From: Octopus vulgaris
Taxonomy: Eukaryota
Reading direction: 5' to 3'
Assembly (NCBI GenBank): GCA_951406725.2
Contig: OX597814.1
Coordinates: 57,970,001 to 58,034,000, forward strand
Length of the DNA stretch: 64,000 bases
Made by a program: the position numbers and the translations under genes. Below the pieces are notes generated by a model. That model was not told where the DNA came from. It saw only the letters and a list, made by a program, of their open reading frames with translations, and ran no database searches. Position 1 is the stretch's first letter; every line of letters begins with the position of its first letter. Shown here one piece after another: positions 1 to 64,000 of the stretch.

Positions 1-20
1 TATATTTACATAAAATACAT

Positions 21-52
<32 letters not shown>

Positions 53-75
53 TATATATATATGTGTGTGTGTAA

Positions 76-130
<55 letters not shown>

Positions 131-654
131 AGGACACACGCACAGACATTTGTGTATACATATATATATATATGTATAAGTATCAGTAAATATTCATATG
201 AATATGTAGATGTAAACTACCCAGGTAGAAAAAGTTTTCCATGGGGAGTTTAAAACCAATAATTGCGTATTGTTGTATTTGCTCTTTGTACAACATAATA
301 TATTGCTTTCTTTTTTACCTAACTGTTGGGAATAGCTTCGAGATCATAAGCACACACACCCCTCCTGCACACAAACTCACACTCACACCCAGAAACAGTC
401 AGTTTCATATAGCAATGTGTCTATGTGTGGCTGTTTCTTTTGTCTAATCTAAACATGACTATTTGGCTTCTGTACGTAGAGACTGTGCTTACGTTCCAGT
501 GTATAGGTTTGTTGTACATATAGCATATTTCCATTTAATGTCATGTATTTTTCTCACTTAGTTGACTGGGCAGGGTTTTTACAAAGGCTTCTTTAGTTAT
601 GTATTACTAAGAGAAATGAATCTCGTTTTCGGTTATTATAATAAACATAATATA

Positions 655-872
655 GGCAGCGCGTTGGTTGAATCGTAGGCACGCCAGACATAATGCTTAG
701 CGGCATTTCGTTTGTTTTTATATTCTGAGTTCAAATTCCGTCGGGGCCGACTTTGTCTTTTATCCTTTCGGGGTCGATAAAATAAGTACCAGTCAAGAAC
801 TAGAATCCATAAAATCGGTTACCCCTCCTATCACAAACTGCTGGCCCTGTGCCGAAATATGAAAATCATTAT
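655..872 (+). mobile_element. SINE family A (tRNA-like head plus conserved central domain)
   Basis: B-box-like 'gagttcaaattcc' followed by 'tatcctttcggggtcgataaaataagtaccagt'; more than 10 related copies in the window. Confidence 0.85.
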
Positions 873-884
873 AAATACAATTAT

Positions 885-1030
885 GTGGAGGCAGGTGTCT
901 TAGTGGTTATAGGTTTTGCATTCAGGATAATAAGATTGTGGTTTTGATTCCTGGACCGAGCGATGCGTGATGTTCTTGAGCACATCACTTCATTTACCGA
1001 TGCTCCAGTTCATTCAGCTGGCAAAAGATA
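885..1030 (+). mobile_element. SINE family C, 5' part (tRNA-derived)
   Basis: A-box-like 'gtcttagtggtta', B-box-like 'gttttgattcc', then 'gttcttgagcacatcacttcattt'; related to 19485 and 59645. Confidence 0.6.
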
Positions 1031-1049
1031 ATAATCCTGTATAAGACAG

Positions 1050-1252
1050 GGAGCTGACAGAGTCACTGGTCTCGCCGGGCAACGCTTAGCAGCATTTTGT
1101 CAGTCTTTACGTTCTGGGTTCAAATTCCACCAAGGTCGACTTTGCTTTCCATCCTTTTTGTGTCGATGAAATAAGTACCAATCAAATTTAATGTAGTTAA
1201 CCCTCTTCTGCAAATTTTCGAGCCTTGTGCGTATAATAGAAATAATTTTTAT
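1050..1252 (+). mobile_element. SINE family A
   Basis: 'gggttcaaattccaccaaggtcgactttgctttccatcc...ataagtacca'. Confidence 0.85.
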
Positions 1253-1529
1253 AACTACATTTGGATTTAATAGGGAGAAATCTTGAAATGAACACTTAGT
1301 GCTATCCACAAGATGAAATAAAAACAATATAAAACCGTCTCTTTTCAAAAAATTCTTAGTTATAGAAAATTCTTTACTCATTCTGATTGAAATATGTTTT
1401 AGCCAGTCTAATACAAACATTTTTCTAAATATACACCGGAGATATAATGCGAACGGTATGTAAACATATATTCATGCATATATCATATGAAATTATCCAA
1501 AGGTATATTATGATACTCATTTAAAATGT

Positions 1530-1712
1530 TTGCCCAAGGCCAGTAATTTCCGGGGAAGGGATAAAGCAACTGGTACTTATTTCATTGACCCCGAAAGAAT
1601 GAAATGCGAAGTCACCGTTGATAGAATTTGAACTCAGAACGGAAAGAGGAGCGTAATGCCGCTAAGAATTTTGTCCGGTGTGCAAACGATTTTGTCGGTT
1701 CACCGCCTTAGT
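1530..1712 (-). mobile_element. SINE family A
   Basis: reverse complement of the family A core ('actggtacttatttcattgaccccgaaagaatgaaa...aatttgaactcag'). Confidence 0.85.
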
Positions 1713-3421
1713 ATATTATGATATTAAAATTCTGTCCGATAAGAATTTTCATAGCAATCGTACATCAAAGAATAGAAATAGCGAAGGTGTACATGGTTTC
1801 ATTATACTCAAGATGCAGTAACTAAATCTGCTTGAAACTTACTCTCTCAAGATTTGCCTTACAAAAATATGCAATATTGTGGAAAATAAAGATGGTCCGG
1901 TCAGCACTTGTTTGATCATTAATGGAATGTATAAAGCAGCAAAAACAACGACAACAGTAACAGCAACAACTGCGACAAAATAGCAACAGCAACGATGACG
2001 ACAAGATCCACAGTTTAGGAGATCTGCACTTCAGATCTACTAAAAAGGTGAAGCCACCTGAATAATTAGGACATGTTCATCCATGTCCTAATACATTAAT
2101 ACATTAAAACTAGTAAATCACATCTATGATCCGTCCTATCAGCTATTATTACAGTAAGTTTATTTTAAAAGTTTTAAATGAAGAGATAAATAACTTTATA
2201 ACACGCTTCTTGTCATTACTGGTTAGCAGTAAACACTATACTAAGCAGTTCGCCAAACGTTTTCTCCGTTTCCCCCTCTAAAATACAAAACTCTTGTTAA
2301 CTGTCCCTGGTTACTCTACATGAATAGACATCAAGAAATATAATATCACGTTAAATATCGAAAGCATGGATAATATTAGATAATGATGGCTACAAAGATT
2401 ATGCTGGATGTATATCTTCGGAATTTATAACTTATCTAGGCACTAGCTCTACAATCATATTTAAGTATCAGAAAATAATTTTTCGATCAACTACATATTA
2501 AGTGTTGTAAGTAGAAGCATTCCTAGATGAAACAAATCCCAAATTAGACTGGCGATAAAGTTGATGTAGTGAAACAAATTTTGTTAAAAAGAATAAAGAA
2601 GAAAAAAGACGTTATATGAATTTACCCTGGGTGACAGAATTGTAACTATTAACTGGAACTCCTAATAAAATGTCCAATAGCTCTGCAAGGAAGAGGTTTT
2701 ACTTAAGCCACCCTATTAGTCAAACCAGAAAATAGTATTTGAAAGAAACATAAAACGAATATAATAAAAAAAAAACGAAAAGCAATATTACCAAGTCATT
2801 GTAAAGCAGTGTAAAAGAAAGGGGAAATGTCGATGGTTCATACAATTTATCTTTTGTCGAGTAAGACAGATGGTTAGAGATAAGAGAAGAAATTAGTTGG
2901 TGCAGAGAACTGTATATGTATGTCACAGAGACCGCACAGTATATATAAATGGAATAGAATAGGGTGAGGGTGAATTTTTCTGGCCGGGGAGAGTCTGTTG
3001 AACGATTGGTTGAAAATAGTGATGCAAAGTACACATTAGGTGCGTGAATACGTGTGTGTATGTGTGTGTGAGTATACGGGAGAGTAGAGATGATGGAAGT
3101 TAATTGGGATTCAGATAATATTTATATAATAGAACATATATATGAAGCCTCGGGTAAATCGGAGTGCATGTAGAGACAATTATGTGTTATTTACATGCAT
3201 GTGTGGCTATTGGAAAATGAATGCTTGAAAGTGCGTGCGTGAATGCTTATCCGTGTGCGTAAGGGTGTGTGTGTGTGTGTGTGTGTTCGGAGGATAATGG
3301 AAAAGTAAATGTGTATTGATGTGGTTTTTTACTAAGTGAAAATTAACTGTTATTTCTGGAAGATTTGCAAAGGAGTGCCATGGTTTTGTTGAATCCACAG
3401 AAGCAAAAAGGAAAGTGGGCG

Positions 3422-3667
3422 TGACGTGGATAACCGAAGTAACAGGAAACAGTTTGAAGTGAACGTTGCTATTTCGTTAGACATTCAACAAAAGCTTTAT
3501 AAATCGATCAAAGTAACCGCGGAAATGAGTCTCCTATACATAGAAAAGCATTTTAAATGAAACATGTTGTTTAACCGATAAATGCCGATACTGAGAAATT
3601 TTAGATGGCCAACGAAATAGCAACACACCAGTAAAACACTCACCACTAACTTCATATATCCACGTTA
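3422..3667. repeat. Degenerate inverted repeat, MITE-like remnant
   Basis: 'gacgtggataaccgaagt'/'acttcatatatccacgtt' and 'gttgctatttcgtt'/'aacgaaatagcaac' pair as nested inverted arms. Confidence 0.55.
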
Positions 3668-4979
3668 TTCATACCTTCGTCTTTTGTGCGTGTGTATGCG
3701 TATGTTGTATGAGTATGCGCGTGTGCCCGCGTGTGTAGTCTTCTTCAACACCATGACTATTTTTGTTATTCCTTCCAGGAAAAACAGTTAATCTTCTAAT
3801 TAGGGAGTACCTTTTCATCGAAGTATTAATAATCGGTTAGATTTGCTATAAAATCTCAGCATGCACGCTAGTGAACGTCCACCTGTGAAACTGCACACCA
3901 TCCAGCCACACACATAATGCTTTACTATGACTCCCAATACGCAATTTCAATTATTCACTCATACACATCTGTTCCCGCATACATTCTGTTACGTCAGTGT
4001 CACATCTCCTCCAACAAGCTAATATGCCAATACTACCTAGACCACTACTACCACTAATTTTCTGCGCCTTCTATCTCACACGTTTGCTTGTACATTAATT
4101 GTTTTAGCTCATGATCAAATTTAACACACCGCTGAACAAATTCTCTCTTCTGAAAGAAACAACTTGCTATTACCCAATCCCATTCTGTCATTAATTACCA
4201 AAGAAATACTGTTAAATCCAGGCACATTTTTCTCCATGAACTAATTATTTTTATTTCATCTATGCCTATCTAATTTGATAAAGGAAAATTATCCAAAACG
4301 TTGATATGATATGTCTTACTTTTTCCACTGTGTAATGCATTGACTTGTTATTTATTCTATTTTCCTGTTTCGTAGTTAACATTCTCAACAGAATGGCAAG
4401 TAGATATTTGTTATCGAATAATCAACAGTCTGCACTGGTATTAGAATCATGTGTTATTGTGTTGTTTGTTGTTTTCTCTTCTTCGTCTCTGATTGTTCTG
4501 TTTGCCGAGTGTCTTGTAATAAAGGTGCTTTATATTTGTATGTATATATTCCTGATATATCGGATTACTGTTGACATTTGTCTAATAATGATTTTTCCTT
4601 CTTATATTTGCTAATGTATATTCTTTGGTGTATAAATAGTAGGTTATTTTAACTTAACAACTGGAAAGCACAAAATGAGCTGAAAATTAATAATACATGA
4701 CAATGTAGATGTCATGACGAATAGCAATCTAATACCGGCTAATGAGATGGGACTTACATGGTCAACATAGCTGCTAGAAATAACAAATAAATACCGCTCT
4801 GATCACGCAGGAATGTCTTAGATAAAGAAACGATACTGTAGAATATAAGTTTTTGAAATACTATAAAAGAAAAGAAACAAATATTATAATTCCGACATAG
4901 GAAGATATTTGATCATATGTTTGCTTGGTCAGGAATTAAGGGAGATATAATTCGCAACTAATACACAAGGAAATATTAT

Positions 4980-5175
4980 TTTCTAATTTTGACAGTAATT
5001 TGGAGGGAAAGGGAAAGTCGAATACATCGATCCCACTAGTACTTATTTTTTCGATTCCGAAAGGAGTTAAGGCAAAGTCGACCTTTGGAACATTTGAGCT
5101 CGGAATATAAAGACGGAAGAAATGCCGCTTAACACTGCTCGACGCGGTAACAATCCCACAAGCTCGCCCTCTTAA
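4980..5175 (-). mobile_element. SINE family A
   Basis: 'gtacttattttttcgattccgaaaggagttaaggcaaagtcgacc...atttgagctc'. Confidence 0.8.
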
Positions 5176-5475
5176 TACAGAAGGTAAAAATACTCTCTCA
5201 CCCTGTCACTCATTCATTCATCCACTCACCAATTCATTAATTCATTCATTAATTCAATTAATCAGTCAGTCGTCACTCGGTCACGTCCTCACTCACTCAC
5301 TCACTCACTCAGTTACATACTCACTCAACCACTACTCACCCACTTACAGTTATAGCATCAGAACTTCTAAAAACATTGATGTGGGGCCAGATTGGTAGAT
5401 TTATTCACTTCTTTCAGCTCACAAGCACTTAATCGCTCTTTGACTTTGCATGCATGTATATATGCGCATATATAC

Positions 5476-5491
5476 ATATGTATGTATGTAC

Positions 5492-5522
<31 letters not shown>

Positions 5523-5604
5523 TGTATGTATGTATGTATGTATGTATGTATGTGTGTATGTATGTATGTATGTATGTATGTATGTATGTATGTATGTATG
5601 TATG
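5476..5604. repeat. (TATG)n microsatellite
   Basis: direct reading; source of the MYVC-repeat ORFs. Confidence 0.95.
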
Positions 5605-6300
5605 TCGTTATTCAGTTTATTTCAAGATTTCTTGCCAATAAAGAGCCGGTTTCTAACCTAGATCGAAGGCTTTTTCATTGGAATCTCAACATCAACAGAG
5701 TATTTTCGCACGTACATACCTGTGTATGTATTTATGTATGTATGTATTATGCATATAGTTGCATATCTAGACATGCAACTATATATTTAAATGATAAAAC
5801 ATTTAAACATATATTTAAATGATAAACTTTTGGAACGTTTTACAGATTTTACAGTTCCAGTGATGGATTGGATCTATAGTCTTCGAAATAGCTTTCTCCT
5901 TTCTGGTTTTGAGAAGCCTAATTTCCCAACATTGGTATTTAAGCAATGTATTACATATCCCAGAGCCCCAATCATTACATGTATAAATCTGAACTTATAA
6001 TCTGGATAGAGTAACTGCAGATTTCTCAATAGTCCAGCATAGGTGTTCTCTTTTTCACTGATCTTCAGCTTCGTGTTAACATCTGCTGGGCAACTAATTT
6101 CCACAAATGTGCACAGTTTATCTTCCCTGTCCCAAATCATTATATCAGGTCTGTTGTGCTTACATTTTATTGAGGTCTTCACTGGGACATTCCACCAGTA
6201 TCTCTTTTTATTATGAGTGGCTATGTCTTCTGCTATACTGTGGTTTCTTATTTCATTGTCCTCGGGATTATCTTTCCGACATATTTCATTATAAAGTGTC
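5605..6300 (-). mobile_element. 5'-truncated RLE-type non-LTR retrotransposon (R4/Dong-like), C-terminal endonuclease plus probable 3' UTR
   Basis: ORF 5874-6182: HNRPDIMIWD...FVEISCP...EKENTY..L...IGALG is the PD-(D/E)xK restriction-like endonuclease motif; the putative 3' UTR (5605-5710) abuts the (TATG)n tract. Confidence 0.8.
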
Positions 6301-6329
6301 CTAACTACAATGGTTAGAGATAAGAGAAC

Positions 6330-6388
6330 TACGCATTGTGACCAGCGATGAGTAGCAACATCTGATGGTCTGGTCGGTCACATGATAT
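6330..6388 (+). mobile_element. 3' fragment of SINE family D
   Basis: 'attgtgaccagcgatgagtagcaacatctgatggtctggtcggtcac' matches 62091-62138. Confidence 0.75.
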
Positions 6389-6485
6389 ATTTTCAGCGGT
6401 GGTACCCCAGCATGTCGGCTAAAATATTTTTAAGAATTTAAGGATATATATACACACATACATATATATACATATATATATGTAC

Positions 6486-6546
<61 letters not shown>

Positions 6547-6655
6547 CATATATACATATATATATGTACATATATATATATATACATATATACATATATA
6601 TATACATATATACATATATACATATATATATAAATATATATATATATACATATAC

Positions 6656-6719
<64 letters not shown>

Positions 6720-6868
6720 CGTGTGTGTGGATGATTGTTTATGCATGTTTGTGTAACTCCACATGCACACACACTCAGAGCCACACTGAGACACACACAG
6801 ACATACAGACACGCACACATATAGTGTATATTCTCGCTTACAAACACATTATTAACAATAACACACTC

Positions 6869-6907
<39 letters not shown>

Positions 6908-7539
6908 GGTGTTCATCAATATAATGATTTTCTTGACAATGGTTTTCTGCCATTAGCCGGTGGTTATTTACATTATTTTCGTATTTGGTAAGCTACCTTT
7001 CCTAATACAATAGCAAATAGAGTTTTGTCATTGAGCCATCAACAGTCTTCACTGGTATCAGAATGGTCTGCTCTTGTGTTCTGTTCTTTTGTAACGTGTG
7101 TAATATAAGTTCAAGCATTGCTAAAATCAATAAAATAACAAGTAACGTCACATACCGGATACAATATCTAAATATGACACATAAACACACACATGTATAT
7201 CTATCTATCTATCTATCTATCTATTTATCTATCTATATATATATATATATATATATATATCCATCCATCGATTCATCCATACATCCATAAATCCATCTGT
7301 CCGTCCGCCCGCCCGTCCGTTGGTCTGTCTGTCTATTTATCTCTATTATAAAGAAGAATATATATACTCATATATAAAGAAGATGGATCCTTGTCGGCTC
7401 CACTTATGACTGTTCATTTGTTTGCTTAAATGAAATATCTGACGTTTCAAGGAACATGTAAGTGTCTCGTATATTCTCGTTAAATCTTCACTTCTTTGAC
7501 ATTATCCGCCAGGAGAATCTGAGTTACAGTGTTTAAGGT

Positions 7540-7810
7540 GATCGTACGTGTGATAAGTACGGAAAGGGTAGAACTAGAATCTACAACAGCATTCTACACT
7601 ACAGGGCTAGCAAATCATGACCAGGAGGAGCTAAGCTATGCTGGGCTCGTGATATGAGTCTTCTGGCTGGTGCGGATGACTGGGAGTGCTCACCAGATTT
7701 TCCAGGATGAATCAACAGCCAGAAGTCGTCAGGAAGAATGGCTTGAGGCCGGATAGCATACACAATTCCAGTTCATCAAAGCAACTGATTCTGATTGAAC
7801 ACACCAAGCG
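7540..7810 (+). pseudogene. HERO/NeSL-like non-LTR retrotransposon C-terminal fragment (RLE domain)
   Basis: hand translation GRTRIYNSIL...LLAGADDWECSPDFP...GLRPDSIHNSSSSKQLILIEHT resembles the HERO motif GRYTWRHNSVL...DW..D...LRPDIVL.S...KQ.ILIELT. Confidence 0.6.
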
Positions 7811-7864
7811 GACTCACTATGGCTGACATGCATCCTTAAGGAGGTGAACTATCAAAACTGTCTC

Positions 7865-8055
7865 TGCGCCGGAAAAAAGTGCTTAGCGGCATTTCTTCCA
7901 ACTTTATTTTCTCAGTTCAAATGCCTCCAGGGAAAACTTAGCCCTTTATCGTTTCGGGGTGGGTGAAATAAGTACCAGTTTAGTACTGTGATCGATATAA
8001 TCAACTAACCCTATACTCTAAATTACTGGACTTGTGCAAAAATTTGAAACCAGTA
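7865..8055 (+). mobile_element. SINE family A
   Basis: 'tgcttagcggcatttc...cagttcaaatgcc...tttcggggtgggtgaaataagtaccagt'. Confidence 0.8.
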
Positions 8056-8167
8056 TGACGGGTCTCCTTATAAACATTCATAAAATAGTAAACTTACACA
8101 TGTACGAGGGCACGCACACAGATAAACATATTATAAAAATTGCATATATCTGCTACCCTGTGTATTC

Positions 8168-8169
<2 letters not shown>

Positions 8170-8212
<43 letters not shown>

Positions 8213-8705
8213 ATATATTATATATATTATAATGCATATATATATATATCATAAATATAAATATATATATATATATATATATTTTTACATATTGCTTATA
8301 TATATTATATATCATATTATATATATTATATATATTGCTTATATATGTTACACATCATATATATTATATATATTGCTTATATATGTTATATATCATATAT
8401 ATTATATATATTGTTTATATATGTTATATATCATATTATATATATTATATATATATATTGCATATATATATATATTATATTTATATTGTATATATATAGA
8501 TACATGTTATATGTAAAAAATATATACATATATATATATATATATATTATATGTATATAATATATACATATATATAGATGTATAATATATACATATACAT
8601 ATATATATATTATATGTATTGCATATATACATATATTATATGTATATTATATATACATAAATATATATGATATATATATAATTACACATAGATATATATA
8701 CATAG
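8170..8705. repeat. AT-rich low-complexity / degenerate (TA)n tract
   Basis: direct reading. Confidence 0.9.
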
Positions 8706-9423
8706 AATCACTCAATCTTATATAAATTAAAGTGAGATTAAAAATTCACAACAGCTGTGTCGCAGCATTATATTGATGCCTTCCCATTGTGGCAATCTTC
8801 TGCCATGTGCTGGTAAATTCCAACATAAAAAGTTAAGGCAGAAAAAGTGGTGACAAGTTCCTCAAGAATCGTGGTGTAACAAGTGTTTCCTTGAAAATGA
8901 TATGTTGTTGTTTTGATGAAATCTATGACTGTCTCTTTAAATCGCTGCCGAATCAGTTGTGCATTTTGAACACCGTTTGCCTTCTGTAACATTTGGAATA
9001 TCTTGAAGCACATGCTATAAATAATGGTATGTAAATATTGGGCTGAAAAGCTCATGTTGATAGAAAATGACGAACGATGTACGTGGGACTCGAACCTGCA
9101 TCTCATATTGATGTGACAGTAGCTTTGCAATTACTCCAAAGCAATTCTTCGAGTTCCTTGTTCTATTTTATAGATTTCAATCTTACCAGTGATAGTCGTA
9201 TGTTGTTGACCTCGTAAGAATTTTATAAACTTTCGACAGAAGGTAAACAAATTATTTTTGGTTATATCTCGAAGCACACATATGAAGTTATAAATAATAA
9301 CATGCAAATATACATGTATGTATGTATTTTTTAACGATTTTTAAATATATGGAGATACCTACATATCTAAGTACATGCATGCAATATACAATTACGTATA
9401 AATATGCGTATGTATACACACAG

Positions 9424-9479
<56 letters not shown>

Positions 9480-10376
9480 TATGTATATATATATATATAT
9501 ATATATATACATAGACACACAACACACACACACACATATATATATATATGCATATGAAGAGATAGATAGATAGAGAAAAGATATACGTATATAAATATGC
9601 AGGATCTCTTTTCGATTTTTATTGTCATATATTTTTGTAATATTGATTTCCTAGAATATAATTTTACATAGTTCCTTCACTTCATGGACAAATTTGGATT
9701 GTGCAGCATATTCAAATACATACCGAAGCATTTATCCAGCATGCTGTGCCATCTAGCTGACATTTGACAATAACATACGAGAAGATTTTACGTCACAAGC
9801 TATTGTATTTGCTAGCCAGTTTAAATTACTTGAAATCGATAATACATCTCTCTGTAGGCAATTTTACTTTTAAAATCTTCGTTCTTTAACTGATTACGGT
9901 AGAAATATAATGCACTATCACTAAAGGTCACGTGTTAGATGGTTATATGTGCCTGAGAGTGCTGAAATGCTACTTCGATCTAGTTGATGACGAACAATCA
10001 GATTGTGGAGTTTAAGTCCCTTGGGTGATAAGACTAATTGAATTTTTTAATTAGTCCAAGATTCAGTTAGATTGTCGTCATAACTCTACTGTGGATCCGT
10101 GTGATTCCACGGTTTCCTTCGGCCCAGTTCATGTAAAATTGCTTATTCACGCTTTCTCCGCTGTGTTATATATTTTATATATAACCGCCTAGAGAGGTTT
10201 AGTGAAATAAAGTCTGTAAAGCATAGTCCTTATTCTTACCATGTCATTTTCTGAAACGCTAAGTAACTGAATCAATAAAAAGCAAAACAATAAATATATA
10301 ATAAAAGCATCAAGAAAACTAGCTATATTCTACATCAGCAAATACTAAAAAAATAAGCTGTAGAAGAAACGTGATA

Positions 10377-10555
10377 CCTCAATTCTCCTCCAGCACCTGA
10401 GCTAGTTACTCATATATCCAAGATATATGAACAATTCACTGGTGAAGCAATGGGATCGATAACGAGACCTATCTACACCAGCACATTTTTCGGTTATGTC
10501 AAGTCCTAAATCCTCTCAGTCTGTAGACCCCACTGCAGAACTATACGGCCGGTAG
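10377..10555 (+). pseudogene. Penelope-like RT fragment, second copy of 11948-12126
   Basis: GEAMGSITRPIYTSTFFG...ELYGR; near-identical to 11948-12126. Confidence 0.75.
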
Positions 10556-10934
10556 AAGAACAGTCTAACACTCTAGACAGGACCCGTCTTCTGATCGAGA
10601 TAAAATATTTAATTGATGCAAGCTAAAATGTTTGGTTTCTTTGTATTCGAAATTAGAACTCCAGTTAAAATAATTACCATTCACGTACTTGGTTCGATAA
10701 ATTATCTCGTAATAAAAAATTAAAATCAAATCAATGACTGAAGATAAAATCATTGATTGCCGACCATACATAAAAATGTCTTATACCGTCATCGTATGCT
10801 ACTGTCGTTTCCCATTTTCACGGGTATGTATATAGTGACTGGTGAATATATTTTGTAATCGTATTTTGTCAGAAGCTCACACGTCGAGTGTCTCCGAAAT
10901 GCTACATTTGTGAGATAGCAATGAATATTCATTA

Positions 10935-11167
10935 TCTTTTATCATTTAATTGTTTCATTTATTGGACTACGGCAATACTGGAGCACAGCCCTGAAGAACT
11001 GTAGTCGAACGGATCGATCCCATTGCTTAGTGTTTGTTTTTTAAAGCCTCGTCCTTATTCTATCGCTTCTTTTGCCGAACCGCTGTCATTGTAATATGGA
11101 CATACCAACACTGGTTTTCACCGATGAGAGATAAACACCGATATAAACACACAGACACACAGACACA

Positions 11168-11238
<71 letters not shown>

Positions 11239-11275
11239 GCACGCACGCAGGCTCGCACGCACGCGCGTATATATA
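10935..11275 (-). mobile_element. SINE family B, 3' half (internal microsatellite)
   Basis: 'cttattctatcgcttcttttgccgaaccgct' and the tail match the reverse complement of 41460-41888. Confidence 0.8.
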
Positions 11276-11289
11276 AAAGATTGTATTAT

Positions 11290-11640
11290 TCATCTCCAGA
11301 GAATTCTTGAAGTGCTGGGTAGTATATCTCCTGACCATCCTTGACCTATCGGAAATACGATGAACATCTTTCTAGCTATGATCAATTTGACATCTGCAAC
11401 TGCATTATTCATTGTGTCATATCTCATATCTGATGGTACATTTTAATATAAAAGGATTTTTATGTCATTTCTAGCAATGCGCATGATAGGGCCAGGAAAT
11501 CTTCGCTGGTTTGATTTGCAATATTATTTCCTTTTCTGGAGTTTATGAGATGAAAAACTGGACATAAGATACGTGCTTTATTCCAGCGAATATAAAGGAT
11601 TGTTTTGCATCTGTCAATTCAACGCTGCCGGAATCATGTT
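11290..11640 (-). pseudogene. Very degenerate CR1/L2-like LINE C-terminal fragment
   Basis: minus strand reads roughly HVSYVQFF...KEIILQ..NQRRF, resembling HLEYCVQFWSP..KDI..LE..QRRF. Confidence 0.35.
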
Positions 11641-11649
11641 AGACAGTCC

Positions 11650-13070
11650 ATCATTATCCGTACGTTTGCCATGTACTCCTCCCCAAGACCCACAAACTCG
11701 GCTGTCCTATTGTCATTCATGTAAGTCCCCTCGGCACCATATTTGCAACCTTAGTTACTGTTCTTTCCTCCCACATCAACGACACCATACAGGATTTCCA
11801 TCATGTTCAACCTCTCCTCTTTCCCTCCTAGACCCCCAGATCTCATTTTCACTATAGACATCAACTTACTTTATATACTGTTACCCGCACAACAAAGATA
11901 TTCAGGATTTTAAACCCATCTTTCACCTATACATCTCTATTCTACTGCCTCAATTCTCCTCTAGCATCTGAGCTTGTTACCCATATATCCAAGATATATG
12001 GAAAAATCACTGGTGAAGCAATGGGATCAATAATGAGACCTATCTACACCAGCACATTTTTCGGTTAAATCCGGTCCTAAATCCTCTCTCAGCTTGTAGG
12101 CCCAATGCAGAACTGTACGGCCGGTATTGTAACGACTGACTAGACATCACCTCTCTCTCTCTCTCTCTTACGTGAGGAACTAAATGCATTCATATCCTGC
12201 GTTAGCTGTTCTTAACCTCTCTTTCCACATTACCTTCAAAATTTCCGATACAGCCATATATTCCCTCGACATCAGCGCCTTCATCTAAAAACATATCCAC
12301 TCACTTTCTACCTCCGACTTTTAAAAACTAACAATTCTCATTCCTACTCGAATTTTTATCCTCGCATCCAGCCCTCACCAAAGCTCCATCCACTGTTCTC
12401 AGTTTCTCCGTCATCGATGACTCTACAACAGTAAACACGTTTTTCTTAACACATGGCGCGCCTTTTCATTTGACGTCGATACTCACTATCACTTAACCAT
12501 TGCGCTCTGTCATGCACCCGTACCTTTGAGCGCACCTCAACCCTAATATCCGACTGCATCCCGTTTTCTCTTACCTATCATACTACTACCCTCACTCTCA
12601 AACGCACCATCCTCTGCCTTTTCTGCTACATCCAATCTAACCGTATCACATTCAGAGTCTCTGTTCCTTTCACCTTGCTTGCAAACTTTGTAGCCTTCTC
12701 GTCCATATCTCTTCCTGTTCCATATTCCATCCCATTTCAGGATCCCTCACCTGATTCAGTTATCCCTGTTTCACCTGCCCGTTACTTTCTAAAACCACTC
12801 TTATCAGACCTGACTACAGTAGGGACACTTTTCTTGCACCTCGTGTAACCTGATAATTGCAATCCAACGTTCTATCTGTAAGTTTCTCTACATCGAGCAA
12901 ACCGGGCGCCAAATGGCAGCTATGTTTGTGGAACATTTGCTACATACTCTGCTTGGCTGCAGGTCATCTAGATCTCCCACCACCACATTTCCAAACGGAG
13001 CAGGGGCTTATTTTCTCTCCTGAGACCCATATGCTTTTCGACCATAATACTCCTCATCAGTTCTTCTAAC
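11650..13070 (+). mobile_element. Degenerate Penelope-like element (RT plus GIY-YIG endonuclease)
   Basis: GEAMGSIMRPIY and ELYGRYCND (YGRYIDD-like) near 12010-12135; GHFSCTSCNLI...LYIEQTGRQMAAMFVEHL...TEQGLIFS near 12820-13020; many stops and frameshifts. Confidence 0.8.
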
Positions 13071-13359
13071 GTCTTTTTCCCCACACCAGACCCTCAATAC
13101 CACTTTCCATTTGTCTTTATCCCGCCTCCACTACACTTCTTCCATGAACCCTAGTGACACCTACGTCCACCTTTTCTAACCACATTTCAACCTACGCTCA
13201 CCCATAAACACTCGTTATACCTACACCATCCCCACATAAACAGCCTCTGCTATCTGACGCCTTCACATCGCTCTATTACACATACACACTTCATTCCTCC
13301 TTGATACACTGACCTACAACTGCACGTCGATACACAGATATACCCAAAACACTATGTGT

Positions 13360-13486
13360 CAACCAGGCAACTAACCAAGCAACTAACCAACCAACCAACC
13401 AACCAGCCCACTGACCAACCAGCCCACTGACCAACCAACCAACAAACCAACCAACCAGCCAGCCAACCAACCAACCAACCAACCAC
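13360..13486. repeat. (AACC)n microsatellite
   Basis: direct reading. Confidence 0.9.
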
Positions 13487-14015
13487 TGTTGCACTATCTT
13501 GCGCTAATAACTTCCATACTGGTACACCTCTACACTTATTCACATACACAACAACTGACTACATTTGAAACCTTCTCCTTCTGTTCATCTCAATACATGA
13601 ATACACATTCCAGCTCCCTCCGCCTTTCTAAACATTCCGGTAGAATCGCATTCTCACCTGACCCAATAAATCTCCCGCTGGGTCTTTTCTACAATCAACT
13701 TTTGTCTTTCAGTTTCGTTATAATTTTCTTCTGTGTCTTACATTTGACGCAAGAGTAGAGACCAAAACGTCAAGACATTTCCCTTCTTTTTTAAGTAGGA
13801 AGCAAATGTGATAGTTGTTAAAACTTGCTTATTATGTCTTATCGGTTCTCGTTTGTTTGTCCATTGCTTGTATCACACACACACACATACACATGCACAC
13901 ACACTCTCTCTCTCTCACTTTCTCTCTATCTTCCTCTCTCTCTTTCTTTCTTTCTCTCTCTCTCTCTAACCTTGTATATTCCCTAGTCTGCATCATCTCT
14001 CTCTCCCTCTCTCTG

Positions 14016-14063
<48 letters not shown>

Positions 14064-14659
14064 CCCATCTATCTGTCTATCGAACTCTGTATATACGATA
14101 TATATATATAAAGAGAGGAAGAGAGAGAGAGAGAGATAGTCAGAGAGGGAGACAGAGAGAGAATGCCAGATGGATAAATGGATGTTTATAAGATTGACAT
14201 TTACAACATCATGATGATGATGACGTTTCGTAAACTCTTTCACCTTCATAATCTCTAACATTTGTAAGTCCATGAAGGATATTTTTTCTTCTTTCGCATC
14301 GTTATATTTGCGTTGTTATCTTTTCCATTTGAATCAGGTACCTTTTACATTTCGACTATACTTCATACTAACACGACATTTGAAAGTTTCAAAGAAACAT
14401 GATTATACTGTAAATGCCGATTTTATTTCATAATGAACATATTCATTCCCTATTACCAGTGTTTTGAAAATTTTTCTGTTTGGCTACTTCTGTTTTAATG
14501 AGTTGCATCTATGTAGAATGCAAGTTGTGTTAGTCTTCAGTGTTATTTAGTAATTATTGTGTACATTATATGCTGTGGGCAGAGAGCATACTCTTTCAGT
14601 TATAGAATTTAACAAAGTGGCTTGTGCAAAATATGGTTAGTACTTAGCTTTTATATATT

Positions 14660-14918
14660 ACTTTTCCTTGTTTCAGTCATTTGACTACAGACATGCTGGG
14701 GCGCCGCCTTAAATGATTTTAGTCGAACAAGTCGACCTTCAGGACTTCTTTCCTGTATGTTATATATATTTGTAAGTCCTGTTGTTTTTGTTATGTATTT
14801 ATCTGAATATCTTTTTATCATACTTAAAGCCTGCTATTTATGCTATAATTTCTCTTTTGCCGAACCGCTAAGATACGGGGACGTAAACGCACAAATGCAG
14901 GTTATCAAGCGGTTCTGG

Positions 14919-14969
<51 letters not shown>

Positions 14970-15150
14970 ACACACACACACACATACCATGAGCGTCTTT
15001 CAGTTTCCGTCAATCAAATCCACTCACAAGGCTTTGGTCGGCCTGAGGCTATAGTAGAAGACACTTGCCCAAGGTATCATGCAGTTAGAATGAACCTGGA
15101 ACCATGTTGCTGGGATGCAAGCTTCTTACCACACAGGCACACCAGCTCCT
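14660..15150 (-). mobile_element. SINE family B, near full length
   Basis: reverse complement of 41460-41888, including tRNA head ('gaacctggaaccatgt'), internal (CA)n and tail 'cttgtttcagtcatttgact'. Confidence 0.9.
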
Positions 15151-15164
15151 TGTAAGTAGAAGAG

Positions 15165-16310
15165 TTAATTTTTGAATTGTGTTAATGATCTGAACCTTGG
15201 AGCGCGGGTATATTTTCCTTCATATATTTTATAATTTCAACTGTCGTTGTTTTATTTTTCTCTCATGCTCTATATTCTGCTTATTTTAACTTCGACATCT
15301 ATGTATTTAGAGCGTTTCTCCATTTCCTTTTAGGCGGTGTTTGGTCAACAGTAATCGTGATACCTATTAGAATATAGGTAACATTTTCCATTAAATCTGG
15401 ACAATTTACCTCGACCCTCTTGCCAGTTTGATTATACTAGTGTCAAATTTTTGTTCAACTATGTGTGGCACATGGGTTTACATTTGGCCATTTCCTGTTG
15501 AAGTGAGGATATGTTATCTTGTGGACACTTTGCCGATTTAATCGCATCTTCCAAAACATCGGGATGCTGGAGACATTACGGTCACCCTTCTCCTTATAAT
15601 ACTTACAGAATTTGAACTTGATGTTAGTAGGTTAGCATGGTTCATTATAGTTTTGACGGTGTTTGCATCCGAGTATTTATCTTGTGTCGCTAAAATACGA
15701 TCAGTTTCTATACTAAAATACGATCAGTTTCATTGGCTGATATACTTCGTTCATTTTCATTTATGCTGATGTTTCCAGTATCCAAGAGTGTGTAATGCTA
15801 TCAAATATTTTTCGATTGTGAAACCATGCCAGGCTATGAGTCTTAGTCTTGTTTCTATCTTCAGTAATCGTTCAGTCAATTACTAGCTGTTCTTTATAAC
15901 CGTACATGGCGTTCCGTCATGTTTCCTGTTCTTCTGCTAATAGATTATTGCTATCTAGATGTTGAACCAGCCTGTTGTACACTATGGACGTAAGGGCTAT
16001 ATTTGTGATTGTCAAGTATGACAGCTGGCATATAATTTTGTGCGACTCTAGTATCTTTGTTTTGAAAATTAAGTGGTTTTCGCCTTGAAGAGACGAACAC
16101 TGAGCCTGTTTGCTTATTAGCTCATTAAATGTCACTGATATATTCAATAAGCATAGTTCAGATGCTTCTGCCAGAAATCGGTAAACATGTGAATCACAGG
16201 TGCTTTCCAATCGCAGGTAGCTCTCAGTTTATTGGTGAGTTCTGGGAGGCGTTGCTTTTGTAGCTGATAATTTTTCTCTTGTACAGTTAGAGCTTTTGCC
16301 TTGTTTTTAA
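15165..16310 (-). pseudogene. Degenerate RT of an R4/Dong-like non-LTR retrotransposon
   Basis: LTSIVYNRLVQHLDSNNLLAEEQ...MYGYKEQLVID...AWFHNRKIFDSITHSWILE corresponds to RT motifs 1-3. Confidence 0.75.
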
Positions 16311-16377
16311 TGTATGTCCTCTCTTAATAATTTTGAGAAATTGAAATATGAGCCATACCTAGTTCGCCATTTAACTT

Positions 16378-16606
16378 ATTTTAACCTTTGTCCCCCTATC
16401 AAGACTTTTCTCCATTGTTTTCGACTCTGGGCCATCATTTCTGCTTCGTTCCAGTTGAATCCCTGTTTTTCAGTACTGCCTCAGTATCTCGCCTCCGGCT
16501 ATTTTTAGGGCACCGACTCTTTTGCCTCCATTTTAGGATCTCCGTAAAAGCATGATGTGTAGTGTACAGTGTCGGTTTCCTAAAAGTGTGACCAATCCAT
16601 CCTTTT
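16378..16606 (-). pseudogene. RTE-clade LINE 3' end
   Basis: GWIGHTFRKP...RCPKNSRRRDTEA...MAQSRKQWR resembles the RTE C-terminus WIGHTLRKP...RGRPKNTWRR...AQDR..WR. Confidence 0.7.
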
Positions 16607-16747
16607 GTTGCACCACATCATATGGGAATTTTGAGATGAACGGGCTCATGCAATTGCAACACACTTTAAACGTTTCAAATGATGATGTAACATTAACAAC
16701 AACTACAACAACGACGAGATAGGCAGCAGTAGCAGAAGCAATAAAGA

Positions 16748-16890
16748 TTTCAAATTTTGGAACAAGGTTAGCAATTTCAAGGGAAGGAGTAAATCGATTA
16801 AATGGACCCCGGTGCTCAAATGGTACGGATTTTATTAACCTGTTGTTAAGTATTTTCTACAGCGTGCCAACGATTCTGTCACTTGGCTGC
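16748..16890 (-). mobile_element. SINE family A, internally deleted
   Basis: 'tttcaaattttggaacaagg...atcgattaaatggacccc...tggtac' then 'gtgccaacgattctgtc'. Confidence 0.6.
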
Positions 16891-17082
16891 TTTACTACTG
16901 CTGCTGCTGCTACTACTACAACTGAGCAAAAATTACTTAAAATACTATTGAAAGCGTGTGGATACCTAAGGTTACTGGCAGTAACCCGCTACCCACATAA
17001 ATTCTATGAACGAACCTGGGACAAATTGACCTGCCGCTAAGTAATTTGACCGGCGTGCCTACGATTCTGCCAGTTTGCTTGT

Positions 17083-17083
17083 T

Positions 17084-17144
<61 letters not shown>

Positions 17145-17165
17145 GCTGCTACTACTACTACTACC
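17083..17165. repeat. (CTA)n microsatellite
   Basis: direct reading. Confidence 0.95.
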
Positions 17166-18145
17166 AAGCAAAGAATAAGAGAACGGTTAAAAGGCTATTG
17201 AAAGTGTGAGCTAAAAACTATTGAGAGCGTGTGGATACTTAAGGTTACTGGCTGTAACTGGCTAGGTATTAACACTTTAGCCGTCTCAGTTATAAGTTAC
17301 GGCTACAATATCCTTAACTGGACACTACATGAACTAAGCAAAATAGATAGGAAAACAAGAAAAATAATGACAAGATCTAGGATGCACCACCCAAAATCTG
17401 ACATAGAAAGGCTATATATACAACGTATTGAAGGTGGTAGAGGCCTTATGCAGTTGGAAAACTATTATAAAAAAAAAAACGCCATAGGACTGCAAAAATA
17501 CCTACTTCAGAAGGAGGGAAAACTGATACAAATAGCCACAAAACACGAGCAAAACAAAAAAAAATGTTTTCAGTATTTAAGGAAGCTGACAAATACAAAC
17601 AAGAAGTCATACTACCTAACAAATATGAAGAAGAAGAAGAAACAACAAAAGCTATAAAACAAATGAAATCTAATCTAAAACTAGAACTGCAACGGACCAT
17701 ATTAAAACGATGGCAAGAAGATCCCCTTCATGGCAAATATTGGGCTTAACTAAATGCAAAAGAAATAGACCGAGAAAAACCCCAGCAATGGTTGAGAATC
17801 TCAGGACTCAAATCAGAGACTGAGGGATTTTTAATTGCAGCACAAGACCAAAGCTTCCCCACCAGAAATTACCAAAAACATAATGAAAAGAGACATATCA
17901 AGTAACTGCAGAATATGTGGAGATGGACAAGAAACAATAAATCATATTATCTCTGGCTGCCCAGTCCTGGCTAAGAAAGAATATATTGACAGACACGACA
18001 GGGTTGGTACCTACATAGACTGGAAGCAATGCCAACACTATGGAATAACAACAGAAAAAAAGATGGCAGACGCCAGAAAAGATCGCAGAAAAGGAGAAAA
18101 TAAGCATAATCTGGGATATGCTAATACACACAGATAGAGAAATTC
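17166..18145 (+). mobile_element. R4/Dong-like non-LTR retrotransposon fragment (thumb to CCHC zinc knuckle)
   Basis: INTLAVSVISY...IDRKTRKIMT...HHPKSDIERLY..R.EGGRGL; LHGKY; ETEGFLIAAQDQ; CRICGDGQETINHIISGC...YIDRHD; frameshifted. Confidence 0.9.
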
Positions 18146-18149
18146 TACT

Positions 18150-18328
18150 GGAAGCACAAGGCCTTATATTTAGGGGAAGGGATTAAGTCGATTACATCAA
18201 GTCCAGTGCGTAACTGGTACTTATTTAATCGACCCGATAGGATGAAAGCGAAGTCGACCTCGGCAGAATTTGAACGCAGAGCGTATAAACGGACGGAATA
18301 CCGCTAAGCATTTCGCCAGATTGCTACC

Positions 18329-18330
<2 letters not shown>
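18150..18330 (-). mobile_element. SINE family A
   Basis: 'actggtacttatttaatcgacccgataggatgaaagcgaagtcgacctcggcagaatttgaac'. Confidence 0.85.

Positions 18331-18391
<61 letters not shown>
18329..18391. repeat. (AAT)n microsatellite
   Basis: direct reading. Confidence 0.95.
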
Positions 18392-19484
18392 TGAACAACA
18401 AAAACAAAATACACGTACTTCGCTGATAAGCGCCATTAATTGATATTGATGAATGGAATTCCCTTTATCTCGAACATATATTTACATTTCTCTAATGAGA
18501 TTAACAAGTCTGAATGTTGAATAAAAGGATCGTGATATAATGAAAGTACTACTTAAAAGTAAACTTCTCTAGCACAAGGATAATATTCGATTAGGTTACA
18601 GCTGCACATTATTCAATTAACAGTATCAGAGACAGTTCTACTTTATGTTATATATGGTCGGTCAATAAATAGATTTCATTTGATTTTCTCATCAAATGAT
18701 GATACAAGAACGAATATCCGTGTTTAAAGGTGTGTCCAATAATGACGAATCTTCAGTGTTTCTTATCTCAATCTCTGTTCCATGAACTTATGTTTCACGT
18801 ACTAACGAACAAGGTTCTAGAAAACACATTAGAAATAGCAGTAAATCTCCTTCAACTTCCGAGAATTTGGATATTGTAAACCTAGGAATGGAATGTCCAG
18901 TAAAAGTGCTTGTTGGTCATGTTTAGAATGGCTTTAATCACAGGCAGCAAAATCATGTGTGACCTGAGGCCAAACGACAAGTCACCAACAACAATAGAAA
19001 CATATTTGTTCTCTCCCTTTACCACGTATATTTAAAGTTTCTTGAAGTTTACACATATGTTTACGAGAGCGTGTGTGCATATATATGTATATAGATGTAC
19101 ATGTATGTGCGCATGTCTATGTATGTATGTATGTATGTATGTATGTATGTATGTATGTATGTATGTATGTATGTATGTATGTATGTATGTATGTATGTAT
19201 TTGTGAATGTATATAGTTATGCCATTTATGTTACATTTTACATCATTTACACACATATATAAATACAATTACTTTCTTCTTCTCTTTATCTCTCTTTCTT
19301 TTCTCTCTGTTTTAGTTCTAATTTCCACATTTTAAATAAATTTTTAGAATCTACATTTTCTGCTCTTCCTCTACCATCTCCTATTCCTTTTCCCACTCCT
19401 CGTTGTCACGTTATCTCTAAAAATTTGATGTAGACATTCTGCTTGTAGAAAACGTGCGAAAATTTTAAAATACTTTGTTTTTTA

Positions 19485-19730
19485 TATCACGAGATTGCAG
19501 TTTCGATTCCTAAACAGGGCGGTGTGTTGTGTGCTTGAGCAAAAAACTTCATTTCACGTCGCTTTGAGATCCTGTTCACATCTGATTTGTGGCATACTTT
19601 GCACTTGCATAGGCAATATCAATTTGATGAAAGGACTTATGTGAATACAGATATTTGATCACTATAAACAAATCATCTGTGAGATTGTTCAGCGAGAATT
19701 TGCGGTCCGAGATCCGTCGGATAACGACGG
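19485..19730 (+). mobile_element. SINE family C
   Basis: 'gtttcgattcc...ttgtgtgcttgagcaaaaaacttcatttcacg...caatatcaatttgatg'; homologous to 59645-59880. Confidence 0.65.
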
Positions 19731-20028
19731 GACAGTCGGGTTTATAAATATCACACACACATACACACGCGCGCGCGCACACACGCACACACGCAGGCAC
19801 GCACGCACACGCACAATTCTTCAGCACGATAGTGTTGACAGTGACTCCGAAGTTTTCGCCTTCTAAGCCATCTTTACCGAAGTCCGATTATGATTTAGCT
19901 GGCCGAAACTTTGAAGTCACTATCTTGCTATAGAGTAAATTTATGCTCAACAAATGTATGGAATGTAAACTTGTTTTTATTATAATTGAACATAACAACA
20001 AATATATATACATATACATATATGTATA

Positions 20029-20096
<68 letters not shown>

Positions 20097-20416
20097 CATT
20101 CACACACACACAAGTAAATACATTGATAAATAAATAGAAAGAGAAACTAACGGACAGACAGAAAGACAAGCCGACAGAGACAGAGAGACAGATAGATATT
20201 AATAGTGACCTTAACGACCACAGATAGGCAGAAACATATATGCACATAGATATTATGTATGAGTGTATCGTCCTTCTACATTTTCATATCGCTGAACTTC
20301 AAGTTGACCTTAGCTAAAATGCCAAGTAACACCTTTTTGACTTAAAAGGTGTAATCTATAAAGCCTTGAGATTTATCCGAGTTCATGCGGCGGGGAAGTT
20401 AGAGATCGTATACCAC

Positions 20417-20468
<52 letters not shown>

Positions 20469-20491
20469 ATGTATATGCATATATATATATA

Positions 20492-21163
20492 TTTAAATAT
20501 TTGTTGTGCAAGATTTTTTATGTGAAGTCGTGTGTTGAAACAGATATTGTTATATTTCGGAATGGTCATTTTGCTAGTTAACAAATAAAAACACACACGC
20601 ACTATATATTTGGTGTTACTTTGCTTCAGTGTTATTTATTTTTTACGTTAATCTTAATCTTATTTCGGCCAGAGTTCTTTGGTCACATTCCTGTGACCGC
20701 ATCAGTGGTCCTTTGTTTTCTTCTTACTTATTTGTGTCTCTCCTTATTCTGGACGAGACACATTGTTTTATAAAACGAAGCTGTTGTGTTGTCACAGTTT
20801 TCTTTAGGCAACAGAATATAGTGTTCTTCAGCTTCTTGCAAGCCTGGCTATAGCTCACGTTAGTACGTTTAAATATTTGTTGTGCAAGATTTTTATGTGA
20901 AGTCGTGTTTTGAAACTGTGACAACGCAACAGCTTCGTTTTATAAAACAATGTGTCTCATCCAGAATAAGGAGAGAAACAAATAAGTAAGAAGAAAACAA
21001 AGGACCACTGATGCGGTCACAAGAGTGTGACGAAAGAACTCTGGCCGAAATAAGATTAAGATTAATGTAAAAAATAAATAACACTGAAGCAAAGTAACAC
21101 CAAATATATAGTGCGTGTGTGTTTTTTATTGGCTAAACTGGCAAAATGACCATTCCGAAATAT

Positions 21164-21170
<7 letters not shown>
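20492..21170. mobile_element. Non-autonomous PLE-like mini-element: direct repeat A (20492-20541, 20868-20916) and ~257-bp inverted repeat (20544-20800 / 20913-21170), in (TA)n
   Basis: repeats read directly (ORFs 20629+ and 20893- are mirror images); HHR-like motif in each arm. Confidence 0.75.
21005..21044 (+). ncRNA. Hammerhead-ribozyme-like motif (variant core); mirror copy at 20669-20708 minus
   Basis: cca-CTGATGC-g-gtcaca(agag)tgtgac-GAAA-gaac-TC-tgg; A9 is replaced by C. Confidence 0.5.
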
Positions 21171-21224
<54 letters not shown>

Positions 21225-21644
21225 TATGTATATATATATATGAGGTAGAAAATATTTTAGCGGAAAAACACACGTGGTGGATATAAATAGAGAAAGAGAT
21301 AAGGTGAAAATACATAGAAAATTTGATTTCACAGGATTTAAGATTATATCAGACCCATGATAATAAAGATATCATGCAATTTTCTATATGGTATCGTTCT
21401 TTCAGCATAATTGACATATGGACCTGTTTCGCATTGTTCATCAAATTTAGATGTGGAAGAGATAAATTGCTAGGGGTAAAATATTACTGGGGTAAAATAT
21501 TACTGGGGGGAAAATATTTCTAGGGGAAATAATTTTTCACTCATTTATTTTGCAGTAAACGGGAGGTAAATTTTTGTTCTCTGCTTTTATCTAGCTTATA
21601 GTTTCCATTAGATAAGTTAAGCACTTTATTTTTGATATGCTCTC

Positions 21645-21975
21645 ATAATTAATGCTGGTTTATAATTCTGGATAAATGCGACTTCTTTATTCAGTCTTAC
21701 TTGTGTTGAGGTCCAGAAGGCAAGTTGATAAAATGGGAAAATTTCAAATTGTAGTGGTGATTGTTCTGCACATTCGTCAATGTGGTATATTTGGCGATAT
21801 TGTTTGGAAGAGATTTGTTGTCTGTGAACCTTGAATCTCTTCTGGATCGAATTTCATGCTGAGCCAGTATAATTTCGATGGCAACCCGAGTATCTGATTA
21901 CGTAAATGAGGTTTTGGGAGGCGCAAGTGAAGTTAGATTTGATCTTGAATATTTGTCTCTGTCTGAAATGCCAGA
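21645..21975 (-). pseudogene. Penelope-like GIY-YIG endonuclease fragment
   Basis: FKIKSNFTCASQNLIYVIRYSGCHRNYTG...RRFKVHRQQI...HIDEC...FEIFPFYQ...RLNKEVAFIQNYKPAL. Confidence 0.85.
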
Positions 21976-23054
21976 GTGTTACCACTGTGTAGCAGAACAG
22001 CTTTGATGCTGTCCTTGGATGCATCTATGAAAAGTCGCCAGTTGGGTTTATCATATGGTATTTCAGGGATGTCCTTACAAAATTATAAGTCATCCTTCAT
22101 CGTGAATAATGCAAGCAGATCCTCTATACGTTTTTTGTACAGTATTATCTATACTCCTTTCTCAAGAAGATTACGTTCTTGAAGCCTTGATGCCAAAAAC
22201 TCACTTTTTCTTTGGTTAAATAGAGAACCTTGCACAAATAATTTAGAGCCTCTTGAGAAAATGATACTAGTTTATTCTCGATTTCTGGATCATTGGGCTG
22301 CACACATTCACCACTGGAATGTTCAACAGCACTGCTGGAACTCTGCACTTCTTGATCTGGAAGTTTGGGCGCAGGTAAATTTTCTGAGTGCTCTACTGGG
22401 CGCATTGCTGATTGCAAACTTCGGTAAACAATGTGTTTCTTTTTCTTTGCTGTAGTACAGCCTGTAAAGTCATGGTGACAGAAATAGCAATCATTAGAAT
22501 GATCTTTCCGCTCACGCCAAATCATTGGCACACCAAATTTCATGTGAACATTTTTTCCTACATTCCAGGTACTCAATGTCTTCACACATGTAAGTCAACT
22601 CACGTGAGGCGACCAGAATAAGTCCTGGGCTCCTAAGTAACAATAGAAGTACGCCTTGTATATTTTCTTGACATGGCGGGTAATCCTGCACTTTTCTTTA
22701 GCAGAAGTCAGTTCCCCACAGATATAACAGAATCTGTTTGGATCATTTTGGCACTGTCTTGCACGCATTGTTGAAAACAAATAAGATCTGAAAGATAAAA
22801 AATTAACATTAAACACAAGCTTTGAATCACATTGTAGGTGTTACTAAGATTGGTCTCTAGCAAATGGTTGAAACCCATTTTACAATGCGGTAGAGAAGTG
22901 TATTTAATAATGATAACAAAAAGGGTATTCAGTGACAATTCTGTAGAAACCAAGCCTAATTCAACAAAAAGAAGGCCAGACATGGATTTCTCATGTCATT
23001 TTGCGTATAAAAATGGCCATATATCTCTTGTACTTTTTTGAGTGTTGCACAGTA
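21976..23054 (-). mobile_element. 5' half of a Chapaev3-like (CMC) DNA transposon
   Basis: CQNDPNRFCYICGE...KAYF..LGAQDLFWSPH; FGVPMIWRE.KDHSNDCYFC; WRLFIDASKDSIKAVLLHSGN; putative end 'tactgtgcaac' at 23054; the superfamily name is from recall. Confidence 0.7.
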
Positions 23055-23261
23055 GTATTAGCAAATTCTAGAATAGAGAATGAAGAGCAGTTTCTTGCAG
23101 CTGTTTCAGCCAAGACGTCACAGTGCCCCATATGTTATTTTCATCTTTTCAGTGTAATGTAGTAATCTGTAGATAGAATTACGGTACTTAGGTAAGCCTC
23201 TAGACTTTTTCAGAGAGTTTTATATGATAGTACAAGAGGTTCATTGGGTTAATTTATGCAT

Positions 23262-23333
<72 letters not shown>

Positions 23334-23401
23334 TAGCATATATATAAATATATATGAGTATATATATATGTAAATATATATATAAATATATGTATATACA
23401 A

Positions 23402-23454
<53 letters not shown>

Positions 23455-24032
23455 TATATATATAAAAAATATACTTAATCATATCGAAGGCAAATGGAAT
23501 TTAATAGAAATTTTCAACTTCCAGTGGCCTAGTGTGTAAAACTTTAGTCCAAAGACTATGTATTACTTACAAAATACAGTTTACATTTAAGCACATAAGG
23601 AGTCCACTCGTGGGATTCCTTACGCTAGAAAGAACAGCTAGGTTCCTTCGATATGATTAAGTATTGTAAGTTTTTGGATAACTTTCGAATTTTAAAAGTT
23701 TGCATTTTTTATTGCCGCGAGGAGCTGCGACTGCGCAGTAGACTTTGAAAAAATTAGGATGTCTAAACAAGAGGCATATAATAGATCGTGTTTTATATAT
23801 TTAATCTAAGGTGTACCTGTTGACGACGATTTCAACTAGCGAATATTATTTTATTTGGTAAACCAAAATCAGAAACCAATTGGTCCAGGAAACTAGATGG
23901 TAAAGTTTTTACTTTTTCATTTCGTTCCTTTCAATAGTGTAGGCAGTAAAACTGCTTGCTACACCTTCAGACTCATTCAGCCTCTCTTCTTTCGGACTCA
24001 TTTACATAGCCGATCAAATGCTGAGCTTTTAT

Positions 24033-24405
24033 TTACGACGCGCGTGTGACGTCTTCGCCGATGTTCACTGATCTGGAGAGTGATCTGCTGAGATACGTGA
24101 ACTCATTAACAACTTTTAAGTTTTCTCCTCTGACTGTGATTGTTGGCTCTACATACTTCTTATGTAGTGCAGATAGTGCATGACCTTTGTCTTCTGAGTA
24201 CTGATTTTGAGGCCAATGTTGTTCCAGGCATTGGAAACATTGTTCATGCTGTATCTGTGCCTCTGTGGCGGAGTTGAATGTACAGTCGTCTGCGAACAGG
24301 AAGTCGTATAATGAGTCCTCTTCCACTTTGGTCTTGCCCTGTAGTCTTCGCAGGGCTAAGAATCTGTCATCTATCCTGAACCTGATTTTTACTTTGGTTG
24401 CGTCG
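24033..24405 (-). pseudogene. RTE/BovB-like LINE RT fragment
   Basis: LRRLQGKTKV...DFLFADDC...PTITVRGENLKVVNEFTYLS. Confidence 0.85.
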
Positions 24406-26284
24406 GAATGCATGTATATGCACACAAATATATGCTGAAAATGCGCACACACGCACACAGACACACACACATACACACACTCTCGGATACACAAGCACAC
24501 ACGCTCGCATACACAAGCACACACATATACGCAGACACATACAGACATACACGCACACAATAGAAACACACACACATATACAGCAATCTATTTACATCGC
24601 TACATTTCCACAGTATCATACATGAACTTAGAAATGTTAAACAATACATTTGAATAACTTATATTTCCATCGATGTGATGCAAACGTGAAATCGTCTGGT
24701 GCTAAAGTCAAATGTAGTGAGTTTATGACGAGGGCCAGACATTTAGAGAAAGATATTTTAGTTTAAGTCTTTTGTCAAGCCCTTTAGGCAAAATAAGAGG
24801 TTTATATCTTTCAGTACCAGACTGACACATGTCAAAAGGTTTTATTTTAGATGAAACCTGTATGTGAGTATATACGGAAACGCAACACATTTTATTCTGC
24901 GCAATTGTCTCATTAATTAGTGTAGTCAATAAAACTATTGTTTAATTGCGCTGGTTCTTTCTGTTGTTACCTCACGTTTCAAGCTTATATACATTTATTC
25001 CTGCGTTAAAGTACGCCCATGAGTGAGAAACTCTAGTTGTGTCGAAGTAAATAATCAATTTGAAGCACAGAGAGACACATAGAGATACATACACACATTA
25101 CACACAAAAATATACTTATAGATACATGATGTAAGATACATGTACTTAACGCTAGATCTTTTTAGTTATAAGTAGATATCGTGCTTACATCTGAGAATCC
25201 CCAGATGCGTATTGAAATTTACTCATTCTCATTGAGTTCTAAGTGCAAAGAGTAGGCATTTGTTCATTATATTCAATAAACTTTCGACATGTCATGCTAT
25301 AAATGATTTACATATAATCTGGAAATTTGGAATTATTACAAAATTAAAGGCTTCACAGTGTTAATGCATTTAACATTTGCATGTCAATAGCGATATCCTT
25401 TCACTAGCTACTCGTGGAAAATATATGAAGATTAGTATTGAATTCCCATCTCACAGAGTAGCTAAAATTTGTTTTTTATAACTACCTGGAATTGCTTTCT
25501 AAATAACTTAAAACCAATTCAACAGATATATTTCCTAATATGCACGAGGCGGCTCATGCAAGAAATAGAACGTCAAATTTAAACTGATTCGTTCAATGAT
25601 ATAATTTAAATTGATTTGTTCAATGATATAATTGAACAAAGAGATAACATTCAATCATTTATAAATATGATCGTCACAGTGTATCATGATTAATTGATTT
25701 CTTGTCTAAAAATATATATTTATTTCACAATGTATCAACTATGCATTTCACACACCTTAGGGTTTCTTATTACTACTATGTAGTAGGTTTAACAAAGACA
25801 TATGGAAATCATAATATTTAAGTGAAACATACAATTGTTAAAAAACGAAAAATGCAAAACACAATACACTCAATTGGCTTTATTTTCTTGTTCCATTAAT
25901 TAATCTCATGCGATCAGGCATTTCATATATGTGCAAGGAAGCTCTGTTAATCATTTTATATACTAACAGTTTTATATTCAATTTTATATATCAATCTCTC
26001 TTTTGTTGAGGAATGCCATGTTTGAAACTATTTTTTATTGAGATATGTCAAGTTTAGTGAGGCAACATGATTTACAGAAAATGCCAATTATATTTTTTGA
26101 TAGATATTTTACATCATCCCTGGAATAATCATGAAATGTAATTTCGCAGTGAAAGTGTTAAACCAAATTAATGGGAGTTATAACGGAGGAAAAAGGGATT
26201 CAACTGTAGTAGGATCATTTATATCATTCGTAACCTTAACAGCTCTGGTGGGTATGGAATGAATAATTTTGGAGAATAAAGTTT

Positions 26285-27660
26285 ATATGTTTATCTTTCT
26301 AATGCTATATCTAGATAATGACATCGCCTAAAGCTGTAATATATTAATAATATCGCTAAGCATCAGTCTGCTGACAATGCAATTTCACAAAATTCAGTCA
26401 TCAGTAGATTCTCGTCTAACATTAAATTAGAGTTTCTTGGGCAATTGCTCATCGTGTTCATCATCTTCACTATGTCTGCTATCATTAATCAGAACTTCTT
26501 TCGGTATTTCTTCTTCTGTTAACACTTGATAATCAAAATCACTCATTGTGTCTTCTTGTCAGCTGCTGACGGCAATATGCGTGACATTTGTTTCACCTAT
26601 CCGCCATAATATGCAAGACAAATACCTGAATTCACGTAATTCAATATCATATTCCCGATGCACAGAAGATGCATTTCAAGGTTTGTCTAAATTGGCTATC
26701 TTCAATGCCGTGCATAAAGATGAGAAACTGAATATTGCTGGCTTAAAATTTTTGTTCTTGATGTAATTGTGAGATATGCTTTATCTTCTTGTATCTGGCG
26801 TCATATCGTTATCGTCTGTCATCATGAGCTCCTAATTCCTTCGTTTGTACACTCTGTTCTAACATATAGTTTTAATATCAGCTTTTGGCTTGATCGTCGA
26901 AGTATCACTTGTGGCAAGAACATTCGTATCAACAATTATTATTAACGTGCTTTCTATATTACTAACGGTGCTACCCTGTTGTCTTACGATAATTACTTAC
27001 GTGTTGGAGAAGTAATTTTGTTGGCTAAGTTTACTCATACCTTCACCTCACCAAGAGAAAGTTTTAGTATATTTCATGGCTATTTACACACAGACAAAAT
27101 GAATTTTAGGAAAATAAATATCATTAAAGATACGCTTCTTTAACCACGAATTCTTGAAATGCTAAAAATGTACAGGTAGCAGTTATATTATGGATTTCAA
27201 GTCAAGTGATCCTATCAGGCTCCCTACAATCACTGGCTTTAAAATTAATTCTATCAGCGCTCGCGTTACACCAGGCATAAAAAAAACAAACGTTTCTTCT
27301 GGAATGTTTCTTCAGACACGATGGCTTCATTCTTATGTCTGGGTATTACGGGGTAGTGACAAACAATACAACTTAGCTTCATTTTCATTTTCACTAACGA
27401 AAATTGGATGAACTTTACGCTTCATCAAGTCTTCAAGAACACTTCAGTTAACCTAGGATCGTACGCAGTCTGCTATGAGATAGTAAATTTTTATTACATA
27501 TTCCATGCTCATCTGTAAGTCTCCATAACTCTATCTTATACACTTCGCAGTTTTTGAAACTCAAATGCTTAGCTAGTTTAGATGAAGCCACCTCAACATT
27601 TGTATAATTTGCAACACACATGTGACAACTTACACCTATAACTGATGACTTAGAATTCAC
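26285..27660 (-). pseudogene. Old pogo/Tigger (jerky-like) transposase fossil
   Basis: collinear degenerate motifs: KLAKHL...LWRLTDEHGICNK (CENP-B HTH), ENEAKLYCLSLP (ADETGLFW..LP), LKPVIVG, LPVHF..KNSW, MFLP..TS.IKP, acidic DYQVLTEEEI...SEDDEHDE. Confidence 0.65.
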
Positions 27661-27775
27661 TACAGTATTATATTTTAAAGAAAGAAAGGAAATATATATA
27701 TATAAATTAACAATTGAGGATAAAATCTTTAAAAGAAATTATCAGTAGTCAGCGTGAAAAACCTCGTAAGAGAAA

Positions 27776-27874
<99 letters not shown>

Positions 27875-27925
27875 GTATATATGTATATATATAAATACGT
27901 ATATATGTATATATATAAATACGTA

Positions 27926-27969
<44 letters not shown>

Positions 27970-27972
<3 letters not shown>

Positions 27973-28310
27973 TTCAGTCTTAGACTGAGGTCGCACTAGA
28001 GCAATGCCTTGGAGAGGGGTTTAGTCAAACAAATCGGCCTTGGTTCTTTTTGCTGAACCACTTGATTACAGGAACGTAAACAATACAACGTCGGTTGTCA
28101 GGCGCTGGTGTGATACAAACATTTAACACAAAGACACACACATACACGGTGGACTTTTTCAATTCCGTCTTCCAAATCCGTAGATCCACTGACAATGGTT
28201 TTGGTTGGCCCAAGCTATATAACTTTAACTCAATATGACATGCAGTCGTGATGAACTAAGAGCTATGTTTATTGGGAAGCAAAACTCTTACCACACAGCT
28301 GTGTCTGCGC
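27970..28310 (-). mobile_element. SINE family B (diverged)
   Basis: 'ttcttttgctgaaccactt...ggaacgtaaacaatacaacgtcggttgtca...cttaccacacagc'. Confidence 0.75.
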
Positions 28311-29142
28311 CTATATATAATATAAATATCTACTAATATAAATATCTATATATCTATACATCTGAAAATTTCCACCTTTTACTTTCTCTCGTTTTGCACG
28401 TATTTTGTATTTGATGTTTTTAATATACATAATTGCACCCCCTCTCTCTGTCTCTGTTTCTTTCTCTCTCTCTGTATATATATGTATAAACATAATGTAT
28501 GTGGGTGAGAGGAGTGTATGTGTGTACATATAAGTAAGTATGTATTCATGTACATATGCATCTCTACATACATCCATACATGTATAATGAAAATAGTAGT
28601 ATATGATAAAGAATCATCAGTCGTTGCCTAATGATTGAAGAATTATTCAATGTGCAAAGTATTTGATTCGATTTCATATATTAGAACATTGATGGTGAGA
28701 TGTGTTTCACCAACATGAAGTATGTTCTCATTTTGTAAGGGAGAAAAATACGTAAATTATATTTGTTATCACCACATCCAAAAACAAAATTTAACCGATT
28801 TATATAGCATAAATATCCCATTAACGTTTGATAATATTTAAATGAGGAATGAATTAAAATAGCAGCAACTCATAAAGATTGCAAATATTTTAACTGAAGT
28901 ACGTTGTGTACTAATATGTTTATTTGACGTTTTTACGGACAAATTGGATAAGGTCTGAATGTGCATACACACACGCGCGCGCGCGCGTATATATAGCACA
29001 AAGACCTCGAACCCTCAAGAGTAAACAAGAGAGACAGAGACAGGCAGAAACAAGGAAAATGCCACTTGTATTTGAACACTATACAAATATTCTTTTAAAA
29101 AAGCTTTTCTTATAATTTTTCAAAATTTAATTATTTATGTTA

Positions 29143-29178
29143 CAGTTGAAAAAGTCTCAATGACTGAAACCGGTACTG
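29143..29178 (+). ncRNA. Minimal type-I hammerhead-like motif (mutated core) in a PLE-end-like fragment
   Basis: cag-TTGAAAA-agtc(tcaat)gact-GAAA-CCGG-TA-ctg; stems I and II intact, palindromic stem III. Confidence 0.55.
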
Positions 29179-29265
29179 AAATGTTTTTTATAAAATTATT
29201 TTAGCATTTTCTATCTTGACATTTTTTCCCCATATATATCAACTCGTGTGTTCCTTTTCATCTTT

Positions 29266-29339
<74 letters not shown>

Positions 29340-29341
<2 letters not shown>

Positions 29342-29525
29342 CCAAATGAGAAATAAAAGCAAAAACAGGAAAAACAACAAAAGTTGAAGGGATGTACTTA
29401 GTTAATGTAGTAGGGTGACGCTCACAGCAGCTTTAACTTTGTAAAAAGAGAGGAAGTGACGCCTCGAGAATGGCTCTTCGCCAGAGAGAGGAAACAGGAA
29501 AAAGTTCAAACAGAAGTGTGTACCA
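29340..29525 (-). mobile_element. PLE terminal-repeat fragment with decayed HHR
   Basis: minus 'ctctggcgaagagccattctcgaggcgtca' resembles CTGACGA-agag..ctc-GAAACGTC; similar to 46930-47125. Confidence 0.45.
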
Positions 29526-29585
29526 CACAGCCACGCTTGCGCGCATATACATACATACATACATACATACATACATACATACATG

Positions 29586-29641
<56 letters not shown>

Positions 29642-32600
29642 GTAATGATTAAAATATTACAAAATATTTCGGCAAATTTGTCCAGTTGTTCTGTATTCTG
29701 TAGTTCTGATGTCACATATTAATATGAACAACAGGGCAGTAGACTAGTAGTCCTTAAACTTGAGCCCTTGCAGTGATAGAAAGGAGTCGTTCACTAGTTT
29801 AATGCGTGAAGTAGAGAGGAAAATGAACTGGAAAAGAATCGGGAGGGAGAAAGAAAGAAGAGGCAAAGCGTTATAGGAGTTCGACAGACTTCGGTTCTTA
29901 GCCACATTATATTAACGCTAAGGAGACTTTTGAATCAACCTGTATATCATTAATTATTTGAGCAAGGATTGATCCCTTGGTGATCATTGACTACGGACAA
30001 TTTCTTTTCAGGTCTGATTTCCTCTGTTACCTTTTCAATTTCGTTATTTATAATCTTTACTCCCGCGAATGGTTTTGAATCATTTTCAGCTTCGTTTTGT
30101 TTCAATGATCGTTAGTGTACTTTCCCTTTCACGGTTGGACGCATTGAGATAATTTGTATGACAATCTTAAATGATCCTTGCAATTCGTTTGTGCGTATAC
30201 CGCTATCATCAAATTTGGTTGGCTAGTGAAGCTAACATTGTGAAATACGATTATTCTGCAGACGGTTAATCCAAGACGCCCTGAGGATTTGTCAAAGGCT
30301 TCCCATCTGCAAGGCATCCATCCAATTTAACCAAATTACTCTGGAATAATGTCTTGATTTGGTTCATACATTGCAGAAAATACAGCTGATCGATAAATGC
30401 GGATTTTGGTGTGTAATGAAATACTTGCTTTTAAAATAATATTTATTGAAAGAAAGTATGACAAATAAATAGTATACAGAAAAAGAAGTGAAAACAGACA
30501 TAGGTATTTGTATTTAGAACATAGTTACACTTGGTTCCTTCCTTATAGATCAATAGATATTCGTCCTATCTCCAAAGAGCTAATCAATGGAACTCTAAGG
30601 GAATAGATAATACAAGCATAAAGAACGTAGTTAAATTTGTAATTCGATTAACGGACTGCATAGATTCATATAGCCATTCTCATCCCCATTAGCAGCGGAA
30701 GTGAAACATTATTCTCTATGATAAGAATATTACTTCACTGCAGATTTTTACATTCTAGAAATCTAATAAAGATATACAACAGCTAGTCCACATAAAGTTA
30801 AGAGTACTGTATAGAAAGAAGACAAAATATAATAGTAAACGAGAGCTCAGACACTGGCTTAGTTAACTAATTCCTATCTAATACCTTCAAGCATATCTTA
30901 TGTGAGAAAATTTACAATCAAATTTCCCAAAGTCAAATCTTGTCATATATCAAAAGATAATGACTGCAAAACCTAATTATAAAATGTTATAAAATAATAT
31001 ACAGTGCATTTATAATTTTGATAGACACGCGGTTCATCTTACAAAAAAAAAAGAAAAAGAAAATAGAGCTTGCTTGAGTAAAGTTTATTACTGGTACTTC
31101 CAGAAGAACGGCAAAATCAATTAAAGGTCACCCAGTTTATTTGTTTCCTTCTGATAGTGAAGATATTAACCATCAGCAGGCAATAGCTTCTCGAAAAAGA
31201 GCCTTCTGTTATTTAGTTAGGAAAGTTCTGTTCAACTTCTGCATAAGTGGAGTTTGCCTTTCGTCTTTTAGGACTTCATAAAATAAAGGCCCAATGAAAA
31301 CTTCCCGTCCATTTAGTTAATTCACTTATTTCCTCAAATTTTTGGCACTGAGCCTGTTTTAGGTAACTGGTGTAGTTTATTTTTAGCTTAGAAGATTTGC
31401 TAATTGATGTGTTTTAATTGGAGAGTGAAATCTTTTGGAAAAAGAAGTAATCTAAACGAGCTTCGTACTGCGACACAATAGAGGGAAGAGACACACAACA
31501 AAAGGAAAAGCAAAAAAAAAAAAAAAAGACAAAGCGAGTATACTCCATTTCTTTTGTGAAAGAGATTATAGATAAAATACTAGTCGAGAGAAGTGGGTGG
31601 AAATCATTCAGGAGTAGAAACAGAGATAGTTGGCAATTTAAAAGATTATACTTTATCGATGATTATATTTTGATGAAGGTGACGTTCAAGTTCTTTCCAA
31701 GAACTTTCGGAGTGTTAGTAGGAGTAAGAGTCATAAAATAGGAATGAAAACTATTTATACCATCACAATTTACAAGAAGCTTATCCTTATATATATCACC
31801 GCCATTCAACAACACATAAATATTGAATATAACAATTATCCTATATCAAATCACAAAGACTAGCAGGAAGATTTCTTTAGCCTGAGGTTCCAATATAATC
31901 AGTTTTATAATAATAAATTTTGGTAAACCAAGATTTCAAAGTATTGATGTTTTCGCTTCACCCACATACAGACACACGCATGCCTAACACAAACGCATAC
32001 AACCTAATATAAACACACACACACTACAAAAATAACATGACAAACAATTTATTTCCAAACAAAAAATATATTCTTTACAATGTTGTTACAAAATATATTG
32101 ACACATCCATATAGCTATATAAAAGAACAGGAGTGCGAATAAGAACTTATGCATGCACACCAGCACGTATATCTAATCACATATACATACATCCTCTGTA
32201 CTTATATATCTGTGTAGGCGTGTGTATAGATATCATTGTTATGATTAAGTGTGTCTACTTACATTGGTGCCCGTCTATAATTACGAAATAATAATTATAA
32301 TTATAAGAGACATTTCCCTCAAGGCAGCCTGTTTAATACCTCTTTTGGAATCAAAAATATATCGATGAATACTACTCATACTGTTTGAACATACGAAAGA
32401 TGACATTATAACTCTCACACACATAGATACCTATTTATACATCATTTTAACATCATTCCCGTATATACATACATATATACATAAACACAAACCCACATAT
32501 ATGCAGCCTATGTATTTATGTATGCATGTGTGTATACAGACAATTATACGATATACGAATAAACGAATAAAACTGCTTAGGTTTGATATAAAAAATATAT

Positions 32601-32902
32601 ACATATGCACACATGTAAACAGAGAGAAAGGAGAGACTGAAAATTCAAGTATATTGATATTTATGAATGGGTGATGCAAATTTCCTGGCTTTAAGGGTAT
32701 CGTGAAAGGCCTCTTTGTAGGCCCATCCTTCCGAGTTCTTTTATAGGGTTTAGAAAAACTGAAGGAAAGCTGCAATAAGTGTGTGAATCTGAGAGGGAAA
32801 TATGTTGGATAAAATCATAATTAACTGATCCTTCTGTGTTTTTCTTACCCAATGTAAAGTACGTTTCAGTACCCCATCGTATATATTGATAGAAAAAACT
32901 AA

Positions 32903-33368
32903 CACAGTGTACAAACGACAGAGAAAATTTATAGAGGAGAAGGTATGGTGTTATAAGTGTGACTGCTGATTCTGAGGGCTTGGAGATCTCCCATAATGTT
33001 GGCAGTTGTAGTTCACTAGAGTATGCAACCAACAATGGAAGTAAATAGATATTGGGTGAATCCAGCCTCCATCTATAGGGTATACATGAATCTGACATGG
33101 AAAGAAGTTTAAAGGTGTAATTAGAAGTTCAAATGTGATTACACCTTCAAAGTCTCTACATCATGATCTGGAACGTTAGAATTTTTGCTACTCTGAAGAC
33201 CAAGGCTGGATTCATCCAATGTTTATTTGCTTCTATTCCTGGTTGCATACTCTGGCGAACTACATCTACCAACATTATGAAGGGTCTCCATGCCGCCAGA
33301 AACAGCTGTCGGACTTATAACATCATATCTTTTCCCCACTTAATTTTATCTGTCGTCTGTGCTCTGTG
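32903..33368. repeat. ~465-bp imperfect foldback with HHR-like remnant in the arms
   Basis: 32903-33068 is the reverse complement of 33203-33368, and pairing continues inward ('aaggtgtaatt'/'gattacacctt'); right arm has 'ttatga...GAAACAGCTGTC'. Confidence 0.75.
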
Positions 33369-33442
33369 TAAGTTAATATATATTTATATGCGAATATTCA
33401 TCGCCTGTAAGTTTTCAGTCTTTGCTTTCTCACTATTTACAA

Positions 33443-33531
<89 letters not shown>

Positions 33532-33538
<7 letters not shown>

Positions 33539-34191
33539 ATGAGGGTGTCTGAGAGACACCACCATGCCGGAATAGCAGTCGAAACTCTGACTATAAAAAC
33601 CACGTTAAATGTTCATATCGTACCATGAGATAAGACAGAGGGACAAAATAGACAAGCAAAAGTTATTGAATAATTCAAGATCCACGATTTCTGGTTTTGC
33701 TTTAAATAAGCTTTACCGTCATCGGTTGAATATATCAAGAGTACGTAAATACAGATATATATATGCAGAACAAACGATATACTTACATATACGAACGTCC
33801 ATACCTACATACATATGTACGTATGCACACGGTCAGTTAAATTGCCCGCCAAAACACCCCATAAGCACGATATGGTTAAAATAAACACCGCAGTGAATAT
33901 AATAACGAATTATATAAATTTATAAATGAGGATAATATCGATATTTAAATATCGATATTATCAAGTGGCCAGCATGGGAAAAAATACCGTACAAAGGTAA
34001 TAATTTTTTACAATTAAAAATGAGGGTGTCTGGGGTGTTTTGGCGGGCAATTTAACTGGCCGTGTGCATACGTACATATGTATGTAGGTATGGACGTTCG
34101 TATATGTAAGTATATCGTTTGTTCTGCATATATATATCTGTATTTATGTACTCTTGATATATTCAACCGATGACGGTAAAGCTTATTTAAA
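33532..34191. mobile_element. Second PLE-like mini-element with A-B-C-A-B(inverted) architecture
   Basis: direct repeat 'ttaaaaa(a)tgagggtgtctg' at 33532 and 34014; near-identical inverted arms 33701-33861 / 34031-34191; HHR-like 'ccgatga...gaaa' at 33682-33728 minus. Confidence 0.75.
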
Positions 34192-35632
34192 GGTGGCGAT
34201 CTTGTCTGGCATAAAGGCACCAGGTCTCACCTCTGTATAGCAAGGTGTGAGGACACATACTTTATAGACTGTAAATTTGGAGCATCTCGTCAACTTGCCG
34301 TTTAACAACACTTTTTGAGCTAGTTTGGCGAAGGTCGAAGCTGCTAACTCTATTCTCCTGTTCATCTCCTGATAGAGTGTAAGGCTTTCCATAATTGTTG
34401 AACCAAGGTACGTAAACTCACGGACCACATCGAGTGAGTGGTTGTTGATGGTAATGATGGAGGGGGGGGCGAGACACTTTGGCCCATTACCAAAGAGCTA
34501 CTAGAGCCACGTCATGGGCAACCAGCCTCTCCCAGACGTAAACGCTGCGGACTTTGGTCTTCGCATTGAGCTTCGACAGATTGAATAGTTTACCGTCCGA
34601 CCTTTGCGTATCAAGTGTATAATTCAGCATGAGAGTGAATCAGATGTTGAACAGGACACATCGCTGTTTTACCCCACGTCGAACATCAAAGGGTTCTGAG
34701 GTGGCCTTTATGTACAAATGGAAAGACTCAAGGATGCGAAGCAGTCGAGGAGGACACCCAATCTTCTCAAGAACTTGGAACAACCCATTCCTACACACCG
34801 TGTCGAATGCCTTCGCCGAGTTAATGAATGCAATGTAGAGAGGTTGGTTCTTTTCCCTTGCAACCTCATAAGGGAGAAAAGTCCTATCCATCGTGGCTCA
34901 TCCGGATCTGAAACCAGTTCGAGATCCTGGGTAGATCCTTTCTGCAAGTTTCTGATCTCAGTCGAGAGACACGCGAGCAGATGGCTCCCCGACGACACTG
35001 AGCCGTGACATACTTCTATAGCTGTCACAGTGACTCCTGCTTCCTTTGTTTTTATACAACGTGACAATTTTACTGTCTTTCATATCACTGGATATCTCCC
35101 ATTCCTCCCAGCAATGACACAGGATATGGTGGAGTTGGAGTAGGATGTCTTCTGTCTAACAGTTGATAACTTCAGCTGGTATCCCATCTAGTCCAGGCGT
35201 TTTTCCAGTTGGTAGTGAGTAGAGTGCTTTTTCCAATTCCCCTACGGTTGGTGGTATGTCGAGTTCATCCATGACCGACAAACTTTCTAAGCCCTTCAGC
35301 ATTGTTTCCGAAATGGAGTAACTCGGAGTAATGCTCCACCAATCTCTCCATTTGCTTCAGCTGGTCTGTGATAGTCTATTCATCTTTAGTTTTCAGCGGC
35401 GCTAGCTTGCATTATGCCGGTCCTATTGCTTCGTTTATTCCGTCGTACATTCCAAGTATGTCCTCCATGACAGACGCTAGTTGGATACATCCGCACAGTT
35501 TCAGACAGTATTCGTTGGTGCAGCGTCTAGCCATTCGTTGAGACTTCTTTCTGGCTGTCCGTATGGCTGGCAGTAACTCTCGAGTCGGGCGCTGTTTGTG
35601 CTTGATTAGAGATTCCCGTTTTGCTGCTAGAA
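34192..35632 (-). mobile_element. RTE/BovB-like LINE ORF2, degenerate
   Basis: REKNQPLYIAFINSAKAFDTVCRNGLFQVLEKIGCPPRLL...RRGVKQRCVL; VREFTYLGSTI...RIELAASTFAKL; GKTPGLDGIPAE. Confidence 0.9.
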
Positions 35633-37884
35633 TGTATGTATGTATGTATGTATGTTCGTGTGTGTAAGTGTGTACGTGTGCGTGTAATATCAGTACATCG
35701 TCATCGCCAATCGTAATCGGCGGGTTGTACTGATATTTACGATTACAAAAGAGTCAAATATATTACTGATAGAAAATTATTCAGGGACGTCATCTGAGAG
35801 GTGAAACTGGAAGTAGTCGTGTTAGGATTCTTTTTCCTTATTATAATCAGCGTCATTAAGTTACATAGAAATAAATATGCGTTGAAGAAAGACAATATAA
35901 TTCAATGACTAATATAGTTTGAACATAATTTTAATCCGCCAATTGTTTCAGTCAATTCTAAACATATTAAGTAATATGTTCTTATGTTTTTTTAATTGAA
36001 TTACGGTAAATGCAAGCCAACGAATGTTCAATACTATATATCTTTTCAGTAATTTTCTCAAAACTACTTCAGTAAGTACATTAAGTTCATAATTTACTAA
36101 GAAGGTCTAATATGATTGAAACTACTCCCGTACGCTTTAGAATAATTAAAATATTAGTAATTGACTAGTAGTAAAAATTACTACTCACGATTCTTTTGAA
36201 CTGATTTTTCAATGCTAATTGAATTCTATATTATAAAACTAACTTAACTATTTCCTAATGAATAAAGTCTTTAAATGTTTCATCTTGCTTGGAGTATATA
36301 TACCGGATTTGAAATAAAAAGGAAATGAATTTAGTTAGTGTTGACGGCCACGAATCTCTTGACAAACCATGTATACGTGCAAATAATTCCGAAAGTACAG
36401 TAAATTGTATTACTGCAGAAAAGAAGAGTTGAGTGTTTTGGGCTGTGATTTCATACAGTTTGAATCGATGCTTTAAAATGCGACAATCTGTTTCTAAATA
36501 GGACACCGTGTTTAGGTTTCCATAAACGTGACGTTGGAATCGTGTATGTGTGTTAATCTTGACAAAACACAGTCTGAAACCGCTAACTAAACAATAATTG
36601 CTTGAAAGTACTGCCAGTTAGGAAAATATGATGTTTATCTGATGCAAATAAAGTCTTTTATATGCATCGCTTTTATAGAAAATCAGTCAAACAACCTTAT
36701 CAAATTTATTTTTTAAAATATACAAAGAGATAGTTTTGTTTCAGCTACTTTAAAACAAAAAGTGCTGATTTAGTTTGATTGGTTTTATGAAGTCTTATTT
36801 GCTTTTATAACATATGAAAATATTTCGACTATTTTTGTTACCATTTCTATCAAAATAAACCAGTTGTTCTCATACTGAGAAATCTTTAAAATGTTTTATT
36901 TTATTTAGTAGTTATTAAACAGCCGCAGAACTACAAAGTGGTTGACTCCATTTTAAATACTTGTAGAACGTGAAAATAATATTCACTAGTATTCTTTGTG
37001 AGTAGAAAATATAAAAAAATAATGGCTGAAAACTGTAGAAAAAGTTGTAAAATAAGTTAAATTTAACAAATGTAAGACTGAAACATTTATGAAAAACAAC
37101 CACTATATTTTTAAAGATATATTTTTACAGTCAAGTTATTGAAGTTCAGTTTTGATTTGGTGCAAGAGAACAAAATACGAAAGAAAACAAAAATACATTG
37201 TTCAAATTTCATCTTATGTTTATTCCAGACACGAATTGTAATAAAGAGTCATAGAAAAACGAATTCCCAAATGGTCGTCACTCTTATAGTCTAGTCATTA
37301 TTTACGAACTTTTGGATTAGAACAGTGATACTTTTGAACAAAATACTTTGCATCATATATTTTCTGAGTTACAATACCGTCTAGGTCAAATTCACCTTTC
37401 CTATCATGATTTCGTGATCGATATGATAAAATATCTGACAAGTTGTGAGGTTGACTATTGCTGTCCACAAATTTCTAGACTTGCTGCTTATTAAGCTATA
37501 TTATTTACGAGGGTTTCAAGCGTTATTGCTGCATTTTCTCATTGTTTTATGTATAATTTCCATTACTAGCATAATTAGGAATCATTTCCAAAGTGCACAT
37601 GCGATATATTTATATCTGGATGGGCAGTATTTATGCTAATAATATAAACGTGGAACTGATTTGTCAGATCAGATATTCAGGGCGAGACACAACGTAATTA
37701 ATGTAGATTTATATCTTGTTTACACATTCTGTATTATGGCTATGCTGAACCATTTCTTCAGTAGGTCAGCATCACAAATACGTAGACATTTCATTGGAAA
37801 ATCAGCATGGAGATTTGAACATAAATCAATACATTCTTTGAAGAAAAAGTTTAAATCTTTGTGAAAAGTGTAATAATTCTTTTA

Positions 37885-38027
37885 TATTCTCTTTTATCTT
37901 TTACTTGTTTCAGTCATTAGTCTATGGTCAGGCTGTGGCACCGCCTTGGAGAGTTTTTAGTCGAATGTATCGGTTGTCAAGCGAAGGTGGGAGAACGGAT
38001 ACAGACACAGACAGACACAGACACACA

Positions 38028-38085
<58 letters not shown>

Positions 38086-38245
38086 CATACGAAGGGCTTC
38101 TTTCACTTTCCGTCTACCAAATTCACTCACAATGCTTTGGCTGGGCCGATGCTATAGTAGAAGACACTTGCCGAAGGTTTCACGCAGTGGCACTGAACCC
38201 GGAACCATGTTTTTGGGAAACATGCTTCTTACCAGACAGCCTGCG
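37885..38245 (-). mobile_element. SINE family B
   Basis: tail 'ttacttgtttcagtcatt', (CA)n, 'ctatagtagaagacacttgcc...actgaacccggaaccatgt'. Confidence 0.9.
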
Positions 38246-38281
38246 ATTCTGCGGGATTAAAAAAATTCTCTTATATGAGTG

Positions 38282-38321
<40 letters not shown>

Positions 38322-38431
38322 CACACAGTTGTACCTTTAATTATCGAACACCTCTTATCACGAATAAATCGTGCTTTATATATATATATATATTGTGAAG
38401 CATTGTCGAGTATAACTTTAGAGAATGTAGT

Positions 38432-38757
38432 TGTGTAAAAGCGGACCAATGCAAGAAGGTAAAATTAAACTAGAAAATGAAGAGAAAACAAAACGAAGTT
38501 GCACTTTTACATTGTATTTCTATATTTCGGGGTGAAAACCCTTCTTCAGGATATTCGAAAAAAGCGGTGGTTGGATGGATTTTGTTACTTAGATGTTTAG
38601 CAACAAACTTTCTTTTACCACCGCTTTTCTGAATGCCTGAAGAAAGGGTCTTCAGCCTGAACTATAGAAATACAAGGTAAAATTACATCTTGGTTCTGTT
38701 TCCTCTTCATTTTGTAGTTTATCTTGTACCTTCTTTCACTGTTCTGGCTTTACACAT
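38432..38757. repeat. ~325-bp foldback with HHR-like motif in both arms
   Basis: 38432-38571 pairs with 38617-38757; left arm minus reads c-CTGAAGA-agggttttcacccc-GAAA-tata-g. Confidence 0.75.
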
Positions 38758-38929
38758 CCTTTAAATACATACATACATACATACATACGTACATACATAC
38801 ATACATACATACATACATACATACATACATACTTATATACATACATACATACATACATACATACATAAATACATACATACATACATACATACATACATAC
38901 ATACATACGTACATATATGTGTGTGTGTG

Positions 38930-39350
38930 TTTCCGGAGTCGATGAAAAAAGTACCAGTTTATTACCGAGGTTATTGCAATCGACATTCTCCCTCAACAAA
39001 ATTCTCAGGCCTTCAGTCTATGATATAGACTGGGCTAAGCAGTATTTCGTCTGCTGGTACGTTGTGAGTTCAAATTCCGCCGAGGTCGACTATGCCTATC
39101 ATCCTTTCGGGATCGATTAAATAAGTACCAGTTACGCACTGGGGTCTATGTAATCGACTTAATCCGTTTGTCTGTACTTGTTTGTCCTCTCTGTTTTTTA
39201 GCTCCTTGTGGGTAGTAAAGAAATAGGTATTTCATCTGTCTTTTTGTTTTGAGTTCAGATTCTGCAGAGGTCAATAAAAATGTACCAGTCAACGTAACTG
39301 ACTAGCCCCCACCATCACCCCTCAAAAAATTTCAGGCTTTTTGCATATAG
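38930..39350 (+). mobile_element. Cluster of 2-3 SINE family A copies or fragments
   Basis: 'gagttcaaattccgccgaggtcgactatgcctatcatcctttcgggatcgattaaataagtaccagttacgcactgggg' plus flanking partial copies. Confidence 0.8.
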
Positions 39351-39772
39351 CAGTAGAATGGATTATTTCACTTTGCAGAGTATAACGTAACAAACGGGGC
39401 ACTCTTTCGTTGGACCTTTAATGGTTTATACGTTGTGTTAATGGTTAGAACGATGGCCTGTAATATAGATTTCTTAACATACTTCACGAATCGAAACACA
39501 ACAAAACTTTCAAATCGCTTGTATACATAAAATCCAATTACAATTTGTAGTTAAGTAATATAATAAAATTAAAATAAATAGAAACTAGAGAAATATCGAA
39601 AGTTTCGGTTCTTATTGAATTTCAAAAGAATTTTTGCCGAAAAGACGTGTAAGTATACTATTGGTACTGTTTATGTATATGTGTGTGTATTTAACAAGTA
39701 ATAGCTTTAGATGATATAATTACGCGTAGAGACAAACTTTAGCCACCTTAGTACACAAATTGAAGTATGTAT

Positions 39773-39867
<95 letters not shown>

Positions 39868-40099
39868 ACCTAATTTATATCTGTATATACATACGTAAGC
39901 GTATATATGTAAATATACACATATATGTTTGAGTGTGTGAGTTGGTAAGTATGGGTGTGCGAAAATTATCTCTAAGGCAACACGAATTAATAACGCTTTT
40001 TCAAGAATAAAGAAATAAGCCGAAAGCAGCTATGAATAAACATAATATACTCCGCCTTAGGTTATAGATTTAATAGGCACACATTCATAATACTGAAAC

Positions 40100-40136
<37 letters not shown>

Positions 40137-40399
40137 TATATACAGATATACATATAAATATACATATACATACATACGTGCGTGGATACACATATATGTA
40201 TGCATATATGTATGCATATATGCATACGTGTGCCTGTATATATATAGATATGAGTGCGTGTGCATGTGCGTTTCTGTGTTTACTTAAATAAGTGTGCTTA
40301 TATAATTCTTGACTCTACTAGATACACGAAGATATATATGCATACATACAATATATATATAATATGTATATACTATATATATATATATATATATATATA

Positions 40400-41431
<1,032 letters not shown>

Positions 41432-41459
41432 GTAGGATTGACTGTATGGTAAGAATAGA

Positions 41460-41619
41460 CGTAGGAGTGGCTGTGTGCTAAGTGATTTGGTTACGAACCA
41501 CATGGTTCAGGATTCAGTCCCACTGTGTGGCACCTTGAGCAAGTGACTTCTACTATAGCTTCGAGCCGACGAGAGCCTTATAACTGGATTTGGTCGACGG
41601 AAACTGAAAGAAGCCTGTC

Positions 41620-41689
<70 letters not shown>

Positions 41690-41888
41690 ATTCGTGTATC
41701 TGTGTTTGTCCCCCCAAAATTGCTTAACAACCGATGGTAGTGTGTTTACGTTCCCGTAACTTAGCGGTTCGGCAAAAGAGACCGATAGAATAAGTATAAG
41801 GCTTACAAAGAATATGTCCTGGGGTCAGTTTGCTCGACTAAAGGCGGTGCACCAGCAAATGACTGAAACAAGTAAAAGATTAAAAGAG
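41460..41888 (+). mobile_element. SINE family B, full length
   Basis: tRNA head 'ggagtggctgtgtgctaag...ggattcagtccc', internal (TA)n(TG)n, tail 'ggcggtgcaccagca..aatgactgaaacaagtaaaaga'. Confidence 0.9.
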
Positions 41889-41931
41889 TTTATAAAATAT
41901 ATATATATATGTATATATATAATATGTTTAT

Positions 41932-41973
<42 letters not shown>

Positions 41974-42764
41974 AGATATATGATATATAATATATATTTA
42001 TATATACCATATATATTATATAATATATATATATATATATGCAATACATATATTTTTTTTGTTGCAGCTCAGAGCTGCGGCCATGCTGATGCATAATATA
42101 TATAATATATATAATATATATAACATATACAATATACATATATAATATATATACAATATATATAACTTCCGGTTTTCGTAGAGGAAAGACGTGTCTGCTT
42201 TTGCTCTGTGAAAAAAACTAAACAATTTCCATAAATCGACGAAATAATCTACTAAAAGTAACAAAACGTAGAACTTGTTAACTCATAAAATCTACTAAAA
42301 TACATTAATTAAAAATATATTAATTAAAAGCGTAATATATTTCGCTTAAAGCCAAATATAATACAGTAAAGTTAGTTACGCATGCTAGATTTTTCGCCGA
42401 AAAATACGTGGTGGCAAGTCTTAATTTATCTCCAGCCAAATGTAAGAAGGAAAAAGAATTATTTTCTTTTCTACTGTGAAAGAAAACTTCTTCGTACAAG
42501 CACGAGGGTTTGGACTGTACCTTTTACGATAAGTATCGCTTCCAGTTTGTTTATTAATCTTTTGTTTTCCTGTAATTAGTTTAGAATTAAATAATTCCTT
42601 CATTTCCTTACTTTCTTCTACCTCCTCTCTCCTCTCTTACATATATTCCACCACTTCCCGCTCCTTTCTCCCTTTCTTTATCTCTCTTTACGCTTACCCT
42701 TCTCTCTCTCTTGCATATCTTGCATATATGTAATATATATATATATATATATACAATATATATG

Positions 42765-42795
<31 letters not shown>

Positions 42796-43197
42796 ATGTA
42801 TGCACTATATATTAAATATAATACATATACAATATATAATATATATACACAATATATATAATATATATCATATATATATATATAATATACATGTATATAA
42901 TACATATATATATAATACGTAAATAATATAAATAATATATATATATATCTAATATATATAATATAATATATATATAATGTATATATATATATATCTAATA
43001 TATATGATATAGTATATATCCTTAAAAAATCCTTAAACATGATTTAGCCCGAAGGCCGCGGCCATGCTGGGGCACCAAAATGTGTATATATATGTATATA
43101 AGATACATATATATATGTATCTAATATATAATATATATATTTTATTATGTATACACTATATATATATGCGTATAATATATATTAAATACATATATAG

Positions 43198-43232
<35 letters not shown>

Positions 43233-43259
43233 TATATATATTAAATATATATATATATA

Positions 43260-43762
43260 TTTTTTCTCTAGTTTCAACTCAGAGCTGCGGCCATGCTGAT
43301 GCACCACCGTTTTGTGCTACACTGTTATTGCGAAGAACCTCGTCTAATATGTGGCACTTGGTGAAGAATGGAGTTTGATATAGCTACTCTCATTTGCACC
43401 TCTTGCCGTGAGGTAGGTTTATCTGGGACTCTCGACAGGAAGATGTCCAGCTTTGATTTAAAAACCGCTACATCTACTTTGTGAAAGTTTCTCAGACACT
43501 TTGGGAGAATATTAAAAATCTGTGGGCTCTTGAGATCCATGCTGTTGCTGAAGCTGGTCCTGAAGCGTGATGGCATTGCTGGGATCTTTGGCACTATGCA
43601 GTGTCGTCCCGTTCTAGCATTGGTGCAGCTTACAATGCCAAAATTTGGCACAATTCCTTCCAGGATCTTCCAGACATATATTACTGCATACCTCTCTCGT
43701 CTTCTCTCCATGGAGTAGTCTTAGCTGTTTCAACCTTTCCCAGTAGCTGAGCTGTTGCAAAG
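43260..43762 (-). mobile_element. CR1/L2-group LINE 3' end with 3' UTR
   Basis: [35 protein letters not shown]...QIFNILPKCLRN...FKSKLDIFLSRVPDKP, followed by the tail 'ggtggtgcatcagcatggccgcagctctgagttgaaact'. Confidence 0.88.
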
Positions 43763-43878
43763 ATATGTATATATGATATATAAAGTATATAAAGATATAT
43801 ATATATATATATAATATATATGTATATATATAATGTATATATCGTGCATATATATGTATATGTATATACATATGTATG

Positions 43879-43939
<61 letters not shown>

Positions 43940-43984
43940 CTATGTATCTGTGTATCTATATATGTAACCACTCCAATGACCTGA

Positions 43985-45480
43985 CAGATTGTGTATTGAG
44001 AGTGGTGTTTAGTAAGTTTAATACAAAGGAACAGGGCCTTCTCCTTATATAAGCTATGACAGTGACTATTTAGATGATCATTACCTCAGTAGAATCTGCC
44101 CCACCAGGTCACAGACGGGAAGACCACTCACCACCGTTTCAGCAGTGAAGAAAAGCACTATCAAAGCTGAAGTGGCTGGACAGCACCCGCCCAAAACCCT
44201 GAAGAACAATCAAGTGAAAGAAAAGATTGCACAAGCAACAGGGGCCATTGTAAAAGTACTTTGAAGAACCACATAGTAAAGTTTTACAAAACATATACAT
44301 GCAGGTTCATGGAGATGTGGCCGGCTTCTTCATGGCCTGATGGGACAGAAAACTTAAGCAAATGTTAGTAGAACAGCCTCAGTTCTTCTACTCTACGGTA
44401 GGTATGTAGATGACATAAATATCATAGTTAAGACCAACTCTATTAACGTTGGTGTAGAAACTGAAAGGAACGTAATGGAGAGCATCCTAAAAGTAGCTAA
44501 ATCATCCACCAAAGTATCAAGGTAACAATAGATTACTGCACTAGGTACCCCAGCAATAGACTCCCCGTATATGTTATTGAACTTTGGTTAGAGACTGTGA
44601 ACAATAGAGTGCAGCTCCTCCACTCCTGTAACATGAAGCCTATAGCTTCAAAGTATGTTGTTCACAAGAGCTCAGCTTTGTTACACAACATGAAAATTAA
44701 CATAATGATGGCAGACTTAGGATAATGAACAATGTGTCCCCACTATGCGAACCGTATCAAACGAAAAAAGACATAGAGAACTTTATGCACCGCATGCATT
44801 TTTCTGGATATGATCAGAAAGATAGAGTTCTAGTATACAGGCGCGCTAGAAAGAAATTAGATTACATCAAGGCTAATGATACCCTAGATAGAGAAACAAA
44901 GACTGGAATAGGATACAAAGAACTTGTAAGAAAGCAATGAGGGTGAACACGTGGTATAAACCGACAAATATCAACGAGTGATGTTTGTAGAGGCCACATC
45001 CCATGGAAAACTAGCGCGTAGATTTAGATTAACTCTGAAGGAGACGAAACTCAACATTAAGATTTTTGAAAAGCCAGCGAAATCCATCAGATCACAACTA
45101 TGTATGACGTACCCCTTTGAGAATACCATAAACACCAATGATAACAGCATAATATGTAGGATTAGTGCTGGCATTACCTGTACAACTAGAAGTGTAGTTT
45201 ACAGCATAAGATGCATAGAATGTGCTTGTAAAGACATGAACATGACATACATAGGGGAGACATCTAGGAGCATTGCGAACAACTAAATGAACATTTGAGA
45301 CAATATGACGACAAAAATAGTCCGCCATACTCTACTAACATACCAAGGACCAACATGGAGGTAACCTCTGTCAACTTGACATCCGCATCTTATCCAAGCA
45401 TCCGAACAATCAAACACTCAGACAAATACAGGAGTACGTTCTCATAAATGAAACTTACTCAATACTAAATAGGAAATATG
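43985..45480 (+). mobile_element. Degenerate Penelope-like element (RT plus GIY-YIG)
   Basis: LYGRYVDDINIIV near 44390; MKPIASKYVVHKSSAL; CTTRSVVYSIRCIEC...YIGETSRS (ORF 44978). Confidence 0.85.
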
Positions 45481-46299
45481 CATAGTAGGTATCGTAACCC
45501 CATACAGGTAGAGTAGAATAGTTAGTGGGCTGTTATGTATGTATATGTATGTGTGTGTGTGTGAGCGTTTGTATATATATGTATATGCATATGTATGTAA
45601 GCATATGGATATGAAAGTAAACAGATCAACATACAGACGGATAGGTACATAGGTTATATGAACAAACAAGCACACATACGAACACATTCACAAATTAAGA
45701 CTGAAACACATGACCATACACACACACACTTTACTTCACACAAGGACACATATGGAGATATACGTCCACAGATATGGAGATACACATCCATATATACAAC
45801 ATGGTACATAGTTACAATCACACACAAACGCATATATACACACAGAGAGTCAGACATGCACATACAAGGAAACAGAAGTACACATTTACATGCACACAAA
45901 AACACACACAGACAGGCAAACACATGGGTTTGCAGAATATATACAGACAAATGTACAAACATACATATATAAATAAATGCACACACACACACGTATGCAT
46001 ACATACATACATGCATGCATGCATATGCTCACGCACACACTAAGACACAGACATGCGCAAAAGCCAACAGAAAGGAAAGAAGTGTGAATAAAGGACAGAG
46101 TAAAACCTATTGAAATGGTTGTAAGAAGCAACGAAAACTTTAGAGTAATAAAGAAGGATATCAGCGGAAATTTTACCCGTGTGTGTATTAAATTGTAAGG
46201 CACTAAAATAGAGTAACTCTCCCCAGACACAACGGTAAATACTTCAACACAAGAACTCACATAAAGACTCTTGTAAACCAAGTCAAAAAACGAACTACA

Positions 46300-46374
<75 letters not shown>

Positions 46375-46631
46375 CTGTGCATATATATATATGCGTTTAT
46401 ATGTGTATATATCTGTATGTAAATATATATATGTATACATGTATGTATATATATATCTATATGTATATATATATATGCATTTGTATATGCATGTATATGT
46501 ATGTATATATATATGTATATATACGTATATGTATATATATATATACATGTATATATATATATATATATGAATATGTATGTATATGTATAAGTACATATAT
46601 GTATATGTATATATATGTATATGCATATGTA

Positions 46632-46664
<33 letters not shown>

Positions 46665-46778
46665 GTATATATATATGTATATATGTATATGTATATATAT
46701 GTATATATATATATGTATATATGCGTATATATATGTAGATATATATGTAGATATATATATGTAAATATATATGTGTAA

Positions 46779-46848
<70 letters not shown>

Positions 46849-46930
46849 GTGTATATATATATTTTTATAAGTATGTATAACTATATGAATATATAAATGT
46901 ATATATATATATGTGTATATATATATATGT
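46300..46930. repeat. Long degenerate (TA)n/(TATG)n tract
   Basis: direct reading; source of the 367-aa artefact ORF. Confidence 0.95.
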
Positions 46931-47028
46931 ATGTATAGGGGAGAGTTGACGAAAAAACAAAAGACGAAGACAGGTGGTGTACAAAACAAACAGATGTATT
47001 ATTATAACGCTCAAGAATTGAAAAACTC

Positions 47029-47062
47029 TTTTACGTTTCGAGCCTACACTCTTCTACAGAAA
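47029..47062 (-). ncRNA. Minimal hammerhead-like motif in a PLE terminal fragment (46930-47125)
   Basis: minus: ttt-CTGTAGA-agag(tgtagg)ctc-GAAA-CG-TA-aaa; A6 is replaced by U. Confidence 0.55.
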
Positions 47063-47136
47063 GGGAAACAGAAAACAAACAAGGAGAGAAACAAGGAGTG
47101 AAAAAATATGTGTATTAGCTACCGATCTATGATGAT

Positions 47137-47196
<60 letters not shown>

Positions 47197-47411
47197 ATGT
47201 ATATATATATGCATATATATACGTATAGATATATGTATATATATATGTATATATATGTGTATGAATATATGTATATATATATGTATATATATGTGTATGC
47301 ATATATAGATACTCATATATATATGCACATATATATGGATATATATATGTGTATATATACATATATGTAAATATATGTATATTGATGTATATATATAAAT
47401 GTATATATATG

Positions 47412-47460
<49 letters not shown>

Positions 47461-47519
47461 GTCTCATATATATGGTCGCAGCTGTATATATATATATATA
47501 TATACATATATGAGTGCAA

Positions 47520-48990
47520 TTGTCTTAATGGACGAGGTATACTATATAACCAATTTCAAATATAAAAACCTTTCAATTCTATTCTATTCCCAAGATACAC
47601 AAAAGTGACAAAATAAGTAACGAATGTAGGCCAGCCACAGACATAATAATAAATTCCCTACTCCTACTGAATTGAAATTGAGGCCTATAATGGAGCTATC
47701 GCATGCGAAACCCACTGCCTCAGTAGCTTTTTAAATAACGTCTGAAAACCACTGAAGCATGTGAAAAGCCACATACTGGACGACCTGGATATTCTCAATC
47801 ACTTTCCTGAAACAATAAACAAAAGCACCCTTCTAGTATCCTTCGTTGTAGTCAACCTCTATTCCAATATCCCCCACAACCTAGGAATAGAGGCAATTCA
47901 ATTCTGACTAGAGAATTAAGCCAACGAACTCCTACATCGCAACAAAAATAGGTCGTGATAGAAGAGCTAAACTTTAGCGTGGAGAATAACTACTTCGTCT
48001 TAAAAGATAACTTCTATCGACAAAATTCGGGAACTGCGATGTGTACGAGAATGGCCCCCTCCTTTGCTAAATTAGTCGTTATCGTAAAGTTCCAGAAAAA
48101 TACGGCAGACCATTCTTCTTCTACAAAGAACATAACTGGAAGAGATGCCTGGATGACTGTTTCATTCTTTGATATGAAAGTATAGAGACTTAAAGAATTT
48201 TAAGCACTTATAAATGGACTTCACGTAAGGGTATATACTATAGTGTCTAATGCAAGGATCAGGGACACACCACTACATGAACTAAAGGCTACACTCATCA
48301 CCAAGTACCTATCTTCACTAATTGACATATTCGTTTAACGTGGCCTACATCTCAACATCCATGAACTCAGAATCCCAAATTAAAGAAGGGTTTACAACCA
48401 AAAGCCCTACCATGTATCTCCACACACAACTCTCTTAACAATGAAGCCTTCCAAAGCATCCTTTATAACATTTGCCCGCTCAAAAAGGACCACAGAATGA
48501 ATTTAATCCTCCAAACACACACCGTCATAAAAAAACAGGACAGCCCAAATCTATGAAAAGTCTCCTAACACAAGCCCGAATATTGTCAACACTGAAGCAG
48601 TCAGTAAAAACTTTGGTATATGTGTCAATTTAAATGAGGGATAAGAGTTCTCCTTCAAACATGGACAGCGTTTTACAGTGAAGAGCAGCTTCACATGTAC
48701 TTCGGAGAACCTGATATACGCACTAGCCTGCTCTTTGTGTCAAGAGCAATACATAAGCAAATTAAAAACAGCCTACGTCAAAGGATGGCTCTGCACAGAT
48801 CCCAGATCAAAATTCTAAAAACAGAAAAATAACATTCAGCCAACACATCGACATTTGCGCCAACAACAAAAATCCAAGTTTCAAAATGTTTCCCCTCTAT
48901 CGATTCAGGGACGATACAACCTGTAGCCAACGAATTAGTAAAGAGTGTCTCTTTATTACAAAATAGATACCCCTTTGAACACATCTACAA
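47520..48990 (+). mobile_element. Degenerate Penelope-like element (RT plus GIY-YIG)
   Basis: FYSIPKIHK; LVSFVVVNLYSNIPHNLGIEAI; NNYFVLKDNFYRQNSGTAMCTRMAPSFA; WKRCLDDCF; FTCTSENLIYALACSLCQEQYI. Confidence 0.9.
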
Positions 48991-49196
48991 CAAATGACAT
49001 ATCCACCACGACCTTAGAATTATACACACTCAAATATTAAAAACAAATACATTCCAAAGATATACCCTAGAATTCATTAGGATCAGTCCCAATCCCTGCT
49101 ATAATCCACATCGAATCACTTTTAGGTCATTTGACCATTTAAAATTCTACTAATATCCTACCATCCTGCATTCTTTTATTATTCTCCCTCTGTCTT

Positions 49197-49275
49197 TTCT
49201 TCTTCTTCTTCTTCTTCTTCTTCTTCTTCTTCTTCTTCTTCTTCTTCTTCTTCTTCTTCTTCTTCTTCTTCTTCC
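49197..49275. repeat. (TTC)n microsatellite
   Basis: direct reading. Confidence 0.95.
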
Positions 49276-49854
49276 TCCTCCTCCTCTCTGTCACCTCCTT
49301 CCTTACTTTACTACTAATGTTGTTTAGAATAACACCTACGCAAATATAAACAATACATTCAAAAGAGATATCTCAAGAATTCATCACTACTACCATCCAC
49401 AACATGTAACTTTCTGTAACTACCTGATAATTTCTTGTTAAGATTCCTTATTAAGAAGTTATCCTTAATTGTTAAATTTATTCCGAAGAAAAACTTTTCC
49501 TACCCGACATGCAGTTCGAGAAAGCCCGCCATTTACCGAATATATGATGAATAAACATTTCCATGTGCTTTGCCGAGGGGAGCAGATGTCTGTTTGACTT
49601 CGCCAGGTATGTTGGTCGTTTATTTATAATGTGTTCAGAATCAGTTCTACTGATGAATATTGACGTATTTGATGCGTTAAGTGTGAAATCACAGGTGATA
49701 TAGAACTAAATTCATTTTTTAAATGTCTTGCTTCGAAAACTGCATTAGGTACGATTAGTGAAATTTTGGCAGTAATGACTTATGTCCCTCTTAGCGTGAG
49801 GCATTTATGTGTACTAATGCCCTCTATACAATATATATATATATATATATATAT

Positions 49855-51078
49855 TGTTACGGTTGGCTAAGTGCATTTCGGGTTTAATTAGTGTAGTGTT
49901 TCTGTTGACCCACATAGGAATAATGGCACCATCATGTCTGGTGAAAATGTGACAGTCTTTTGTCTAATGGAGGACTGATGGGTTTTGGAATGACCTGTGA
50001 CCTCGTGCGGCTGAGAAGAGGGTCAGTGAGCAGTGAGAGAGGAAGACAGATTAAGGGCTGAGAGCAAATAGAGATAGAGTGTAAGAGAAAAGGGACAGAT
50101 AGAGAGGGAGAGTCTGGCAGGCGATAGCGATAGAGTAAGAGCAGAGGGCAAATAGAAAGGATAAGCAGTAAGGGACAGATTGAGGATATAGATAGAGTAT
50201 AAGGACCAGGGCAGTTAGAGAGGGTATGAGCGGTACAGAGGGAGATGAGGGAGTGGAAGAAGCACAGAGACGAAGTGAGGTCTGGGCAGTCGTTGAGCGG
50301 TCGTCGAAGAACACGGACGGATCTGGCAGTTGGTAGTTGGTCGTCGAAGAACACAGACGGATCTTGCGGTCGGTGAGCGGTCGTCGAGGAACACAGACGG
50401 ACCTTGGATTTAAGGAGCAAGCGTTGGAATTCCTGGGAGCGAGCTGGGATGCGAGGAGGCCTAGGAGCGAGCGATTGGAATATGCACAGAGGGGAATTAG
50501 CAGAGTATTCAGAGGATTTAGCAGTATTGGGAGGAATGGGACACTGGCAGATTCAATTGGGAATTGAGGTATGTGTTGTGCATTGATATGTGTCACGGTG
50601 TATTGAACAGTGAAGAGGACAGTCAGAGACTCTGTCGATGTGTCGATTATCGAGTTGTGGTATTGATGTTCAGAAAGAGACTTTAAGAGAACTGTTGTCT
50701 TGAGACGTGTACTCTTGAATTGTTACATGATGTTGTATTATGCTTTGAATTGTAATCTTGAAATGCTGTTGTTAAATGTTTGATCTGTTGTATGATGCAT
50801 TGAGTAGTCACGTGCATGTCTTCCTTTAAATGTCTGCCTTAAATGTATTTGATGTGTAGCAATTGATTGTCGTATAAACTGTTGTTTGAATATAAGCCAG
50901 TGTTGCCAGTTGTTGCCTTGCCTCTCTTAGGGTTGTATCTCGGGTTGTGCCTCTGTATCTCTGTGCTGTTGGGGTTGTGGCAGTATCTATCTGTATCTCC
51001 TCTCTCCGCATCTTTGGGATCCGTGGCGGAACTTGTGTGAGCCGTTCGGGACGGGCGACGACGGGTGATTCCGTAACA
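49855..51078. mobile_element. Solo LTR (Gypsy/BEL-like) of ~1.2 kb
   Basis: termini TGTTACGG...CCGTAACA (8-bp inverted repeat, TG..CA), 'atat' on both flanks, GC-richer than surroundings, non-coding, internal ~40-bp tandem repeats. Confidence 0.75.
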
Positions 51079-51087
51079 ATATATTGA

Positions 51088-51450
51088 AGTAGATAAATGA
51101 ATTATCTTATTACGGATAATTAAAATGATAACCGATACCTGGTAGCAAAAATAACAACAGAAAAAGCACGGTTGAAGTTACGACCATGGGGCATAAAATC
51201 CGTGCCTTAGTGCGGAAATATATATATATACACTTAATATATATATATGTATATATATATATGTATATATATATGTATATATATATATATATATTTAGTA
51301 GATAAATGAATTATCTTATTACGGATAATTCAAATGATAACCGATACCTGGGTAGCAAAAATCACAACAGAAAAAGCACGGTTGAAGTTACAACCATGGG
51401 GCATAAAATCCGTGCCTTAGTGCGGAAATATATATATATACACTTAATAT
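51088..51450. repeat. Tandem duplication of a ~150-bp element separated by (TA)n
   Basis: 51088-51240 is nearly identical to 51297-51450. Confidence 0.9.
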
Positions 51451-52513
51451 ATATATATATATATATATATGTAACTGCCGAAACATGGCAGCCACCAGTG
51501 TGAAAATAATTTGAATACGGAGGAAATATTTCATGAGAAAATATTTGCGAAGAACTTCTGAACGTGGACGCCTGATTTGTAATAAGAAGACGAAATCGTA
51601 CTGTCTTGAAGAAGAAACATTTGCAAAGTGTTTGAAATACGATTGGCTGCGTGAAGAATCGAGAATATAAATTGTGATTTATCCTCAAAAATAATGCCAT
51701 TTCTGGATGAGTAATTATAAGAAATACACGTTAAACGAATTTTTATTTAGCAACATATTTCCAGAGTTAGAAAAGAAAGAATAGCATTAACTTATAAAAA
51801 ATTAGATTATTTCAATAAGTTATAAAAAACAAGAAACAGAAACAGAAAGAAAAAGTTATTTAAGTCCAGAAAATGGTAGGATTGAATAACAATTTGTGCA
51901 CCCAAGCCCAAACGGTTTAAAATTTTATCAAAGATTAGGGAATATTGATTTAAAGTGATTAACTTGTTTCGGATATGAGTAATCTGTTGGATATTGTTTC
52001 TATGTAAGACTTTAGGCTAAGGCTGTGTTCATTTTTTAATATTACAAATATTGAAGAACGTGGATTTGTAGTGTGGAAGATTAAATGCTACACTTGTTTA
52101 GATACTTTTTCTGTGCATTTAATTCACATGAAAAATATTTGATTTGGGTGCATGCTTCAAGTACAAATACAAGCCAGTGAAACACTAGAATAAATATAAT
52201 CGACAGTGTGCTGTCTCTGAAATTTGTACATTTGTGCACATGCTGGAAATCAAATATTACAAAAGCAGTCACTCAGAGAGTTTTGAATGAACTATGCCGT
52301 GTTGATAAAGATATGTTAATAGTTAATAATTGCGGAAATGATATATAATAAATTTAATTATTAATCGGTGGAATGCAGACGTTTACAGAACAGATAATGA
52401 CACATAGGTTCAAACATATATTAATGTGGTTTTAATCCAGCATAAAGGCTAATGAATTTTAAAATAAGAGTTCTTTGTTGTATTGTTGATTGTTGTAAAG
52501 TAGACAGTAGATG

Positions 52514-52553
<40 letters not shown>

Positions 52554-53524
52554 TGTGTGTGTGCGCGCACGTTTCTGTGTATGATCGTGCAAGTGCGGAG
52601 AAAGAAGTTGAACTGATGGCCATTTCAGTGATCAGAATTATCCTTCAAAGAGTAATAAGCTTCATTGATTAGTCTGAGAATGAACAAAGCACTCATCTAG
52701 GAAATATTGACTTAGGAAGGAGGAAAGCCATAGCTGAACACGACCGTCTGGAAACGCAGTCGGCCATAACGCAAAGCATTCTTGTCGACACTAATGATTT
52801 TGCCATGTTCTTCTCACAGGCACACGCTAACATACACACAGTCGCACGCAACACACGCACACTCTCTCTATCTCTCTCTCTCAATCACTTTCTCTTTCTC
52901 TCACACACACTCACACATATATATTGAATAAAAGTATATAGTAAACTTTGCGAGAAGAGCATGCTTGTATATACTTCTGTTTCATTTTCCTTCTTGCCTA
53001 AATTGTACGGTAGCGACGCAAAATAGTATACTAATATTATAATAGCATTGTCGTTCATATAATAATGTAAGACATAGTGATATTTATCAACTACAATGTT
53101 ATATATCAATATACTTAAAATGCAAATATATAGCACTGGAAAAAATTGCATATCTCGAGTAACTATAAAATATAACTTTTAATCACTATGTTAATATATT
53201 ATAATCTTCTCTAAACGTTCATACAGGCAAAAATATATACTGACAAACATGAAGAACACGAAAAGAAGCACAAACGTATGAATGATAAAATTCACGCAAT
53301 TTGCACATCTAATAGAAATATATAGACCATAAAATGCATATCAAAAGAAAATATACATTTAAATCTTTAATTATGTATCCATTTATTTCGCCATAATGAT
53401 CTTCCTCATTGCTATTAGGAAATTCACTTAAATAAAGATATATACTCGTAGTTGATACCTATGCATAAATAGCAATTTAAAATGTTCTGCTATGAAAGAG
53501 TTAAATATTAATATTTTCATGTAA

Positions 53525-53732
53525 TAAGGCGATGAGCAGGCAGAATTGTTTGCACGCCGGGCGAAATGCTTAGCGGCATTTCGTCCGTTTTTATGCCCTG
53601 AGTTCAAATTCTGCTGAGTACTGCTTTAACATTTTGGGGCCGGTAAAATGGGAACCAGTTGAACATTTGGGTCGATGCAATCGACTTACTCCTCCTATAA
53701 AATTGCTTGCCTTGTGCCGAATTTGAAACTGA
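53525..53732 (+). mobile_element. SINE family A
   Basis: 'aaggcgatgagcaggcagaattg...tgcttagcggcatttcg...gagttcaaattctgc...gccttgtgcc'. Confidence 0.85.
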
Positions 53733-56089
53733 TACTTAGCTTTAGTAAGAAAGTTAGTTAAAGTGAGAACTGTGTCATTACATCAAAACACTTACTTTTC
53801 TCTATGTTTCCCTCTTCTCCAGATTAATGATAACAGGAGTATAATATCTATGCTGATATTTTTTATCCCTACAATACCTGTTTATATAAACATATACAAA
53901 CACACAACATACTCGGACAGTCGTAGCTCATTCAGTTGCTCGGTAATCCGATTACTAATTCAATGTCAGAGTAGTGTAATCTATTCACATGCGTGCTTAT
54001 CTCTTAATCAAAGTGATTAAATTTCATAGCTTTGACCAGAACCCATGTTGCGCTAAAGAAATAATTGAAGTGTTTTATCACAATTTGTTTTACATTTCAA
54101 TTTGGTGAGTATAGGAAATATCATTGATTTTGCAAGCAATACAGCATCGGTAGAGACAATATAGTAAACTTGCAACACGAGCTTCAACAGGCTCACTGGA
54201 AGACATGAAGTCGAAACCAATTAGTAACTGTGTAAGTGACAACAGAGAGATGTATTTTGCCAATGTCATCGGAATTAATGTATTTATTGAATGAAAATTA
54301 CCTCGTAAAGCGTGATGCCGTTTTGCTAGATATTTATATGCAGAGTTGGCTATTATAAACGTATACTGAAACCGTGATTTATTTGACATGTATCATTTGC
54401 AACATACTTACAAGTTACAGTTTAGCTATTCATGAGTAAAGATTCAGTATTCTTTAGCGTTTCTGTGATACGTATATATTCCTTTTGTTTTTGATGATGT
54501 TGAAGAAAATTAGCATCGCTATCGGGGTAGGTTTTAAAGATCTTTGGGTTGAAATATACTCAATATCTTATTTTGTCTCCCTGTTCGTCATGACTAAGCA
54601 TCTACTGCGAACCTATGACATAGATTTAGGCATTAAAAGATGAAACGTAAAGAGGTTTTCTTTATGATTGAAAGGTAAATTTACTTCAAACATTTCAGAA
54701 TTATGCGGAACCTTATCTTACTAGAGGTTATTCTTTCATCATCAATATTCTCAACTATTTTCCACTATATCAGTAGTTGAGCGTTTACCGCAACTAATCG
54801 CTTTCATCTTTGTAATTCTGTATTCGATCATTCCAATTTGCGATCTCTACTGCAGTTGTCATGATCTTTGACCTCACGATTCTTTAGCAGCATGCATTAT
54901 ATTCGATTGCTTACAAATTTAATGCTTTTTAACGAAAGAAAGAATGAAATTTTTGCCATCTACACCTTTCTGCAAAACGTTAGGAAAGTGTTTACTTGTT
55001 TTTTTTTATGGAACCCACCTCTCTCATTAGATCGAATTATTTTTCATGACTGATGATTATGTATTTCTAATGTGGGAAAAACACTGCTCATGATTATAAT
55101 AACTTTGTCAATTATATTTCAGTGAGTAAAAACTGAAACCCCGTCACCTGACAATTTTTATTTGCTGTACCACAAATCCATTTCTATTTGCTGTACCACA
55201 AATCCATTTTTTCTGTAAAAATACGCAGCTTAAGAAAAGTATATATCCTTGGTTTCATTCTACTTGGTTTTTAATTCCAATTTCAATATAAGGAAAATAC
55301 GAAAAGTCAATTTAAAACAATGAAAACTTGCTACTTTTTCTAAACCTATTGATCTTTTTCAGTTACTTTTAGCTCAACTAATTATGTCTTTTAGAGAAAA
55401 TTATATTAAATTTTGAAATCGAATATACTGATGACACCCAAAACTGCTTAATTAGATATAATCATTATTTTCTGACATTGCTGTTCAGATCTCATTGTGA
55501 AAAGTCACAATTAATATACAAAAAATATTTATATAAACAAGAATATAGCTCACATGCAATTACAGAAATGTACATGAACACGTTTATGATGTTTTCAATT
55601 TTTTTTTTATAGAAAATAATTTTCCCTTTCATAAATTCAAATGGTTTTAGGAGATCAAGAACTTTCAGTAACACATATTTTCATTGTATATCCCATTCAC
55701 ATAGTCCAACAAAAGCAAAATATTTTCGCTAGTAAACATATATAAACGTGCTTCGGTATAAACGTTAGAGTATAATTATTCACCATGAATCGTTAATGTA
55801 GGTTTCATATTCTTTGCATGTATTTCACGTTGACCATGAACATTGCGCGCGAATGAAACAACTGCGACTGAACGAATATTTTCAGTTGAACATTATATTT
55901 ATATAAATACACGTAGATACACACACATACAAACATAATATGTATGTGTGTGTGTGTTTGTATACATATATATTTATAGATACATAAATATATATATATG
56001 TATATTGTGTGCGTGTGTGCGCGCATGTGTGTGTATGTATTTATATTCACATGCACGCGAATGTATATACACGTGAATGCATGAGTGTA

Positions 56090-56250
56090 AATATGTGGTG
56101 GTACAGTGAGGCCAAATGGTTAAATAGTTTACCTTGCATCCGCGGAGTTTTGAGCTCGATCCCACATTTCTATAGCTTATGATCGAACCAAACTTTGTGA
56201 GTGGAAATTGGTCGACACAAATTGTATGGAAACCCATCATGTGGAGTGTC
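56090..56250 (+). mobile_element. SINE family B, 5' part, diverged
   Basis: 'gagctcgatccc...tttgtgagtggaaattggtcgacacaaattgtatggaaaccc'. Confidence 0.5.
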
Positions 56251-56414
56251 ATTTTAAGTAACTATGTACAGCCTTGTCATGCATTGGTGCAATGGCCAGC
56301 AACTTACACATTAATAAATGAAACCCGTCATCGGAAGACGGAGACCCATTAGCATGTATATAAAAACATACATACGTACATACATACATTCACACATATA
56401 GCGTTCTTATTATA

Positions 56415-56560
56415 GACACAAATCATAAAAATATGGGGGCGGGAGTTGGTCGATTACACCGACCACAGTGCTCAACTCGTAGTTACTTAATCGACTTCGA
56501 AAGGATGAAACGCAAAGACTAGCACGGCGGAATTTGAAAACAGAACTTGAGGTCAACAAA
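56415..56560 (-). mobile_element. SINE family A, diverged
   Basis: 'gtcgattacaccgacc...cgaaaggatgaaacgcaaagac...ggcggaatttgaa'. Confidence 0.7.
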
Positions 56561-57198
56561 CTACCGCCACGATACAGACATACATACATGCACACAGACA
56601 CACACACACACATACACACACACACACACATACACACACATATATATAATGGTTGCTTCCTCATTCCCGAGGATAGGATTGCAATGCTACGTCAAGAAAT
56701 ATCTGCTCATAATGCTTTTTAAAGTGGGATGATGCCTTGGACACACCAATCCAACACTGAGCCACAGCACAAACCCACAAAATAAGTAGCCCTAATCATT
56801 GGTTGCCATAGAGTCGCACGCATTTCATCAGATTGTCCTTCTCCTCCAGCGACGACCTAACAAGGACTATGGATCTTTATTGTGATAGGGATAAAGATGA
56901 ATAAGCTATTTTCTTGACCTTGTTATTTTCTTGTGCCACACTAAATTATAGTAGGTTTTAAGCATTTTCTTCCTAATTTCATTCTGCTACAGTAGCAGTC
57001 AGTAATATAATTCTTTGATTCTATAGTTGTGATGAAAAATTTACTAAAAATTATAATGGAGCATCTATATGTTGAAAACGTATATGATCTTATGCACCCG
57101 GGGGAGCGGTTTATTTCAAATTGATGTAAAGCTTGCACTGATAGATTAAGTGGTGCCGTTTGAGACGGCCGTAGTGTATCCTTGTTACTTATTTGTTT

Positions 57199-57333
<135 letters not shown>

Positions 57334-57595
57334 TACATATATATACACATATATACATATTTATAAATATATAATTGATATAGGATAAAATTTTTTTTTT
57401 CGGGAAAAAATTTTTATCAATGGCCAGCATATCAAAAACATGCCTTTAAAGGTAAAATTTATACATAATTTACAAGATAAGGGAAGAAGAAAAATTATAA
57501 TGCCAGATAAGACGAAACAAAAAATTTGTCGATAACCATTAAATTTATGCGTCTCGAAACAAACCGATAGAAATCTCTAAAAAAATTCGTTATTA

Positions 57596-57650
57596 CCGTA
57601 TTGGTCCAATTTCAGGGTTAATTTACAAGAAATTTTCCCCTCTTCAGCGG
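57596..57650 (-). ncRNA. Type-I hammerhead ribozyme with intact catalytic core
   Basis: minus: ccg-CUGAAGA-gggg aa aauuu(cuugu)aaauu aa cccu-GAAA-uuggaccaa-UA-cgg; every core nucleotide is canonical. Confidence 0.85.
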
Positions 57651-58171
57651 CACATACGCGAGATATAAATGAAATACTTATTCATACCCACGGAAAAGGC
57701 AAGCACCAAGTCCCGAGCAGACTTAAGTACCCCAAATATATCCAAAATAGAAAAGTTATGCGGTGGATTTAGCTGATTGGTGATATTAACTCCGAATCTT
57801 GACTGATTCAGAGAGGATCAAAACGAAAATTACCGCTCATAAGAATTGAATTAAATTGTAAAGAACTGTATGCTATTTTGCCTCTCTCTAAAATATCTTT
57901 CAAACCACCGCCTCAGTTAAAATATTTACATTGTGAAAATATTGACTGAATTTAAAATATTGGATTTTATGGCTGCACTAGGCATACAAACAATCAATCA
58001 CTTTCGCTTAATGAAGTAGCTAAACAAATGTTACTGCACGTCATAGTTCAGTCAAATTATATTAAAGTACGTTGTACACATTCTCGTATGTAGGGTGGAA
58101 ACTACACATCCATTACCAATGTTTCTATTCTTAAAAATTTCAGCCACGAATTTAAATATGTCTTTAGCTCG

Positions 58172-58248
<77 letters not shown>

Positions 58249-58267
58249 CATTGGGTGTGTCTATATT

Positions 58268-58367
58268 NNNNNNNNNNNNNNNNNNNNNNNNNNNNNNNNN
58301 NNNNNNNNNNNNNNNNNNNNNNNNNNNNNNNNNNNNNNNNNNNNNNNNNNNNNNNNNNNNNNNNNNN
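58268..58367. other. Assembly gap (100 N)
   Basis: run of N. Confidence 1.
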
Positions 58368-59644
58368 ATATTTTTAATACGGCACCTATTGTACTTCTAC
58401 TGAAATGGTAAAGGGAGCATTGTTAAGAACTGAAGAGTATTTTCTATGCTTAGGTTCACTTGCTTTCAAGCTGCATCCACCGAGGAAATGCAAACGAATA
58501 TTATGATTTTGTCTGTATTGGATTAACATAAAGCTGATGAAAAATGAAATATTAATAATAATGTGGATAATATTTTATTCATTTGACAAATGACAAAAGT
58601 TTAAAAGAGAGCAACAATATACACCTAGACATTGCTGTGGCGACAATCTCACTGATCAAACATGGTTAAAATAAGTAACGAAAGAAGACATAACTTATGC
58701 GTAGACAGTGCAATAAGTAAAAAGAAAATCTCATTTTAACAACATAAATTCGTACATACAATGACTTAAAGGGACAAAAAATTTATCTTGTTATATGAAG
58801 CCAAAGAATTTAAAATAACAACAAAATATGTTGCAACCTGTCCATTAAGATTTGTTTAACCACCATTAATATATTGCTATACCTCTAAGCAGATTTGTCA
58901 GAAAGTTTTAGCGTAGTTAGATATATATTTGAACTGTCATCTTGCATGTGCTAGACAATAAACAACGCACACTGTATTCATTATTGTCTACTGTCTAGAC
59001 ATTTAGCCATGGGAAAATTAACGTCAACCATTTGAATTGATTGATATTGTAGGTAGAAATGAAACTACGGGAAGGTGACAATAGTTGAATCCGAAGTTTC
59101 GACAATCATGCATTTCTCAAACATAATAATGTAAGTAAAAATGAAATATTCATGGTTGGCAGCTGGAAGCTAACAGTAACTTGCTTTTCCGGTGAATTAA
59201 TCCATGCAATCTTGAGTTCATAATATGAAAACTCTCTCTCTATCTCTCTCTCTCTCCCTATCTCTCTTTCCCCATCTCTCTCTCTTTCATTCACACTCAA
59301 AAACACAAACGTACACACATAGCAAAAATGCAGAAAGACAATCCAACATATACATAAACACCAGCATTCTCTCTTAATCTCTGCTTATTCATTCAACCAA
59401 TGTACATATAATAGTGATAGAGAGACAGAAAGTACGACAGAATCTATGAATAGAGGCAGCTATAGCGGTGGTGGAAAAGCCATAGAGAACGTCGTAAAGT
59501 GTTGGGGTGAGCAACTTCAGGACAATACGTTCCGTGCGGTGTAGTATATTTGTATGGGTATACGCAGTAACATCTCAGATTTACAGGCAATACTGTATTT
59601 TCAGTGGCATCCGATGTTTGTGAGGGAGTGTGAACTAGTAATAC

Positions 59645-59880
59645 ATGTGTTGCACTCACGCTTGCGAGAACTTAGTTTTAATTCTTGGAAGAGTTGGCAC
59701 GTTGTGCTATAAGGAAAACACTTCATATAAACGTTGTTCTACGATCACTTCGTCACCTGACCCGTGGTACCCCGTGCACCTATTCAGGCAACGTTGATTT
59801 GCTGGAGGTAGTAGGCTAATGTATATCACATGCATTAGCGCATTTGTGCAGGCTGTTCATCAAGAAATTGCAGAACCATA
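59645..59880 (+). mobile_element. SINE family C
   Basis: homologous to 19485-19730 ('cacttcatataaacgttg...gtgcacctattcaggcaacgttgatttg'). Confidence 0.6.
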
Positions 59881-60615
59881 TTTCTCAGAATAACGGAGAC
59901 TGCCATCCTTACACCTGATGTCTTTATAAATGTAGTAGCTTTTGGTTACAGATGTAGTCTTTGATGTATTAAATATATTCATCCACCAAAAGAATTTCAC
60001 CATATAGCTGAGACATACACATATACACACACACCTGCACAGACACATACTTGTATAACCACACACGCTCAAACACACGAACACACACATATATAAATAT
60101 ATATGTACGTAGCGACAATTTTAGAAAGCATATGTAATTAAAAACATATCTCCTAATCAACAATGCTGAGAAATTTTAACACCACACTACACTCAAGTAA
60201 GCCAATAGATAAAACATACACCTATACCAACGAATTAGTGTGTAGATGAATGGTTTTACAATCCAGAGAGACAGACCTCGAATTTAGAGGAATATCATTG
60301 TACGTACAAGATATTGTAAAATTATTTAGTGTGATGTTCAAGAATCACGATAGACTAGGGATGGTTAGATAGTTGATTGAGGAATGGTGCGTGTATTGGA
60401 TGTGCTTTGACTGAGGTGATATGCAAGTGGCTTGAGACTACACCTGTACCAACGAATAAAAATATTAGTGTATAATATTTTTGTAGCAGTCCACGCCTGA
60501 AGGCCATAAACGTGTGAAATTCGACTCACGAGATAAACGTTTCGCTCCTATAAACCACTTACATGTATACATAGGCGAAAACAGACACAATCGTACGCAC
60601 GCGCACACACATATA

Positions 60616-61733
60616 CACAGACAGGGCAGAAGTAAATAGACAGACCATAAAGCATCGTTTTGATTATTTTAGGATGAAAAGGTTTATATTTTTTATTAAT
60701 TCACATTTTTTACGTTTTAGGTTCTATATATCTTGAAACTGTCCGAATAGAGACCGTATTGTAGGTCGATCTAAAGGTGGACTAATTCAGCGTAAAATCA
60801 CAGAAAACCGTAGGATTATTCTTTCTACAGTTAATAGAGTGATTGTGTAATTCACCATAGAGAAGAAGAAGTCAACATCACCTCGTCCAGGTCGAACAGG
60901 CCCCTCTGACAAGACCCTTTGTTTTGTTAAGAGATGTGTAGAGGATATTCTTCGTTGCAAGGCCTCTGACATAGCAAAACAAGTTGACGTCAGTTCCAGT
61001 TAGTTACTGTAGTAGAGCAGCAAGAAGGAAGCCACAATATCAAGCGGAGAAAAGATTGGGTCAGTGAGATGTTAGAGACCACTAGCATTTTGGGACGCTC
61101 TCATATTCTCTGATAAGTCAAAATATGCTGTATTTCTGACAGTGGTCGAGTGTGGACCTGGAGACTGTGATCAAGAATTTGAAGTGCAAAGAATGCACCC
61201 AGCAATGAAACATGTCTGCTATTCTGTGATGGTCTAGGGAGGAATTTGGAGCAATGATCGATCAGAGCTGATGGAATGTGTGAGAAACATATACTCAGAT
61301 AAATATGTTTCCATATTGCAGAAAGGACTCCTTCCAATATTCTCCAGTGCTGAAATGTTTAAAAAAGACTATTTATTTATGGAAGACGGGGCTCCTTCTC
61401 ACGCAGCTAAAAAGACCCTAGATTGATTGGATAAGAATGGTGTTAAAAGGCTTCCATGGCCTAGCCACTGATCAGATATGAACCCTATCGAATACTTCTG
61501 TGGCATAATGGAGAGGACACTTCATAAAAAGAACAAAAACCATCCTCAAACCAGATTTTTTAAAACTTGGCAAGCATACATAACAGGGTCCTTGCATTGA
61601 AAAATGCATAGGGCGTGGTCTACTAAATTTTAGATTTTCTCATTATAATAGCAGATAAATAATTTGAATGTGTAATTTCAGATTTAAATAGACATTAACG
61701 ATTATAAGGCGTCTATTTACGTCTCTCATATGT
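60616..61733 (+). mobile_element. Degenerate Tc1-like DNA transposon
   Basis: SPRPGR (GRPR-like linker); LFMEDGAPSHAAK...VKRLPWPSH*SDMNPIEYFCG corresponds to Tc1 DNAP.H/WPS.SPDLNPIE; degenerate TIRs 'agtaaatagac'/'gtctatttacg'. Confidence 0.85.
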
Positions 61734-61852
61734 GTGTTTATTTATATATATATATATATGCACATTAATCTGTGCATGATGGCATACCATCACACGCTTA
61801 CACACTCATGTGTTTGCGTGTGTGTGTGTGTGTGTGTGCGTGTGTGTGTGTG

Positions 61853-62138
61853 TGGAGGCGCAATGGCCCAGTGGTTGGGACAGCGGACTCGCAGTTGTAG
61901 GATTCTCAAAGCGGGCGTTGTGAGTGTTTATTGAGCGAAAACACCTAAAGCTCCACGAGGCTGCGGCAGGCGGGGGGGGGGGGCGATCCCTGGTGTACTC
62001 TTTTGCCACAACTTTCACTCTTTCTTCTGTTGGCCTGCTCGCTTAGCCAGCAGGGTGGCGTCCTTTGAAGGCTAAAACAATGCGAAGCGGATTGTGACCA
62101 GCGATGTGTAGCAACATCTGATAGCCTGGTCAGTCACG

Positions 62139-62142
<4 letters not shown>
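61853..62142 (+). mobile_element. SINE family D, near full length
   Basis: tRNA-like head 'ggaggcgcaatggcccagtggttgggacagcggactc'; 3' end shared with 6330-6388; ends in (TA)n. Confidence 0.8.
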
Positions 62143-62169
<27 letters not shown>

Positions 62170-63937
62170 CTACATGCGTTGTCATTCAGTTTCTTTATTT
62201 TAACCTAGCCTTATATGATCTATCTCTTAATAGGTCAGCAGAGCAACGTATGATATACACAAAGTACTATTTATTTCTTGTTGATATTTTGCTTAATCAC
62301 AAGTCGGTCACTTACCGAGTAGTTCTATGATGAAAACCATTCGAGACATGGTAATCGCTTCTATTTTGTTATTGCTTTTACTCCAGTTGTTAAGACAGTT
62401 AAATGCAATTTATCTACTTTTTCGATGTAGAGGAATGTGACGCAGAGGGACAAGATAGAGAAAATATGGTATACTAATACAATGTAGAGAAAGTATATAG
62501 AAGTTTCCACACAAATCCGTTCCGGTATATAGTCATGCATTCTTATTCACGAAGTTCAAATCTCGAGGGGTCAAATTTACCTGTGAATATTTCGTTGGTT
62601 ACAAAACATACTGGCTACAATTTAATCGACTATATCTGCCACTCTGAAATGATAAATGGTGGGATTGCGTCTATATATAAATCAAAATTAACTGAAGTGA
62701 GTTGGGGTTGAGTGATAAAATTGTTACTGCATTTGAGTATATAACTTTCACTTTTCTTTCGATTCTTTACCTTCAAATTTAGACTTGGTCAACTTTCATT
62801 TCATCTCTCCAGAGTCGATCAGCAAATTTCTAGTCAAATTTCTTATAAATTGTTGGCCTAGTATCTCTGTCAGATAACATTAGAAATTTTTATGTAAAAG
62901 GCCGGAATTAACACGTATCTCCATATACGATTCAAAATGATATTGCCATAAATTTTGGTAAAAGTTTATGAAGTGTTTACTGGAATTGTATATAATAGTA
63001 CTATTCATATGCGTTCAGTATTTTCCCACTTAGTGATACCTACAATTTATTGACAGATTTCCGTGAGAAAAATACCTACTTTTCATTTGCTCTTTGGGTA
63101 AAGGAGAACAACGCCTCACCACGGAGGATCTATTCTGGGCTCGCAAACATGGTGCAGTTCATATTCAGTTTGAAATTCTGAGGATCGATGTGAAGAGTGC
63201 AATTAATCCATTAACCCTGAAAGCTACAACCTTTATGACAAATGATTAGACAAGAGGATATTGTAACGTAGCATTCTGAAACGAAAGGTCAGACAAGATT
63301 ACGGATGAAAGATAGTAGACCTGAATAAAAAAAAAAGAAATAGACTATCATTATTATATAGGACAACATAGTTTCACGGCAGTTGTGTCAAGACTAAAAT
63401 ACATCATATGTGTAACGTAGAAGGCCTAGTATACAGTGACTCTACAGTGTCATTCAGAAGTAATGTTAAATAGAGTGATGGAAAAGAGAGCGTTGTTTTG
63501 GTGAGTCAGAACGCTACTTTCGCTTCAAGTTTAATAAACAGGGCAGCATAAATTACGACGCCCTGGGTAGATCACTAAAGTCATGAAAAAGAGGAAAGGG
63601 TTGATTAATGAATGAGCTGTTCCAGAACTGACCATTTAAAACAAATGCAATGTTTCATACTTCAAAACTGTACAAAGCATTAATGTAATGGTAATATTAC
63701 CACGAGACACGCATTGAACGTGTACATTTTCTATATACTTGTTGCATTCATAATGTTGCAGTCTAAATGAAGTTATGCCATTAAAGGGAAATACGTTAGT
63801 ATAATGAAAACCTCATGATTACTTAGTGTGTTTAAAGGCAATTACCACCAGACAGCTATTTGGATTTTATGGCAAATGCATTGTAATGGTTTCGTTACCG
63901 ACAAACATGTGCAATACACTATCAACCCCATATACAA

Positions 63938-63989
<52 letters not shown>

Positions 63990-64000
63990 ACATTCAGACA

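What the first reader, a model, noticed from the sequence alone, without database searches (positions are those of the whole stretch)
20492..21170. A-B-C-A-B(inverted) mini-element whose 376-nt monomer is circularly permuted and restores a 73-aa ORF across the junction
Seen: a ~50-bp direct repeat with a period of ~376 nt, plus a ~257-bp inverted copy starting at a 'gaaac' microhomology, all inside (TA)n. On the minus strand, the ORF broken at the left end (MTIPKYNNICFNTRLHIKNLAQQIFK) continues in frame through repeat A into RTNVSYSQACKKLKNTIFCCLKKTVTTQQLRFIKQCVSSRIRRDTNK*. The unit therefore reads as HHR, short UTR, 73-aa ORF, HHR again. Inference: QLRFIKQC resembles the L.FL..C motif of PLE N-termini, so this looks like a PLE reduced to ribozyme plus N-terminal peptide. 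It may have been copied from a tandem or circular RNA with a 5' inversion, which would make it a retrozyme-like non-autonomous family.
Basis: partly seen in the sequence, partly recalled or inferred. Interest (0 to 1): 0.8.

Follow-up and report, generated by a model that had tools for sequence, protein, structure and literature searches.

The report
Shrunken Penelope copy with flipped half
This 680-base insertion in a TA repeat is likely a rare, internally deleted copy of a very abundant Penelope-type jumping gene, pasted with its front half flipped, and not an abundant self-cutting RNA circle; both halves share one deletion joint, which would help test how such flips arise.

Summary
The repeats are real: a 50-nt direct repeat 376 nt apart, a 257-nt inverted arm (96% alike), (TA)n on both sides. 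[quoted passage not shown] Contigs of three sequencing runs show the ribozyme/tail part 230-800 times deeper than ORF codons 27-67, with a break at 20745/46 that none of 24 listed pieces crosses. So the 376-nt unit is not an abundant monomer. The 73-aa ORF is 67 codons of a PLE-type N-terminus plus six read-through codons, intact only as a virtual join. The two hammerheads face opposite ways, so this locus cannot release a circle. No reverse-transcriptase-bearing parent was found; no circular RNA was shown. Non-autonomous PLE derivatives and PLE-derived retrozymes are in print, and this scan noted a similar case in another genome (e1-7814458). Small oddity: core position 9 is mostly C, and U in a distant relative at 46.1 kb.

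The parts
20420..20491 (.). (TA)n/(TATG)n target, left
   Evidence: TRF 20420-20500
20492..20543 (-). Tail: ORF nt +27 to +78, present at this end only (repeat A = 20492-20541)
   Evidence: Offsets; TA-rich loose ends at 20492 (37 and 16 contigs) and 20544 (30 and 18 contigs) in two runs; P0002 homology ends at the same codon 26
20544..20569 (-). Start of ORF, ATG at 20569 to +26 (tail-less end of the family)
20570..20668 (-). 5' UTR part of the pLTR; local private changes at 20575-20588
20669..20708 (-). Minimal type I hammerhead-like motif, sense arm; position 9 = C, G12 changed to C (private); predicted cut after 20672
   Evidence: family keeps G12 in 96-99% of depth at 20681
20709..20746 (-). 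Upstream remainder of the pLTR; supplies the last six codons and stop (20726-20724) of the 73-aa reading
20745..20746 (-). Deletion joint, 2-nt TA overlap, after ORF codon 67
   Evidence: Depth step and piece ends; P0001 homology stops at 20745
20745..20916 (-). ORF codons 10-67 (includes A' 20868-20916 with a one-base loss, and segment C)
20913..20916 (.). Inversion joint, AAAC microhomology shared by A' and the inverted arm
20913..21171 (+). Inverted arm: ORF codons about 50-67, the same deletion joint (20967-20968), pLTR, ATG at 21146, ends at +23 to +26 without tail
21005..21044 (+). Minimal hammerhead-like motif, inverted arm; position 9 = C, G12 intact
21168..21241 (.). (TA)n target, right
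   Evidence: TRF

Best explanation
The insertion is likely a rare, internally deleted derivative of an abundant Penelope-like retroelement family, likely copied in trans by the parent's reverse transcriptase and endonuclease into a (TA)n tract, with its inverted arm likely made by twin priming on an RNA that held the deleted 376-nt unit at least 1.8 times. Steps. (1) Shown: the family ends at two sites inside its own ORF, +26 and +78, next to TA-rich letters; the 52 nt between them are the tail and make repeat A. (2) Shown: this copy joins ORF codon 67 to the pLTR at a TA overlap, in both arms; family contigs break there. Inferred: an RT-endonuclease body of 2-3 kb is missing. (3) Inferred: a source locus held the short unit in (partial) tandem and was transcribed. 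(4) Inferred: both strands of the TA tract were nicked; one primed at +78 of the 3' unit and ran 426 nt back to +29, the other primed at +26 of the upstream unit and ran 259 nt back; the two cDNAs were joined at AAAC. (5) Shown: the arms have since diverged by about 4%; inferred age of a few million years. Ribozyme cleavage or a circle is not needed. The copy is likely dead.
For: Architecture matches published PLE insertions: direct plus inverted pLTR, pLTR holding the first codons, tail on one end, a derivative with a microhomology deletion (PMC3846280; PMC8557442). In vitro a PLE protein nicks and extends both strands of AT-rich DNA and starts RT at two sites inside its ORF that bound the tail; ribozyme cutting is not required (PMC11167929). 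Two family-wide TA-flanked ends, at 20492 and 20544. Depth step at 20746: about 1.5 million vs 2,000 (X3), 200,000 vs 260 (X4), 10,000 vs 43 (X14); 10 of 24 listed pieces stop at 20742-20750 with their records running on, 0 of 24 cross; in X14 three non-crossing records make up all 42.8 of the ORF-side depth. P0001 homology ends at the same base. Arm ends abut with a 2-6 nt gap (+26; +29 to +33): about 2% by chance in a 376-nt period (my arithmetic), and the known mark of twin priming (mechanism as summarised in PMC9148063; the adjacency rule is recalled). Hammerhead fold: 10 of 10 pairs kept in 3 copies, 4 by changes on both sides against the relative at 46107-46143.
Against: No RT- or GIY-YIG-bearing relative was found (0 loci), so PLE identity rests on architecture. 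No tandem source locus was seen; no genome is held. The raw-read run gave 0 reads, so depths are summed contig depths, which the tool says are no copy number; only 24 of 9,381 pieces were listed, longest first, and a single-locus joint contig would be short. Two of the three informative runs are labelled as other organisms than the best holder, and none holds more than 0.65 of the words. Fold-back copying explains the shared joint without a tandem RNA. Hints that the true large joint lies 26-30 nt further on (rival 2). The structure was drawn from these same three sequences.
Confidence: 0.5

Rival explanations
1. One-off event: RT on a full-length PLE RNA jumped at the TA overlap from the 3' pLTR to codon 67, stopped at +29, folded back (AAAC on GTTT at 20797-20800, 112-nt loop) and copied its own cDNA; the endonuclease resolved the product at the tail-less site. 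No short source element ever existed.
For: Explains the joint in both arms and its absence from all listed family pieces. The fold-back geometry is in the sequence. Self-priming was proposed for PLE inverted junctions (PMC3846280).
Against: Leaves the +26/+29 adjacency to chance (about 2%) or to an assumed protein roadblock; needs the copy to stop at +26 instead of +78; in vitro data show priming from both strands at two sites.
Confidence: 0.25
2. A low-copy mini-element of about 400-406 nt exists in the family (ORF side running straight into the start of the solo pLTR), and this locus lost a further 26-30 nt; 20745/46 is then only a small secondary deletion.
For: The main ORF-side contig of X4 (depth 183 of about 260) overhangs 20745 by 27 letters, what a 31-letter-word unitig would do if it merged there with TA-flanked solo copies (my reasoning); the last 5 of 30 loose letters in X3 equal the next 5 letters of the ORF side; P0001 has Y-x-M-A after the aligned part and the family's loose letters give Y-x-M-A in one frame.
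Against: In X14 the contig of the same haplotype runs on for 280 letters with no pLTR piece listed; four other ORF-side records run on 46-91 letters; no joint with letters between is listed there. X3 and X4 disagree on those last 5 letters, which rest on few contigs. The X3 form does not fit the piece ends at 20745.
Confidence: 0.17
3. One reading: an established retrozyme-like family of 376-nt monomers that cycles through ribozyme-cut circular RNA and encodes a 73-aa peptide.
For: Monomer size is in the 150-450 bp range of animal retrozymes; these are proposed to derive from PLE pLTRs; a template with the joint twice is likely; the family is present in putative RNA runs; 9-22% of family depth has the canonical A9.
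Against: 1.13 direct units only, one hammerhead per strand; tail-to-ORF continuation is under 0.5% of tail depth and the joint at most about 0.1% (0 in X14); minimal, non-canonical core; the last six codons are pLTR read-through and homology stops before them.
Confidence: 0.05
4. Assembly artefact or chance repeats in low-complexity DNA.
For: Microsatellite-rich setting; no indexed run holds all words (best 0.65).
Against: The arms differ at 12 places, and at 7 of the 10 substitutions the inverted arm carries the letter seen in the family, as expected from decay after insertion; E-values 1e-17 and lower; both outer ends match family-wide ends.
Confidence: 0.03

Closest known systems
Endonuclease-bearing Penelope-like elements with direct plus inverted pLTRs and tail (Pen2/Pen2a of Adineta vaga, PMC3846280; scheme in PMC8557442 Fig. 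2)
   Same: pLTR holds the first codons; tail on one end; head-to-head inverted arm; microhomology deletion derivative; AT-rich target
   Different: Tail is 52 nt, not 30-40; the sense arm has no 5' pLTR; the inverted arm reaches past the pLTR through the deletion joint; RT and endonuclease not seen
Poseidon of Anolis carolinensis (PAc), PMC11167929
   Same: Two ends inside the ORF that bound the tail; AT-rich target; hammerhead near the start codon
   Different: Ends lie at +26/+78, not about +111 to +150; the hammerhead lies about 100 nt upstream of the ATG instead of overlapping it; clade untested
Minimal hammerheads of metazoan PLEs (PMC4209133)
   Same: Short stem I, 6-bp stem II, extra base between 9 and 10.1, G10.1-C11.1 pair, almost no stem III; pairs on opposite strands 100-700 bp apart; most copies solo; U3-A8 swap in the relative at 46.1 kb
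   Different: Position 9 is C (U in the relative) where all 23 tabulated PLE rows shown have A; loop 3 is not palindromic
Animal non-LTR retrozymes (PMC7229834; bioRxiv 10.64898/2026.07.22.740005)
   Same: Size, PLE pLTR origin, likely mobilisation in trans
   Different: No two consecutive direct units with a full hammerhead; minimal non-canonical core; rare; keeps 67 ORF codons; no circular RNA shown
Non-autonomous Chlamys PLEs such as MRC1 (PMC8557442)
   Same: Short PLE derivatives with pLTR and head-to-tail copies
   Different: Those are established, active families in green algae; this is a rare, decayed animal copy

Membership tests
Penelope-like elements (EN+) | Single ORF with telomerase-like RT and GIY-YIG endonuclease | tested here: inconclusive
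   Absent from this copy; no long homologue found; ORF-side contigs run on with unseen letters. Filed as a derivative by architecture only.
Penelope-like elements (EN+) | Terminal redundancy: pLTR that includes the first codons of the ORF | tested here: met
   Ends at +26 and +78 of the ORF; same end in P0002 and in the relative at 46.2 kb
Penelope-like elements (EN+) | Tail on one end only | tested here: met
   52 nt, left end only; both ends seen family-wide
Penelope-like elements (EN+) | Inverted 5'-truncated copy joined head to head | tested here: met
   20913-21171
Penelope-like elements (EN+) | Minimal type I hammerhead in the pLTR | tested here: inconclusive
   Fold and covariation fit, but position 9 departs from the core and Rfam has no hit; cleavage untested
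Penelope-like elements (EN+) | AT-rich or microsatellite target; target-site duplication | tested here: inconclusive
   (TA)n on both sides; a duplication cannot be read inside TA
Hydra or Naiad clade | N-terminal R-W-K motif after R-M (Hydra); N-terminal GIY-YIG (Naiad) | tested here: not met
   The four Hydra N-termini seen differ; 0 hits for 2 peptide and 2 DNA motifs in that supplement (long lines are cut and wrapped, so the search is imperfect)
Neptune or Penelope/Poseidon clade | RT phylogeny and linker zinc finger | not testable with these tools
   No RT in hand
Non-LTR retrozymes | At least two consecutive direct units, each with a complete hammerhead | tested here: not met
   1.13 units, one hammerhead per strand; no period-376 array by TRF
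Non-LTR retrozymes | Canonical type I hammerhead | tested here: not met
   Minimal form, C9 in both arms, G12 lost in the sense arm
Non-LTR retrozymes | Monomer of 150-450 bp | tested here: met
   376 nt
Non-LTR retrozymes | Many copies sharing the monomer | tested here: not met
   Joint-bearing form at most about 0.1% of ribozyme-side depth; 0 of 24 listed pieces cross; a handful of copies is not excluded
Non-LTR retrozymes | Expressed as monomeric circular RNA | tested here: inconclusive
   One putative RNA run, contigs only: no contig crosses the joint; poly(A) or size selection could hide circles

The most novel reading that the evidence does not exclude
The locus is a fossil of retrozyme birth: a PLE shrank to a 376-406 nt unit that existed as tandem or circular RNA, formed a small non-autonomous family that still carries the N-terminal ORF, and was inserted by twin priming at the two PLE start sites; and this octopus-type PLE lineage uses a hammerhead with a pyrimidine at core position 9 that still cleaves (C in most of a very abundant family, U with a U3-A8 swap in a distant one).
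Probability: 0.2. Interest if true: 0.6.

Novelty: new member of a known kind. Interest (0 to 1): 0.3.

Why it matters
As it stands it is one more decayed PLE derivative. Its use is as a marked template: because both arms carry the same deletion joint and the arm ends abut, one genome search can tell twin priming on a tandem RNA from fold-back self-priming, a point the PLE papers read here leave open. It also shows a link in the proposed path from PLE to retrozyme outside vertebrates, and points to a very abundant solo-pLTR family whose hammerhead departs from the core at position 9, which motif searches that demand A9 would miss.

Tried and rejected
Rfam: 0 matches in the window at gathering score; 24 weak matches in 20400-21300, all miRNA-like hairpins or TA repeats, rejected. 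Canonical hammerhead pattern: 1 match at 27292, chance level 0.57. Pfam: 0 families for the 55-aa piece and P0001. Protein searches: 0 of 4 candidates, 2 of 66, 0; 1 representative; ESM Atlas best score 0.87, unnamed, not used. Collections: 290 pattern matches, 0 confirmed in metagenomes; 0 DNA matches in metagenome, genome and viral contigs. Raw-read run X21: 0 reads laid, no test. R-W-K in P0001 as a Hydra mark: rejected, the context differs. A stable stem-loop at the RT start sites: not found (z -0.2 and +0.6). Folding energy alone does not single out the hammerheads (z -0.8 to -2.5). A hammerhead back-translated from P0001 was considered and dropped as unverifiable. Papers: 'twin priming' + 'Penelope' + 'inversion' gave 3 papers, none on this by title; 'octopus' + 'hammerhead ribozyme' gave 5, 4 listed, none on this family by title; 'A9C' search gave 0. 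The 2017 paper on PLE hammerhead variants (PMC5785218) is not held and may already describe position-9 variants. Earlier-finding look-ups by place and sequence were empty.

Full report
Observation. Repeat A (20492-20541) and A' (20868-20916) agree in 48 of 50 columns, 376 nt apart; A' has one substitution and has lost one T. The inverted arm 20913-21171 matches 20544-20800 with 247 identities, 10 substitutions and 2 one-base gaps. The overlap at the inversion is AAAC, four bases. (TA)n arrays flank both ends. The sense strand is minus: ATG at 20569, 26 codons to the left end; codons 19-73 are read contiguously at 20891-20727. Because of the lost T, the 73-aa reading exists only as a virtual join. 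The join is still correct: P0001, the only hit among 1.84 billion representatives (E 8.7e-5), aligns collinearly with both pieces, residues 5-34 with 20587-20498 and 28-77 with 20894-20745.

Ribozyme. Rfam finds no hammerhead. By hand there is a minimal type I shape in each arm (20669-20708 minus; 21005-21044 plus): 3-bp stem I, CUGA-U-G, then C at position 9, one extra base, a 6-bp stem II, GAAA, almost no stem III. A descriptor found these 2 and nothing in 30 shuffled windows. A second descriptor that allows the U3-A8 swap described in PMC4209133 but demands GAAA found the inverted-arm motif and one more, at 46107-46143, inside a distant relative, and nothing in 200 shuffles. Across the three copies all 10 pairs hold, 4 of them by changes on both sides, including the 3-8 pair (three sequences only, and the structure was drawn from them). 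In the family G12 is intact in 96-99% of depth, so its loss in the sense arm is private; position 9 is A in 9-22% and C in the rest. The relative has U there. All 23 tabulated PLE hammerhead rows shown have A9, but that table came from a descriptor that favours it. Activity is untested.

The family. No genome is held. Twenty of 24 listed runs, under four coded organism labels plus one small-share metagenome, hold part of the stretch; the best share is 0.65. I laid 4 runs on 20486-20926. The raw-read run gave 0 reads. The three contig runs (433, 6,240 and 2,644 records laid) agree. Summed depth over 20591-20725 is about 10,000, 1.5 million and 200,000; over 20756-20860 it is 43, about 2,000 and about 260: a step of roughly 230-800 fold. 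The tool warns that these are no copy numbers, so I use them only as a coarse ratio. Beyond 20746 the abundant form goes on with other letters (34, 12 and 2 contigs). Of 24 listed pieces (9,357 more not shown), 10 stop at 20742-20750 while their records run on, and none crosses. In X14, three non-crossing records account for all 42.8 of the ORF-side depth; in X4, listed non-crossing records account for 206 of 257; in X3 the whole ORF-side depth is 0.1% of the ribozyme side. TA-rich loose ends pile up at 20492 (37, 16 contigs) and 20544 (30, 18): the family ends at +78 and +26 of its ORF. P0002, an Octopus bimaculoides gene model, matches codons 1-26 at 85% and then turns unrelated, the same +78 end; this also makes an octopus the likely host (inference).

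What it is. These features are the published PLE pattern: a pLTR holding the first codons, an optional tail, an inverted pLTR at the 5' side, and derivatives with microhomology deletions (PMC3846280; PMC8557442); hammerhead pairs on opposite strands 100-700 bp apart and a mass of solo motifs (PMC4209133). In vitro, a PLE protein nicks and extends both strands of AT-rich DNA, starts at two sites inside its ORF that bound the tail, and needs no ribozyme cut (PMC11167929). So repeat A is the tail, and the 'permutation' is PLE terminal redundancy. The 376-nt period comes from a joint at 20745/46 (TA overlap) between codon 67 and the pLTR; P0001 homology stops at the same base, and the last six codons are pLTR read-through. 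I found no RT-bearing parent, so the identity rests on architecture, and the clade is open: not Hydra or Naiad by the sequences seen; Neptune-like is a guess from the microsatellite target.

How it likely arose. Two facts need explaining. Both arms carry the joint (20745-46 and 20967-68), so it predates the inversion. And the outer end of the inverted arm (+26) abuts the inner end of the sense arm (+29 to +33), a coincidence of about 2%. Twin priming on one RNA with at least 1.8 short units gives both: one target strand primes at +78 and stops where the other has primed, at +26 of the upstream unit; the cDNAs join at AAAC. A partial tandem source is ordinary for PLEs, so no circle is required. 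The rival is fold-back copying of a single cDNA that had jumped during synthesis. I put these at 0.5 and 0.25. A third reading (0.17) is that a low-copy 400-406 nt unit exists and this locus lost 26-30 nt more; three weak hints favour it and one contig that runs on for 280 letters speaks against it. The arms differ by 3.9%; at 7 of 10 substitutions the inverted arm has the letter seen in the family, which fits decay after a single insertion. With the clock quoted in PMC13282606 (0.09 = 25 million years) that is about 5 million years, if the host is an octopus.

Against a retrozyme. The working definition asks for two consecutive units with complete hammerheads; here there are 1.13 units and one hammerhead per strand, so a transcript of this locus cannot be cut to a monomer. 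The monomer is rare in the DNA runs and absent from the one putative RNA run. Circles remain untested, since contigs cannot show them.

Novelty. PLE-derived retrozymes, non-autonomous PLEs and deleted copies with inverted pLTRs are in print. I did not find this family or a twin-priming account of PLE inversions; subscription papers and repeat libraries were not searched, and the repeat library of PMC13282606 was not in the one supplement held. Verdict: new member of a known kind, interest 0.3.

Papers seen: bioRxiv 10.64898/2026.07.22.740005, parts 1-3 of 5, supplements not seen; PMC11167929 and PMC4209133, parts 1-2 of 4 each; PMC8557442, passages, section 11, supplement searches and supplement part 1 of 59; PMC3846280, PMC7229834, PMC6765202, PMC9148063, passages; PMC13282606, passages and one supplement search; PMC5785218, title only, in a reference list. 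Recalled, not from a call: the L.FL..C motif of PLE N-termini, hammerhead numbering, the adjacency rule of twin priming, how unitigs break, and the labels of other repeats in the window.

Noticed in passing
window 46058-46299 (+): Solo pLTR-like copy of a distant relative (70% over 60 nt of the ORF start and tail; alignment score 125.5 vs at most 89.5 in 200 shuffles), between microsatellites, ending near the same tail site. Its hammerhead-like motif (46107-46143) has the U3-A8 swap and U at position 9.
   Followed up: partly
window 20492-20746, family level: The tail-plus-pLTR part is 230-800 times deeper than the ORF body in three runs and is present in putative RNA runs: likely a very abundant, SINE-like solo-pLTR family; most of it has C at hammerhead position 9.
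   Followed up: partly
P0002 (UniRef A0A0L8I3J7): An Octopus bimaculoides gene model takes its first 26 codons from this PLE end and then continues with unrelated sequence: probably a mis-annotation, or a captured first exon.
   Followed up: no
window 20486-20926, table 5: Eight single-contig joints in X3 and X4, e.g. skip 20545-20811 and back-jump 20841-20525, suggest other rare rearranged copies with different joints.
   Followed up: no
window 5874-6377, 17202-17657, 24033-24587, 43325-43720, 22145-22594: Open frames that look like LINE remnants and (22145-22594) a DNA-transposon remnant by recall; for 5 of them Pfam gave nothing above its cut-offs.
   Followed up: no
window 21473-21529: Three and a half copies of a 16-nt unit just right of the element; no link seen.
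   Followed up: no
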